DNA of 63,918 nt, counting the filler, from Candidatus Fermentibacterota bacterium (GTDB taxonomy: Bacteria > JAFGKV01), in NCBI GenBank assembly GCA_016928395.1. It is 7 parts of 7 records of this genome, joined end to end, with 100 filler letters (N's around TTAATTAATTAA, not from the genome) between each part and the next. Parts side by side here need not be neighbours in the genome. Positions count along the whole stretch, not along the records: positions 1 to 13,001 come from JAFGKV010000024.1; 6 more parts are not named here. The stretch is one strand, 5' to 3'. The first letter of the stretch is position 1; every line of letters begins with the position of its first letter. This document shows, piece after piece, positions 1 through 63,918 of the stretch. Position numbers and translations under genes: made by a program. Below the pieces are notes generated by a model. That model was given only the letters and a program-made list of their open reading frames with translations, was not told the DNA's origin and did no database searches.

Positions 1-42
1 CTCTGGATGCGAGAGCACCCAGGTTTCTCAAGGGTGAGAGGG

Positions 43-127
43 CGGCTGTCAGCTATCGGCCCTCAGCTCACTCCTATCTCCTCACTCCTCACTCCTCACT
101 CAGGGTCGCTATCGGTATCGCTCTCGA
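43..127. repeat. Mosaic of short tandem repeats (GCTRTCR, CTCACTC and TATCGS units)
   Basis: cggctgtcagctatcggccctcagct (43-68) recurs 25/26 identical at 63705-63730. The CTCACTC run recurs inverted near 39042 and 39241-39270. gggtcgctatcggt recurs near 16766. Confidence 0.8.
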
Positions 128-207
128 GAGGCGTACCTCCGAGTACCAGTGCGTGGATATACTCTCAAACAAGTGGGGGCCCCGGGCCAGCCCGGACGAT
201 ACGTGGT

Positions 208-420
208 GCAACTTCCGGTGCCGCGGCGGGAAGTTACAGCGTAGCCGCGGCCCCGGAAGTTGCCCTGCTCATACATAGGGAAACTTCTGAGCCTCTTACG
301 AAAGCCTGGTGGCGTCGCGGTCGGGACGAAGCCGCAGCATCCAGTGGTGCTGGGCCAAGCCCGACCCATCAGAGCGACCAGGGGACAGGGTATCTTTCCC
401 GAATGGAGGGACGACCTCTG
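208..420 (+). ncRNA. Putative structured non-coding element resembling an IS110-family upstream non-coding end (bridge/seek RNA-like), transposase absent
   Basis: 19/20-bp hairpin at 208-263. Nested stems cctggt/accagg (305-382), ggtcggg/cccgacc and cagcatc/ggtgctg are separated by internal loops. Ends in an SD-like GGAGGG with no credible ORF after it. Confidence 0.35.
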
Positions 421-1038
421 CGTCGTCCGTAGCGTTTCGCACGAGGCTATTCTGATGAAGCTACGGGGTAGATTGGCCGAAGAAGAGCCATTGCGAAAGG
501 ACGTTGGCATCTACATTGATCACCTGTATTCGGATCTGGCTTCCACAGACTTTCCCGAGAACCCTCCAATCGCCGGTAGAGCGGGAGAAGGCTGAAGGGT
601 CAGGATCGAATCCTGGGAGGTGGGCCTCGGAATCGCGGGGTTCGCGGATTGGGGCGCATCGACGGTCTTCTGGAACTGTGCAAGATCCGATTGAGACCAT
701 CATGGCACCCTGGTGAAAGGTGGCTCGCGGGGCAGGAACGGCATCACTCCCCCAAGACACACGGGCGCGAGGGCATCGCGCCCGTTGAGAGACGACTCTC
801 ACCTTGGTGCTCGCTCAGAAACAACTTCACATTCTCGCATCACATCTTCACCACATCTGTGTGCCTCGCCTCGATCGCGAAATCCTCGACGTAGCTTGGG
901 CTACGCCTCCGGTCTCGCTCCCTCGGCGAAACCCAATCCGCGGCAAATCTGTGCGCCAGAACTGCGAACTTATTCTCGCGCGAACCCTTAGGCGGAGCGC
1001 TCGCCGATCCCCGATGTCGGAATCGACGAGCGCACCAA

Positions 1039-1413
1039 TCATCTGCTCTGCTGTTCCCAGTAGGGCTTCTGCCCGTAGTACTTGTGTACCTGACCGCCCC
1101 AAGTCTGGTCCGCGAAATCCGGCCACGTGTCCTTCTTGTCAAAGCCTGGAGCGGCCTCAAGCTTCTTCTTGTCCACATCGAGAATGAGCTTCTTCTCGGT
1201 GTTGGCGAACTCAAGTGCGCTCCAAGGTATGGCAAAATACTTGCCGCTGAAGGAGAGAACCGCATAGGCCACGCGTCCCTCCTTGGCATCGATCATGAGC
1301 TCGTCGATCTTCCCCAGTTTCTCGTCCTTGCGATTGACTACATCCTCCCCCTTGATCGTCGATGCCGACACGATACCGTACTTTTCCTGCACCTGCCTGG
1401 TTGCTACTGCCAT
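1039..1413 (-). CDS. PRC-barrel domain protein
   Basis: SASTIKGEDVVN..EKLGKIDELMID..GRVAYAVLSF..FAIPW motif; SD AGGGAG before ATG 1413. Confidence 0.9.
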   Translation of the reverse strand: MAVATRQVQEKYGIVSASTIKGEDVVNRKDEKLGKIDELMIDAKEGRVAYAVLSFSGKYFAIPWSALEFANTEKKLILDVDKKKLEAAPGFDKKDTWPDFADQTWGGQVHKYYGQKPYWEQQSR

Positions 1414-1481
1414 ACCGTACTCCCTTCTCTCTTTCATTATGTGAGCCATTGCTCACGACTTCAGAACACTGCCCAATCAAC

Positions 1482-1496
1482 GCAAGATGTATGCCG
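1482..1496 (-). promoter_or_regulatory. sigma54 -24/-12 promoter candidate for the PRC-barrel gene
   Basis: CGGCATACATCTTGC (GG-N10-GC) about 70 bp upstream of the start. Confidence 0.6.
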
Positions 1497-1845
1497 TTGA
1501 CTCGCCCTCGTGGGAATGCATGAACTCACGATCCATTGCCTGAGCCGGTCCTCAACAACGGCGTCCGAGTGCCATCAGAATGATGACGGAGACCATCAGA
1601 ATAGGGATGTAGAGTGCGCGGGTCGAAGAGAGGCGAGGGGCCTCGCTTCCCCAGATGCCGGGATGGCCTGGAGCGGGTAGATCGGGGGTGCATCCCTCGT
1701 CTCGGATCATTCGACGAGACGCCGGCTCATTCTGCCGGGCAGCCCGAGGACGACACTGCGCGTGAAACCGAGTACGTGGCATTCGTCCATCGTAGGCTAC
1801 CCTGAGGGGATGCCTCACTCACGACAGCCCGCCAGCAGGCCGTCG

Positions 1846-1860
1846 TGGCCAGTGTATTGC
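1846..1860 (+). promoter_or_regulatory. sigma54 promoter candidate
   Basis: TGGCCAGTGTATTGC about 200 bp upstream of the outer-membrane protein gene. Confidence 0.4.
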
Positions 1861-2059
1861 TTATGCAGTCGTGCATAGTCACGGCCTTGCCCCGGCGCTT
1901 GACCCGAATCCCGGTTGTCCCGGGGACATCTCATCCTGTGATCTTTCGTGAGGAGGAAGGTCCTGATAGGTGCTTCCTGCTGCTCTCGTACCCCACACGT
2001 TCTACCAGACGGAGCCGGCAGTCGCACCGTGCCAAATCTACCATCGCCATGAGGCTGGA

Positions 2060-3817
2060 ATGAGCCAACGCCCAACAATCCTTCTCCTCCTGCAACTAGC
2101 CTTAGCAGCTTGCCATGTCGGGGTCTCCGCGGAGCACGTCGAGTCTATTGCGGGCCCGGAACCGGATTCGGCCGAGGTCGAGCGGAGCGAGCGCGACCCT
2201 GTCCTGGAGCGGAGCGACCTGAAGTTCATCGACTATGCGGGAAAACACATCCGGAGAATGCGGATCAGGAAGCTCGACGTGTTCGGCCCGTCGGTTGACG
2301 ATACCTCCCGAGAGACGCTGTCACGGCCGGAGAGCCTCCTCAATCACCTGAACTTCCAGACCCGCGAGACCACCATTCGCCGAACCCTCCTCTTCAGGGA
2401 GGGGGACGCCATCGATCCCTTCCGTCTGGCCGACAGCGAGCGCATCCTCAGGAAGCTGGGATTCATCGGAGATGCCCGGATCGATGTAGCGTTGATTCCC
2501 GGCAGCGTCGATTCTGTCGATGTGCAGGTGATCGTGAAGGAAGCATGGACCCTCAGACTCTCAGGCAGCCTGAAAGAGGGAAACCGCCTGGGAGCCGGCC
2601 TGACCGAGCAGAACCTGCTCGGGCTGGGGCACCAGGTTTCCATGGCGGCCACGCTGACCCCCCACGCCACCCCCAGGTTAGGATTCGACACGGACTATTC
2701 CGTGCAAAACATCCACGGCTCGTTCATCACTGGAAAGCTGAAGTACGTGAGAGTGCCTGAGGAAGAAACGGCGGGTCTTGCATTCTCCCGTGAGCTTGTC
2801 TCGCCTATCCTCAGGTATGTCGGAGGGTTGGACCTCAGAAGGACCTCGACCACGGTACCGGATTCACTGCCTTCCGCAGCCGATAACACCTACGGACTGG
2901 TCGATCTATGGGCGGGACGACCTGTTCACCAATGGCACATTCAAAGGGAGCCGGGGCGTCGCGGCATTCTATTTCTCTCGGGCCGCCTCCGGCGTCTCAG
3001 GTTCACCAGACGCCCGCCGGTCACGCCGTCTACCTTCTATCAGTATCGCAACATGGAACACGTTCTGGGAAGCGTCACCTACATCCAGAGCTGGTACTAC
3101 CGCGCGAATCTCCTGTACAACTTCGGCCGGACGGAGGATATCCCCTATGGTCTCCTCGCCCGCGTCACGTACGGATTGGCCGATGAGGAGTTCACCCGGA
3201 CTCATTATGCATCCGCCACGTTGGCGGCGGGAGAGAGGATCAGCGGGCTGGGCTACGGGATCGGCGAGCTGCGAATCGGCGGCAATCCGAGAGGCGGGGA
3301 GATCGAGCACGGAGTAATCAGACTGCGAACCCTTTACTTCAGCAGGCTTCTGCAGGTCGGAGGGTTCCGGTTCCGTCAGTTCATCAACGCGGAATACACC
3401 GCCGGGATCCACCGCTTCGCAGACGACAGCATCGATTTCTACGGCGATGAGAGCATCCGGGGCGTGGTCTATAACAGCGATGTGGCCGGAAGCAAGCGCC
3501 TCCAACTCAACCTTGAAACAGTTGCGTTCACCCCCTGGAGGGCGCAAGGAGTCACCTTCGCGTTCTTCACCTTCGCAGACCTGGACTTCATCGGCTCCGG
3601 ACGCAGGAGCATCCTCGCGCAAGATTGCTACTCGGGCCTGGGGCTGGGGGTCCGGTTGCACAAGGATGGTTTCGGGATCGGGCCGGTGCAACTGCGCTTC
3701 GCCTGGTATCCGAGACTCCCGATTGACCATGACGCGTACTCCTGCGCCGCATTTGGAGAGAAGCGCTTCAGGTCGATCGAGCTCCTGGGGATCCGCCCGG
3801 AGATCGTGGAACACTGA
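2060..3817 (+). CDS. Outer-membrane beta-barrel protein with N-terminal POTRA (BamA/TamA-like)
   Basis: Signal peptide; TRETTIRRTLLFREGD..LADSERILRKLGFIGDARI POTRA motif; EQNLLGLGH; C-terminal GLGLGVRL beta strands. Confidence 0.75.
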   Translation: MSQRPTILLLLQLALAACHVGVSAEHVESIAGPEPDSAEVERSERDPVLERSDLKFIDYAGKHIRRMRIRKLDVFGPSVDDTSRETLSRPESLLNHLNFQTRETTIRRTLLFREGDAIDPFRLADSERILRKLGFIGDARIDVALIPGSVDSVDVQVIVKEAWTLRLSGSLKEGNRLGAGLTEQNLLGLGHQVSMAATLTPHATPRLGFDTDYSVQNIHGSFITGKLKYVRVPEEETAGLAFSRELVSPILRYVGGLDLRRTSTTVPDSLPSAADNTYGLVDLWAGRPVHQWHIQREPGRRGILFLSGRLRRLRFTRRPPVTPSTFYQYRNMEHVLGSVTYIQSWYYRANLLYNFGRTEDIPYGLLARVTYGLADEEFTRTHYASATLAAGERISGLGYGIGELRIGGNPRGGEIEHGVIRLRTLYFSRLLQVGGFRFRQFINAEYTAGIHRFADDSIDFYGDESIRGVVYNSDVAGSKRLQLNLETVAFTPWRAQGVTFAFFTFADLDFIGSGRRSILAQDCYSGLGLGVRLHKDGFGIGPVQLRFAWYPRLPIDHDAYSCAAFGEKRFRSIELLGIRPEIVEH

Positions 3818-4279
3818 GGCTCGGCCGGGGCCAGAAGGGGCATTTGGCAGGATTCGGGGCGGCTGCAAGACGGAAAGAGACCGAGTCGCGAAGCGTCACG
3901 CGAGGGATTGCTCACGGTCGGGATAGTGCCTTGGCGGTGATGAATTGGACGGCATGGATTCCCGGGCTCGCGGATCGCAAGCGGCCAGGCGGTTGGGATG
4001 GAGTTGTGCGCGCTCCGGTCGAGTCCATCACATGCCCCACGGTGAAGGGTCTTCACGGAACAGGCTGAAGCGTGGAGAGCGCCCCGGCTTTGCGGCGAAA
4101 AGCGGGGTGGCGGGCCGCAGAGGGGGCCGTCTACCGCCGGCGCCACTGTCGCCCTTTGCCCGAAGCGTCTTCCCTCCTGCTTTCCCTCCCCTGAGTAGCC
4201 TGTTGCCCTGCCACCTGCGGGAGTCGCTGGCCGGGAGGACTACCTTGAGAAGGCTTCGGCTGGAAGACTGACTACTTCA

Positions 4280-4294
4280 TGGCATGGACCTTGC
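4280..4294 (+). promoter_or_regulatory. sigma54 promoter candidate for the lipoprotein gene
   Basis: TGGCATGGACCTTGC about 90 bp upstream of ATG 4387. Confidence 0.6.
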
Positions 4295-4386
4295 GACGTA
4301 CCAGTTGTCGAGGTCACCCCATCTCGACTGGAGAAGGTAGGGAATTCGGGGATGTGGCCGAAGCCACGCCCGTGAGGAGGAACAGG

Positions 4387-5037
4387 ATGCCATCAAGACC
4401 ATCGGTCAAACCCGCTCACATCGTCCTCTTCGCGCTGCTTATCGGGCCTGTGGTGCTCGATGGATGCTCTCAGTCGCGGATGACGGACCAATGGACGGAC
4501 CACGCCTACAACGACGGCACCTTGAAGAAGGTCCTCGCCGTCGCAGTCCGAAAGGACCCGGCACGGCGCCGGATCTGGGAGGACGCCTTCGTTGAGGAAC
4601 TGAAGGCTCACGGCGTTGCCGCCACCGGGTCCTACACTGTGTTTCCATCAACTGTCCCGGACTCTTCTCAGGTGAGCGACATCGTGCGCAGAGAGGGCTA
4701 CGACGGCGTTGCCGTCTCGGCGCGTCTCCCGAACACAACCGAGGAAACCTACGTGGCGGGGTATACGAAGAGGGAACTCGTGAGGGTCTCTCGCCCGTTT
4801 CTTCGCGGATACACGACCTACTGGAGAGACGTGCGAATCCCCGGGTACACGGAGACGAACGAGGTGCGCCGCTTCCAGACCAGCGTGTGGACGACTCACA
4901 ACGGCGGCCGCATGATCTGGTCAGGCACGATCGAGACGGCCGACGCCGTAGCGGAGGGACCGGTGCGGAATGCGATACGGGACCTAATCGTAGCCGAGTT
5001 GGCTGCGGCGGGAATCCTGCCTCCCAGGATCAAATGA
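4387..5037 (+). CDS. Putative lipoprotein (DUF4136-like)
   Basis: SD GAGGAGG; hydrophobic leader ending LDGC; KKVLAVAV..RRRIWEDAFVEEL..MIWSG pattern. Confidence 0.7.
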   Translation: MPSRPSVKPAHIVLFALLIGPVVLDGCSQSRMTDQWTDHAYNDGTLKKVLAVAVRKDPARRRIWEDAFVEELKAHGVAATGSYTVFPSTVPDSSQVSDIVRREGYDGVAVSARLPNTTEETYVAGYTKRELVRVSRPFLRGYTTYWRDVRIPGYTETNEVRRFQTSVWTTHNGGRMIWSGTIETADAVAEGPVRNAIRDLIVAELAAAGILPPRIK

Positions 5038-5122
5038 GCGAAACGCCAAGTTGGCTTCCCGCATCACTCCTGGGGAGACACAGTAGGGCGGAGAACGGGC
5101 GCGCCGTGATACGACCGTGTCC

Positions 5123-5137
5123 CGGCATGGAGAATGC
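5123..5137 (+). promoter_or_regulatory. sigma54 promoter candidate for DUF3309/DUF3096 genes
   Basis: CGGCATGGAGAATGC (GG-N10-GC). Confidence 0.35.
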
Positions 5138-5352
5138 AGGAAGACAGCCAGCGATCTGGCATGACACGCCGGTCCCATTTCCGAATGGTGTCCGGCACAT
5201 GGCAAAGCCCCAACGAAAGAGGTGCCCCTTGAGTTACCGTCTGTGTCAATAGTGCCGCGGAGCATCTTGAGGCCTGCATGGCCAGCTACCCGAGACCTGC
5301 AGACTACCGTTGCGGTATCTGCCAAGTCTCAGACGAGCGAAAGGAGTCAATC

Positions 5353-5517
5353 ATGGGCTTGATTCTGTTGGTTATCCTGGTCGTACTACTCGTGGGTGGT
5401 TTGCCGAGGTGGAACCACAGCAAAAGTTGGGGTTATGGCCCCAGCGGCGCCTTGGGGTTGGTGTTACTGATTGTGTTGATTCTATTGCTCATGGGGCGCA
5501 TTCCGATTCGCTTCTAA
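5353..5517 (+). CDS. DUF3309 family small membrane protein
   Basis: LLVGGLPRWNHSKSWGYGPSGALGLVL signature; SD AAGGAG. Confidence 0.9.
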   Translation: MGLILLVILVVLLVGGLPRWNHSKSWGYGPSGALGLVLLIVLILLLMGRIPIRF

Positions 5518-5551
5518 TCGATTCTAGTATCTGATCAGAAAGGAACATGCA

Positions 5552-5710
5552 ATGACGATTGATCACTCCACCCTTCCGGCGTATGCAGGACCAGTTATAT
5601 CTTTGCTTGCCGGAATACTGATCTTGATCATGCCAAGACTCCTGAGTTACATAGTGGCGTTGTATCTGATCATCGTGGGCATTATAGGGATACTGCCATT
5701 CATTAGTTAA
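5552..5710 (+). CDS. DUF3096 family small membrane protein (52 aa, absent from the ORF track)
   Basis: Hand translation MTIDHSTLPAYAGPVISLLAGILILIMPRLLSYIVALYLIIVGIIGILPFIS; SD AAAGGA. Confidence 0.85.
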   Translation: MTIDHSTLPAYAGPVISLLAGILILIMPRLLSYIVALYLIIVGIIGILPFIS

Positions 5711-6126
5711 TGAGTGGAGTAGTTAGAAAGAAACAGGATCCTCTTTAAGAGACGTCAACTACCTGTTTGTCGGCTGAACTGCCATCGCTTCTTCACATCG
5801 AGGGTAGTGAGCTAGTTGTACCAGGTATTGACTCTTGATTCTGCTGACAAACCTCGGCGGGCGCGAAAGAAGGCGTAGGAGTCGGGGGTCATTGAGGTCT
5901 CCTCGACTCGAGATCGTCGAAATCCGGCCCATTTTCGTGCGTCGCATGTACGGGTCCAGTTCGAGTTCTTCGCGCCATGCGGGGTTTGTCAGCAGAATCT
6001 GGATTTAGGACTCGACCCCACGGGGCTTTTCCTCTCGTGAGTGGGTAGAGGAACCAGATCTCTCGTTCCCCGAGGGAGAGTGTGGAGGATGAAGGGATTG
6101 CGGTGCGCCCTCGAGAGAGGAGTCGG

Positions 6127-7632
6127 CTATGCCCTGCTCTCAATTCTCCGGATCAAGCCCCGAAACAAGAAGACATGGAAGGGGTGGAACACGTACCAGT
6201 AGATCCTGCCACACAGGCTCGTCGTGTAGAAGTACGCTCTCACCGACAAGCGCCTCACCTGATCGTGTGCCTCGATACCGTGCTCCTCGATCCCGAATTC
6301 CAACCAGGCCTTCCCCGGTAGCTTCATCTCCGCCCGCAACAGCAACAGCTCGTCTGGGATCAGATCCTCGACCCGCCAGAAGTCGACCACATCATTGATC
6401 TGAAGTCTGGTGTGATCTCGCCGGCCACGGTGGGAACCGATCCCTAGGAGCAGCCTGTCGATCATGCCCCGTAGACGCCACAGAATGGTGCTGTGAACCC
6501 ATCCCTTCTTCCCGCCGATCTCGCACACGGATCGGAAGAGGGTACTTGCGTTCTTTTCGCTCAGAATGGAATAGCCGGTAGAATACTGCGGGGGCCCAAG
6601 CATGTCGCGCAGCTTGAGGGCGAGTTCAAACGCCGGTGGATAGGCGTCAGACCAACGGGTATGAATGCGATCCTGCTCTTCGCGCGAGAGGGCTCTCACC
6701 AGCGATTCCCGCAGGGAAACGGTGGAGAATGGGAGCACCGTGCGGATGTCTTCGTTGAGGCATATCACCTCATTTCGGCTCCCTTCCAGCAAGCTGCGGA
6801 TGATCGGCGAAGGAACGGGAACAGACAGGCTGGCCACATAGGAATACAGCCTGATGCTGGCAAAGGGAACCCTGGGGAACCAGATTCTCTTGCCAACCAA
6901 GTCGGCCTGGGTACGCAGAATGTGCTCGTAGGTAAGGACATCGGGCCCGCCGATATCGTAGACCTTGCCGGCAGTTTCGCCTAGTTCGAGCACTCCGACC
7001 AGGTACTTGATGACATCCCTGATGCCGATCGGCTGGCAAGAGGTTCTACCCCACGGAGGAATCGGAATCACCCGCAGACTCCGGACGAGATTGGCGACTA
7101 TCTCGTACGAGGCGCTCCCCGATCCGATGATGATGGCGGCCCGTAGAATGGTCACCGGAATCACACCGCGCTGAAGCTCCTCTGCAATCTGCATCCGGCT
7201 TTGCAGATGACAGGAGAGCGTGGTTCGCACGTCACCCAAGCCCCCGAGATAGATTATTCGCCCCACGTGCTGGCGCTCTGCGGCCCGCCGAAAATTGGCT
7301 GCCGCCTCAATGTCTGCCGCTACAAACCTCTTTGTTCCCAGCAGTAAGGAATGGATGAGATAGTACGCGGCGTGTACCCCGTCGAAAACCCCCCTCATAC
7401 TCTCAGCCTTCAGCGCGTCACCCTCAACAATCTCCACCGCGGGCCACCGTTTCTCGTAGGCAGCGGCATCGCCGCGAACCATGGCCCGCACCGTGTACCC
7501 GCGCGCCAATAGCTCGGGAACCAAGCGCCCTCCCACGTAGCCAGTCGCTCCGGCGACCAGAATGGTCCCATGCTCGGGAACAGGCGCTGTGGGGAGATCA
7601 CCACAGAACAAGCCGGCGCTATCCCACGGCAT
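6127..7632 (-). CDS. Atypical SDR NAD(P)-binding oxidoreductase with C-terminal DUF2867 (YbjT-like)
   Basis: GATGYVG Rossmann motif, YYLIHS, GSGSASYE, DFWRVE..LRAEMKLPGKAWLEF. Confidence 0.9.
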   Translation of the reverse strand: MPWDSAGLFCGDLPTAPVPEHGTILVAGATGYVGGRLVPELLARGYTVRAMVRGDAAAYEKRWPAVEIVEGDALKAESMRGVFDGVHAAYYLIHSLLLGTKRFVAADIEAAANFRRAAERQHVGRIIYLGGLGDVRTTLSCHLQSRMQIAEELQRGVIPVTILRAAIIIGSGSASYEIVANLVRSLRVIPIPPWGRTSCQPIGIRDVIKYLVGVLELGETAGKVYDIGGPDVLTYEHILRTQADLVGKRIWFPRVPFASIRLYSYVASLSVPVPSPIIRSLLEGSRNEVICLNEDIRTVLPFSTVSLRESLVRALSREEQDRIHTRWSDAYPPAFELALKLRDMLGPPQYSTGYSILSEKNASTLFRSVCEIGGKKGWVHSTILWRLRGMIDRLLLGIGSHRGRRDHTRLQINDVVDFWRVEDLIPDELLLLRAEMKLPGKAWLEFGIEEHGIEAHDQVRRLSVRAYFYTTSLCGRIYWYVFHPFHVFLFRGLIRRIESRA

Positions 7633-7974
7633 GGCGCCAGCTCTCCTGAAAGGTCACAGAATACGAATCGATGCCGCTCAAGGCTGAACACCTCGCATAT
7701 GCCACATCTGCTTCCGCTTTGCCCGGTCCCGCTTCGGAGAGAGGCGGGTTCATCCGGAACACCTTGGTGACGCCTGGCATTCGAGAGGCGTCCTTTCGAC
7801 CTTGCAGCATACTCACCACGCATTCTGATCACAATACCCCATGACACGCCACCAGACGGATATGAACGTCGAGACTCGACCCCCCACCACGAATGAGGGA
7901 GTCCGACGCGGAGCACGATTTCGCACGCTGTGTGCGTCACATCGGGAAAGACCGAAGGCCCTGAGCAGAACCCG

Positions 7975-8148
7975 CCGCTGGAACAGAATCAGCCCGTGCA
8001 CCGTCTGTTCCCCCCGCACCACGGAGAGCGCTTCAGAAACGTGAAGGGATTCGGCTCCAATCCAGGGCAAGGCCAGCAGGGCTAGAAGGAACACAATGCC
8101 GCAGAGGACCAACGCGCGGAAGCGACCGCCGGTCCGGAGACGTGCCAT
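7975..8148 (-). pseudogene. 5' fragment of a FecCD/BtuC-type ABC permease
   Basis: LALLALPWIGAESLHVSEAL..GLILFQRR resembles a FecCD N-terminus, then similarity is lost. Confidence 0.55.
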
Positions 8149-8255
8149 TGCCCCGCTGTTCCCGCAGCCGGCCGCCGTCGCGGTACGACGATGAAGCCTT
8201 CCGTCTCCGGGTGCTCCCTCACCACGAGATCCTTGCCGTATGCCTGCTGCATGAT
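8140..8255 (-). pseudogene. 3' fragment of a FepC/BtuD-type ABC ATPase
   Basis: IMQQAYGKDLVVREHPETEGFIVVP matches the typical C-terminus of iron/cobalamin ABC ATPases. Confidence 0.5.
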
Positions 8256-8359
8256 CGCGCCCCCACCGACTGAACTGCTACTCACATCGTGAACACCATG
8301 GAGCTCTCGAATCGGTCTTCACGGAACTCACCACCCATATGTGATCTCCGCCTGGTAGT

Positions 8360-8381
8360 CATATAGGATATGTCTTATATG
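8360..8381. promoter_or_regulatory. AT-rich palindromic operator (ArsR/SmtB-like)
   Basis: CATATAGGA-TATG-TCTTATATG, 8/9 inverted repeat in a GC-rich background. Confidence 0.45.
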
Positions 8382-8567
8382 AGACTCATCCTTCTCGCAT
8401 CAGGCCAGCCGATTCCAGAGAGCGGGGGAGGTATCTCCTCGGTCTCGGAGGCCTCCAGATCCCCCGATCCTTGCACGGACCCCCGTGAGGGGCGTCATTG
8501 CAGGAACGGCGCGAAAGTGAACGCCACGGTAGATCAAAATCGCTCAACGTGGGCAAAGGAGTGTGGA

Positions 8568-11500
8568 ATGCAGAGAAGCTTTCGATGGGTGGCATGGGCC
8601 ACCGTGGTCGCGTGTGTGTGTTCTGGCGCCGTGCCGTCGATGGCTCAGGACAGTTCGCCTGGCGAAGACTATTCCCAGGGACTTCTTGATCGGGACGCGG
8701 TCATCGAAGCTTCCCGGGAGGTGACACCGGAGCGATTCCCCAATGCTGATGATGTGCTGGTGGATGATCATGTTCGCGTGCGGTACCGGGCCGACGGCAC
8801 CTATGTCACATGGGATGATACGTATCTGAAGGTTCTCACCGAGAAGGGGAAACGGAAGAACCAGACGCTTTCCGTCCATTTCACTATTCCCTACTCCAGG
8901 TACGATGACGAGGAGAAGGACGTCGCGATAACGGTCTTGGAACTGATCAAGCCCGACGGAACCCTTGTTCCCGTTGATGTCGAAGAGCTCAGCCGTGTCA
9001 TGATCGATCCGAGCGGCATGGGATCGAACATCTATAATCCCAACAGCAAGATCCTTCAAGCCACCATCCCCGGTCTCGATATCGGAGATATGGTTCACTA
9101 TGTCACGCATCGAAAGGTGCGCCAACCGCGTGTCCGAGATGTGTGGGCTGATTTGAATGTGTTTGAGTATACGAGTCCTCTGAAGCATCTGATCTACGAA
9201 GTCTTCGGACCACGAGACGCGCCTTTGCGCAGTAGTGCGCTCAAGGATGAGATCCCCGGTACGGTGACCTACACGATGAGTGAACGTGACGATCAGCTCG
9301 TGTATCGCTGGGAAGTGCGGGATGTTCCCCGCATGTTCGAGGAGCCGAGCATGCCTGGACTCACCGAGGTGGTGCAGCGTCTCCTCGTAAGCACTGCGCC
9401 GGATTGGGAGACCATCTCCCGCTGGTACTGGGAACTCTCCGAACCCCACTACGACACGACGCCGGCAATGGAGCGGAAGGTCGCGGAACTGACCACGGGG
9501 CTTTCCGAGCCTCAGGCGCGAATCGAGGCACTCTTCAGATGGGTCTCACAGGAAGTACGCTATATGGGAATCACTACGGAGGCCGGGGCGCCCGGCTACG
9601 AACCCCATGATGTGGCGGAGACCTTCACGCAGCGCCATGGAGTGTGCCGTGACAAGGCCGCGCTGCTGGTGGCACTGCTCCGATTGGACGGCTTCAAAGC
9701 CTGGCCGGTGCTGATCATGCAAGGACCTACCAAGAAGGATTCGGAAGTTCCGCTGCCGTGGTTCAACCATGCCATCGTCTGTGTGGAGAAGGATGACGGC
9801 TCCTACATGTTGATGGATCCCACTGATGAGAGTACAAAGGAGATTCTCCCGCCCTACCTCAATGACAAGAGCTATCTGGTTGCCAAGCCCGAAGGCGAGA
9901 CGCTCCGGACCTCACCCATTGTGCCGGCTGAAGAGAATCTCATGCGGATCTCGACCACCGGGGTCATCGATGCCGCGGGGAAGCTTACCGCTGAGAGCAG
10001 TTTTCAGTTCGAAGGCATCAATGACAATGGCTATCGAGGCTACTTCGCCCAGATCGCCCCGGAACAACGGCGTCAGTACTTCGAGGCTGCGCTGAAGAAC
10101 GTGATCTCAGGCGCTCTGATCACCGATCTTTCGATCCTGCCGGACAATATGCTCGACACCTCGAGGCCGCTTCAGGTGACCATGTCGTACGAGGCCGAGG
10201 ACGTCCTGGTTTCCGGTGACCACTCGGTGATGCTCCCGGTGCCGCGGCTTGGCACCCGCGTCGGCTGGACCAGTTTCGTGCTTCGCGGGAACACCGGTCT
10301 TGAGAAGCGGGAGTACCCGCTGAAGACCACCATCGCCTGTGGCGTGGAAGAAACGATCCGGCTCGATTTGCCTCCTTCTCTGGGCGAGGTCGTGGCCATG
10401 CCCAGGTATCCACAGATAGACAACGACGCCATCTCCTGGATGCAACGCGATGAACTGAGCGCAGATGCTGCCGTACTTACGGGCGCCACGAGATTCCTGC
10501 TGAAGGCGGTGGAATTCAGCCCGGAGCAGTATCTCACCCTCAAACAGGCATTGAAGGAGCGGGATAGGAGTGGCTACAAGATGCCGATCTTTGCCCGGGC
10601 AGAGGACGAGACAGGCGCCCTGAGTGCGGCATCGTACAACACCGCGGACCATGAGATTCTAATCATCGAGCAGTGCACGGAATACGACGTACGAGATGCC
10701 CACAACTGGACCCACACCGTGACTGTCACGAAGAAGATCCTGAGCTATGCGGGCAAGAAGAAGAACTCAGAGCTGAAGATTCACTACAATCCCGCGTGGG
10801 AGGAAGTAGTCCTGGAGTATGGCCGGGTCATCGCCCCTGACGGTTCCGTGCAGGAGATCCGAACCGAGGAGCAGAATGTCATGGATGCCCCGTGGGTCGG
10901 AAGCGCGCCGCGTTATCCCGCATCGAAGATCCTGGTGGCCAGCCTTCCCGGCGTGGAGATCGGTAGCACCATAGAATACCGGGTGGTCACCCGGTGCATC
11001 GATCATCCCTTTTTCGCGGCGCGTGTCGGGCTTTCGGGCATGGATCCCGCGGGAAAGCTGGAAGTGATGGTCAGCTATCCTTCGGAGCTCGACATTGATG
11101 CTGATCTGGATACTAACGGCTTCGCGTATGCCGAGGGTGTCGGCATCCCGGCGCCCGAGGTGCGAGAGGAGCATCGTACCCAGGGCGACAGGAGCATCCG
11201 TCGATGGACGATTCTGCAACCCGACGTGATCAAACGAGAAGACTCGGTTCCGCCCTTGGATGCCTTCATTCCGACGGTCACGGCCCATGCCGGCGAGTGG
11301 CGTGCATACGGGAATCTGGTCAGGGATGTTCTCGTCTCCAATGCGAGAGGCCAGCGTGCCGCAGGGCAACGTGCCAAGGACCTGGTGCGCGGGCTCAAGA
11401 CGCCTGAGCTGAAACTCAGGACCATCCGGGATTTCGTTGCCCGGAACATACGGGAGGCAGGTCCCCGGCTCGATGAGATACCCCTGACCGGACTGAGCAA

Positions 11501-12539
11501 AGCCGATGTGACGCTGCAAGAGGGCTATGGCAACAGCGCCGATCGCGCGACGCTCCTCTACGCCATGCTGGCTGAGGGGGAATTCGATCCGGAGTTCGTT
11601 CTGACCAGCTCCCGGGTTTCCAGAGTTCGGTCTCTCCAGGAGGCGGTCAGGGAAGACCCTGATGCCCGGTGGTTCGACGAGGTGCTTGTCCGCGTCGCAG
11701 TGAACGGCAAGTACACCTACTTCAACGACTCGGATCAGTACGCGGTGCTTGGCGCCACCCCACACGAAGAACGCGTGGGCCTGGTCACACACGACGGAGA
11801 GTTCATCCGGATCCTCAGCAGAGCCGGCAGAGAGGACAAGGAGGAGCTCGTCACCATTGTCCATCTTGCAGAGTCCGGTGATGCCACGATCAGGAAGATC
11901 CGGCGCGTGTACGGGAGCAGCTACGCAGCAGCACATAAGAAGTATGCAGAGATGCCGCCTGAGGAGCGGGCACGGCATCATCAGGGATTGCTGACCTCTC
12001 TTGCCGAAGGAGCCCTGGCTGAGGGGGGCCTCATCACTGACTTCGATACGTATCCAGGCAGGGTGGAGTTCTCGGCCCGGGTAACGCAATTTGGCGTCAG
12101 GGATGGGGATTTCCTCTACTTCCAGTTGCCCGAGAGCCTTGACAGGCTCATGAGGCTGCGCGGGGATGCCCGGGAAACCCCCTACTACCGGGACACCCAT
12201 ACTCGTCAGAGAATCGTAACCGTCGTGGTTTTGCCGGATGAGTTCACAACCATCGAGCTTCGGCCGGCTGATCTTCTGTGGGTCGCACCGCAGAATTCGG
12301 GCGCAGTCGAGGTAAGCACGGGGCAATGGGTGGGGGATACTGCGATCCCCCCCGAGCTCGTCGGGCTTGAGATGGATCTCTCCGGCATCGAGGGCCGTGC
12401 GTTCTGGGTGGTGCACGACGCGGATCTTGAGGCCGCACTGATTGATGCTGCGGACTATCCTGAGCTGCTGGAGATCATGCGCCGGCTGAGCTGTCCGGCT
12501 GCGCGCACCGTGTTGCTCTCAGAGTCGCCGAGAGGATAG
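8568..12539 (+). CDS. Secreted protein with two DUF3857 + transglutaminase-like modules
   Basis: SD AAGGAG and signal peptide. Module 1: GVCRDKA/FNHAI/MDPT (Cys-His-Asp). Module 2: GNSADRA/FDEVL. Confidence 0.85.
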
Positions 12540-12631
12540 CCTCTTTTCGAACTCAAGGCGGGCGAGGGCGGGATGCGGCGAGGCACGGTCGCTGGTGGCG
12601 CTGGTGGTGCAGAATGCCTGGTCCGGAACCA

Positions 12632-12734
12632 TTCGATCCGCAGGATGAACTGGCCGCCGTGTTTACGGGCGAATGCGTAGTTGAACAGGGCGGCGTATGC
12701 CGTGCCCGCGGGGGGCGGGGGACGGCGCAATCAT
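12632..12734 (-). pseudogene. gltX: Fragment of the glutamyl-tRNA synthetase N-terminus
   Basis: IAPSP, then a frameshifted and deleted HIGH region, then [25 protein letters not shown]. Confidence 0.7.
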
Positions 12735-12739
12735 AGCCC

Positions 12740-12776
12740 GTAGGAGCGTCGCGTGGTCCCGCACCTGAAGATGCGG
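12740..12776. repeat. Degenerate GTAG-type REP with mini-hairpin insert
   Basis: GTAGGAGCG..TGGTCCCGCACC....GATGCGG, similar to 46571-46610. Confidence 0.55.
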
Positions 12777-13001
12777 CAAGAGGCGCGCCTCGGAGACGGG
12801 CATGGGATGTAGGGGCGCCCACGCTGCTCGCACGTAACGCTTCAGCGCACAGAAGAGAGGCGAAAGAGGGATCACGACACGAGGGAATCATAAGAACCAC
12901 CGAGCCTCACGGCACTATTCTGCTTCGTAAATACGTGAACAGCCGGTGCTCCCGACGCTCCTCGATGGCTTGCAGTGCAAGCTGCAGCGCCATTTTCATC
13001 C

Positions 13002-13101
13002 NNNNNNNNNNNNNNNNNNNNNNNNNNNNNNNNNNNNNNNNNNNNTTAATTAATTAANNNNNNNNNNNNNNNNNNNNNNNNNNNNNNNNNNNNNNNNNNN
13101 N
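13002..13101. other. Artificial contig spacer
   Basis: N run containing TTAATTAATTAA. Confidence 0.99.
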
Positions 13102-13253
13102 TCAGTTCCATCGGTGGATGCGTCGTCTACCACAACAATCTCCTTGGGCACCCCCGCGTTCTGGGCGATAACCCGTTCCAACACCGTCGCGACGGTGGTT
13201 CGCTCATTGTAGACGGGTATTACCACCGAGAGCAGGCGGCCGGGATCTTCCAT
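13102..13253 (-). CDS. Glycosyltransferase family 2, N-terminus (truncated by contig end)
   Basis: [23 protein letters not shown]. Confidence 0.9.
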
Positions 13254-13265
13254 GCCCGCGTTCCC

Positions 13266-14606
13266 CTACGGCCTCCCAATGGAGAAGTACTCGAATCCGA
13301 TGGCGCGCATCGCAGCGGGATCCAGCATGTTGCGGGCATCCACGAGAATCGGGTAGTTCATACTGCCTTTCACGCGCTCCATGTCGAGGCGCGTGAACGC
13401 GGACCACTCCGTCATGACCAGGAGCGTGTCGGCATCGCGGGCTACGGCGTAGGGATCATCGCAGAACTCCACATCCTCCAGGTAATGGGCGGCCTCGGGG
13501 ATGGCGTGGGGATCATAGGCACGAACATGCGCGCCGTCGGCCTGCAGCGCCTTGATGATGTCCACCGAGGGGGCTTCCCGCATGTCATCCGTGTCTGGCT
13601 TGAAGGAGAGCCCCAGCACGCCGATGGTCTTTCCTCGAATGATCCACAGCGCCTTCTTGATCTTCTGGACCACCATGCGCCGCTGCTCCTGGTTGATGCG
13701 GCCGACTTCATCCAGCAGCTTGAACTCGTAACCCAAACTGGCGGATATCTTCCGGAAGGCGGCGACATCCTTGGGGAAGCAGCTTCCGCCATACCCGGCG
13801 CCGGCGTGAAGGAACTCCGGCCCGATCCGGCGGTCATAGCCCATGCCTTTGGCTACCATTGTCACATCCGCACCGGATAACTCACACACCGCGGCCACGG
13901 CATTTATGAAACTGATCTTCATGGCCAGGAAGCTATTGGATGCATGCTTGATGAGCTCGGCACTCCTGACATCGGTCACCACAAACGGTGCCGGGCCGTC
14001 TTCGGCCAATGAGAAGGTACAGCCGGGGAACGAACGGCTGATGATTGGCTGGTATAACTCCTGCATGATCTCCGCCGCCCGGGGGCTGCCGGCGCCCACA
14101 ACGATACGGTCAGGATACATGAAGTCGAAAATGGCCGCACCTTCTCTGAGGAACTCGGGATTGCTCACCACGTCAAACTCGACATTCTGTCGGTTGTTCA
14201 GTCGAATGGTCCGCTCCACCCACTGGCCTGTCTGCACGGGCACAGTGCTCTTCTCGCTGATCACGCGATACCCATCCATGTGGCGAGCCACTTCCCGGGC
14301 CACGGCCTCGATATAGCTAAGGTCCGCCTCGCCATCGGGTTTCGGGGGCGTGCCGACCGCCACGAAGATCACCAACCCATGGCGGACGCCCTCCTCCATG
14401 GATGTCGTCACCCTCAGGCGCCCGTTCTGCATGTTTCGTGCGACGAGTTCCGGGAGGCCCGGCTCGTAGATCGGCATGACCCCTTTGGTGATCATCTCGA
14501 TCTTGCGCTCGTCATTGTCGACACAGACCACATCGTTGCCTATCTCGGCGAGACATGCGCCGGTGACAAGTCCGACATGTCCCGCGCCTACGATGGTAAC
14601 ATTCAT
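13266..14606 (-). CDS. ugd: UDP-glucose 6-dehydrogenase
   Basis: GAGHVG, AVGTP, KSTVP, NPEFLREG, GYGGSCFPKD, FKPDTDDMRE. Confidence 0.95.
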   Translation of the reverse strand: MNVTIVGAGHVGLVTGACLAEIGNDVVCVDNDERKIEMITKGVMPIYEPGLPELVARNMQNGRLRVTTSMEEGVRHGLVIFVAVGTPPKPDGEADLSYIEAVAREVARHMDGYRVISEKSTVPVQTGQWVERTIRLNNRQNVEFDVVSNPEFLREGAAIFDFMYPDRIVVGAGSPRAAEIMQELYQPIISRSFPGCTFSLAEDGPAPFVVTDVRSAELIKHASNSFLAMKISFINAVAAVCELSGADVTMVAKGMGYDRRIGPEFLHAGAGYGGSCFPKDVAAFRKISASLGYEFKLLDEVGRINQEQRRMVVQKIKKALWIIRGKTIGVLGLSFKPDTDDMREAPSVDIIKALQADGAHVRAYDPHAIPEAAHYLEDVEFCDDPYAVARDADTLLVMTEWSAFTRLDMERVKGSMNYPILVDARNMLDPAAMRAIGFEYFSIGRP

Positions 14607-14865
14607 ACCCACTCCTCTGAATCCTGTCGCTGCGCCCATCAGCGCGCGCAATGTCGTACTACTGAACCATCCCGTGATGGCCACCAACCGTGCCGTTTGG
14701 CTTGTGGAAGCCTCCGTTGCACGCCGTCGGTTGACAGCCGGGGCCACACTGGGCAGGTTGGCCTCGAACGGCTTGATCCACGGAAGGGATACCGCGTTGA
14801 CTCGAAGCCCCTCAGGTAAGCCGGTCGCGTCTCGTGCGTCAAGGATATGACCTAATCCCCGTCGA

Positions 14866-14881
14866 TGTTTCACGTGAAACA
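14866..14881. promoter_or_regulatory. parS: parS centromere-like site
   Basis: Perfect TGTTTCACGTGAAACA palindrome 30 bp upstream of parA. Confidence 0.95.
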
Positions 14882-14911
14882 CTCCGGGCATCGACGGCCG
14901 GGAGAGCCTAC

Positions 14912-15712
14912 GTGGGCACAACACTGGCGATGGCAAACCAGAAGGGGGGCGTTGGCAAGACGACGACCGCCGTGAACCTTGGCGCGTCCCTTGCCATGCT
15001 CGGCAAGCGCGTGCTCCTCATCGATGTCGATCCGCAGGCCAACAGCACCAGCGGTGTGGGCATCCGCCTCCGTGATGACGAGGCCTCGACCTACGAATGC
15101 CTTCTGACCCATGGCGACCCTGCCGCGGCTGTTCGCTCGACCGCAATACCCGGCTTGGCCGTTCTGCCCGCTCACTCCCGTCTGGTAGGCGCCGAAGTGG
15201 AGCTGGTGGGAGAACGGAGCAGAGAATACCGTCTCCAACGCGCCGTAGCTGCCATAGGCGGAGCCTATGACTTCCTGCTCATCGATTGCCCTCCCTCGTT
15301 AGGGCTGTTAACCCTCAACGCTCTTGTGGCGGCCGATGCCGTCTTGGTCCCCATCCAATGCGAGTACTACGCACTGGAAGGCCTGACCAGCCTGCTGTCC
15401 ACCATCAAGGCTGTCAGGAAGGGGCTGAACCCCGCCTTGGCGATTTTTGGTGTCTTGCTGACCATGTACGACCGCCGCGTTCGCCTCACGGCCCAGATCG
15501 AAGAGGAGATCCGAGGGTACTTCGCCTCCTTGGTGTTTGCGACCGCCATACCCCGGAATGTGAAACTCAGCGAAGCGCCAAGCTTCGGAAAACCCATCGT
15601 GCTCTATGACCTCCTCTCCAAGGGGGCCGAAAGCTACCTGTCATTGGCAAGGGAGGTAATCGCCCGTGGCGAGAAAGGTGCTCGGTCAGGGACTCAGGGC
15701 GCTTATCCCTGA
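14912..15712 (+). CDS. parA: Chromosome partitioning ATPase ParA/Soj
   Basis: NQKGGVGKTTT, DPQAN, IDCPPSLG, QCEYYALEG, LSEAPSFG; GTG start inferred. Confidence 0.95.
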   Translation: MGTTLAMANQKGGVGKTTTAVNLGASLAMLGKRVLLIDVDPQANSTSGVGIRLRDDEASTYECLLTHGDPAAAVRSTAIPGLAVLPAHSRLVGAEVELVGERSREYRLQRAVAAIGGAYDFLLIDCPPSLGLLTLNALVAADAVLVPIQCEYYALEGLTSLLSTIKAVRKGLNPALAIFGVLLTMYDRRVRLTAQIEEEIRGYFASLVFATAIPRNVKLSEAPSFGKPIVLYDLLSKGAESYLSLAREVIARGEKGARSGTQGAYP

Positions 15713-16517
15713 GGATTCCCAGCTGCCCGCGGCTCAAGGTGCGGCCCAGGCGCTGGCTCTTATTCCGCTTGACAGAATCGCACCAAACCCTGCTCAGCCT
15801 CGGCAGCGTTTTGACGATGAACGTATCGAGGAGTTGGCGCAATCGATCCGGGAGCAGGGCATCCTGCAGCCCATCGTGGTGCGCCGCGCCCACGGGTCCT
15901 TCGAGGTGGTGGTGGGGGAGCGGCGTGTCCGGGCGGCCCGCATCGCCGGCCTTGCCACCATCCCGGCCGTCGTTCGCGATGGCATCGAAGGAGATGACCT
16001 CCTTGCCCTGGCTCTGATCGAAAACATCCAGCGGGAGGACCTCGACCCCATCGAGGAGGCGCACGCCTTTCGCGACCTGATACGCCGCGGCAAGCTAACC
16101 CAGCAGCAGGTGGCCGCGAAGGTTGCCAAGAGCCGCGAGGCCGTGGCCAATACCCTGCGCCTCTTGAACCTTCCCCGCGACGTGCAGCAGCTCGTGGCCG
16201 ACGGATCCTTGAGTCCGGGCCATGCCCGGGCGGTCTTGGCCGCTCCGCCGTCGCTCCAGCATGAGCTGGCCCGGAGTGTCGTGGAGAAATCCCTCTCAGT
16301 CCGTCAGGCGGAACGACACGCTAAGACCCTTGCCCAACCGCGCAAGAAACCCCCACGCGATCCTGATGTGGCGGCCTTGGAGATGGAGTTGGAGGAGCTT
16401 CTGGCCGCTCGGGTTCGGCTCTCCTACGGGGGGAAGACCGGCCGGATCGAGGTGCGCTTCGGGTCGTTGGATGAACTGGACCGAATTGTTGATCTGCTAC
16501 GCCGTGCCCGGCGGTAG
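15666..16517 (+). CDS. parB: Chromosome partitioning protein ParB/Spo0J
   Basis: LGQGLRALI, NPAQPRQRF, GERRVRA, ENIQREDL, KSREAVANTLRLL. Confidence 0.95.
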   Translation: MARKVLGQGLRALIPEDSQLPAAQGAAQALALIPLDRIAPNPAQPRQRFDDERIEELAQSIREQGILQPIVVRRAHGSFEVVVGERRVRAARIAGLATIPAVVRDGIEGDDLLALALIENIQREDLDPIEEAHAFRDLIRRGKLTQQQVAAKVAKSREAVANTLRLLNLPRDVQQLVADGSLSPGHARAVLAAPPSLQHELARSVVEKSLSVRQAERHAKTLAQPRKKPPRDPDVAALEMELEELLAARVRLSYGGKTGRIEVRFGSLDELDRIVDLLRRARR

Positions 16518-16637
16518 CGGACGCCCGCGTTTCCATACGCAACCCGGGTCGTGCGGTTCGACGTTCAGTCGGGCCTCTGAGGGCGCGGGGCGCACTCAGA
16601 TTCTTGGAGGATGAGAGTACGGCGCGGCGGCTTCTCT

Positions 16638-16721
16638 GTAGGAGCCCCGCATCCAGCGGTGCGGGGGCACCCGGCTTCAGCCGCAACACGCCACCCCTGT
16701 CGGGCCTGAAGGCCCTCCTAC
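16638..16721. repeat. GTAG-type REP doublet (REPIN-like) with inserted 22-bp hairpin
   Basis: GTAGGAGC[CCCGCATCCAGCGGTGCGGGG..]CGGCTTCAGCCGC ... GGGCCTGAAGGCCCTCCTAC. Confidence 0.75.
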
Positions 16722-16760
16722 TCTGTCCGTGCTCGCCCCTCGTCGCCCACCGGCGAGAGA

Positions 16761-16855
16761 GCTCGGGGTCGCTATCGGTGTCGTAATCGTAATCGCAGTC
16801 GACGAGCTGGGGTAGTCGAGCGCGTCTACGAGCTTTGCATGTTCTCTCACACAAG
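16761..16855. repeat. Dispersed ~100-bp intergenic element (inverted copy at 39106-39223)
   Basis: 27-bp exact core CGAGCTTTGCATGTTCTCTCACACAAG plus a hexamer array (TATCGG/AATCGT). Confidence 0.85.
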
Positions 16856-16907
16856 TCGTCGGTCAAGGGATGGTGACAATCGCCAAGCCGCGGGGAGAAC
16901 CGGCTGC

Positions 16908-17732
16908 CTAGTCCCGGCGTGATTCCCTCCCATGCCACTGAGAGACCAGCTCATCCTCCGCGCCGTCTTCCGCCATGGCAAGCCGGGTCAGGGCGAAGTC
17001 ATAGCGAACAGGATCATCCGGTCGCACTGCCCTGAATGCCCCCGTGACCTCCAATGCGGCGGCCCCGTCGGCGCAGGAGCGGAGCGTGAGCCCCAACCTC
17101 GTTGCCACACGGAACATGTGGGTGTCCATGGGCACCACGAGGCGCCACGCTCCCACGTCTTCCCAGCCTCCAGGGTCGACATCGTCATGCCGGACGAGCC
17201 AACGAAGGAACAGGTGGAGGCGCTTGCATGCGCTGCCGAGCATGGGTGACGCCAGCAGGCTGGTCGCGTGGCCCTGAGGGTTGAGCTCCGTGACAAACCG
17301 CTTCAACGCATCGAGGGTTGTCGTGTCTCTCTGCTGCAACCCCGCCATCATGCACTCCTTCAGCGAGCCGTAGCGATGCACGACACCTCGTATGCCCTGC
17401 AGCAGGGCGACCACCTCGTCGCTGGTGGTGAACCGATGCCGGAACCCTCTCAGCGTACGGGCGAGCTGGTCCAGGTCTCCGCGGGACGCCATCTCCTGAG
17501 GATGGGGCATGCCGGCGAGAACGCGGGACACACTACGGGCGATCTGGATGACCCGGCCATAGGCGAGCCCCGATGAGATGAGAGCAACGATTTCTCGATC
17601 CAGCGGGTTCTCGTAGCCATACAGAAATGACACCGGATCGGTGCGGGCAAGCGTTCGTCGGTTCAGGTCGGAATACAGGCGATCCAACAGGGTGCGCCTG
17701 AGAAGTTCCCGGGGTACCGGAGCGGGAGTCAT
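16908..17732 (-). CDS. TIGR02757/DUF2400 family protein
   Basis: DPVSFLYGY..DREIVALISSGLAYG; SACKRLHLFLRWLVR; VPMDTH; DDPVRYDFAL. Confidence 0.9.
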   Translation of the reverse strand: MTPAPVPRELLRRTLLDRLYSDLNRRTLARTDPVSFLYGYENPLDREIVALISSGLAYGRVIQIARSVSRVLAGMPHPQEMASRGDLDQLARTLRGFRHRFTTSDEVVALLQGIRGVVHRYGSLKECMMAGLQQRDTTTLDALKRFVTELNPQGHATSLLASPMLGSACKRLHLFLRWLVRHDDVDPGGWEDVGAWRLVVPMDTHMFRVATRLGLTLRSCADGAAALEVTGAFRAVRPDDPVRYDFALTRLAMAEDGAEDELVSQWHGRESRRD

Positions 17733-17771
17733 TCCTGACCGCGAGAGGCCCGGTTGGGAGACCCAAGGGCC

Positions 17772-17809
17772 AAAAGAGAGAAACCTCGCGGGGCGGCGGA
17801 CCGCCCCGC
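17772..17809 (-). terminator. Probable intrinsic terminator after dfx
   Basis: 9-bp GC stem (17788-17809) followed on the minus strand by GAGGTTTCTCTCTTTT. Confidence 0.5.
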
Positions 17810-17817
17810 ACCCGACG

Positions 17818-18192
17818 CTACGCCTTCCAGAGCCCGTGAAGGTTGCAGTACTCCCGCGCAGCCACCGTAGTAGCGACAATGGGAAACACCGCCACCGGCT
17901 CCTCACCCGGATTCAGAAACTGCCGGTAGCTTTTGCCGTCGGCGATCAGCTCGATCCACTCGATGTAGTGCTTCTCCACCATGGGATGGGGCACGCTGCC
18001 CACAGACACCTTGATCCCACCCTCGACCCGTTCAATCATCGGCACGTGCTTTTCCTTGGCCGCATCCGTCGTGTTCTCGGTAAGCAGCTCCATCGGCTCG
18101 CCGCAACACACGAGAGTGCCCTCCCCGCCGTGGAGCACCTCCACGATATTCCCGCACGCCGCGCACTTGTAGACCTCAGATCTCGCTGCCAT
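17818..18192 (-). CDS. dfx: Desulfoferrodoxin (2Fe superoxide reductase)
   Basis: [40 protein letters not shown]. Confidence 0.95.
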
Positions 18193-18275
18193 GGTAACCT
18201 CCTTGGGATCTCGGCTGCGCTGATGGCTCGGGCGCCCCATACCCGCGCTCGCGCATGCCTCTGTTGATGGATCGC

Positions 18276-18851
18276 CTACCAGTTCTCACCCAGCAGCTCG
18301 AAGTAGCCCTGGGGATGCGCACACGCGGGGCAGAGCTTGGGGGCCTCCGTGCCCGTATGCAGGTAGCCGCAGTTCATACACCGCCACACGACCTGCTGGT
18401 CCCGCTTGAACACGCGGCCATGCTCGATATTGGCGGCCAGATCGACGTAGCGCTTCTCATGTTGCCGCTCGGCGTTGGAGACCGAACGGAAGAGGGCCGC
18501 TATGTCCTTGAACCCCTCCTCTTCGGCCACTGCGGCAAAGCCAGGATACATCTCTGTATGCTCATGGTGTTCCCCAGCCGCTGCCGCCTTCAAGTTCTCC
18601 AGCGTGGTTCCCACCACGCCCGCGGGGAATGCGGCCTGGATCTCGACCTCGCCGCCTTCCAGCATGCTGAAGAAACGCTTGGCGTGCTCCTTTTCCTGGT
18701 TTGCCGTCTCCTCGAAGATGGAGGCGATCTGTTGATAGCCCTCCTTGCGGGCCTTGGAGGCGAAGTACGAATATCTGTTTCGCGCCTGGGATTCCCCCGC
18801 AAACGATACTACGAGGTTGTGCTCAGTTCTTGTTCCCTTGATCTGCCGCAT
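18276..18851 (-). CDS. rbr: Rubrerythrin
   Basis: [18 protein letters not shown]-terminal WRCMNCG..CPACAHP rubredoxin site. Confidence 0.95.
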
Positions 18852-19314
18852 GGCATCCTCCTGATGAACAGGGTCTATGCGCATCGTTATGGGTGCGCGA
18901 CTTCCCTGCATGTTGCATTCTGCACGTGTCGCACACGCCCACAAACTCCGCACGCAAACCTATGACCTCATACCCGTTGAACGTAGTGGCATCGTCCTTG
19001 CTCGGCGTCACGTGTACTCCGTCAAGATCATCCACCCGGCCGCACCGCACGCATCGTATGTGCACGTGATCGGAAGGGTCGCCATCGAACCGCACCGGTG
19101 AGCACCCCATGCCGAGTTTCTGGATTATGCCTTGGGCTGCCAGCACGTCCAGGTTGCGATACACGGTGGCGAGGCTGATTCGTGGCAATGTGCGCCGCAC
19201 ATTTACGTACACTTCATCCGTCGTGGGATGCACGCGGCGGGCGCGAAACCGGTCGAGAACCGAGAGCACCGCATCCCGTTGACGAGTCCTCCGATACGTG
19301 GGTCCGGACCCCAT
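18823..19314 (-). CDS. perR: Fur-family peroxide stress regulator (PerR-like)
   Basis: RRTRQR..HPTTDEVY..ISLATVYRNL..HVHIRCVRC..GVCDTC; sits upstream of rbr-dfx. Confidence 0.8.
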   Translation of the reverse strand: MGSGPTYRRTRQRDAVLSVLDRFRARRVHPTTDEVYVNVRRTLPRISLATVYRNLDVLAAQGIIQKLGMGCSPVRFDGDPSDHVHIRCVRCGRVDDLDGVHVTPSKDDATTFNGYEVIGLRAEFVGVCDTCRMQHAGKSRTHNDAHRPCSSGGCHAADQGNKN

Positions 19315-19626
19315 GCTTACCTCCATGTCACCACTCGGGCCTCAGGGTTCAAGAATGCGAACACAGGAGGGATGCGTGAACCTCGCATTGCCCGGCGTGC
19401 ACGCTTCACCATGTGCGGATTGCGGTTCGAGCGATCTGCCTGGCGACCATCTCCCGACATCCGCATGCCGTCGCGTCGCCAGTCAGGGTAGAGAACGCAC
19501 ATGGCCCGTGAAAGCACCCGAACGCCGTCATCAGTGATCCGCAACTAGTGTGCCAAGCAAACCTGCATCATTCTGGGTCCGGCCACCCTGAACCCAAGCC
19601 TTGTGAGCGGCTGCGACTCCATGAGA

Positions 19627-19672
19627 AATAGGAATTACTCCCATTATATCCTGTTCCTCTGTCGCGTGTCAA
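19627..19672 (-). promoter_or_regulatory. sigma70 promoter overlapped by a PerR/Fur-type 9-1-9 operator
   Basis: TTGACA (19672-19667), 18-nt spacer, TATAAT (19648-19643); AATAGGAAT-T-ACTCCCATT at 19627-19645. Confidence 0.8.
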
Positions 19673-19750
19673 GCCAAACTCGCCCGCCGGGGAGGTGGGC
19701 ATCCCCGTGAATCAGAGGGCGTTGGTCCATGCGGGGTTCACTAGCCAACT

Positions 19751-21370
19751 CTACCGCCTCGAAAGCTGCATTCGCAGCATCGGGAGGAGATCAGCTTCGA
19801 GGCCCAGCACGGGGCCACCATCCACACTCGCCAGAAGAGAGTCCGATCCCGAAGTCCACAGGGCAATGGTCATGTCGCCGTCGTCCAGAGTGAACCGCAC
19901 CGTTGCCGTCTCCCGTATCTCTCCCGCCTCAACCTCCTCAGGGAACCGGGCGAGGCGCGCCTCCATCACCGATGCCACGACAGAATCGGGTGCGGCGTCC
20001 GAGGCCCAGTGGTTGGAGACCTTCCACCCGTCAACCCCCTGGCGGGTCGCGGTTGCCGCCACCCCTTCAAGACGTACTTCCAGGGCGTTCACCTCAAAGG
20101 CGTCTAGATCTATCACACGACGCGACCGCCAGGCATTCGCTTCGAGGGTGAGCGTATCCACTACCGGGCTGACCAAAAGGGCCGGCCCACCGAGATGCTG
20201 AGCGAATATCACACGCCCCTGTGCGCGCAGCGGTCCCATCTGAATCGCAACCGAGTCGCGCCGACGGCTTTCGGCGACTAGTGTCATCACGGGTTCCCAC
20301 TCATCGACGGCATGATCCGAAAAGTCGACCCGTGCAGCCTCAAGATCACGGATGAGTCGCATTACGCTTTGCGCATCGGCCGCCTGAGTGCCTACCCTCC
20401 AGCGCCCGGCCCCGTCCTTGCTGATTGCCAGGGTCTCGCCAAGAGCGCTGGCGAAGCGAATCGCCTGTACTTCATAGGCTGAAAAGGGAAGGAGCTCCCG
20501 CGAACGCCACGTATCTACCGGCGCAAGCAGTAGGGCCGCCAGGCTCGAGTCCACCACCATGGCGTCGCCTCGAAGGTTGCTGCAAATCAGTGGCGAGTCG
20601 TGGTCTGTGAGGCAGACATCAAGGGTTTCCGCCGATGCCGCGGTGTGCACAACCCAGGTGGCGGCGGGCGTGCACGAGACTCCCGGAAGAAACTCATCGA
20701 CCACCGGTTCCCTCAACCGCCGCAGCAGGGAACGAACCGCAGAATCATCGGCTCTGGCACTGACGGGCATGCCCAACTCCCAGGTACCGTCATGCTTCGC
20801 CAGTGAAAGGACCTGGCCGATTCCCGTCCTGTTCACTGCCACAATGTCCTCAGCCGGGGCCTGAAGCAACCTCGTGCTCCGGAGATCAGCGGATGCGGTG
20901 GCCAGACGGGTGAATACCCTCTCTGGCACGACCAATACCACAGAGGTGTCTGCTGTGTGCGCATACCTGCTCTTCCCCGCAGGGTTGACGCTGCCCAGGG
21001 CAAGACGCGCCCTCATCGTATCGCCGGTTCGGGCCACCAGCTCAAGCTCGGGCGGGTCGAGACCGAAGGAAGCCAGCCTGGCTTCCGGGGAGAAGGCCCG
21101 GTCTGCGTGCGTGTCCTGGAGTTGCTCCAGAATCACGCCGACCGCCCCATCATCTGCCATATCGTACACGGGCGCGACCATCTGCCACGACTCACCGGCC
21201 TTCCTCACCAGCACTGTGTCAGGCCCGCGGATCACCATGAGTTCATCCACCTCGTCGCCCTGGAACGAGAGGACAGGCGCCTCCTTCGGCCCGGTGTCGC
21301 TATCGAGCATGAGCATGGTAATCCCGACAGCACAGGCCAACGCCAATAGCCCGACGGTCTTCCAGCTCAT
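19751..21370 (-). CDS. DUF4340 domain protein (repeated domains)
   Basis: N-terminal TM; WQMVAP..AD..V; LASFGLDPP; LRSTRL/WRSREL/WRSRRV repeats; follows a GldG-like gene. Confidence 0.8.
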   Translation of the reverse strand: MSWKTVGLLALACAVGITMLMLDSDTGPKEAPVLSFQGDEVDELMVIRGPDTVLVRKAGESWQMVAPVYDMADDGAVGVILEQLQDTHADRAFSPEARLASFGLDPPELELVARTGDTMRARLALGSVNPAGKSRYAHTADTSVVLVVPERVFTRLATASADLRSTRLLQAPAEDIVAVNRTGIGQVLSLAKHDGTWELGMPVSARADDSAVRSLLRRLREPVVDEFLPGVSCTPAATWVVHTAASAETLDVCLTDHDSPLICSNLRGDAMVVDSSLAALLLAPVDTWRSRELLPFSAYEVQAIRFASALGETLAISKDGAGRWRVGTQAADAQSVMRLIRDLEAARVDFSDHAVDEWEPVMTLVAESRRRDSVAIQMGPLRAQGRVIFAQHLGGPALLVSPVVDTLTLEANAWRSRRVIDLDAFEVNALEVRLEGVAATATRQGVDGWKVSNHWASDAAPDSVVASVMEARLARFPEEVEAGEIRETATVRFTLDDGDMTIALWTSGSDSLLASVDGGPVLGLEADLLPMLRMQLSRR

Positions 21371-21374
21371 GTGG

Positions 21375-22880
21375 CTACCTCCGCCGCCATCGCTGGGCGA
21401 TACCCGCGACCAAAACCGCGCCGGGGAGTACCACCACCACCAGCAGGAAGATGCTCCTGGCGGCATCAGCGGACAGCGTGAGGTAGGCCCCGGTGCCACT
21501 CCGGGGACGAATCGCGATCAACTCACCCCGTTCGGCCAGCCATGACAAGGCGTTCATCCCCAGATCCCGGTTGCCCGAGACAGTGAGAAAGGCATTGGTG
21601 AGGAAGTCCACATCGCCGAACACGACAAGCCTTCCTTCCGACGATACCTCACCCTCCGGTCTGTCGCACGGCCATGACGCGGCCGCACCCACACAGAGGG
21701 GTCCTTCCCGCTCATGGGGATCCCACGCAACTGTACCGGACGTCAGCGATCCGGTTTCGGCCCAGCTTGCCGTGCCCGTCTCCGCGATGCAGGTCACGGA
21801 GGCTGAATCCTCCTGAGAGCCCGTCACGTCCAGCGAGCGGGCCAGGGGGAAGAACGACGCCGCGGTAAAAGAACGGGTGATGGGGTGATCGTCGCTGTAG
21901 TGCGCCACCAGCGGCACTACCTCGCTCATGCCGAAAACTCTGCCGACTCCACTGGCGTCCACTATGACATCTTTGCGTGCGGTGATGCCGCGCGGCAACG
22001 TCACCTCTTCCAGCGACGGACCTTCAGGCTCCAGGAGCAGGAGAGCCCGTCCCCCCGCAGCCAGAAATAGATTCAGGCTATCCAGTTCCGCGGCCAGAAG
22101 GGGCACCATAGGCCCCGGCACCAGCAGCAGGTCATCCGTGGAAGGCACTCCATCCCGCAGGATGATGCGCTCCTCGACGTCGTAGTTCTCGTGCAGCAAT
22201 GCCTCGACCAGCGAACTCAGGCCGGTCTTCTCTTCGTCGACGGTGCTGCGGCCGCCATGGCCGGTCAGGACGTGCACCGTGATCCTGCGATCATCCTTCA
22301 GGCGCATGAGAGCGGAGGTAAGCGTCTCCTCCGAGGGAGCGCTGACGCGCTCGGTTCGTCCCGCCATGGAAATGACCACGGTGCCGTAGTCTCTGATCTG
22401 GTGGGCCTGGGCCTGCTCGGGTTGACGGTCAGGATCCACCACCCGGAAAGAGAACCCCCGGGAAGCCGCCGCATACTCCTTGAGGAGGTCGATCGTGTGG
22501 CGGTCATCACTCTGGGTGAATGCGATGGCTTCCACCGAACCGGGAAGGGCATGCAATACCTGCCTGGTTTGCTCCGAGAGCGTGAATCTCTTCGTGGCAG
22601 TGATATCCCACCGCAGCGTGTGCCGGGAGGCCCCCACATTCACGATCACGACAATGGCCAAGACCAGCAGACTCCCCAGCACCATGGGTGCGGCGGTGGC
22701 CAGTGTCTTCACGCCGGCTCGCCAGATCGCCAGCACGGGCCAGAGGGCCAGAAGCACCAGGCCCGCGGTCACCGTGATTCGGGGTATCGATTCGGATCCG
22801 GTGGCGGCGGTAGCCAGCACAAGCCCCGCTGCCAACAACGCCACTCCGCCAATCGCCGCGATGTGTTGTATCCTCTTCAT
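21375..22880 (-). CDS. GldG-like ABC transporter auxiliary protein
   Basis: RWDITATKRFTLSEQT, VLTGHG, RLVVFGDVDFLTN..GNRDLGMNALSWL. Confidence 0.85.
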   Translation of the reverse strand: MKRIQHIAAIGGVALLAAGLVLATAATGSESIPRITVTAGLVLLALWPVLAIWRAGVKTLATAAPMVLGSLLVLAIVVIVNVGASRHTLRWDITATKRFTLSEQTRQVLHALPGSVEAIAFTQSDDRHTIDLLKEYAAASRGFSFRVVDPDRQPEQAQAHQIRDYGTVVISMAGRTERVSAPSEETLTSALMRLKDDRRITVHVLTGHGGRSTVDEEKTGLSSLVEALLHENYDVEERIILRDGVPSTDDLLLVPGPMVPLLAAELDSLNLFLAAGGRALLLLEPEGPSLEEVTLPRGITARKDVIVDASGVGRVFGMSEVVPLVAHYSDDHPITRSFTAASFFPLARSLDVTGSQEDSASVTCIAETGTASWAETGSLTSGTVAWDPHEREGPLCVGAAASWPCDRPEGEVSSEGRLVVFGDVDFLTNAFLTVSGNRDLGMNALSWLAERGELIAIRPRSGTGAYLTLSADAARSIFLLVVVVLPGAVLVAGIAQRWRRR

Positions 22881-22883
22881 GGC

Positions 22884-23651
22884 TCACCTCCCATGGCGTG
22901 CCGCTAGGAGGTGCGCGGCAAGAAAGAGCGGAACGAACACCAGGCTTGCGAAGAACACCAGATGCGATGTGTCCACCACCCCCTTGGCGAGCTCTTCGTA
23001 ATGAGACATCACGGAGAGATAGTCCAGCACCGAGGCGAGGGCACCGTCGGTGATGGCGGCCGCCCAACTGATCACCCACAAGAGCAGCAGGAAGCCGAAG
23101 CTGGTAACCGCCGCAACGATCTGGTTCTCGCTGGCTGCCGATGCCAACACTCCCCACGCGACAAACCCCGCACCGGTGAGGAAGAGGCCGACCGCCGCCG
23201 CCGCCGTGGGCCCCGGGTCGATCTCACCCACCAAAGCCAGCACCAGCGGGTAGATGCAGGTGAGCGCTGTCAGGAGGCCGATGAGCCCCGCGGCACCCAG
23301 GAACTTGCCGCCCACCACGTGCCACGGCCGTACCGGAGATGTGAAGAGAAGCTCCGCTGTACCGCTGCGCCGTTCTTCGGCAAGCAGCCGCATTGTGATC
23401 ATTGGGATAACCATAAGCATAACGAGGCTTAGATTAAGATACAATGGCCTCACAACCATTTCATTAATATCCAGTTGGTCTTCCTGATATCCGTATTGCA
23501 TGAATTGAAGTGACAATCTGCTGAAATATGACAACATGGTGTAGAAGAAGAACCCTCCGATGAGAAGGTATACTGTTGACACTACATACGCCATTGGCGA
23601 GACGAAGTAGGTCTTCAGTTCCTTTCCCGCGATGGTGAGCATCTTGCTCAT
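22884..23651 (-). CDS. ABC-2 permease (GldF-like)
   Basis: KELKTYFVSPMAY; TMRLLAEERRSGTAELLFTSP; ENQIVAA. Confidence 0.9.
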   Translation of the reverse strand: MSKMLTIAGKELKTYFVSPMAYVVSTVYLLIGGFFFYTMLSYFSRLSLQFMQYGYQEDQLDINEMVVRPLYLNLSLVMLMVIPMITMRLLAEERRSGTAELLFTSPVRPWHVVGGKFLGAAGLIGLLTALTCIYPLVLALVGEIDPGPTAAAAVGLFLTGAGFVAWGVLASAASENQIVAAVTSFGFLLLLWVISWAAAITDGALASVLDYLSVMSHYEELAKGVVDTSHLVFFASLVFVPLFLAAHLLAARHGR

Positions 23652-24586
23652 TCCGAATCCTCCTTCGTGAGCTGGAGGAAGACATCTTCCAGGCTGGCGC
23701 CGCAGGGTGAAAGCTCAAGGAGGCCAAGCCCATGGGTGACGATTTCCCGGGCCATGTCTTCCCGAACCGCAGGATGCCCGCCCATGCGCAATTCTCCCCG
23801 GATGACACCCTCCTCGCCCCCCTGCAGGCTGACAGTCTGAACGCCGGGCACGGCATCCAGAATCCGGCGCAGCTCGTGCTCCGCTCCCCGTACTTCAATG
23901 CGAACAGTCAGGTCGCCCTGAAGCCTGGCCGACAGGCCAGCCGTGGTGTCTTCCGCCACGATGCGACCGCGATGGATGATAACCACCCGGTCGCAGGTCG
24001 CGCTGACCTCCGGCAGAATGTGGGATGAGAGCAGCACGGTATGCTCCTGGCCCAGTTCCTTGATTAGATTGCGCACCTCGTGGATCTGCTTGGGATCGAG
24101 GCCAACGGTGGGTTCATCCAGCACGAGGACTTTTGGATTGTGCACCAGGGCCTGGGCCAGACCGCACCTCTGGCGGTAGCCTCGGGATAGTTCGCCGACA
24201 ATGCGCTCCTGCACGGGGCCCAAAGCGCACCGTTCCACCGCTGCATCCACGGACGCCCGGAGCCGCCGCCGCGGTACATCGCGCAGAGCCGCCAGGTACT
24301 CCAGCAGCCCACGAACAGTCATCTCCCGGTACAAGGCAACATTCTCCGGCAGGTAGCCGATCCTGCGACGAACCTCCATGGAGTGCCCGGGCACATGCCA
24401 GCCATCAACCGTCACGGTTCCCTCATCAGGAGGAAGGAATCCCGTAAGAATTCGCATGGTGGTGGTCTTGCCCGCGGCATTGGGACCCAGAAACCCCAGG
24501 ATCTCATTCCGTTCAACGCGGAAGCTCACGCCCTCAAGCGCGGCCACGTCGGCAAACCGCTTGGTCAGCTTCTCAACGACTATCAT
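23648..24586 (-). CDS. ABC transporter ATP-binding protein (GldA-like)
   Basis: GPNAAGKTT, LSRGYRQR, LDEPTVGLDP. Confidence 0.95.
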   Translation of the reverse strand: MIVVEKLTKRFADVAALEGVSFRVERNEILGFLGPNAAGKTTTMRILTGFLPPDEGTVTVDGWHVPGHSMEVRRRIGYLPENVALYREMTVRGLLEYLAALRDVPRRRLRASVDAAVERCALGPVQERIVGELSRGYRQRCGLAQALVHNPKVLVLDEPTVGLDPKQIHEVRNLIKELGQEHTVLLSSHILPEVSATCDRVVIIHRGRIVAEDTTAGLSARLQGDLTVRIEVRGAEHELRRILDAVPGVQTVSLQGGEEGVIRGELRMGGHPAVREDMAREIVTHGLGLLELSPCGASLEDVFLQLTKEDSE

Positions 24587-25187
24587 CAACACCTCCAGAT
24601 ACACGGGCGCGGTGTACCCACCGCCACGCCAGATATCCAACAATCACTCCCAAGAACACAAGAACAAGGCCCGCATTGCCAAGAAGACTGACCACGCGGA
24701 GCCAGCTTCGCCCGAGCATGTACCCTCCGGTCACCACTATGGCCTGCCAGGTCACTACGGCAAGGGCCAAGGACCACACAACATGCCGGGCAGGCATCCC
24801 GCCATATCCGGCCGCCAAAAGGATAAGGGACCGGATGCCGGGCACAAAGCGTGAGCCCATGACCAGAAAAGGCCCGCGCCTCGAAACCAAGGCCCGAGCC
24901 CGGGCGAATCCCGGCCTGCCCGCCCACCGCGACGCACTCGGATGCGTGGACCAGTGCCGGCCTGCGGCCCACAGGATGAACCCCCCAAGGTAGCTTCCCG
25001 ATGAGGAGAGGGCCAGTGCCGGAAGAAGCGGGCCGCCCTGGCGGGCCAACGCAAAACTGCACACGACTGTCACGGCATCGCCGGGAAAGGGCGGGAACGC
25101 GGTCTCAACCGCGCCCGCCACGAAGAGGGCCACGTACAGGGAGACCGGAGAAAGTGAGCCCAGAAAGAGGACGAAATCTTGCACCAT
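24573..25187 (-). CDS. DedA family membrane protein
   Basis: ETAFPPFPGD..GSRFVPGIRS. Confidence 0.85.
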   Translation of the reverse strand: MVQDFVLFLGSLSPVSLYVALFVAGAVETAFPPFPGDAVTVVCSFALARQGGPLLPALALSSSGSYLGGFILWAAGRHWSTHPSASRWAGRPGFARARALVSRRGPFLVMGSRFVPGIRSLILLAAGYGGMPARHVVWSLALAVVTWQAIVVTGGYMLGRSWLRVVSLLGNAGLVLVFLGVIVGYLAWRWVHRARVSGGVDDSR

Positions 25188-25199
25188 GGTACTTGTGGA

Positions 25200-25299
25200 N
25201 NNNNNNNNNNNNNNNNNNNNNNNNNNNNNNNNNNNNNNNNNNNTTAATTAATTAANNNNNNNNNNNNNNNNNNNNNNNNNNNNNNNNNNNNNNNNNNNN
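25200..25299. other. Artificial contig spacer
   Basis: N run containing TTAATTAATTAA. Confidence 0.99.
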
Positions 25300-25776
25300 C
25301 TGGCGCGCCTGCCCTGGGTCTGCGAGTTCACCATGGCGCCGGCCGCCCGGGGCCACTGGGGCGCTACCATGGTTACCCTCCTTCCGCCTGACAATCCCGC
25401 GTAGGTGCATCGTCTCGCATCCGTGTGTTCCATCGCATCGAAGCCGCCACGACTCAACTCGATATCGTCTGTTCCCACGTTCTTCCGCCATCATGTGTAC
25501 TATTCTTCTTTGTCTAATCAATCCCTGTGCGTCCAGATTCAGCAGAAGCTCAGCAGGTGCTCCCCGCCGCCACTGGGGAGAGCGATCGGATTCCGGGCAT
25601 GCCTGCTGATTGCGCTCACCTGTGCGAAGGCGACCGTAGATCCGATTCTGTGAACCCCCCGTAAGAGAGCACAGCGCCCCACAGTGAGGATCTCCGCACT
25701 GCCGCGTACGGTTTCTCAAGCATCGCGCCAGGAGCACTCGGAGACAATGCCGCTGTCAAGACTCAAACCCCCGGCG

Positions 25777-27261
25777 CTACTCCCACGGCCTCAGACGCAC
25801 CGCCTCGGCAAAGCGCGCGGCGAATCCCTCGGTCTGCAGTATCACCCGCTGGCCTCTCCTTTGGAGATTTGCCACCATCCCGGGATCCTGACACAGCCCT
25901 GCGCCCAGCAGGGCGCCATTGCCTGCCACCATGATCCTGCCCCGATCCATCCGGGGTATGAGGCCGATGGCCTGGGCATTGTCCAGCTGCAACCCCCGGG
26001 CGAACGCCCCGCAGAGCACGAGGCTGCGAAGGTCTTTGAGAGGAAGAGACGCGTGGGTGAGCAGCGCGCGGACACCGATCTCCACCGCCGCCTTGGCCTT
26101 CTGCATCTCCCTGACATCCCGCTGGGTGAAGCTCAGGCCTGGCAGAGCGAGCTGTACACACGGGTCTTCGACAAGCCTCCCCGACTGTTCCATGCGACCG
26201 CTGGAGCCAAGCACGGCGCAGAGATCGATGGCTGCGGAACCGCAGAGACCGACGGGCGCACCTCCACCGATCACCGTGAGCCCCAACGCGTCGCCCTTGG
26301 CCTCGACATGTTCCACGGCGCCGTCTCCGGCGACACACCCGCAGGACAGGCCCCCTCCCTCAAATGCGGGGCCGGCGGGCACTGAAGTGAACAGGAGGCG
26401 GTCATGCGCCCACAGGGCCATCTCGCAGTTGGTGCCCATGTCGACCAGGAGCCATGGGTCCTCCACGGCGCGCTTCCTGATGAGGGCGATGGAGGCCACG
26501 ACATCCGATCCCACCAGCCCCCCCAGCGGAGGCACGAGAGAGACCTGCCAGCCTGTGCCGTCGGTATCGACGGGTACGCAGACCGAATGCCAGCCAAGGC
26601 CCTGTTCCCTCGGTGCAAAGGGGCTGATTCCCAAGGATGTTGCATCGATCCCCGCGACCAAATGCTGCATGACGGTATTGCCCACGGCAACGATCCACGC
26701 CGGTCGCTCGATGGAGACCGCAGCCGCCCTCACTACCGCCGCCATGGGTTCCAGTACAGCCCGCCTTAGGTCACAAACCCCCTCGGGCTCCGCTGAGGCA
26801 CTGACACGGCTCATCACATCAGCGCCGTAGCGCCGCTGCAAGTTCGGAGCTGACCACACCCTCCCCGGCATGCCTCCCTTGTCAAAGGCGGTCGCCATGA
26901 CCGTGGTCGTGCCGATGTCAATGGCAATACCCGGCCCCGCAGGACCGGGCACGAAGTCACGCGAGATGATTCGATCCCAGGCATGACCCGTGACTGTGGC
27001 GGGAGTGCGCGCCCCCGAGACCAGGTACTCCCCGGGATGAAGCGTGCAGGCCAGGCGCTGGCCCCGGGCCAGCCCGGCGGTATCGATCCATCGCCGGTCG
27101 GCCGGTAACGGCGGCGGAAGGCGCTCTCCCACCAGCGTCACCGCACAGGTTCCGCAGCGGCCCCGACCCCCGCATGCCCCTGCAACCGCCAGTCTCGCCT
27201 GGACTGCCGCCAGAGGGGGAACCCCCGGGGGAATCTGGATGATGAGGGGATCGTCGAGCAT
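25777..27261 (-). CDS. RACo-like ASKHA/DUF4445 protein with N-terminal [2Fe-2S] (reductive activator of corrinoid proteins family)
   Basis: CGGRGRCGTC..RLAC; IDIGTTTV; YGADVMSR; DMGTNCE; AGPAFEG; GLCGS; TQRDVREMQKAKAA. Confidence 0.85.
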   Translation of the reverse strand: MLDDPLIIQIPPGVPPLAAVQARLAVAGACGGRGRCGTCAVTLVGERLPPPLPADRRWIDTAGLARGQRLACTLHPGEYLVSGARTPATVTGHAWDRIISRDFVPGPAGPGIAIDIGTTTVMATAFDKGGMPGRVWSAPNLQRRYGADVMSRVSASAEPEGVCDLRRAVLEPMAAVVRAAAVSIERPAWIVAVGNTVMQHLVAGIDATSLGISPFAPREQGLGWHSVCVPVDTDGTGWQVSLVPPLGGLVGSDVVASIALIRKRAVEDPWLLVDMGTNCEMALWAHDRLLFTSVPAGPAFEGGGLSCGCVAGDGAVEHVEAKGDALGLTVIGGGAPVGLCGSAAIDLCAVLGSSGRMEQSGRLVEDPCVQLALPGLSFTQRDVREMQKAKAAVEIGVRALLTHASLPLKDLRSLVLCGAFARGLQLDNAQAIGLIPRMDRGRIMVAGNGALLGAGLCQDPGMVANLQRRGQRVILQTEGFAARFAEAVRLRPWE

Positions 27262-27287
27262 ACCGGGAATCTGGCGCGGCCCGGGAC

Positions 27288-27965
27288 TCACCGTCGTGGG
27301 GAAAGACTCAAGACCAGTAAAGTCCGCAGAATGTCGGGCCACACCGTGAAGAGGTTGAGCTTGGAGCTGCCCGCGCAGCGCTCGTACTCGTGGCAACCGA
27401 TTTCGCCGACCTTACACCGGTTGATCAACGCCCTCATGACCATCTCCTGTTCGATGGCGAACCGATCCTCTCTGAGGCCGAGATGCTTCGCCACATCGGT
27501 TCGAATGCCCCGGAATCCGTTCTGGCAATCGGTAAGACGAATGCCCCATCGATAGTTGATGGCAACCAGCACTAGATGGGACCCCATCATGCGAACGAAA
27601 CGGCCGAAGCTGCCAGACCATTCATCGCTGCCACCCCTGATCCGTGATCCGATCACAAGGTCGAGCCCACCGTGCAGTGCGTGGACGAGTCGAGGGATGT
27701 CGCGGGGATCGTGGGACCCATCGGCATCCATGAACACAATGTACTCCTGGGTGGCCTCGGCGATGCCAAGCCTGACCGCCTCGCCCTTTCCCCGGCCCGA
27801 ATCTCTGATGACCCTGGCGCCGAGCGCTCGGGCAATGTCGGCGGTCTCGTCAGCGGAGTTGCCATCGACGACGACTATCTCGTCGACCAAGGGCAGGGCC
27901 TCCCGCAGGATATCCTTGAGGGTAGCGGCCTCATTCTTGGCCGGTATGATGAGACTGATGCCCAC
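27288..27965 (-). CDS. GT2 glycosyltransferase (polyprenol-phosphate glycosyltransferase-like)
   Basis: IIPAKNE, VVDGNS, FMDADGSH, VIGSR, TDCQNGF. Confidence 0.9.
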   Translation of the reverse strand: MGISLIIPAKNEAATLKDILREALPLVDEIVVVDGNSADETADIARALGARVIRDSGRGKGEAVRLGIAEATQEYIVFMDADGSHDPRDIPRLVHALHGGLDLVIGSRIRGGSDEWSGSFGRFVRMMGSHLVLVAINYRWGIRLTDCQNGFRGIRTDVAKHLGLREDRFAIEQEMVMRALINRCKVGEIGCHEYERCAGSSKLNLFTVWPDILRTLLVLSLSPRR

Positions 27966-27972
27966 GGAGCCC

Positions 27973-29385
27973 TTAGGAAGAGGATGGCCGGGCGGCGGGC
28001 AGGGTTATTCCCGACGACTCCCGCACACCGTCGGCCAGCGTCTGCTTTCCCCCGGCTTCCAGGGCGCCTGACCTGATTCGCTGGAACACCCCTCTCAGCC
28101 ACTCCCGTTCCGCCGAAGGGCCCGGATCCAACCATTCCGCGTCGACGGACCGGATCCTTTCCAGGATATCAAGTACGCAGACGGCATGGGGGTCCGTCGC
28201 AGGCTGATAGCCGGTAGCTGCCTGCGGCATACTGATAGGAGCCAGCAAACCCACCGATGTGAGTCGCCGAACGGCTTCCCCCGCGACGCGTTCTGGGATC
28301 ATGAGATCCCGGGCCATCATCTCGGTGGTGGCTGGCGGCATCGATCCGAGAAAACGCCGCACCGCATAGAGCATGAGATGCACCGCCAAGAATTCCATGG
28401 CGCTCTGATTGACTCGCCGCAGGGCTTTCTCCTGCTGGTGTTCACGCATGTGCTGGGCGCGGTAGGATACGACTGCTCCGAGGAGAAAGATGAGCCAACT
28501 GAAGTAGATGCCAACCAGAATGACCAGGAGCAAGCCCAGACTTCCGTAGATAGTGGCATACCCCACCGCTCTGCGGAAATACAGCGCGGAAAGAAGGCTG
28601 TTGGCACGCCAGAGCGATCCTCCCACAATACCACCGGCTAATGCCGCGTAGACCCTGACCCTGGTATTGGGCAGCACAAGATAGAGCAAGCCGAAGACAA
28701 GCCACAACACCACCAGGTTGCTGGTGGCGTGCGGAATCACGTTGAGGATGGGAAGAGCGCCGAGTCTCTCGATACCCCACGAGGCCGAGGATCCCAGGCC
28801 GAGGAGAATCACCAATGGCCCCAGAGTCAAGGCTGTCCAATAGTACACCAAACGCTGGATGCGGCCGCGGCCGCGGGCTACTCCCCAGATATCATTCACC
28901 GCATTCTCGACCGATTCGATCAGGCGAACCCCCACAAAGAGCAGAAACAGCATACCCACAGCGCCCAACGCGCTGTAGTTGATGTTCTCGACGAAGGTCG
29001 TGATATCCTTGATGATACGCTCCCTGGCGGCATTGCTCCGCATGGGCAGCGCATCCGGCACGGTGGGGGGAGTCCCGACACTGTCCGCAAGGGATCCGGA
29101 AGGCACGTAGTCAAGTAGTGGAATAGCCGAGAAAAGGACCCGGTCTATGATCTTGGGAACCAAATCCTGGCTGGCGTCCCTAAGAAAGTTCTTGGAGATT
29201 GAAATGGTCACGGCGAGAAGCGGGACGATGGCGAGCACGCTGGCATAACTGAGAGCCGAGGCGCGCGTTGTGCACCGCATCTCGTCGAAATCACGATACA
29301 GCAAAAGGAAGAACTCTCCCACCGACTTGGCGACCACCGGGACCCGGGCGAGCAATCGCCTGATGGGGTCGAAGAAGCTCCTCAT
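27973..29385 (-). CDS. YihY/BrkB family membrane protein with C-terminal winged-helix-like extension
   Basis: RASALSYASVLAIVP; NDIWGV; YWTALTLGP; YGSLG..W..FLLGA; SD GGAGG. Confidence 0.85.
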   Translation of the reverse strand: MRSFFDPIRRLLARVPVVAKSVGEFFLLLYRDFDEMRCTTRASALSYASVLAIVPLLAVTISISKNFLRDASQDLVPKIIDRVLFSAIPLLDYVPSGSLADSVGTPPTVPDALPMRSNAARERIIKDITTFVENINYSALGAVGMLFLLFVGVRLIESVENAVNDIWGVARGRGRIQRLVYYWTALTLGPLVILLGLGSSASWGIERLGALPILNVIPHATSNLVVLWLVFGLLYLVLPNTRVRVYAALAGGIVGGSLWRANSLLSALYFRRAVGYATIYGSLGLLLVILVGIYFSWLIFLLGAVVSYRAQHMREHQQEKALRRVNQSAMEFLAVHLMLYAVRRFLGSMPPATTEMMARDLMIPERVAGEAVRRLTSVGLLAPISMPQAATGYQPATDPHAVCVLDILERIRSVDAEWLDPGPSAEREWLRGVFQRIRSGALEAGGKQTLADGVRESSGITLPAARPSSS

Positions 29386-29905
29386 AAACCATCTCCTCCC
29401 GGCCGGGCACGTAGAGCTGCCGGCGGGCGCTTCCGTCGTATGTCGCATGGCCAACCGCTCAAGTTGGCGAAGGCCACGGCGCCCCAGTTCCGTCTGGTTG
29501 GACCGTGATGGGGTGGGCATACAAGAAGGTGCTCTCTCGTGAATGCGTCAACGAAGCCGGCGACTGGCAGTCTACCGCCGAGGGGGTGAAGACCGAGGGG
29601 TGGCAGGGATGGGTGAAGAGACGGCGGGAGGAAACGACGGGTCTTTGTATGGATGGATGCGTGGAGTGAAGAAGAGGCCTAGTAGCCGGGGATCGCGTCT
29701 GAAGCCATTTGTACCGGCCGCCCGGTGCGGCTAGTTGCAGTGCGACCGCGAACGTCGTGCAAAGCTCGATCGTCCTCTTCTCTCTTCTTGATCCCTTGGT
29801 CTCCCCCTGCACCAAGGGTTGACGGGTCGTGCCACAAGGTCCACCTTGCATGGCCAAACAGCCTGCAAACAGCCAGATGCACACAAATCGAGGAGGTACT
29901 CAGAT

Positions 29906-31465
29906 TTGAACGCGGTGCCGGCGACATACCTTGACATACTCCTGTCTCGTAAGTGGTGGATGATGGCGGCAACGTTGCTGGCCGGGCTGGTGGCGGGGAT
30001 CTACAGCCTGACCTTGGAGGATCAGTATCGTGCGTCCGCGCGGCTGGTTGTTCTTGAACCCAGCGTCGAAAGCAAGACCGGTGGTTTCCACAATGTGACC
30101 AATACCGTCTACAGCGTCGATACCTACTCATCCATGCTCGGCTCACAGGAACTTCTCGCCGGCGTGGTACGGGATCTGGGATTGGACTTTCCTCCTGATC
30201 GCCTTACTCCTCAACGCCTTCGGTCTCGTCTATCCGTAGTACCCGTGAAAGATACGAAGCTCATCGAGCTTGGCGTCGTCTACCGTAACCCCGTCAGGGC
30301 CAAAGCAATCGTCAACACGGTGGCGGAACGCTTTGTCCAGCTCTATGGGGACTTGCGCACCACGGAGATCGAATCATCACAAGCCTTCATCAAGCAGCAA
30401 CTTGATCGGGCCGACGAGAGTTTCGCGCGGGTACAGGATTCATTGCAGGTTGCCCGAACGCATGGCCGAATAGACCAGTTGCAGCTTCGGCTCCAGCATC
30501 TGCTAGAGCAGTTGAAGATGTTTGAGACGGATTTGGAGGCGACCCGCGGCGACCTTGCACGGAACAGGGCTCGTCTAGCAGAACTGACCGCCCTCTTGAA
30601 ACACCTGCCAGAACAGTCCGTAGCGTCTACCCGTGCGGCGACTTCCACCGTCAAGGGAGCCGGCGCGGAAAATCCCGAACGCATCGTTTCGGACGCCAGG
30701 CAGCTCTTGGGCGGCCTGAACCTGGAACCACTCCACCAGAGTGCCGTCACCGAGGAGCAACGGGGCATGCTTGATCGCGCAGCGGTCGACGTGGCTGCCA
30801 TGCAGGTGGCCCTCGAAGAACTGCAGAATCCGCCCGGGCGCCGCCGACTCACGCCCCAGGAATGGAGCCAGCGGTACAGCCTTGTGGCCGAAGGGCTGGA
30901 CGCCCTCGCGAGTTTGTTCTCCGACCTGTCTACATCACTGGGCAGAGATGCCACCGTCCTTGTGCCCTCGCAGCGTCTGGGTGACTTGGCGGCGTCGGCT
31001 CGAGGCGATCTCTCCCAGGAAACTCATGAGGAGCAGAGGGTGGCCAACCCGTTGCGTACGTCTTTGCTCCGTGACGAGGCGGAAACTCAGGTTGCGCTGC
31101 GGGGATACGAGGCAAAGGAGAGCCAGCTCGTCAAGGTGGTCCGGTCCATTACTGCCGAGATCCGCGATGTGGAAGACCGCCTGTACCGAGGAATGCGAGA
31201 GGTCCAGGCCCTGGAGGAAGAGAGCAAGGTGGCGGCCAATCTGATGGGCATACTCACCGAGAAGTACGATCAATCGCGTATCGAGGTGGCCGCGAAACTG
31301 GGGAGCATGACGCTGTTCGATCCAGCCCTCATCCCCGAAAGGCGAATCGGGCCTCAACGCAAGTTGAATGTTGTGCTCGGCATGCTCTTGGGATTCTCTC
31401 TGGCGTCGGCCGTCACCCTGGCGGGGGCCTTTGTGGGTCACGAGAGCGGCCTGCCGAGTTCCTGA
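29906..31465 (+). CDS. Wzz/GumC-like polysaccharide co-polymerase (no kinase domain)
   Basis: N-terminal TM plus YRASARL, long coiled coil, DPALIPERRIGPQRKLNV plus TM; TTG start after GAGGAGG. Confidence 0.8.
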   Translation: MNAVPATYLDILLSRKWWMMAATLLAGLVAGIYSLTLEDQYRASARLVVLEPSVESKTGGFHNVTNTVYSVDTYSSMLGSQELLAGVVRDLGLDFPPDRLTPQRLRSRLSVVPVKDTKLIELGVVYRNPVRAKAIVNTVAERFVQLYGDLRTTEIESSQAFIKQQLDRADESFARVQDSLQVARTHGRIDQLQLRLQHLLEQLKMFETDLEATRGDLARNRARLAELTALLKHLPEQSVASTRAATSTVKGAGAENPERIVSDARQLLGGLNLEPLHQSAVTEEQRGMLDRAAVDVAAMQVALEELQNPPGRRRLTPQEWSQRYSLVAEGLDALASLFSDLSTSLGRDATVLVPSQRLGDLAASARGDLSQETHEEQRVANPLRTSLLRDEAETQVALRGYEAKESQLVKVVRSITAEIRDVEDRLYRGMREVQALEEESKVAANLMGILTEKYDQSRIEVAAKLGSMTLFDPALIPERRIGPQRKLNVVLGMLLGFSLASAVTLAGAFVGHESGLPSS

Positions 31466-31488
31466 CTCCAGAGACTGGCCCGGTTTCG

Positions 31489-32229
31489 GTGAGTACCGAG
31501 GCGGATTCACCACTTCTTGCCATTGCCGATGACCTCACCGTCGGCCTGCGGTATCTTCATTTCTCCCATCCGGTAGCGTGCATCTACAACCCCTTGGAGT
31601 ATGCCCGGGAGGGCTACCGCGCCTATGTCATCCGTTTCGGTGCCCCTCCCAAGGAGACGCTGATTCTGGGGATGAATCCTGGCCCGTGGGGCATGGCGCA
31701 GACAGGGGTCCCCTTCGGCGAGGTTCATCATGTACGCGAATGGCTGGGCATCGACGAAATCGTGGGGCGCCCTGCGAATGAGCTGCCGTCTCGACCTGTC
31801 CACGGATTCTCGTGCCCGCGCAGCGAAGTGAGCGGTGCCAGGGTATGGGGGTGGGCCCGAGACGCCTTCGAAACGCCTGAACGATTCTTTGCTCACCATT
31901 TCGTGGGCAACTACTGCCCCCTGATCTTCTTTGATAAGACCGGCCGTAACCTCACTCCTGACCGGCTCAAGGCCGCGGAGAAGGAGAGGCTCTTCGCGGC
32001 ATGCGATGCCGCTCTGCGTCGTACGATCCTTCACCTGCGGGCGTGCAGGGTCGTCGCTTTGGGGCGCTTCGCCTTTTCGCGAGCCCTGGATGCCGCCTCG
32101 GGTATGGGTCTCGACGTACTGTCGGTTCCACACCCCAGCCCCGCCAACCCGGCGGCCAACAGAGGGTGGGCAACGCTCATGTCCGCGGCGTTTTCTGCGG
32201 GCCGACGCCCTCCTCCCGTTGCTCCTTGA
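31489..32229 (+). CDS. SMUG1-type (family 3) uracil-DNA glycosylase
   Basis: YNPLEYA, GMNPGPWGMAQTGVPFG, RSEVSG, NYCPL, HPSPANP. Confidence 0.92.
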   Translation: MSTEADSPLLAIADDLTVGLRYLHFSHPVACIYNPLEYAREGYRAYVIRFGAPPKETLILGMNPGPWGMAQTGVPFGEVHHVREWLGIDEIVGRPANELPSRPVHGFSCPRSEVSGARVWGWARDAFETPERFFAHHFVGNYCPLIFFDKTGRNLTPDRLKAAEKERLFAACDAALRRTILHLRACRVVALGRFAFSRALDAASGMGLDVLSVPHPSPANPAANRGWATLMSAAFSAGRRPPPVAP

Positions 32230-33580
32230 GCCCGTATTTGCGCATTTTGTAGCGCAGCATCCGCTCACTCAAGCCTAATCGTTGGGCGGCCTTCGTCTGG
32301 ACGAATGCCGCGTCGGCGAGGGCTCGCCGGATCATGGATTGCTCCACTGACTGGAGTACGTCCCGCAGCCGGCCTTCCGATTCAACTGCAGGGGTCTCTC
32401 CGGGCCGCAGGTAGAGCGGCAGATCCTCCACCCTCAGCATGTCGCCCCGGGTCAGGACCACCGCTCGTTCAACGACATTCTCCAATTCCCTGACATTGCC
32501 GGGAAAGGTGTACTGGTAGAGGGCGGAGAAGAACTCCCGGCTGAAACCTTTCACCTTCTTCCTATTGGCCTTGGCGTGCCTCGCGAGGAAATGTTCGATG
32601 AGCGCCGCAAGGTCCTCTTTTCGCTCCCGAAGAGGGGGCAAAGCGACCATGACGACATTCAGACGCCAGTAGAGGTCTTCTCTGAATCGGCCTTGTTTCA
32701 TAAGGTCTTCCAGGTTGCGGTTCGTGGCAGCCAGTATTCGTACGTCCGCAGTCGTGGGTCGGCTGCTTCCCACGCGCTCGAATGTGTGGTCCTGCAGAAA
32801 ACGCAGCAACTTGACCTGGGTGCCCAGGGGGATATCGCCGATCTCATCAAGAAAGAGCGAGCCGCCCTCAGCGGCCTCGAACCGCCCTACCCGCGCGCGT
32901 TCGGCACCGGTGAATGCACCTTTCTCGTGACCAAACAGCTCGGCTTCCAGCAGGGTTTCGGGCAGGGCCGCGCAGTTCACCGCCACAAAGGGCTTCGTTG
33001 CCCGGGGGCTCTGCAGATGCATGGCCCGGGCCACCAGTTCCTTGCCGGTGCCACTTTCCCCCGTGACAAGCACCGTGGCAGAACTCGGCGCCGCGCGGAC
33101 TATGAGGCTGAACACTTCCTGCATCCTGGGCGAGTTACCGATGATGCCGCTCATGGAGTAACGCTCTCTCAGTTGCTCCCGGAGCAGCATATTCTCCTCT
33201 CGAAGCCGGCGGTTTCCCGCCGCCTGGCCGACCGCCACCAGGAGCTCTTCCAGATCAACGGGTTTTCGGAGGTAGCCGTAGGCCCCTCCCTTCACGGCCT
33301 GAATGGCTGTCTCCACGGTGGCATAGGCCGTGACTACTATGACCTGCAGCTTTGGATCGATTTCCCGGCTTCGCCGGAGTAGTTCCACCCCGTCGACTCC
33401 GGGGAGACGCATGTCGGTGATCACGACATCGAAACGTAGGTGCTGCATGGCCTCCATCAACTCTTCTGCCGATCCAAAGCCCTCCGCCGCATACCCACCG
33501 TCCTCAAGGGATTCGATCATCATCCTTCGCTGGATCGGCTCATCCTCCACCACGGCAATTCGGGCGCCCTGGGTACTCAT
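32177..33580 (-). CDS. sigma54-dependent response regulator (NtrC/ZraR-like)
   Basis: REC domain, GESGTGKE, GAFTGA, Fis HTH (KAAQRLGLSERMLRYKM). Confidence 0.95.
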   Translation of the reverse strand: MSTQGARIAVVEDEPIQRRMMIESLEDGGYAAEGFGSAEELMEAMQHLRFDVVITDMRLPGVDGVELLRRSREIDPKLQVIVVTAYATVETAIQAVKGGAYGYLRKPVDLEELLVAVGQAAGNRRLREENMLLREQLRERYSMSGIIGNSPRMQEVFSLIVRAAPSSATVLVTGESGTGKELVARAMHLQSPRATKPFVAVNCAALPETLLEAELFGHEKGAFTGAERARVGRFEAAEGGSLFLDEIGDIPLGTQVKLLRFLQDHTFERVGSSRPTTADVRILAATNRNLEDLMKQGRFREDLYWRLNVVMVALPPLRERKEDLAALIEHFLARHAKANRKKVKGFSREFFSALYQYTFPGNVRELENVVERAVVLTRGDMLRVEDLPLYLRPGETPAVESEGRLRDVLQSVEQSMIRRALADAAFVQTKAAQRLGLSERMLRYKMRKYGLKEQREEGVGPQKTPRT

Positions 33581-35301
33581 TGGGTGCTTTCCTTGTGCGA
33601 GAGGGGCAGCCTGATCTGAACCATCGCACCGCCTTCTTCGCGGTTGGCGACGTGCAGGCTCCCTCCGTGGTCTTGTGCAACTCGGCGGGCAAGGGTAAGC
33701 CCCAGGCCTAGACCTCGCTGCTTGGTGCTATAGAAGGCCTCGATTCCTTTCGTCCGTGCCTCCTCACTGAATCCGGCGCCGCTGTCTTTCACTGTAATGC
33801 ATGCGAATCCGTGACGCATCTCGAGAGCAATCGCCACAGTGCTTCCCGTGGGTGCCGCCGCAAGAGCATTCCGAACGAGATTGCCCACCGCCTGGTGAAG
33901 CCGGTCAGCATCAGCCCCGATGCTGACCGATGCGGAGGAATCAAGAGCCACATTGATCCCACGGTCCTCCGCTTCCGACCTGTAGAGCATGACAACCCGT
34001 TCGAGCAGATCCCGAAGATCCACCGTCTTCTTGGTCGAGGAGGGGGCGCGCGCCAGGTCGACGATAGTCTCCACCGTTCGGTCAAGTCTCGCGATCTCGC
34101 GGCGCATCAACACGGAGAGCTCTTCCACGTTGCCTTCGCCTTGCCCGGTTGCCCGACTCAAGCGCTGTGCCATGAGGCCCAAGGAGTTGAGAGGATTACG
34201 GATCTCGTGAGCAACGCCCGCAGCCATGCGCCCTAAGTCTGCCAAACGCTCCTGTTGGTAGAGGGAATCCCGCATGGCATCCATCCTGGTGCGGTGACGT
34301 CGTTCCATGGTGAAGACGGCCAGCAATCCGCTCACACCGATCATGGATGCGGCTGCGGACAATACTATCAGGTTCCGTCGTGCCGTCGAGAGTATTTGGC
34401 GAGCATCTTCGGTGGTCAACGCGATATGCAGAGTCCCTGCGCCATCAGTCCCCATCGGGAATGGTTCACTGACGACCAAGAGCCTGGCGCCAGGGTCAGG
34501 AGCTTCCCACGCGGTGCCGATGCGCCCACGATCCGTAGCGAAAAGGATCAATCCCTGGGCGTCGGTGAGGGCGATATCGCGGACTTTCTTGGTGAGCGCG
34601 AGGTTCTCCAGCAGAGATTGGAAGGATTCGAAATCAAGGGTACGGCGGGTGAGGTCAGGGCTGGCTCTGAGAAAGACAAAGCCTCCGAAAGAACGACGTC
34701 GTGCATATCCCACTGGCGCAGGGCCTGTCCTTCTCCACCCGTGATGCCAGCGCCACATGTCGAAGGCGCGGTCTTTATCGCCTGAACGTTTCATCTGGGC
34801 CAGGAGGCCAATGAGCGGCCCACACGCCTCCGGACAGGACGCTGATCCTGGCTCCCGTGGCGGGCCGGCATGCCATCGGGGCTTGATTCCCCGCCCAGGC
34901 GGCAGGCCGTCGGTCCACACCAAGGGACGCAATGCATCATCGTACAGCGCCACAACGTCAAGGTCCTCCCGCTGGCTGAGCTCAGCAATGAGGGGACCAT
35001 CCCGGCCTGGGTTGCCTGTCAGCACAGTATCCAGCCATGCCGCGTGCATCTTGAGTCTTTCGAGAAGCCCGTCCTGGGAAGCACGGACGCGGCGAAGCCC
35101 GTGGAGGGTGCTGGCCTGTATGCTGGCGGCTAGATGGGTGCCTTCCTCAGAGAGGAGTGCGTAGGCGTGGCGCTGAGTAAGCGTCCACAGCAAGAGCCCC
35201 AAAGCCCAAATCACTACAAGCACCAAGGCCAGGATCACCGCCGGGTAGCGCCACCGGCCGGTCATTCTGGCTTTGACTATCTGGGTCGGTCTCGTGGTCA
35301 T
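33577..35301 (-). CDS. Membrane sensor histidine kinase (ZraS-like)
   Basis: Two TMs, AHEIRNPL, N box, DSGAG, FYSTK..GLGLGL. Confidence 0.9.
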   Translation of the reverse strand: MTTRPTQIVKARMTGRWRYPAVILALVLVVIWALGLLLWTLTQRHAYALLSEEGTHLAASIQASTLHGLRRVRASQDGLLERLKMHAAWLDTVLTGNPGRDGPLIAELSQREDLDVVALYDDALRPLVWTDGLPPGRGIKPRWHAGPPREPGSASCPEACGPLIGLLAQMKRSGDKDRAFDMWRWHHGWRRTGPAPVGYARRRSFGGFVFLRASPDLTRRTLDFESFQSLLENLALTKKVRDIALTDAQGLILFATDRGRIGTAWEAPDPGARLLVVSEPFPMGTDGAGTLHIALTTEDARQILSTARRNLIVLSAAASMIGVSGLLAVFTMERRHRTRMDAMRDSLYQQERLADLGRMAAGVAHEIRNPLNSLGLMAQRLSRATGQGEGNVEELSVLMRREIARLDRTVETIVDLARAPSSTKKTVDLRDLLERVVMLYRSEAEDRGINVALDSSASVSIGADADRLHQAVGNLVRNALAAAPTGSTVAIALEMRHGFACITVKDSGAGFSEEARTKGIEAFYSTKQRGLGLGLTLARRVAQDHGGSLHVANREEGGAMVQIRLPLSHKESTQ

Positions 35302-35344
35302 GCAGTTCGAGCGCGGGGGCGAGCGGCGCTCGCCCCCGTCAGAG

Positions 35345-35863
35345 CTACTTCATCGAGCGCCCCGGCCGGCTTTGGGGTGCGCACTGCATCCCTCTGCCCA
35401 TGCGGGATCCGCCCATGTTCGATCCATCCATGGGGCCGCAACCCATACCACAGGCCCCGGCCATCATGTGACAGCCAGCTCGCATGCCCTCAGGCAGATC
35501 CTTCCTGATCTTCAGCATGTGCTGCAAGCCCTTCTTCGCGATCTCACCGCGAAGATCATGGATCTCCTGGTGAAGCTTCAGGATGTCTGCGTCCTTTGAA
35601 TCGGACGAACTCATCAAGAGACGCAGCCGTTCGGCTTTCTCGAATAGCTGAGCACGCTGCGTGATGGTGTCTTCCTGGAAGAGACGGCGCTGATCCTGGA
35701 TTTTCGCCCGAACCTCGGCGGTCACTTCAGAGAAATCGCCCCACCCTGGGCCCATGCCCATGTCACACCCACCACGGCCGCCCCGGGGGCCGCGGGCATC
35801 CGCCGTGGCGGCCATCGAGGCCACCAGGGCTGCCATGAGAAGAATCAAGGTCGTGCGTTTCAT
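35345..35863 (-). CDS. Periplasmic Spy/CpxP/ZraP-like protein
   Basis: Signal peptide, Gly/Met/Cys-rich ends, helical core; SD AAGGAGGT. Confidence 0.8.
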   Translation of the reverse strand: MKRTTLILLMAALVASMAATADARGPRGGRGGCDMGMGPGWGDFSEVTAEVRAKIQDQRRLFQEDTITQRAQLFEKAERLRLLMSSSDSKDADILKLHQEIHDLRGEIAKKGLQHMLKIRKDLPEGMRAGCHMMAGACGMGCGPMDGSNMGGSRMGRGMQCAPQSRPGRSMK

Positions 35864-35941
35864 TACTAGACCTCCTTCGCGGTACAACTTCGCACACGAC
35901 ACGTTACGCGCAACCGTATCATCGGTTGCACAACCCTTCCA

Positions 35942-35957
35942 TGCAATGACCGTGCCA
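35942..35957 (-). promoter_or_regulatory. sigma54 promoter of the zraP-like operon
   Basis: TGGCACGGTCATTGCA, near consensus. Confidence 0.85.
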
Positions 35958-36047
35958 TGGGAAGTACTGCATGATCTCTCGAACTGGTAACCATTGTCCC
36001 GCAAGAGATTATCTCCTGATGTTCCGCGGGGAGCATCGAACTCAGTC

Positions 36048-36061
36048 CGACAGATTTGTCG
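36048..36061. promoter_or_regulatory. Candidate enhancer (UAS) for the sigma54 activator
   Basis: CGACA-GATT-TGTCG palindrome about 90-100 bp upstream of the -24 box; a related site lies near 36100. Confidence 0.45.
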
Positions 36062-36194
36062 ATCCGTGTCTCTGCCGAACGGCCATCGGGAGGCAGTATC
36101 GACATTCATTGCCGCCATTGGGTGGACTGCCGGTCCGTCTCGACGGTCGGGGCTGCATTGTGTTCCGCCCGACTCCATACTAACCTCCCCGCCC

Positions 36195-37112
36195 ATGAAT
36201 GATCACCACCCCATAGAAGCACGCAGGCTCACCAAACGGTACGGGACCCTTACCGCGGTGGATGCTATCGACTTCGAAGTCGAGCACGGCCAGTGCGTCG
36301 GGTTCCTCGGGCCCAATGGCGCCGGCAAGACCACCACGGTCAAGATGATAGCGGGCTTCTCCCCTATCACCGCGGGACGCGTCCTCGTGTTCGGTGTGGA
36401 TGTCTCCGCCAATCCGCGGGATGTGAAACGTCAGATCGGCGTCTGCCCCCAGGAAGACAATCTCGATCCCGATTTCTCGGTGATGAAGAACCTGCTGGTA
36501 TTTGCCCGCTACTTCAACATGCCGTCGTCCGTATCCGCCACTCGAGCGAACGAGTTGCTGGAGTTCCTTCATCTCAGCGACAAACGGGATGCCAAGATCG
36601 ACGAACTCTCCGGCGGCATGAAGCGGCGGCTGCTTCTGGCCAGGGCCCTGCTGAACACGCCTCGGCTTCTGCTCTTGGACGAGCCGACCACCGGCCTGGA
36701 CCCCCAGGCGCGCCATCTCATCTGGCAGAGGGTCCGCACCCTCCGTGATGGCGGCGCCACCGTCCTTCTCACGACCCACTACATGGAAGAGGCCAGTCAG
36801 CTCTGTGACCGGGTTATCATGATGGACGCCGGTAGGATTCTGTTGGAAGGAAGACCAGACGAACTGGTGGCGAGGGAGGTGGGCCGTGAGGTGATCGAGC
36901 TGTGGAAGACGACACCGGAGGTGACTGCTTTCGTGCGTGGGTCCGGATGGGCATTCGAGCAGGTCGAAGACCGCATCATTATCCGAGACCAACAGGGTGG
37001 CCAGGTGTCACGGCTCATCGAAGAACGATTCCCCACCCAGGCTCGGCTCATCCGTGGCGCAACCCTGGAGGATGTGTTTCTCATCCGAACGGGCAGGGCG
37101 CTCAAGGAGTAG
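36195..37112 (+). CDS. ABC transporter ATP-binding protein (NodI-like)
   Basis: GPNGAGKTT, PQEDNLDPDF, LSGGMKRR, LDEPTTGLDPQARHLIW. Confidence 0.9.
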   Translation: MNDHHPIEARRLTKRYGTLTAVDAIDFEVEHGQCVGFLGPNGAGKTTTVKMIAGFSPITAGRVLVFGVDVSANPRDVKRQIGVCPQEDNLDPDFSVMKNLLVFARYFNMPSSVSATRANELLEFLHLSDKRDAKIDELSGGMKRRLLLARALLNTPRLLLLDEPTTGLDPQARHLIWQRVRTLRDGGATVLLTTHYMEEASQLCDRVIMMDAGRILLEGRPDELVAREVGREVIELWKTTPEVTAFVRGSGWAFEQVEDRIIIRDQQGGQVSRLIEERFPTQARLIRGATLEDVFLIRTGRALKE

Positions 37113-37116
37113 TCCG

Positions 37117-37914
37117 GTGGGTGTCTGGAGAACTGTTTTCGGCAATGTGTCCCATCGCGCCATACGAGTCTGGCAGCGAAACGCGGACGTGTGGGCCACG
37201 ACGTGGCTGGTGAACTTCATTCCCCCCCTCTTCGAGCCGATCCTCTATGTGCTTGCCTTTGGTATGGGCATGGGAAGCCTCATCGGCACGGTGGTCTACG
37301 GGGGAACCGAAATCCCGTATCTGCGATTCATGATTCCCGGCGTCATCTCGGTGGCCATCATGTTCTGGTCATACTTCGAGACCACTTATGCCTCGTTTGT
37401 GCGCATGTACTACCAGCGCACCTTCGACGCCATCATGGCCACACCGCTTCTGGCTGAGGATGTGATCGCCGGTGAGTGGATCTGGGGCGCGACCAAGGCC
37501 GTTATGGCGGCGACGGTCATGCTGGTCATCGTCGGCGCATTCGGCTTGGTGGCCTTCCCCCAGGGCCTGCTCATCGTTCCCCTGTCGGCCCTCGGGGGTC
37601 TGCTCTTCTCGGCATTGGGCCTCGTCACCACGGCCCTGGCCCCGCGCATCGATCATTTCAATATCCCCAGCTTCCTTATCATCTTCCCCATGTTCCTGTT
37701 CAGCGGCACCTTCTTCCCCATCGACGTGCTCCCCCAGTGGGCCACGCACGTGGCTCTGGCACTCCCGCTCACCCACGTCTCCTTCCTCGTTCGGGCCCTC
37801 TGTCTCGGCCGACCTGCCCCCCTGTGGCCCTGGCATCTTCTCTATCTCACACTCGGCTCGCTCGTCGCGGGCGGCCTTGCCATCGTGCTCATGCGCCGAC
37901 GTCTAGTGAGGTGA
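37117..37914 (+). CDS. ABC-2 permease (NodJ-like)
   Basis: RVWQRN, EPILY, RMYYQRTFDAIMATPL, PMFLFSGTFFP. Confidence 0.9.
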   Translation: MGVWRTVFGNVSHRAIRVWQRNADVWATTWLVNFIPPLFEPILYVLAFGMGMGSLIGTVVYGGTEIPYLRFMIPGVISVAIMFWSYFETTYASFVRMYYQRTFDAIMATPLLAEDVIAGEWIWGATKAVMAATVMLVIVGAFGLVAFPQGLLIVPLSALGGLLFSALGLVTTALAPRIDHFNIPSFLIIFPMFLFSGTFFPIDVLPQWATHVALALPLTHVSFLVRALCLGRPAPLWPWHLLYLTLGSLVAGGLAIVLMRRRLVR

Positions 37915-38167
37915 TGTCGAAACGCTCAATGATTGATTGATAATGCCTTACGCCACGAGACCTAAGAGATTACCTTAGGCTTTCCCATGCCGGACGCAGC
38001 CACGAACCCACTGGCCTCCCTCCCTGTGTTTTCCACTCACTGCTCTCGCGCGGAGCACGGCCTCCGTCACTATTCTCACATTAGAATAGTGATGGCGATC
38101 GACGCTCAGCGGGTGGTCTTCCACGCCCATCGTTCCGCCGGGCAAAGACCCGTATTCTGCGAGACGA

Positions 38168-38267
38168 NNNNNNNNNNNNNNNNNNNNNNNNNNNNNNNNN
38201 NNNNNNNNNNNTTAATTAATTAANNNNNNNNNNNNNNNNNNNNNNNNNNNNNNNNNNNNNNNNNNNN
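38168..38267. other. Artificial contig spacer
   Basis: N run containing TTAATTAATTAA. Confidence 0.99.
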
Positions 38268-38284
38268 CCACCGTCAAGTCCCTC

Positions 38285-38339
38285 CTTTGCGTGCTTTGCG
38301 GCTTTGCGTGAGATTCCTTTCGTGCTTCGTGCTTCGGAT
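38285..38339. repeat. Short tandem repeats (CTTTGCG x3; TTCGTGC-like x3)
   Basis: Direct reading of the sequence. Confidence 0.7.
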
Positions 38340-38409
38340 TGCCGCGCAGGGGCCAACTGCCGCCCTCTTCACTTCTTCACGTGCCGCTTCGCGTGAGGCG
38401 TAGCCGTCT

Positions 38410-39006
38410 ATGACCAAGAAAGCCGGCATCTTCTGGGGCCTCGTCATGGTCGTAGTCGGGGCGCTCTTCCTCCTCGGCAACTTGGGATATATCGATTTCA
38501 CGTTGGGTAGGCTCCTGTCCGAGTTCTGGCCGGTGGCCCTCATCTACATCGGGGCCCGCATGGTCTCTGCAACCTACGGTTCGGCGGCAGGATCCACCGT
38601 GGTGCACGGGGTCGGCGGCGAACCCGCGACCTTCCTGCCTGGATACTCGCGCCTAATGGGGCGGTACTTCATTGGCGACATAGAGCTCAAAGTAGACCGG
38701 CCCATCGACGGCGGGGTCGTGCACGTAGCGGTCGGCAACATCGACCTTGATCTCAGCGCCTCGGGCGCTACGGCGGGCCGGCGAGTGCTGGACTGCCTGA
38801 CCCGCGTCGGCAATGTGCGGATTGTGATGCCTGCCCAGGGTGAGTGGCGGGTCGAGGCCCTGTGCCTCCTTGGTGATGTCACGGTGGGCAGGGAGAGCCG
38901 CGACGGCCTCCTCAAGGCGCTTTCCTTTTCCTCTCCCGGCTTCAATGATACCACGGGCCTCCTTGTTCGGATTCGCTCCGGCATCGGCTCGGTGGTAGTT
39001 CATTGA
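38410..39006 (+). CDS. LiaF-like membrane protein (DUF5668 + DUF2154-like)
   Basis: IFWGLVMVVVGALFLLGNLG..FWPVALI; repeated G-[DN]-I-x-L beta motifs. Confidence 0.75.
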   Translation: MTKKAGIFWGLVMVVVGALFLLGNLGYIDFTLGRLLSEFWPVALIYIGARMVSATYGSAAGSTVVHGVGGEPATFLPGYSRLMGRYFIGDIELKVDRPIDGGVVHVAVGNIDLDLSASGATAGRRVLDCLTRVGNVRIVMPAQGEWRVEALCLLGDVTVGRESRDGLLKALSFSSPGFNDTTGLLVRIRSGIGSVVVH

Positions 39007-39041
39007 ACCGGGCTGCCGGGTGACTCGACCGCTTCCCCCGG

Positions 39042-39360
39042 GAGAGGAGTGAGGAGTGTGGAGATAGCACGACTGCCTGAACCCTTCAACCCTGAGCCCT
39101 GAACCCTTGTGTGAGAGAACATGCAAAGCTCGCACACGTGCTTGTACCCGTACTCGTGCTCGAATGCCCGGCTCGTCGATTACGATTACGACAACGATAG
39201 CGATACCGATACCGACCCCGAGCCGGCGGGCGGCAACAGAGTTAGGAGATAGGAATGAGGAGTGAGGAGAGGCGGCAGAGGCCCGACTGAACCCTGAACC
39301 CTGAATCCTGCTCGCAGAGCGAGCTGAACCCTGGACCCTGCTCGCAGAGCGAGCTGAACG
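39042..39360. repeat. Composite repeat region: heptamer runs, dispersed element (39106-39223) and a 23-bp direct repeat with hairpin
   Basis: CCCTGAA runs; CCTGCTCGCAGAGCGAGCTGAAC at 39307 and 39337; inverted match to 16761-16855. Confidence 0.85.
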
Positions 39361-39469
39361 CTGCTCGTAACGCGAGCCTGGCCCATGCGGAATGCAAGTC
39401 ATGATTGCATTCTGCACGACAGGGTCAGGCGCCTCAGCCTCCTTCGCCTTTCAGACATGACTTTCGTTC

Positions 39470-39484
39470 CGGCACGGGAGTTGC
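39470..39484 (+). promoter_or_regulatory. sigma54 promoter of the pilin gene
   Basis: CGGCACGGGAGTTGC; palindrome ATGCAA-N7-TTGCAT at 39392-39410 upstream. Confidence 0.6.
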
Positions 39485-39561
39485 GACTTGGCATGGTGGA
39501 TTTATGGTGGGCCCGGAGATTCCGGTGTCCGTTGTTCAAGACCCCGCAAATGGAGGTTCCG

Positions 39562-39891
39562 ATGCGGAACAAGGGTTTTACCCTCGTTGAGTTGATGGTC
39601 GTTGTCGCCATCATTATCATCCTCGCCGCCATCCTGATCCCGCGTTATCTGGACGTGACCGAGAGCGCCAAGACGGCCAAGTGCTCCGCGAACCAGAAGA
39701 CGCTGGAAGCAGCCAACGGCATGTACATGGCAGACCCACTCAACACCGACACTGAAGAGGTTGCCGACTTGGCGAACCTCGCACCGACCTACATCGTCCA
39801 GCTGCCGACCTGCCCCAAGGGCGGCACCTATGACATCGACAACGGCTATGTGACCTGCTCCTACACCCCGACTCACGACCGGAACTTCTAG
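39562..39891 (+). CDS. Type IV pilin / pseudopilin
   Basis: MRNKG-FTLVELMVVVAIIIILAAI class III signal; C-terminal CPKGGTY..C; SD GGAGG. Confidence 0.92.
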   Translation: MRNKGFTLVELMVVVAIIIILAAILIPRYLDVTESAKTAKCSANQKTLEAANGMYMADPLNTDTEEVADLANLAPTYIVQLPTCPKGGTYDIDNGYVTCSYTPTHDRNF

Positions 39892-39906
39892 TCGTCAGTG
39901 CCTCTC

Positions 39907-39941
39907 GAACGGCGGCCTTTCGAGGCCGCCGTTCTCTTTTT
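39907..39941 (+). terminator. Intrinsic terminator
   Basis: GAACGGCGGCCT-TTCG-AGGCCGCCGTTC followed by TCTTTTT. Confidence 0.9.
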
Positions 39942-39958
39942 GGATTGCCTCCACCGGC

Positions 39959-41593
39959 ATGGCTGCATCGCCGGGTGATGGCACGCCGATTCGCTTCCAG
40001 TTGGCCCACGGAGAGGCACGAAAGGCGATCCCGCCGGTGAGCCTGCGTATTCCGAAGGCCAGCGCCACTGGCGCTGCACCCCGCCTATCGCGTGCGGCGC
40101 CGATGATCTGCGCGGTCATCCTCTTTGGCGTTCAGGCGTTTGTGGCTGCCTCGAAGGATTCCCAGACCTGGGATGAGGCCTATGCTATCGCCGCGGGCTT
40201 CCGGAATACGTCACGGGGTGATTTCTCCATGGTGCCGGAGAATCCTCCGCTCCTTGGGCTCCTGGTCTCCCTCCCTTTGAAGCTTGCCGGGGCCCGGCTT
40301 CCCGAGGATTCAGTCGCCTCAGCGGTTCAGTACGGCAGAGTCTTCCTGTATGGCTGCGGCAATGACCACCACAGGCTCCTTCTGGTCTCCCGCTGCGCGG
40401 TGATTGCGGCCGGCCTTGCGGCGGTTGCCGCAACCGTCGGATGGGCAGGGGCGGTGTGGGGCATGCGGGGTGCGTGGTGCGCCGCGGCGCTCTGTGCATC
40501 CGAGCCCAACTGGCTCGCCCACGGCCATCTGGTCGCCTGGGACGGCCTGGCCACGGCCACCATCACCCTGGCGGTCGTCGGCCTGGCGTGGATGATGGCG
40601 AATCCCCGGCCTCGCCGGGCCCTGGGAGCCGGGGTGCTCATGGGCGTGGCCCTGGCAGCCAAGCACACGGCTCTGATCCTACTACCGCTCGCCGTGATGT
40701 GTGTGGCCTGGGCGAGTTTTCGGGGAAAGGGCACCGGCGGGATCTCCCGCGGCCTGGTACTCGCGGGGCTTCTGTTCGCCGGTGCCATTCTAGCCGTTGG
40801 GGCTTCCTACAATCTCCGATTCCGCTATGACCTCTACGCGGACAGTATCGGCGCTATCTACCGGATGAACCAGCCCGGCTACCAGAACTACCTTCTGGGC
40901 AGTTTCTCTGACCGCCCGTTTTTCGCATACTACTTTGTTGCCCTGGCGGTGAAGACTCCCTGTGCATTTCTCCCCCTGCTGGTTCTGGGGGCACTGGCTT
41001 CGGTCCGGTCACGACGGGCCGAGATCCTTCCCGCAGCGACTCTCGCGATGCTTCTCTTCGGCGCGGCCATGTTCAATCGCTACAATATCGGCATTCGCCA
41101 CATCACTCCTGTTATCCCGAGTCTCATTGTTCTCGCCTCGGGAGCGGTGACGATGGGCCGCACCCGGTACCGGGCTGCCGCCCCGCTCATTCTGGCGGCC
41201 CTGATGGTGGTCGAGACCGGGGCACGGGCTCCGCAGTACTTGCCCTTCTTCAATGTGGCGGCAGGGGGACCTGCTCGCGGCATCAGGATCCTCGATGAAT
41301 CGAACGTCGACTGGGGCCAAGACCTCGAGCGCCTGGCTTCGTTGATGCAGCAGGAAGGGAATCCCGAGATTGGGCTGATTTACTATGGCTCTGCCGACCC
41401 CGCAGCCTATGGCATTCGTCACACGCCGATCCTTTTCAAAGAGCTCCGCGAGCCGGTTTCGGGCCGATTCTACGCCATCAGCGCGCACATTCACAACCGC
41501 CTCGTGCGACTGGAAGGCGAGAAGGCGGGATGGCTGCGCCACACGAAACCCTGGCGCATCGCCGGGGCGAGCATCTACGTATACCGGTTCTAG
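39959..41593 (+). CDS. GT-C (ArnT/PMT-like) lipid-carrier-dependent glycosyltransferase; start uncertain (alternative 40103)
   Basis: SQTWDE acidic motif, ENPPL, multiple TMs, IGIRH, DESNVDWGQDL. Confidence 0.8.
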   Translation: MAASPGDGTPIRFQLAHGEARKAIPPVSLRIPKASATGAAPRLSRAAPMICAVILFGVQAFVAASKDSQTWDEAYAIAAGFRNTSRGDFSMVPENPPLLGLLVSLPLKLAGARLPEDSVASAVQYGRVFLYGCGNDHHRLLLVSRCAVIAAGLAAVAATVGWAGAVWGMRGAWCAAALCASEPNWLAHGHLVAWDGLATATITLAVVGLAWMMANPRPRRALGAGVLMGVALAAKHTALILLPLAVMCVAWASFRGKGTGGISRGLVLAGLLFAGAILAVGASYNLRFRYDLYADSIGAIYRMNQPGYQNYLLGSFSDRPFFAYYFVALAVKTPCAFLPLLVLGALASVRSRRAEILPAATLAMLLFGAAMFNRYNIGIRHITPVIPSLIVLASGAVTMGRTRYRAAAPLILAALMVVETGARAPQYLPFFNVAAGGPARGIRILDESNVDWGQDLERLASLMQQEGNPEIGLIYYGSADPAAYGIRHTPILFKELREPVSGRFYAISAHIHNRLVRLEGEKAGWLRHTKPWRIAGASIYVYRF

Positions 41594-41628
41594 CCTACCA
41601 GATCCCCAACCCCGTGGGGACTGGCCAC

Positions 41629-41770
41629 GCAGGGTTCAGGCGGGCCAGAGAATGATGGAGTAATGGAACGATGGAACGATGGAACGATGGGGACGGGTGG
41701 ATGGATGGGTGGCACGCTCTGCGAGTAGGGAGCAGGGTTCAGGCGGGCAAGGAATGACGGAACGATGGAA
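41629..41770. repeat. Octamer GAACGATG repeats plus duplicated GCAGGGTTCAGGCGGGC
   Basis: Direct reading; inverted copy of the octamer near 57243-57266. Confidence 0.75.
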
Positions 41771-41870
41771 NNNNNNNNNNNNNNNNNNNNNNNNNNNNNN
41801 NNNNNNNNNNNNNNTTAATTAATTAANNNNNNNNNNNNNNNNNNNNNNNNNNNNNNNNNNNNNNNNNNNN
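41771..41870. other. Artificial contig spacer
   Basis: N run containing TTAATTAATTAA. Confidence 0.99.
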
Positions 41871-42017
41871 CGGCCCATGCCCCAGCGCTTCCTCGAGGCC
41901 ATGGCCGATCTGCCGGCGTGCGGCGGCATCGCGCTGGGCGTGGACCGCCTGGTTATGCTGCTGTGCGACGCGGCTTCCATCGATGACGTGGTGGCGTTTC
42001 CGAAGGAACTAGCTTAG
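41871..42017 (+). CDS. epmA: EF-P lysine aminoacylase EpmA/GenX, C-terminus (truncated by contig start)
   Basis: Hand translation [48 protein letters not shown]. Confidence 0.75.
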
Positions 42018-42043
42018 GGGACACCAAGCGCTGGCTCTTGTGT

Positions 42044-42070
42044 GTCATTCCCGCGAAGGTGGGAATCCAG
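42044..42070. repeat. GTCATTCCCGCG..GGGAATCCAG-type palindromic repeat
   Basis: ATTCCC-N8-GGGAAT palindrome. Confidence 0.7.
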
Positions 42071-42165
42071 GAACTGTTGATTGCCGGCGCGGTTCGTTTC
42101 GCCGGGTCAGGTCACGGACCTGACCCCCTCCACAACTCGCTTTCGCCCCTGCCGTACAACCTAGT

Positions 42166-42624
42166 CTACTTCAGAGGGAACACAACCTGCGTCTTGAGGT
42201 CCTCCGGTTTCGTCTCGTCGGGATCATTGAGGTAGTACTCGTAGGCCACGCCGGTCACCTCGTATCCCTTGTCAGCGATCCATTTTGTCAGTGCTTCGTA
42301 CGCCGGGCCGATCTTGTCATACGGGCCGGTGTGTATGACCACGCCAAACTTGCCGCCGGGTATATGGCCAGCCTTGATCTCGCCCTTGCCCGGGAGATCC
42401 TTGGGCACCGGGAAGCCCAGCTCCACGTCCAGGTCTTGCATATCCATGTTGTGGTATGCAGCAAAAGGAGCGCCCGCCGGGTACTGTCCCAGCTGCGCCA
42501 GGTACTGGGCGATGTCCCCGAAGGCCTTCCCGATGACTTGAGGCAAGTTCTGAACAGATGTCCGCGTGCGGATGGCCAAGGTCGGTTGGGCCGGCTGTTC
42601 TCTGAGTTCACACTGATACGACAT
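42166..42624 (-). CDS. GyrI-like small-molecule binding protein
   Basis: PAGAPFAAY..HTGPYDKIGPAYEALTKWI..YEYYLNDP. Confidence 0.9.
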   Translation of the reverse strand: MSYQCELREQPAQPTLAIRTRTSVQNLPQVIGKAFGDIAQYLAQLGQYPAGAPFAAYHNMDMQDLDVELGFPVPKDLPGKGEIKAGHIPGGKFGVVIHTGPYDKIGPAYEALTKWIADKGYEVTGVAYEYYLNDPDETKPEDLKTQVVFPLK

Positions 42625-42721
42625 GGTCTTCCTCCTCGGCCCCCACTATACCATGATTGGCCTTCTGGCCGCATCGTGTGGTTTAATAGGCTGTGACGTG
42701 TTGTCGTGAGGAGAGCGATCG

Positions 42722-42955
42722 ATGTGCCTGGCAGTCCCAGCCCTAGTCAAGTCGGTTGATGGCGATGAGGCCGAGGTCGAACTCGGCGGCGTCACGCGCC
42801 GCGCCAGCATCATGCTCACGCCTGAGGCTAAGGTAGGGGACTACGTGCTGCTGCATGCAGGCTATGCCATCAACATCGTAGACCAAGCCGAGGCGGAGGA
42901 GACCCTGAACATGCTGAGGGAGATGGCCCGACTGGCCGAGGACGACACCGAATGA
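42722..42955 (+). CDS. hypC: Hydrogenase maturation chaperone HypC
   Basis: MCLAVP..VGDYVLLHAGYAI. Confidence 0.95.
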   Translation: MCLAVPALVKSVDGDEAEVELGGVTRRASIMLTPEAKVGDYVLLHAGYAINIVDQAEAEETLNMLREMARLAEDDTE

Positions 42956-44043
42956 GACTGGTGGACGATTTCCGGAACACGGAGCTGGCTAAAGGGCTCA
43001 TCGACAGTATCCGCCGCATTTCCACCAAGCACGTTCGCCTCATGGAGTTCTGTGGCGGCCATACCGTAGCCATCATGAAGCACGGCATCCGCCAGCTTCT
43101 GCCACCGACCATCGAGATGCTCTCCGGACCGGGCTGCCCGGTGTGTGTCACGGACAACTCCGACCTGGACAAGGCCATTGCCCTGGCGCGGCTCCCCGAA
43201 GTGACCCTGACCACCTTCGGGGACATGCTCAAGGTTCCCGGCAGCCGCTCCAGCCTGCAGCAGGCCAGGGCCGAGGGCGCCGATGTGCGCATCGTCTACT
43301 CGACTTTGGACGCTCTGGAGATAGCCCGGCAGAACCCGTCCCGCAAAGTCGTTTTCTTGGGCGTGGGCTTTGAGACCACCGCGCCCACGGTGGCGGCCTC
43401 CGTTCTTCAGTCGGAGAAAGAAGGCATCGGCAACTACTACATCCTCTCGATGCACAAGCTTTGCCCTCCGGTGATCCGGGCCATCCTCGATTCCGGTGAG
43501 GTCAGGGTGAGCGGGCTGATCTGTCCGGGACACGTGAGCACCGTGGTCGGCTCCGAAGCGTGGAGTTTCATTGCACACGAATATTGCATTCCCTGCGTGG
43601 TGTCCGGATTTGAGCCGGTGGACATCCTGCAGACCATCCAGATGCTGGTTAGCCAACTGGAGAAAGGCGAGTCCCGCGTCGAGATCGCCTACAGGCGGGG
43701 GGTGACCGCGCAGGGCAACGAGCGGGCGCTGGAGATCATGTACCAGGTGTTCGAGCCGTGCCCGGCGCGGTGGCGGGGGATGGGGACAGTCCCTGGCAGT
43801 GGCCTGGGGCTGAGGCCCGCCTACGCTCGCTTCAACGCGGAGGCGGCCTTCGAGTTCGACCCCGGCCCAACTGTGGAGCCGAAGGGCTGCATCTGCGGGG
43901 AGGTCTTGAGAGCGGTCAAGACGCCGCGGGACTGCAAGCTATTCCGCACGGTCTGCACGCCTGCGAATCCGGTGGGGCCGTGCATGGTGTCCTCAGAGGG
44001 AAGCTGTGCTGCGTACTACCTCTATGGAGCAGCGGATGACTGA
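42952..44043 (+). CDS. hypD: Hydrogenase formation protein HypD
   Basis: MEFCGGHT, GPGCPVC, GFETT, PGHVS, GPCMVSSEGSC. Confidence 0.97.
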   Translation: MRLVDDFRNTELAKGLIDSIRRISTKHVRLMEFCGGHTVAIMKHGIRQLLPPTIEMLSGPGCPVCVTDNSDLDKAIALARLPEVTLTTFGDMLKVPGSRSSLQQARAEGADVRIVYSTLDALEIARQNPSRKVVFLGVGFETTAPTVAASVLQSEKEGIGNYYILSMHKLCPPVIRAILDSGEVRVSGLICPGHVSTVVGSEAWSFIAHEYCIPCVVSGFEPVDILQTIQMLVSQLEKGESRVEIAYRRGVTAQGNERALEIMYQVFEPCPARWRGMGTVPGSGLGLRPAYARFNAEAAFEFDPGPTVEPKGCICGEVLRAVKTPRDCKLFRTVCTPANPVGPCMVSSEGSCAAYYLYGAADD

Positions 44044-44622
44044 GAGAATCCTCTTGGCCCACGGCGCAGGCGGCAAGGCGGCCCACGATCTCGTAGAGAA
44101 GGTCCTGGTTAAGCCGCTGTCGAACCCGCTGCTGGACCGGCTGGACGACTCGGCCGTGTTCTCCTGCAGCGGCCGGCTGGCCTTCACCACCGACAGCTAC
44201 GTGGTCAATCCCATCTTCTTCCCCGGCGGCGACATCGGGAAACTGGCGGTGTGCGGCACAGTCAACGACCTGTCCATGGTGGGAGCCACGCCGCTCTACC
44301 TGAGCCTGGCCTTCATCATCGAAGAGGGTCTGGCGCTGGACGACCTCGAGCGCGTGCTGTTGTCCGTCCAGGCGGCGGCCAGCGAGGCCCAGGTACAGAT
44401 CGTCACCGGAGACACCAAGGTGGTGAACAAAGGGAGCGCCGACAACCTGTTCGTCAATACGGCCGGGGTAGGTAAGGTGCCAGAAGGAATCGACATCTCC
44501 GGCTCCAAAGCCCAGCCGGGTGACAAGGTGATCCTCAGCGGGACCATCGGCGACCATGGCATCGCGGTTCTCAGCCAGCGCGAAGGTCTTGGCTTCTCCA
44601 CCAAGCTGGAAAGCGACTGTGC
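44036..44622 (+). CDS. hypE: Carbamoyl dehydratase HypE (truncated by contig end)
   Basis: AHGAGG, TTDSYVV..FFPGGDIGKLAVCGTVNDL, TGDTKVV. Confidence 0.95.
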
Positions 44623-44722
44623 NNNNNNNNNNNNNNNNNNNNNNNNNNNNNNNNNNNNNNNNNNNNTTAATTAATTAANNNNNNNNNNNNNNNNNNNNNN
44701 NNNNNNNNNNNNNNNNNNNNNN
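44623..44722. other. Artificial contig spacer
   Basis: N run containing TTAATTAATTAA. Confidence 0.99.
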
Positions 44723-44823
44723 CAGACATTTGGCCGTAATGACTGGGACTGCTCTTCGTCGGAGTCATCACAGCATATTGGGGCTACTTGAGCGAAGTGG
44801 ATAGCCCAGATAATGGAATAAGG

Positions 44824-46494
44824 CTACCGCTGGGTCACCAGCCGGTAGCGGGTCCATCGGGCGCTGCCTTCACGCTCCAGCACGCCGTAGCGATGGAGTT
44901 TCTTCAGGAGGTAGGAAGCCCGGTGCAGGTCAACGCCCAGCAGATCGCGACACTCGGCATTGTCCACGCTGCCGTGCGTTCTCAAGTATGCCAGCACTCG
45001 TTCTTCGTCGGCCACTACGCCATCGAGCGATGTCTCGCGTTGCGGCCCCGTGGTGTCGGAGTGACCTCGGGCCCGCTGAATCACGAGTTGCCACACACGA
45101 TCGTTCTCCGAAGTGCCCTCGGATGCCGACACAGTGGCCACCGCCGCGGCACGCCCCATGGCCGGGCCCAGATGCTCGGTCCCGATCTCTGTGCCACGGC
45201 CTCGGAGCACGGCATATTCGATGATGTTCTTCAACTCGCGCACATTGCCGGGGAATGGGTACCTCTCAAGGAGCTGAAGGGCTTCAGGATCCATGGTGGG
45301 TGTGGCAAGCCCCATGTCCGCGGCAAACAGCGTCAAGAAATGGTCGACAAGGAGTGGGATGTCTTCCCGGCGGTCCCGCAAGGGGGGAACCTTGACCGTG
45401 AAACGGGCCAGGCGATAGTAGAGGTCGTTTCGGAAGAGCCCCTGTGCCATTCGGGCCCGAAGATCCTGGTTTGTCGCTGCCACGACTCGCACATCGATCG
45501 TCTGTTCGCGGGTACTCCCCACCGGCGTAATGCACGCCGACTCCAGCGCCCGAAGCAGCTTGGCCTGCAAGGCCACATCCATGTCGCCGATCTCATCCAG
45601 GAACAGCGTGCCGCCATGGGCCAGTTCGAAGTAGCCCCTGTGCGAGGCATGCGCCCCCGTGAAGGCGCCCCGGGCATGACCGAAGAAGATCGACTCGGCC
45701 AACTCCTTGGGAACGGCCGAGCAGTTCACCGTCACGAACGGCCCACCTGACCGCGGTCCACCAAAATGGATGGCCCTGGCAACCAGTTCCTTGCCGGTGC
45801 CGCTCTCACCTGTGATCAATACCGCGGTCTTCTCTGCAGTCTGCACCGCGCGTACATCATCCAGGATCCTTTTCACCGTGGTGCTCCTGCCGATGAACCC
45901 CTCGATACCCCAGCGTTCGCCCTCCTGGCGGGCAAGTAGCGCGAGGCGGTCGTCAGCAAGCTGAACGGCCTCCTCAGCATCCCGGCGTTTCGCCATCTCC
46001 TCCCGGAGTTGGTCATTGGCTTCCTGCAGCTGCCGGTTGGCGTGGGCCAGGTCCGCGGCGCGCTCCTCCAGCTCCTGATTGCGCTCAGTGAGCGCCCGGG
46101 AGAGGCGCGCGATCTGGAGGTGTGTCCGCACCCGGAGCAGGATCTCCTCTTTCTCGAAGGGCTTGCCGACATAGTCGACCCCACCGGCTTCAAACCCGCG
46201 GATCAGGCTCTCCTTGTCCTCCTGCACCGTCACGAAGATCACGGGGATCTGACGCGTGGTTTCATCCGCCTTCAGTGCACGGCAGACCTCGTATCCGTCC
46301 ATGCCGGGCATGACGACGTCCAGCAACACCAGGTCAGGCAGCGCTCCCCGAGCGATCCTCAGTGCGGCTGGCCCGTCCGACGCACCCAAGATGCTGAATC
46401 CCTCGGGTTCCAGCACATCCCGTAGGATCTTGAGATTCGCGGGGACATCGTCGACGATCAAGACGTGGGGACCATTGCCGTTCTGTCTAGCCAT
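44824..46494 (-). CDS. sigma54 activator: REC - coiled coil - AAA+ - C-terminal winged helix
   Basis: LLDVVMP, GESGTGKE, GAFTGA; C-terminus EERVLAYLRTHGSVDNAECRDLLG..LEREGSARWTRY. Confidence 0.9.
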   Translation of the reverse strand: MARQNGNGPHVLIVDDVPANLKILRDVLEPEGFSILGASDGPAALRIARGALPDLVLLDVVMPGMDGYEVCRALKADETTRQIPVIFVTVQEDKESLIRGFEAGGVDYVGKPFEKEEILLRVRTHLQIARLSRALTERNQELEERAADLAHANRQLQEANDQLREEMAKRRDAEEAVQLADDRLALLARQEGERWGIEGFIGRSTTVKRILDDVRAVQTAEKTAVLITGESGTGKELVARAIHFGGPRSGGPFVTVNCSAVPKELAESIFFGHARGAFTGAHASHRGYFELAHGGTLFLDEIGDMDVALQAKLLRALESACITPVGSTREQTIDVRVVAATNQDLRARMAQGLFRNDLYYRLARFTVKVPPLRDRREDIPLLVDHFLTLFAADMGLATPTMDPEALQLLERYPFPGNVRELKNIIEYAVLRGRGTEIGTEHLGPAMGRAAAVATVSASEGTSENDRVWQLVIQRARGHSDTTGPQRETSLDGVVADEERVLAYLRTHGSVDNAECRDLLGVDLHRASYLLKKLHRYGVLEREGSARWTRYRLVTQR

Positions 46495-46745
46495 GACTGG
46501 TCATCCTTGGCAACCCCGGGGGCTCCACCGGCCCGCCTCACGCCTGAGGGACATGTATGCCCATGCAGATGTAGGAGCGGCTCTTGGTCCCGCACCGCCG
46601 GATGCGGGGTCAGCCGCGAACGTGCCGGGTCCGAAGGCCCTCCTACGCTCGATCGGCGATCCTAAGCACATGGCACACACCCGGCCAACTTCCGGTGCTG
46701 ATCGAGTTCTCCCGTAGGGATGTCCGGCGTTCTGTCTAGCCATGA
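46479..46745. repeat. 18-bp direct repeat (46479-46496 and 46728-46745) flanking a REP doublet (46571-46646)
   Basis: CGTTCTGTCTAGCCATGA twice; GTAGGAGCGGCT[insert]CAGCCGCGAA..GAAGGCCCTCCTAC. Confidence 0.85.
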
Positions 46746-49700
46746 TCAATCGCTCCCAATACTCCCAGGATTCCCTCCATGTCGAAGTCACGGCTCAGCC
46801 GGCGCAGATGGTCCGCTAGCCGCTGCCCCCGTGCTCCCAACTGCTCGACCGAGTCGAGGGCATTGTCCAACTCCGTCACGCGACCGTACTCGGCAGCCTC
46901 CCGGAGTTCGGCCCACAGATCAGCGGGGATCGGCAGGCTCTTGAATTCATCAGGAGAGCTTCCCGTCTCCTCTCGTTCGAACTCCACCCGCAAGAGCCGT
47001 GCCAAGGAATCATGGAGCGCGGCCAGGCTGACGGGCTTCGCGATGAAATCGTCGAAGCCGGCGCGGAGGTGCTCCTCACGCTCGTGGATCAGCGCGGACG
47101 CGGATACCGCGACCAGCTTCGGAGGCGGGACACCGGCTTCCCCGGCCCTAATCCGGCCCACGGCCTCACGCCCATCCATCACGGGCATACGGATGTCCAT
47201 GAACACGATGTCCGGTTGCTCGTCGCGCACCCGACACAGGGCCTGCTCACCATTCTCCGCAACAGCCACTGATGCCCCCATGTCCTCCAGCAACTGCCGT
47301 AGCACTTCGCGGCTCTCCGCCGTGTCATCGGCGACCACGGCCCTCACCTTGTACCCAACCGCCAACCGAATCCTCCGACCGACTTCCCGCGCTTGTCCTC
47401 TCCCGTGCAGGCGGCGCAGGGCGATCTCGAAGAAGAAGCGCGAGCCCTCCCCCAACTTCGATTCCATGCCCATCTGGCCGCCCATGAGTGCGACGAATCG
47501 CCTGACGATGGCCAGCCCCAGCCCCGTCCCCTCTCCGAGTACCTGCCCCGCCGTCCCCTGGACGAAGGGATCGAGAATCGCGGCCTGCTCCTCCGCCGGG
47601 ATGCCGATTCCCGTGTCCACGACCTCGAACAGGAATCGGATGGTCTCCTGATCCTCCGGGCCCGCTTCACCTGCGGTCATGACGGTGATCCTCAGCAGGA
47701 TCTCCCCCGAGGTGGTGAACTTTAGGGCGTTGGACACCAGATTCAGGAGCACCTGCCGCAGCTTTCCTTCGTCGCCGAGGACGACGATGCTCTCTTGGTC
47801 TTTCGCTCGACCCCCACCCCTGCCGTGGTCCCCCAGCAGGACCCATTCGACCCGCCAACCGACGCCCTTCTGTTCGCAGCGCAGCCGGAACATCACCGAC
47901 AGATCGTTCACCAGACGCCGCAGGTCGAACTCCTTTTCCTGCAGCGTTACACGGCCGGCCTCGATTTTCGACAGATCCAGAACGTCGTTGATGAGTGCCA
48001 GAAGATGGGTGCCGCTCTGCTCAATGGTCTCCAGCGCCGACCGGATGCGGGGTTGGAGCTCGGGGGCGCGCTGGAGAAGCTGGGCATACCCAAGGATGGC
48101 GTTCAGCGGCGTCCGGATCTCGTGACTCATGTTGGCCAGGAACAGGCTCTTGGCCTGATTCGCCGCCTCGGCCTCCTCCTTAGCTTTCTTCAACTCCCGG
48201 CTTTCCTCGACTTCCCGTTCCAGGAGACGCAGGCGGAGGCGCTGGGATTCCCGGCGCTGCCCGTAGTAGCGTGCGCCGAACACACCCGAAGCCGAGATCA
48301 GACCTGCGATGGCCGCCGCAGGGACCACCACCCACCAGGTGCGATACCACGGCGAGTTCACGTCCAACCGGATACTGGCGGGCGCCGAGTACCGTCCATC
48401 ACGACTGACCGACTGCACCTCCAGGATGAACTCCCCGGCCCGCGGTGTTCGCCAATCGAGAGAGGGGCGCGCACTGATCCCCAGGAACTCCCGAGGGGCG
48501 CCGCCTTCGCCGCGAGGCTCGCCGTTTTGCCCCGACGGTCGGCGAATACTCCACAGGTACTGACGCTTCTGCGGAAGGGTGACAAGGTCCACGGCTTCAC
48601 ACTCCACGGTCACGACACTCCCCACCAGGACCGACGGCAGCCCGTGCGTTCCCGCGTGCTCCTCATCGACTCGGGCCGCGGTGATGCGGATCTTAGGTAT
48701 CGCGGCTCTGCGTCGATAGGCTGTTAGGCCATTGCTCGTCCCGATCCATATGGTGCCCTCGCGATCCTCATGGAGGGCGAACACCGAGTTGCTGGCAAGC
48801 CCGTCCCGTTCATCCATGGAGAGCCACGTCGAACCGTCGAAGACTGAGACACCGCCGCCGTCAGTGCCACACCAGAGCCTGCCCTCCGAATCCAGTAGGC
48901 ACGCCGAGACGTGATTGTCGGCGAGCCCGTGTTCGCGGGTGTAGGTCGTGAAGCGGGTTCCGTCAAAGCGGACGACTCCCCCGTCGGTGCCCAGCCAGAG
49001 CATCCCGTCAGACCCGCGGACGACGGCACGCACAGTGGCGCTCGGCAGGCCATCCAGAACCGAGAAGTAGCGGAACCGCTTCCCGTCATACTGGCAGAGG
49101 CCGGCTTTCTCCGTGCCGAACCAGAGAACGCTGTCGTGATCGCTCAGGATGGTATGCACATGGCAGTCCTTCACGCCCATCTCGCCCGTCAGCGTCGAAA
49201 AGGTCAGTGCCGCCAGATCAAGGCGCGAGATGCCCACCGCCCGCGCCCCGATCCAGAGGCTTCCGGCCTGTTCGTGGAGGGTATTGATGCGCTCGAAGGC
49301 AAGACCCTTGTCGGTGCCGAATAGCTGAATGCGTCCTTCGTCATAGCGGGCGAGGCCGCCCCCGTTGGTGCCGAACCAGATGGCGCCGTCAGCAGTCTGG
49401 TGAATCGCCTGCACTGCATTGCTGGGCAGGCCATCGCGCGTCGTAAGACTGGTGAACGTAGATCCGTCGTATCGTGAGGCACCCGCGTCCGTTCCGACCC
49501 AGAGCGCGCCACGGTCATCGCCGGTCACCGTCATGACTCGATTGTGCGGCAGACCGTCCCGCGTGGAGAATGTCACGAGGCTCGCGTCATCGAGCCGGGA
49601 GACGCCTCCCCCATACGATGCGAACCAGAGGGCGCCGGCGGGGTCCTGATGGATGGCCACTATCCGACCGTGGGTGAGGCCGTCAGCCGCTGTGTAGACG

Positions 49701-51883
49701 AGGAAGCCCTCGCCATCGTAGCGGGCAATGCCGCCCAACGTGCCGATCCAGAGGTTCTCCTCGGCGTCACGGGCAACGGCGCTGACTGAGTTGCTCGGGA
49801 GCCCCTCCCTGACCGTGAAAGCGGAGACGGAGCCAGACGCGGGGTCAAAGCGCTGAAGCCCATCGGCAGTGCCGATCCAGACAACGCCGTCCGCACCGCA
49901 GCAGAGCGTTCTGATGCCCTGAAACGGCGTCGCCAGGTCCGAGGTCACGGCCTCCAGCGTAATCCCATCAAAGCGGGTGAGGCCGGCTTCCGAGCCGAAC
50001 CACAGGGTGCCATCTTTGCCTTCCGCGATGGCCGTGACGAGAGTTCGCGCGTGAGCCCCCTCCGCGGCAATCCGTCGGACGCCGTTGTGGTCCGCACAGA
50101 ACACCCCGCTCTTCGCGGCAATCCACAGGCATCCCCGCGAGTCGCGATAGAGCGCCGTCACGCGGGCGTCGCCGACCGCCTCCAGCCGCGCCGGAGTGAT
50201 GGCGGCTGAGCCATTGGAGCGGAAGAGCCCGGCGTCGGTGCCGATCCACATCGTACCGCTGTCGCCGGCGCAGAGGGCGAGGGCCCCATGCCCGGCTGTG
50301 CCCGCTACCGCAAAGTTGATGAAGGCGCTGCCATCGTATCTGGACACGCCGTCATCGGTGCCGAACCAGAGCGCACCAAGGCTGTCCGCCGCGACACAGA
50401 GAACACGAGCGCTGCCCAGGCCGTCGATCTGGGTGAGCGTGCGCCAGAGTCCCTTCTTGGCGGGGGCGACACGAAAGTCGATACTTTGGGCTGTGCCGCC
50501 AGGCATGACCGCCAGCGCCTCGCCGGGTGGGTGCCCGTTGCCTGGGGTCTTTCCAAAGCGTCCTGACCAGTTCTGAGACGTGCCGTTGGGCCGCATGATC
50601 GTGCCGATCGGGCCGGGCGTTTGATTCTGCGCCAGGCCACCCGCGCTCCCCCTTCGCCAGTAGTGCCAGGTCGTGCCGTCGTAGCAGCGCACGAGATGGG
50701 TCACTGGTCTCAGATTCACGAAACGGTACTTGCCGCCCTCATCGGTGAGGGTGCCGGCTACCATCGTGGGTTTGGCGGCTGGCCTGTCGGGCAAGAGCGC
50801 CTGCACCACGATCCCCCCGAGGCCTTTGCCCTCGAAATCGTGGACCGTGCCCGAGATGCTCACTGCATCGTTCAGGGTGAGGCGGACGGCGCGGGAATCT
50901 CCAGACACTACCTGCATACCAGCGCGCCATGCGCCATTGTCACCCCAGGCAGCTGAGAGATCCCACGAGCCTGGCCTGGGCCACGTGACGATCCTGAAGC
51001 TCCCGCCGTCGTCAGTCGAGGTGGAGGTGACCGGTTCATGCTCATACTCGAGCGTCACTGCGGCGTCCGGGAGCAGGGCGCCTTCCTCGTTGACCACCAC
51101 GCCCGAGATCGCACACGGAAGAGGGAGATCCCCCAGCGCCGGGAGATCCGCGGGGAGGCACTGCGCATCACCTCGCATCAGCCCATGATTGCCGCTAGGC
51201 GAGGTGTCGGAGGCGTCTCCTGCGTCGAAGGTCCATGCACCGACGAGGCCCGGCTCGTGGCCCTCCAAGGCCCGATGCATGCCCCCGCGAATATCCTCGG
51301 CGCGTCTCGCTACGCTCCAGACGCGGACCTCATCCAGGCATCCTTTGAAGTCGGCGTTTGCTGCCCAGTGGGGCTTCCCGAAGTAGCTGTGTTCCGTGGT
51401 CCCGATATCCAAGAAACCGCCCGCATACGCGTCATGGCCCACCAGAGTACCGTTCAGGTAGAGCCGCATTCCCGCCGCACCGGATGTGGCCGCGATGTGG
51501 TGCCACCGGCCCAGCCGCAGGATATCGGGCACGGCGACAAGGTGTCGTTCCATGCCGACATGAATGAAGTACTGGAGCGTCGGCGAGTACGACGAGTTGT
51601 TGATGGCGAGGACACGCCACTGCTCTGTTGCACCGAAGCCGATGGGTTGGGAGAAGTAGCTAAACTCGTCCCATCGTACCCATGCCTCGACGGTGGCTTC
51701 GGTGAGATTCTGGAAGATGCCCGACGGCAACTCCACGTAGTCGCCGTCGCCATCCAACTGGAGCACCCGATTCTGGATGGCTCCTGCCTCGATTGATGAC
51801 AAGAGCAGGGCTGCACAGAGTAGGGCCGTCGTTTTGCTCGCGGGTGCGAACTTCGATGAGTCGAGGAGAAACAGGACCATCAT
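46736..51883 (-). CDS. Hybrid sensor kinase: LamG, two carboxypeptidase-regulatory-like domains, beta-propellers, TM, HisKA/HATPase, REC
   Basis: [26 protein letters not shown]; many GL..N.V..D..G.LW.GT repeats; [28 protein letters not shown]. Confidence 0.9.
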
Positions 51884-52844
51884 GACTCCACGGGTCAAAG
51901 CGTCCGAACGGGATCGAACCGGATAGAACCCGAGGAGCCCAGGCACGTCAAGCGACCTGGTGGGGGAGCGAGGCTCATGGCCTACGTGAAGCCTGCCGTG
52001 CAGCCGGCGGGCCAGGTGAGCGGCGGCCCACTCCCCACCGCGCTGCCACATCGGAGGGCCGCACTTTGCGGGGCCGGCGTGTTTGCATTGCGTTCACGCC
52101 ACGTGGGCGCGAATCCCATAGTGCCACGTACGGTCCTTGAAACTCACTCGCTCGGTCACGCGCTGCCCGTGTCGCCCTCTCAAACACAACAGAGGCATCG
52201 CACGTGCTGATGCAGCGTTCGTTGACAATCCGCCAATGTCCCGGGCGCTGCTCCCCGCTCCCAGCGCGCCAGACCGTTGTCCTGTGGGAGCGGTGTGAAC
52301 CGCGACCGCCAAGGCGACACCTCGCCTTCCCGTTTGGAGGGCCATGCTTCGTCATGGCCGGCAGTCTACCCCCTCGCGACCACTATTCCAACCATAGAAT
52401 AGTGGCCATCCCGCCCGCCCTCGATCGAGTTGGCTGCCATGTCATCAACATCGTGCCACACCCGCGGGGAGGCCCGTTCACCTTCTCCTCGGACTCTGGC
52501 TCTGGACCCGCTTCCTCCCTCGGTCGCGCACCGTCTGCACCCACGTCCCGTGCGCTGGGGAATGCTCTCGGAGGCGGTACGAACCTCCGGTCGGAACACG
52601 TCGAGTCTGACGACAGGGGCGGGGCGGAGAAGGGCGAAGCTGGAGAGAGCCGAAGGCGTTCGGCAACGGTTGGCGAAGGTGACAGCCGGTCTCCAAATCG
52701 CACAAATCAAGACCCAACCCCACAGGATTGATTCCTGCGAGCCGGTCAGGAGGATTCCCTCTCACTCAGGCTGGCTATCGCAGGCTTGACATCGGGGTGA
52801 CTGCCAGGAGTCTTTCCAAACGGTTCCCGACTTGAGAGGTCTCA

Positions 52845-55800
52845 ATGCGCAACCTGATCCCCAGCTTCGTCGCCGAGAACTTCGCTCGCAATGTGAAGGC
52901 GGGCACGCTCGACGCTGCCACGCTGTCGGTCGACATCTCAGGCTTTACCCCGCTGACCGAAACCCTCTTGTGCCACGAGAAGGATGGGGCTGAGGTACTC
53001 GCCGAGGTCCTGGATGCCGTGTTCGCTCCCCTGGTGCATACGGTGCATCGGTACGGCGGAATCATTCCGCTCTTCGCGGGAGACGCCTTCTGCGCGATCT
53101 TCCCATTTGAGGAGTCTCGAGCCGGCCTGGCTGGCCACGAGGCCGCCCATCGTGCGGCCACCGCCGCCCTCCTGATCCAAGAGAACCTGAGAGGAGACGG
53201 CAAGACCCGGGTCTTTGCCACTCGCCATGGAGAGTTCCCCATTGGCGTGAAAGTCGGGCTCTCGGCAGGAGCGATCTCCTGGGGCATTGTGCCCTACCGC
53301 GACCTCAACGCGTTCTACTTCCGAGGGCCGGGCCTGACGGCAAGTCGTCGGGTGGAACACGCTGCCTCATCGGGTGAGATTCGCGCGGATCAGCGGATTC
53401 TCACCCTCCTCGGCACTATGGCGATGACCTCGCACGATGGGGCTCGTTTCGCCCTCCTCGCGAGGTGTCTGCAGCAGGCGGTCCCACTTACTGACGAACC
53501 TCCATCCATCCCGCGGCAGATCCTCTCGCCCATGGTGCCCGCCGAGCTGCTCAATGGTGAGGTCGAAACGGAATTCCGACACGTCTGCCCGATCTTCATC
53601 CTCTTCCGGGAGCCATCCGACAGGAATGCGCTTCATGAGTTCGTTGCGACTGTCGGAACGCTCACCAACCGTTACGGAGGGTATTTCGCACAGATCGAGT
53701 TCGGTCTCCGGTGGGGTGTCGCGCTGGTGCTCTTCGGTGCGCCGATTGGCTTTGAAGACTCCCTGGAACGGGCGGCCCTCCTTCTGGCTGATCTGCACAC
53801 CCATACCCCTACGCCGCAATGGCGCGCGGCCCTGAGCACAGGAATCACATGGGCAGGGTTCCGCGGCGGAGCCGAGCGCTGCGAGTATGGTGTCTTCGGG
53901 GATGTAGTGAACGTCGCCGCGCGCATCGCGGCGAAGGCGTCTTGGTCCAGAGTCTGGATAACCTCGGAGGCGGCGGGGGCATTGAGGGAGCGCCATCGTG
54001 TCGCGCGAGTGGGGCCCCGGACGCTCAAGGGCAAAGGGGCTCCGCTTGAGATCTTCCGCCTGGAGCATTCGGGGTCGCCTCCACCTCCAAAGGTGCATCA
54101 GCCGACCCTTGTTGGCCGTGACGAGGAACTCGAAAGGCTCCTATCGCTGATTGGTCCCGTGCTGGAGGACGGCCAGGCCGCGGTGGTCGACATACGAGGT
54201 GAGCCTGGCATTGGGAAGACTCATCTGGTGAACGAGCTCCGCCGTCGTGTCGCGCACGGGTGGACGGTGAACTGGTTCACATGTCCCGCTGACCAGGTAC
54301 TGCGGCTGCCCCTCAATCCATTCCGATACTTCCTTCGTGACTACTTCCAGTTGCCGGATCACCAGGAGAACTCGGCGAGCAAGGCGACGTTCACCAGAAT
54401 CATGGAGGATCTGTGCGCGAACCTGGCGGACCCGACCCTGGGAGAACAGCTCCGTCGTGCGGAGTCGTTCCTCGGTTCATTGGTGGATCTCCACTGGGAT
54501 GGATCGCTCTTTGAGCAACTACCTCCACAACTCCGATTCGAGAATGTCTGTGAGGCCTTCCGCGCTTTCATCAGGGCGGAAAGCACTCGCCGCCCGGTCG
54601 TACTGGTGCTCGAGGATGCGCACTGGCTCGATGAGCAATCCCTCGCCTTGCTAAGAGCGCTGACGCGCCATCCGAGGGGAATGGCCCTGGCCATAGTCTA
54701 TACCTCGCGATCGGTCGGGGAGAGCGCCTCGTCCCACCTGCCCCATGATCCCGCAGTCCCATACGAACTGCTCGAGCTGAGACCCTTGGAGAGGCAGTAC
54801 GTCGCGGCCATGGCGAGCCAAGTCTTCGAAGGTCCGGTCGATGACACCACAGTGACGCTTCTTACCGACCGAAGCGCCGGCAATCCTTTCTTTCTCGAAC
54901 AACTGCTGCTGCATACCCGAGAGCGTGGGCATATGACATGGGCCGATGGCATGTGGAAGATGAGAGGCCAGGATGAAGTGCCGGCCAAGGTTGATCGGGT
55001 GGTCACTGCCCGTCTGGATCGGCTGAGCAGAGGCGCACGGCACATGGTGCAAAGGGCATCGGTTCTCGGCCGCGAGTTTTCGCTGGAGGTACTCGCCCTG
55101 CTCGACGGATTCGGCGGCGGAATGCGCAGAGCTCTGGCAGAGGCAGAGGCGGCAGGAATCCTGGTCGGGCTCGACGAGCACCGAGGCGCGTTTCGCCACG
55201 CGCTTCTTCGTGATGCGGCGTATGATATGCAGCTTCGCCGACGTCTGAAGACGCTTCATCTGCGCGCCGCAGAGGCCATCCTCAGCGTGTACCGGCAGGA
55301 TCTCGCTCCCCACTACCCTGACTTGGTTCACCACTATCATATCGCGGACGATACTGCGCAGGAAAGGTACTTCGCATGGCGGGCAGGTGAACAGGCCTCG
55401 ACGCGACACGCTCGAGACGATGCGATTCGCTACTTCACGCGGACCCTGGAACTCACGCCAGATTCAGATCTACGCCAGCAATTCGACGTGCTCGCCGCCC
55501 GGGAAGCGGAGTTCGACATCAAGGGAGAACGAGGATCGCAGCGCCGCGACCTGGAGGAGATGGACAGATTGGCCGGCCGACTGGGGGATGCGCGTCTCCA
55601 GGCGCAGGTTTCGCTTCGAAATGCCTCGTACGGAGAGGCGGTTGCCGACTTCGGGTCGTCCGTCAAGGCGGCGCAGCTCGGGGCTGATATCGGAGAGGTC
55701 ACGGGTGATGCCGCACTCAGGGCCGAAGGCTACCTGCGCTGGGGCACCGCCTTGTGCCGCAAGGGTGATGAGCCATCCGCCCGTGTTCAGCTAGAGAAGG

Positions 55801-57020
55801 CGCTCGCCCTTGCCCGTGAGCAGTCTCTGATGAAGATCCAGGCAGAAACCTTGCGTGTCCTGGGTCTCGTTGCATTCCAGAACGCGCGCTACGATGAGGC
55901 CGAGAGCTACTACGAGGCGTCGCTTTGCCTTGCCCGCGCCCCTGACGCCCGCAACCGCGTCAGCGAGGGTTCTACCGTGCTGAATCTTGGCAATGTGGCG
56001 CTCTACCAGACACAGTATCCCAAGGCGGTGGAGCGATACCGGGAGGCGCAAACCATCTTCAGCGAGATCGGGCATCGGTTGGGGCAGGCAAACGCGCTGA
56101 ACAATCTCGGTTTGGTGTCGAAGCAATCCGGCGCTCACGAAGAGGCCGAGGACTACTACACTCAGGCGGTGGCAGTGTACCGGGATATCGGGAATCTGCA
56201 GGGGGAGGCGCTGGCTGTCGGCAATCTCGGCAACATCGCGCTGTACCGTGGCGGTTATGAAGACGCACTGCACTACTACCAGGAGGCGCTGCGGATTCGC
56301 CAAGCGATCGGGGATCAGTCGGGGGTGGATATGGCATTGACCAACATGGGGATCGTGCAAATCGCCCTGGGTCGATATGCAGAGGCCGAGGATACCCTTC
56401 GCCACGCGCTGCACGTCTGCAAGTCATGCGGTGATAGGCGGGTCGAGGGCTGGGCTCTGGCGTACCGGAGTCTCCTGCATCGCCACACGGGCAACATCGA
56501 ATCGGCCGCGCAAGGGGCCAGGGATGCCCTGGCCAGAGGACAAGAACTCCGTGACGGTGGCATCGAGGCCATGGCCCTGACGTTCCTGGGGTTTGCGCTA
56601 GCGGAATCCGGTGCGCTCGACGACGCGATGGAGGTGCTCCATCGCGCAGTAGGCAAGTTCACCGAGCTGAATCGAATGACAGGAGCCCTGGAGCCGATGG
56701 CCGCCATTGCCCGGGTGAAGGTGGCGCAGGGTCAGATCGATGCGGCTGTGGAGAGTGTGGAAGAGATACTACGGCTCTTGAGCTCGGGCACCATGAACGG
56801 CGCGACTGAACCATTCTGGGTCTACGACACCTGCGTGCAAGTATTGGAGGCGGCTCGAGACCCCAGGGGCGAGGAGGTCCTGGAGGAGGGGTGTCGCCAT
56901 CTTTGTGAGAGAGCCGAGCTGATCCAAAATGCGGAATGGCGCAACTCGTTTCTGAATGAGGTCGCCTGGCACAGGTCCCTCCTTTCCGCGCACGATGCCG
57001 CCGAACGCTTGGAACGCTAG
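52845..57020 (+). CDS. Class III nucleotide cyclase (two domains) - STAND/AAA ATPase - TPR protein
   Basis: VDISGFT, FAGDA, GDVVNVAAR, GEPGIGKT, LEDAHW, GNPFF, FRHALLRDAAY, NLG TPR repeats. Confidence 0.92.
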   Translation: MRNLIPSFVAENFARNVKAGTLDAATLSVDISGFTPLTETLLCHEKDGAEVLAEVLDAVFAPLVHTVHRYGGIIPLFAGDAFCAIFPFEESRAGLAGHEAAHRAATAALLIQENLRGDGKTRVFATRHGEFPIGVKVGLSAGAISWGIVPYRDLNAFYFRGPGLTASRRVEHAASSGEIRADQRILTLLGTMAMTSHDGARFALLARCLQQAVPLTDEPPSIPRQILSPMVPAELLNGEVETEFRHVCPIFILFREPSDRNALHEFVATVGTLTNRYGGYFAQIEFGLRWGVALVLFGAPIGFEDSLERAALLLADLHTHTPTPQWRAALSTGITWAGFRGGAERCEYGVFGDVVNVAARIAAKASWSRVWITSEAAGALRERHRVARVGPRTLKGKGAPLEIFRLEHSGSPPPPKVHQPTLVGRDEELERLLSLIGPVLEDGQAAVVDIRGEPGIGKTHLVNELRRRVAHGWTVNWFTCPADQVLRLPLNPFRYFLRDYFQLPDHQENSASKATFTRIMEDLCANLADPTLGEQLRRAESFLGSLVDLHWDGSLFEQLPPQLRFENVCEAFRAFIRAESTRRPVVLVLEDAHWLDEQSLALLRALTRHPRGMALAIVYTSRSVGESASSHLPHDPAVPYELLELRPLERQYVAAMASQVFEGPVDDTTVTLLTDRSAGNPFFLEQLLLHTRERGHMTWADGMWKMRGQDEVPAKVDRVVTARLDRLSRGARHMVQRASVLGREFSLEVLALLDGFGGGMRRALAEAEAAGILVGLDEHRGAFRHALLRDAAYDMQLRRRLKTLHLRAAEAILSVYRQDLAPHYPDLVHHYHIADDTAQERYFAWRAGEQASTRHARDDAIRYFTRTLELTPDSDLRQQFDVLAAREAEFDIKGERGSQRRDLEEMDRLAGRLGDARLQAQVSLRNASYGEAVADFGSSVKAAQLGADIGEVTGDAALRAEGYLRWGTALCRKGDEPSARVQLEKALALAREQSLMKIQAETLRVLGLVAFQNARYDEAESYYEASLCLARAPDARNRVSEGSTVLNLGNVALYQTQYPKAVERYREAQTIFSEIGHRLGQANALNNLGLVSKQSGAHEEAEDYYTQAVAVYRDIGNLQGEALAVGNLGNIALYRGGYEDALHYYQEALRIRQAIGDQSGVDMALTNMGIVQIALGRYAEAEDTLRHALHVCKSCGDRRVEGWALAYRSLLHRHTGNIESAAQGARDALARGQELRDGGIEAMALTFLGFALAESGALDDAMEVLHRAVGKFTELNRMTGALEPMAAIARVKVAQGQIDAAVESVEEILRLLSSGTMNGATEPFWVYDTCVQVLEAARDPRGEEVLEEGCRHLCERAELIQNAEWRNSFLNEVAWHRSLLSAHDAAERLER

Positions 57021-57381
57021 TTTCGGCCCCGGAGCCCTGAAGGTACCAGGTCTTTGGTCTGCAGCCTTCTCTGCCGCTTTGGGATTTGCGTTCCGTCTTC
57101 GGCTCTGCCCACTCAGGCCTGGAGTACCCGATGGAATCGGGCAATGACGTGAGGAGGTTCTGCGGTCTGCACTGTGAAGGCTCTTGAATTCAGTAGTCAG
57201 GATGCCGAAGCTTTGGCCCTCGACCGATCCATCTAATCGTCCACCCATCCATCATTCCATCGTTCGACCTCATGGCCTTTGAACCCAGCGAATCTGCCAA
57301 CCCAACGAACCGCCGACCTGCCAGGCTGTGGACACCGGGCCGGTGCACACCCGGCCAGAGCTACGGGTGCCAGAGAGCGCT

Positions 57382-57490
57382 TCACTCCTTCTTCAACAGC
57401 CTCGCCACCTTCGTCAACAGGTCCTCGGGCCGAACGGGCTTCTCGACAGAATCGTCTACCGGCAGGAGTACTTCATCCTTCGCCGGGGGA
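57382..57490 (-). pseudogene. C-terminal fragment of a receiver-domain protein
   Basis: Hand translation ..LPVDDSVEKPVRPEDLLTKVARLLKKE-stop; no intact upstream part. Confidence 0.55.
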
Positions 57491-57837
57491 ACGGTCTGGG
57501 TGACGCAGGAGGAATGTCAAGTTGCGGGGAACCGCTGGCACCGGTTCCGAAGTTGCCGAATGAGAATCTGCGCATGTAGAGTGGGCACATAGATGACTTG
57601 AGACTCTCGGAGGCACCCGTCACCTGACGCAGGGCGCGCCGGTTGCCGGCTACTCGCCGCTTGACGGTGGGCGCCGGGCGGCCTTCCTTGGATGCCGCCG
57701 ACTGCGACCGACTCTCACCCACGGGCAGTGGTGGATACGATCGGACCTCTTGAAGCATCTCCTTCGTTACCGGGCCGTTCCCGGCCCATCGGAGCGTCTC
57801 CGCCTGGCGGAGCCGTCAGGCCGAACGAGAGGCACTG

Positions 57838-58257
57838 ATGTCAAGCGTCTCCCTCGACACTGTCACCCAACTGGCACGAATCGCCTTTCTCCTGGGCGCC
57901 GTTACCGACGGCCTTGCGATCCTGCCCATGTTGTCCCGTCGCGTCGGCGCGGCGCTCTTCGGTGGAAACTCATCGCGCTCACACCACGAATACCGCTACG
58001 CCATGGGCATTGGCGCGTCGCTGATGGCAGGCTGGACGCTGCTCCTTCTCTGGGGCGCCGCGAGCCCACTCGAACGGCGCGCGATTCTGGTGCTGACCAT
58101 CTTTCCAGTCATAACGGGCATTGTTGCCGCTACGGTTCTTGCCGTACGCCGCGGCGTCATTCGTCTGTCTCACGCAATTCCGCTCTGGGCGCATCTCGGT
58201 GCTGTCAGCGTCTTCTACGCAGTCGTCTATGTTCTGTTGGGTCGCTTTGCACCCTGA
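57838..58257 (+). CDS. Small multi-pass membrane protein, probable gene cassette
   Basis: Four hydrophobic segments; SD GAGAGG; GTCAGGC 23 bp upstream; attC downstream. Confidence 0.75.
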   Translation: MSSVSLDTVTQLARIAFLLGAVTDGLAILPMLSRRVGAALFGGNSSRSHHEYRYAMGIGASLMAGWTLLLLWGAASPLERRAILVLTIFPVITGIVAATVLAVRRGVIRLSHAIPLWAHLGAVSVFYAVVYVLLGRFAP

Positions 58258-58355
58258 AGCGCGCAGACCTTGGGTGGCTCCCAGTTCCGAAGGACCGCGC
58301 AGCGTTTCAGACAGCCACAAGCTACCGCCGTTGCCGCCGAAGCGGCGGCGGTGCT

Positions 58356-58413
58356 GCCTAACCCAGCGTTGCAGCGGACTCGCTCCGCCCGCCGCTGAAC
58401 GCCAATCTTAGGC
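58356..58413 (+). mobile_element. Integron attC site (R' mutated)
   Basis: R'' GCCTAAC, CGTTGCAGCGG..CCGCTGAACG L arms, R' CTTAGGC instead of GTTAGGC; 58 bp. Confidence 0.75.
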
Positions 58414-58429
58414 GAAGCAGGAAAGCTGG

Positions 58430-58999
58430 ATGGAGAACATGCTGATCCGGGACGCGACCGTAGCTGATATCAGGGCACTTTGCGTGCTGCGGAACTCGGT
58501 CGCCGCTCATGAGGCCAAGCTGCTGGAAGCGGAGCGGGGCACGGTGAGATTCCTTGTTGCCGCCGCCGGCGACGAAATCGTCGGCTTCGCCACGCTCTTC
58601 CTCGCACACCCAAAGACAGGTCCGGCCAAATCCCACATACCCAAGTTGAGCGACTGCTTTGTTGCGACGAACTACCGTTCCAGGGGCATTGGTCGTGCTC
58701 TTGTCAGCGCGCGCGAGAGCATCGCTCGACTCGAGCGTCACACGCGGCTGTTTGTCAGTGTCGACCCGGTGGAAAACCCCCGTTGGTTCGACTTCTTTCG
58801 ACGGCGGGGGTACACAGCGCTCCACGCCGAACCCTACCGAAAACGAGAGCGGCGACACTCGAAGGACGGCGAAATCGAAGAAGTGCTCGTGTGGCGCCAG
58901 GATCTGGTCGTGGACCTCGATGGCCCTGCGGGCCACGGCTCCCCCGCGGACCTGTTAGGCTGCGATGGTAGACCAGACGGCCACAGAGAAAGGGGGTGA
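58430..58999 (+). CDS. GNAT family acetyltransferase, probable gene cassette
   Basis: IRDATVAD, EIVGF, FVATNYRSRGIGRAL, FFRRRGY; starts 16 bp after attC. Confidence 0.85.
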   Translation: MENMLIRDATVADIRALCVLRNSVAAHEAKLLEAERGTVRFLVAAAGDEIVGFATLFLAHPKTGPAKSHIPKLSDCFVATNYRSRGIGRALVSARESIARLERHTRLFVSVDPVENPRWFDFFRRRGYTALHAEPYRKRERRHSKDGEIEEVLVWRQDLVVDLDGPAGHGSPADLLGCDGRPDGHRERG

Positions 59000-59132
59000 A
59001 ACCTATGCCAAAGAAAGACGGAAAGGGCCCAAAGGGCCAAGGACCGAAAGATGGGCACGGCGGAGGAGAAGGGAAAGGAACAAGTAAACCCGCTGGTTCA
59101 AAGAAGGGCGGGAAAAGGGGCGCGTGCTAACC

Positions 59133-59190
59133 GCCGAACCAATCGTTGCGGCGGGCAGCGTTGCCCCACACGCCGCTTGACGGAGCCGGG
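59133..59190 (+). mobile_element. Degenerate attC-like site
   Basis: GCCGAAC-CAAT-CGTTGCGGCGG..CGCCGCTTGACG parallels the attC at 58356; no intact R'. Confidence 0.4.
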
Positions 59191-59269
59191 AGAAAGGGGA
59201 TCTCTGTGCACCTGCGGTGGAGAACGCGTTGCCTGGACGGCCTCTCTGGGAGAGTCCGCCAGCGTCGCC

Positions 59270-59626
59270 TCACCGGCTCAGGAAGTCGATGAAGTATCGC
59301 CCTTCGCTACCCAGTTCGGCATGCCGGTCATGCCAGCGTTTCATGGCATGGGCGATTGCCTCAGGATTCCTGTTCGGGAGCCGCCGGGAGACGAGGAGCA
59401 CGCCGAAGTGGGCCTCCCCCGATTGGAAGAACTCAACCGTCAGCGATATGAAGTCGTCCCTGTTGCGTGTCACCATGACCCGGCGTTCCTGGGCGGCAAA
59501 GCGGAGTTGTTCTCGATCAGAGAACCCGCATCGGCCGATCTCATGAACGCTCTCGATGTCCAACGACAGACTGCGGGAGATCGTGGCGATACGGGGACTC
59601 AAGTCCTCGTCAAGCAGGTAGCGCAT
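59270..59626 (-). CDS. DUF5615 PIN-like toxin
   Basis: MRYLLDEDLS..SDREQLRFAA..VTRNRDDF..HFGVL. Confidence 0.9.
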   Translation of the reverse strand: MRYLLDEDLSPRIATISRSLSLDIESVHEIGRCGFSDREQLRFAAQERRVMVTRNRDDFISLTVEFFQSGEAHFGVLLVSRRLPNRNPEAIAHAMKRWHDRHAELGSEGRYFIDFLSR

Positions 59627-59631
59627 CCGGC

Positions 59632-60057
59632 CTACCGCCCGGACTCAGAGAGCCTTGAGAACGGAAGCTCCTTGCGGACCGTCTCGGGAGCCCATCGGCG
59701 TTCCCGTTCAAGCCGGGCGTCGATCTCCTCGGGATAGAGCTCGTAGTAGCTGAGCGCCGCACGGAGTTGCGCTTCGGAGAGCCACTCGTGGTCTTCGCGC
59801 AGGGCCTGAAAGCTGCAGCCTCCTTCCTTCCATGTCGCCACGATCTCCCAGACTTCGAGCCCGGTTCCACTGACGAGAGCCCTGCGCCCCATCTGACCAT
59901 CAGCGAAGATGACTCCCGGCGCACGTCTCATGCGAATCGCCTCGGTCAACAATTCGGCAGTCGTCGCAGACCACGACTTGCCCCTCCACTCCGCCTCCCG
60001 CTCGATTTCGCGTTCGAGCACGTCTCCGAGTCTGATCCCTCTCGCTCTTGCTGGCAT
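59632..60057 (-). CDS. DUF433 antitoxin with N-terminal ribbon-helix-helix-like region
   Basis: PGVIFADG..GRRALVSGTGLEVWEIV..LSEAQLRAALSYY..YPEEID; SD GGAGGTG. Confidence 0.88.
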   Translation of the reverse strand: MPARARGIRLGDVLEREIEREAEWRGKSWSATTAELLTEAIRMRRAPGVIFADGQMGRRALVSGTGLEVWEIVATWKEGGCSFQALREDHEWLSEAQLRAALSYYELYPEEIDARLERERRWAPETVRKELPFSRLSESGR

Positions 60058-60086
60058 GTTCACCTCCGTGCATGGCGTGTCTATCT

Positions 60087-60121
60087 GTGCACAAAGTGCA
60101 CTCGACCGGTCCCTCTGTCAA
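60087..60121 (-). promoter_or_regulatory. TA promoter with overlapping palindromic operator
   Basis: TTGACA (60121-60116), 17-nt spacer, CACTTT; GTGCAC-AAA-GTGCAC at 60087-60101. Confidence 0.55.
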
Positions 60122-60255
60122 TCGCGGCGAGAACCGTCACACTCACCGCGGCGGCTGGCCGGGGACCGGGTGTATTGGTTCAGCGTGAACGAGACCGCAG
60201 GGATGTAGTAGTAAGGGACAAGTGGGGCCACGAGTATGGCCGCGTCTCTGCATAG

Positions 60256-60355
60256 NNNNNNNNNNNNNNNNNNNNNNNNNNNNNNNNNNNNNNNNNNNNT
60301 TAATTAATTAANNNNNNNNNNNNNNNNNNNNNNNNNNNNNNNNNNNNNNNNNNNN
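60256..60355. other. Artificial contig spacer
   Basis: N run containing TTAATTAATTAA. Confidence 0.99.
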
Positions 60356-60537
60356 CCATGTACCCAACTGCGCGCCGTCGCCAACGTATAGGAGGTATCC
60401 GGATTGAAGGGGCACCATGAGCCGGTGAGCGGATCAAGGGCCATCCATAGATAGAGAGCCCATTGGGCGATCACCGTAACGAGGAGTGCGGAACGCTTCG
60501 CGGGCATCGAAAGGCGCAGGAACGGTGGCCGTTTCAT
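60356..60537 (-). CDS. Membrane protein N-terminus, possibly GT-C (truncated)
   Basis: TM segment followed by PDTSYTLATARS. Confidence 0.4.
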
Positions 60538-61157
60538 GCAAAGTCCCCTACTGGATCGAAGACAATCGAAGCCTGCATAGCTATCAATGACGGCGGCGGA
60601 AGAACCGGAGCGCACGGGGCTGCCACCATTGGCAGTAAGGACCCGGACCACAGGATGTCAAGGGTCGCCCGGTCCTGGCTTCAGTGAACTGGGGGACCCC
60701 GGCGCTAGAGGACTTGCCACGTGAGCGCCGACGGATACCTTCTGAAAGCACGACGGCATTCGTGCGCCCGAAAACACCACGGTGGTATTCGATCCATGGC
60801 AAACATCCGAAGCATGCGTGGAAGGCCTCGGCCCAGCACTGAGACGCCATGGTTACCCGCCGTCGAGCGGGTTACGGGGATCGAACGTGACGGCCGATGT
60901 TTTCGATTCGAATGGCTGGACTGCTTCGAGGCCGTGGCCGGGAGAGGCCGTCTTGTCTCCCTGTACCTGTTCGAGGAGGAGGCCAGGTTGAACCGTCCTC
61001 ATCCCCTCGGACAAGGGCTGCACGGCCGGTCCTCCATTTCCCGCGGTACGACCCACTCAGTCCGGATGAGTTCAGTGGAAAGATGCCCGGGAAGGCGTTC
61101 GTCAAACACTGCAGATGCCGCCAGGCTGCAACACTCCCCCTCAGGAACTAACCCGCT

Positions 61158-62216
61158 ATGAAGGCTCGCCCCGGGATCGTCAAGTCAGCCCTCTTCGTCA
61201 TCACCGCATGGCTCCTTCTGGGCATCGCTCTCGAAGGCTTTCTTCGTCTGGCAGGCTTCGCACCGCCGGAAGGCATCAGGCTGCGGGAGCAGTATGACAA
61301 GTATCTGCCCGATGCCTCGCTCACCTGGGTCATGAAGCCCAACTGGTCGGGGAAAGAACTCAACGGAGCCAGTGTCACCACGGATGGGCTTGGCCTCCGG
61401 AGGACGCCTTCGAGTGGGGGAGTGGCCTCCCGGTGTCGCATCCTCTTCCTGGGGGATTCCGTCACCTTCGGTCATTTCCTCGGCGATCATGAGACCATAC
61501 CGTCTTGCCTGCAGGAGGCGCTCACCGAGCGATGTCGTGTTTCCGTGACGGTTCACAACGGTGCCGTACCGGGCTACAGCACGTTCCAGCAACGGAAACT
61601 CCTCGACCGGATCCGCACGGCTCTGGCTCCCAGCCTGGTGATTCTCGGGTTCTGCTTGAATGATGTGACCGAGAGATACTCGGCATTGGCTCGCTACGGT
61701 GGAGAGCGCTTCTTCATGCTCACAGTGGACACCGAAACCGATCTGGATCTTCTCGTGCGGCTGTGGCGAAGGAGTGCCATTCGCACTGCATTCGTCCGCA
61801 CCGCTCGCTCCGCGGCGCAACGCAGAGAGATGTATGCCGTGCGGAAGCTCTGGGAAACACCCAATGCGCCGCATATTCAGGCGGCGTGGGCGCAGGTCAT
61901 GAGCGAACTCGATGAGCTGACGGAGACGTGCAGAGCGGCGGGGATCGAACTCGTCGTTGTCCTCTACCCTTTCAGGGATCAGCTTCTCGATCCCTCGGGC
62001 TCAAGGATCCCTCAGGACCGGTTGTGTGGGCACCTTTCGACCCGGGGAGTACCCCACCTTGACCTGCTCGGCCCTCTCGCTTCGTTAGGAATCCCGCCTG
62101 ATTCGCTCTTCATGGATGCTGACCACTTCACATCACGGGGAGCCCGGCTGGTTGCCGGCTTGGTCGCGGAGTTCCTCCTCGATTGCCGTGCAGTGGTGTG
62201 GGAAGATATCCCCTGA
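61158..62216 (+). CDS. SGNH/GDSL hydrolase, membrane anchored
   Basis: FLGDSVTFG, NGAVPGYST, FCLND, MDADHF. Confidence 0.9.
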   Translation: MKARPGIVKSALFVITAWLLLGIALEGFLRLAGFAPPEGIRLREQYDKYLPDASLTWVMKPNWSGKELNGASVTTDGLGLRRTPSSGGVASRCRILFLGDSVTFGHFLGDHETIPSCLQEALTERCRVSVTVHNGAVPGYSTFQQRKLLDRIRTALAPSLVILGFCLNDVTERYSALARYGGERFFMLTVDTETDLDLLVRLWRRSAIRTAFVRTARSAAQRREMYAVRKLWETPNAPHIQAAWAQVMSELDELTETCRAAGIELVVVLYPFRDQLLDPSGSRIPQDRLCGHLSTRGVPHLDLLGPLASLGIPPDSLFMDADHFTSRGARLVAGLVAEFLLDCRAVVWEDIP

Positions 62217-62492
62217 CTGAGTCTTAGCCCCTGTCTACTCGGCGGTCTGGATCCCACTCAAAGGCCATCGCATCATGACGAAATGCGCAAAGACACCCGA
62301 TTCCGCTCACCGATGCAGCCAGGAGCATACTCTACTGTGCGCCCACTCGCCCGGACTGATGGCGCCTGTGGTTGAACGGGAGCAAGATGTGGCGCCTGGC
62401 GGCCGAGGTTCTCCTTGTCGGTTCAGGAGGCTCTCCCCCTGTCTGACACCGCGGGGGAGTATGACTGATGCCGTTGTTCAGACGGCTCTCCC

Positions 62493-63524
62493 TCATTCGT
62501 TTCCCATGTAGCTCTGCAGGTGCCTGACAACGTTCTCCAGCTTTGGGAGACCCTGGACGCGGCGCACCCTCATGGGCACATGCTCCGCCAGGTTTCTGAC
62601 GAGGAACTCCATGACATCGCGGCGCACCTTGATGGCGCCGGGTATGAATCCGATTTCGGTGAGGCGCGTGACGATCAGAGGAATCACCTCGCCCCACATC
62701 TGCTCCAACGCGGGCAACGGGGAAAGCATGTCCATGGAGAGAATGGTGCCGCTTCCACCATCCACCAGCAAGAGCATATAAGCGAAGTACGGTCGCTCGT
62801 TCTTCGCGTGCACCGGCGTGGAAGTCATCATGACAAGGTCAACCTCGATCACATCCTTGGTCTGAGGATGCCTCAAGAGACCTGCGATCATGCCCTGGGT
62901 GAGACGCGCCGGTATCTCCAGAGCAGGCGGAAGGGGCATGTCCCGTTTCTCATCCACCCAGACTGAACGACCCGCACTCTGGTCTAGCCGGCGGATGAGG
63001 TGCCAGCGATCATCAGGCCGCCCCAGTATCGAAGGATCATCCTTCACTCGCATGACCACGACTTCGGTCTGCTCCAGAATGTGAGCCGTGATGCGCATCT
63101 CGTCGACATCCAGAAACCAGGGAACGCATCCCGGATAGGTGGAGCGAAAGCATGGCCACGCCTGGGATCCCCTGAACTTCAGGCCCAGCTCCCGGATTAT
63201 CCCAAGTTCCGGCGTTTCGAGAAAGTTCCTGCCCTCAAAAGACGCCTGAATCTGGCGCATCTCCAGGATATCCTGCGGGCTCGTATCGCCCTCCCTTGTC
63301 TGGAGCCACAAGAACCGATGGAGCGCAGACTCCCCGAGATAGGCGATCACGGCCAAATGCTCACCCAGGGCGCCCGAGATGCTCACATACGCGACGGTCT
63401 TGGAGTCGGGATCCTCGACTCCGAAGATCTCATCCTCGCGCATCCATGTCCACGGGGCAAGCTCCTTGATCCGAATTGCCCGCTCGTACAGGGCGCGCCA
63501 CGCCGCAAGGCTCACGCTATCCAC
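62493..63524 (-). CDS. Conserved hypothetical protein
   Basis: GTG start after GGGGAGGAG; LAPWTWM..IFGVEDP..YVSISGALGEH..KFRGSQAWP.FRS..PG..PW pattern. Confidence 0.7.
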   Translation of the reverse strand: MDSVSLAAWRALYERAIRIKELAPWTWMREDEIFGVEDPDSKTVAYVSISGALGEHLAVIAYLGESALHRFLWLQTREGDTSPQDILEMRQIQASFEGRNFLETPELGIIRELGLKFRGSQAWPCFRSTYPGCVPWFLDVDEMRITAHILEQTEVVVMRVKDDPSILGRPDDRWHLIRRLDQSAGRSVWVDEKRDMPLPPALEIPARLTQGMIAGLLRHPQTKDVIEVDLVMMTSTPVHAKNERPYFAYMLLLVDGGSGTILSMDMLSPLPALEQMWGEVIPLIVTRLTEIGFIPGAIKVRRDVMEFLVRNLAEHVPMRVRRVQGLPKLENVVRHLQSYMGNE

Positions 63525-63699
63525 GGCTCCTCCCCTTCGAAACAGAGTCTCGAAACAACCATCCGTCGGTGGTACGGCACGACATACGTTCAGCCATGGC
63601 TCACGACGATAGGTTTGAACCCCCCGCAGACAAGTAGGGGCATATCCTCCCGAACACAAGATGGGCACGCTGGGAGTCAATGAGTACGGCCGGCAGGTG

Positions 63700-63897
63700 G
63701 CTATCGGCTGTCAGCTGTCGGCCCTCAGCTATCAGGCCCGCCCAACGCTACGAGAAACCGTTGCCTCGTACGGGCGACCGTCCCTGGTCGCCCGCCGGGA
63801 TCGGGGTCGGCTGCACGGGCGGGCACAGAGTCCCGCCCCTACGGAACTTTGCACGGCACCGTTGCCTCGAACGGGCGACCGTCCCTCGTCGCCCGCC
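63700..63897. repeat. Heptamer repeats plus REP-like palindromes (40-bp direct repeat at 63757-63796 and 63858-63897)
   Basis: GGGCGACC..GTCGCCC hairpins, with CCCGCCCCTAC (GTAG-type) between them. Confidence 0.8.
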
Positions 63898-63918
63898 AGG
63901 GGCGGGGCTCAGGGTCGC

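Follow-up and report, generated by a model that had tools for sequence, protein, structure and literature searches.

The DNA analysed here, called the window throughout, is a stretch of 63,918 nt from the metagenome-assembled genome (MAG) of a Candidatus Fermentibacterota bacterium, in which seven contigs are joined by six linkers of 100 nt, each made of N's around a central TTAATTAATTAA (Table 1). Because the contigs were joined artificially, distances and repeats that span linkers are not genomic. The feature under study lies 208 nt into contig 1 and is carried by two adjoining modules, A and B, preceded by a low-complexity module, M1; only 244 nt of the contig lie to the left of B. To the right, the nearest real gene encodes a PRC-barrel protein, and beyond it lies a gene for a POTRA-domain outer-membrane protein (1970-3817; product of 615 aa). 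The PRC-barrel gene and its upstream region (1039-1500) have a G+C content of 0.51-0.57, compared with about 0.60-0.64 elsewhere in the contig, and nothing corresponding to the 1 kb left of the gene is present in either of the two nearest reference loci. Two further palindromes, at 761-785 and 994-1036, lie in this unique non-coding stretch; the second is just past the PRC-barrel stop codon and may be the terminator of that gene. No tRNA or tmRNA was found.

Table 1. Positions of linkers, repeat modules, predicted structures and reading frames in the window.
Feature	Position	Strand	Description
Linkers, N with central TTAATTAATTAA	13002-13101, 25200-25299, 38168-38267, 41771-41870, 44623-44722, 60256-60355		
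Module M1, low-complexity mosaic repeat	1-126		Five CTCACTC copies, GGGTCGCTATCGGT motif, related copies
Module A, high-copy repeat	127-244		Core 162-244; ends GTAG; depth 630-920 in metagenome run X1
Near-perfect hairpin	208-263		19 of 20 pairs, 16-nt loop; spans the A/B junction
CGTAGC, left border of B	240-245		Inverted partner of GCTACG at 460-465
Module B, structured interspersed repeat	245-460	+ (tentative)	About 215 nt; from depth and differing flanks
Long imperfect hairpin	305-382	+	Two small internal loops; from RNA fold
7-bp hairpin	409-428	+	GTAG directly after; z -2.1 (+), -2.9 (-)
Doubtful 46-codon ORF	455-595	+	Starts 6 nt before the right border of B; GAGG 8 nt upstream
GCTACG, right border of B	460-465		Inverted partner of CGTAGC at 240-245
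PRC-barrel gene, nearest real gene	1039-1449	-	PF05239, E 1.5e-16; 3' end about 580 nt from B

Module B is non-coding. [quoted passage not shown] An earlier interpretation made without database searches (the sequence-only reading) had taken the feature for a non-coding region followed by no transposase, and in both respects it was right. It had also pointed to a Shine-Dalgarno-like GGAGGG followed by CTG in the place of a start codon. Both motifs are present, at 405-410 and 418-420; GGAGGG overlaps the 5' arm of the 7-bp hairpin, CTG lies in its loop, and the reading frame that CTG would open meets TAG after four codons. The ORF at 455-595 is probably not a gene: a search for longer protein homologues at E up to 0.1 returned none, which is weak evidence, its GC3 is about 0.54 by hand count, and the ORF that encloses it has no Pfam match.

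The near-perfect 20-bp hairpin described earlier at 208-263 was confirmed. Its arms (208-227 and 244-263, 20 nt each) are 95% complementary, and the RNA fold of 205-266, at -43.6 kcal/mol, has z-scores of -5.90 on the plus and -6.16 on the minus strand; as single-stranded DNA the hairpin has a z-score of -6.58, and in each case none of 200 shuffles was as good. For the region 305-382 the sequence-only reading had described a multi-stem fold with two internal loops, of which the loops are found while the several stems are not: the minimum-free-energy prediction, made from a single sequence, is one long imperfect hairpin of about 30 pairs with single-base bulges and internal loops at 317-318/367-371 (2x5 nt) and 326,328-330/356-358 (about 4x3 nt). 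As RNA this hairpin has a predicted energy of -46.5 kcal/mol with a z-score of -4.30 on the plus and -3.16 on the minus strand (0/200 shuffles each), and as single-stranded DNA a z-score of -2.09 (5/200 shuffles as good). It thus stands out more as plus-strand RNA than as single-stranded DNA or minus-strand RNA, which leaves room for a function at the RNA level, and the better RNA fold hints at the plus strand for B as a whole. Taken entire, 264-470 is marginal when compared with shuffles (z -1.59 on the plus strand, 13/200; z -2.36 on the minus strand, 5/200), and the predicted folds show imperfect pairing of about 285-306 with 432-460.

The repeat status of the locus was read from contigs of three sediment metagenome runs. 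X1, which contains 88% of the words sampled from 1-1100, is the probable source of the genome; X2 and X3 come from other studies and contain small shares of these words. Contigs were placed on 1-1500 at 80% likeness or more, and 27 of the 247 resulting pieces were listed. Summed depth adds all matching contigs and is not a copy number in this genome, because contigs of other organisms are included. In X1 it is flat at 15.3 over the unique flank (551-800 and 1051-1500, slightly higher in the interval that separates them), and it reaches 89 over 451-500, 110-145 over 251-450, 630-920 over 151-250 and 3570 over 51-100, so that 1-460 lies 6 to over 200 times above the unique flank. The extra depth over 451-500 suggests that some copies run past 460.

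Individual contigs point the same way. A piece of 81 nt from X1 is identical to 376-456 and has a depth of 67.3, and a unique X1 contig of 12,512 nt covers the window from 431 onward. Among the pieces listed, contigs match 340-449 and 370-460 and then differ from the window, giving at least three different right flanks, this one included. On the left, contigs begin to match at 243 (X1) and 249 (X3) after unlike sequence. Since the flanks differ, B is an interspersed repeat. Pieces in X2 and X3 are 90-99% identical; X3 contains 305-389 with three changes and X2 contains 403-460 with one. The borders of B were read from the ends of contig matches, where no full other copy was seen, and are accurate to within a few bases; within the 64 kb of the window there is no second copy. 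B is present in multiple copies with different flanks and is one part of a mosaic, and the proposal that the feature is an orphan, single-copy RNA is refuted by the raised depth and by other contigs that carry 245-460 in different surroundings.

The junction of A and B at 244/245 separates the loop of the 208-263 hairpin from its right arm, so that A supplies the left arm and the loop and B the right arm. Most copies of A end at 244 among the pieces listed, and because the junction precedes the right arm, most copies of A lack that arm. Also among the pieces listed, contigs of X1 and X3 match 162-244 or 160-244 before diverging, an X1 contig of 6028 nt bears 162-244 alone and two X3 contigs stop matching at 244 and 246. 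The joint between A and B is not unique to this assembly, because at least one further contig covers 217-326. In a single X3 contig 126 is followed immediately by 264, a weak observation at a depth of 3 and with a shorter side of 25 nt. Four X1 contigs, with 32.9 of 43.9 depth units, have GC instead of AA at 257-258, which would open two pairs of the hairpin unless the left arm changes too.

The inverted arms that border B (235-245 and 460-470) are 82% complementary, and the AG at 243-244 is repeated as AG at 459-460, bracketing the module. Were B removed, the flanks would read CGTAGCTACG (CGTAG/CTACG), a perfect palindrome of 10 nt. No empty site of this kind was found in the window, where five matches with two mismatches compare with 4.0 expected. 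B has neither a clear terminal inverted repeat longer than 6 nt nor a target duplication longer than AG.

Related repeats lie elsewhere in the window. The apex of the 305-382 hairpin, GCATCCAGTGGTGC, has an exact match at 16649 (one position being read as either C or T) and a match with a single mismatch at 46592. Both matches are inside elements that start with GTAGGAGC and end with CTCCTAC (16638-16721 and 46571-46646) and that make up under 0.5% of the window in total. B and these elements differ in both bases of one stem pair, A-T versus C-G. As single-stranded DNA the elements fold modestly better than shuffles (z -1.8 and -1.9), and they look like paired GTAG-tagged repetitive extragenic palindromic (REP) sequences, in the manner of REPINs. 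They enclose CCCGCA...TGCGGG hairpins, and the first half only of such an element lies at 12740-12787. The 13-mer CAACTTCCGGTGC of the hairpin arm in module A recurs at 46686. The sigma-54 response-regulator gene (44824-46494, minus strand) has its initial 33 nt duplicated 249 nt upstream; the pair, 46464-46496 and 46713-46745, has a REP-like element in between and suggests a small partial gene duplication.

Module M1 has relatives as well: 8-126 resembles 39195-39316, 43-68 resembles 63705-63730, 99-120 resembles 16762-16783, and a further related copy lies at 39036-39067. The clusters at 16620-16860, 39030-39360 and 63680-63918 share a common order of motifs, and the first of these has no match in ten genomes of the phylum of the nearest reference. 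A composite intergenic repeat, running from GGGTCGCTATCGGT through TAATCG-type short repeats to GAGCTTTGCATGTTCTCTCACACAAG, occupies 16740-16856 and, inverted, 39106-39215 with the same internal order at both sites, and 101-175 contains a diverged version of it. Two tandem 30-nt units, CTGAACCCTGAATCCTGCTCGCAGAGCGAG, 93% alike, adjoin the cluster 39030-39290 at 39294-39353. The five tandem CTCACTC units at 67-101, where X1 depth is 3570 and short metatranscriptome contigs also match, form a low-complexity array that is probably common to many organisms.

The start and end regions of contig 1 and the end of the last contig are within related repeat clusters, and the last contig terminates inside a motif of the cluster 63680-63918. 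That cluster includes a 50-nt direct repeat (63757-63806 and 63858-63907, 90% identity) with a GGGCGACC...GGTCGCCC hairpin in each copy; it stands at the very end of the last contig, and therefore that contig end, too, is within repeats. The mosaic repeat cluster probably broke the assembly at the contig edge.

A position at a contig edge also invites the view that B is the conserved end of something larger, such as a truncated or decayed insertion sequence, intron or prophage, or that 1-430 is a mis-joined chain of repeats. The feature is within 460 nt of the contig start, the sole long unique X1 contig among the pieces listed begins at 431, and the right end of B is its best-conserved part, as the ends of elements usually are. 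This reading is nonetheless considered unlikely: contigs that start at 243-249 bound B on the left and leave a unit of about 215 nt, 1-1038 contains no transposase-like coding, Rfam returned no group II intron and no known RNA linked to insertion sequences, and the contig spanning 217-326 shows that the A-B joint is not a product of one assembly. A separate candidate, a group II intron 5' end (GTGCG on the minus strand at 442) picked out by eye, was rejected; it has no Rfam match and the remainder of the sequence is other repeats.

Relatives of the feature were sought in DNA and as structure. By the POTRA protein, the nearest loci are in a MAG labelled Gemmatimonadetes (G001; 69% identity) and a Candidatus Eisenbacteria MAG (G002; 61%), and the DNA upstream of both POTRA loci is unrelated to that of the window. 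With 150-470 or 200-440 as queries, the best match in these two genomes had an E of 0.2, and no homologue was found in 307 distinct related genomes (101, including ten of the phylum of G001, and 206). The 101 relatives of G001 gave three short DNA matches, the best of them 26 nt inside a coding region that, judged by eye, resembles nusG; the ten genomes of its phylum returned this 26-nt match and nothing new, and the 206 genomes of the phylum of G002 gave no DNA match. Plasmids and phages had no match by blastn, and metagenome and viral contig collections had no exact-pattern match. A covariance model of 300-432 (R1; 38 pairs) found itself alone in the window, and its best hit in the 101 relatives, at an E of 0.08, was treated as chance. 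Rfam gave no match at the gathering score across the window. At E up to 1 on 1-1100 its sole match, of 499-598 to a mammalian lncRNA family (12.6 bits against a threshold of 70 bits), was dismissed as chance.

The plus-strand fold raises the question of whether B is a multi-copy small RNA gene or a structured 5' leader shared by several genes, in which case 376-456, its most conserved part, would supply a ribosome-binding site and start codon. Such a role would suit several observations, namely that the 305-382 hairpin is most exceptional as plus-strand RNA, that the best-conserved segment ends at GAGG-N8-ATG (ATG at 455), 6 nt before the border, and that the variants listed inside the hairpin, at 358 and 370, are at unpaired loop positions. 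Against it, a scan of 1-2000 for promoters gave no sigma-70-like site, and of the three terminator-like sites in that interval none is in or beside 245-460, the nearest being at 177-193 on the minus strand. Rfam searched at E up to 1 on both strands of 1-1100 had nothing on the feature, the search with the 46-codon ORF gave no longer homologues and its GC3 is the low one given above, the sequence downstream is unrelated among copies of B, and the fold of the entire 264-470 is hardly better than that of shuffles. In one metatranscriptome, three contigs match 67-102 and 882-913 only, and none falls on 245-460. A gene or leader of this kind is therefore held to be improbable, to about the same degree as a larger element.

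Bridge or seek RNAs come from the non-coding end of an element, beside the gene for its DEDD (IS110) recombinase. The sequence-only reading had assigned the feature to this class, as the solo or non-autonomous end of an IS110 element that could act in trans as a guide, with the 208-263 hairpin as its possible target. IS110 genes are common in the phylum of G002, where PF01548 occurs in 49 of 121 genomes. Pfam was run on 28 ORFs of the window (25 of 53 ORF candidates, the PRC-barrel ORF and two short ORFs across the feature), and among these no DEDD/IS110 gene or any other transposase was found, and no RAYT gene, while housekeeping genes were seen. The comparison set comprised 30 IS110 loci: G001 supplied one, and the phylum of G002 supplied 30, of which 29 were used, a locus from an unpublished genome being left out. 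Their 152 ORFs of at least 200 aa had no tblastn match on the window; blastn of 127-470 against the loci gave nothing below an E of 0.6, and R1 had no match in them at E up to 10. Homologues preceding IS110 genes, as expected of such an end, were thus not found by either method in these 30 loci, although this is a weak test of homology, given that the loci belong to another phylum. Scanned with Rfam, 20 of these genuine IS110 loci yielded no bridge RNA, and its silence is therefore uninformative on bridge RNAs.

Structure and complementarity were compared as well. [quoted passage not shown] B has one hairpin instead of these three stem-loops, and its internal loops (2x5 and about 4x3 nt) are smaller than those described and too small for such guides. 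In ten comparisons of the interior of B with its own ends, its flanks and the hairpin, the longest complementarity was 5-7 nt; the best, the 7-mer CATCAGA against 451-457, was reached by 18 of 300 shuffles, and complementarity between loops and ends or flanks does not clearly exceed chance level. Against the 208-263 hairpin the longest was 6 nt, a value reached by 276 of 300 shuffles, and the hairpin is itself split by the A/B junction, so the idea that it is the target of the guide is not supported. What survives of the earlier assignment is a repeated, probably non-autonomous element beside palindromic repeats with no recombinase of its own; its identity as an IS110 bridge or seek RNA is not supported, there being no recombinase in the tested part of the window, no match to the 30 IS110 loci and a single small-looped hairpin. 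B gave no IS110 signal in anything that was tested.

A weaker form of the proposal is that B is mobilised by an IS110-family recombinase encoded elsewhere and yields either a small RNA or a bridge or seek RNA acting in trans. A parallel is provided by MITEPpu9 of Pseudomonas putida, in which the small RNA gene ssr9 forms a MITE-like unit with ISPpu9-like ends and AG at both borders; MITEPpu9 and ISPpu9 insert into REP/BIME palindromes, and three copies of ssr9 lie away from any transposase (PMC12288879). The AG at both ends of B and the CGTAG/CTACG flanks reproduce the ISPpu9 pattern formally, IS110 genes are frequent in a related phylum as noted above, and with just 244 nt of contig to the left of B a gene there is possible. 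Those 244 nt, however, are other repeats that are found independently elsewhere, the tested part of the window contains no IS110 gene, neither blastn nor R1 linked B to the 30 loci, and the predicted hairpin has neither the described architecture nor complementarity clearly above chance. A match of two bases at the borders is weak in itself, since many transposons would look similar. Mobilisation by an IS110-family enzyme is accordingly regarded as very unlikely, and slightly less credit still is given to its most specific version, in which B would be a mobile small RNA cassette of about 215 nt that an unlinked IS110-like or other RNA-guided recombinase inserts at the middle of the CGTAG/CTACG palindrome with an AG core and whose RNA would act in trans, either as a guide or as a regulator.

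[quoted passage not shown] Like MITEs it is a non-coding sequence of small size (about 215 nt) that occurs in multiple copies with different flanks, folds as a long stem-loop, has no enzyme of its own and lies among palindromic repeats; unlike them, it has an inverted match of only 6 nt at its borders, no clear target duplication and no known parent. It shares AG at both borders with the ends of ISPpu9 and MITEPpu9 (PMC12288879), within the few bases to which its borders are known, and no sequence similarity to the 30 IS110 loci was found. With bridge RNAs it has in common a structured non-coding stretch by a palindromic repeat and the same dinucleotide at both borders, and it differs in having no adjacent recombinase, with only 244 nt of contig on the left, and in its single hairpin.

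REP, REPIN and BIME repeats are thought to be mobilised by RAYT (Y1) transposases. The repeats here resemble them in being G+C-rich palindromes that form intergenic clusters and combine as modules in varying order, and the apex of the 305-382 hairpin is common to the GTAGGAGC-tagged elements of the same genome. REPs are described as palindromes of 20-40 bp with an unpaired GTAG or CGTC tag at the 5' end, and clusters lie downstream of genes (PMC3733652). The clusters here are likewise downstream of genes; the hairpins are longer, at 56 and 78 nt, and GTAG stands 3' of the palindromes (241-244 and 429-432) and not 5'. B further departs from REPs in its modest summed depth.

On balance, the feature is most probably, with some confidence, a copy of a lineage-specific, non-autonomous, MITE- or REP-like structured repeat of about 215 nt, namely module B. 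It abuts a second and more abundant palindromic repeat, A, both within a patchwork of repeats at the contig edge. The 20-bp hairpin is formed where A ends and B begins, and the 305-382 hairpin is the body of B, its apex a variant of the GTAG-tagged REP-like palindrome of the genome. We infer that B is mobile: an enzyme whose gene lies at another place in the genome may copy it to new sites, and it may prefer or create palindromic junctions, as the AG...AG and CGTAGC/GCTACG brackets would suggest. Any role at the RNA level may be exerted on the host through stable stem-loops in the read-through transcript of a neighbouring gene, where they could block exonucleases or terminate transcription.

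A strong hairpin and a looped stem beside a palindrome are not enough to call a bridge RNA, and where such features are met at the edge of a MAG contig, repeat DNA that interrupted the assembly is the likelier explanation. Were the mobile cassette described above to prove real, an uncultivated phylum would have an orphan guide-RNA element whose fold differs from that of known bridge RNAs. As a MITE- or REP-like repeat, B would add new structured interspersed repeats to a poorly known sediment lineage, none of which was found in the nearest references, related at 61-69% identity in one protein. If the junction of AG and palindrome is borne out by a complete genome, B would offer a tractable case in which to ask which enzyme moves such repeats.
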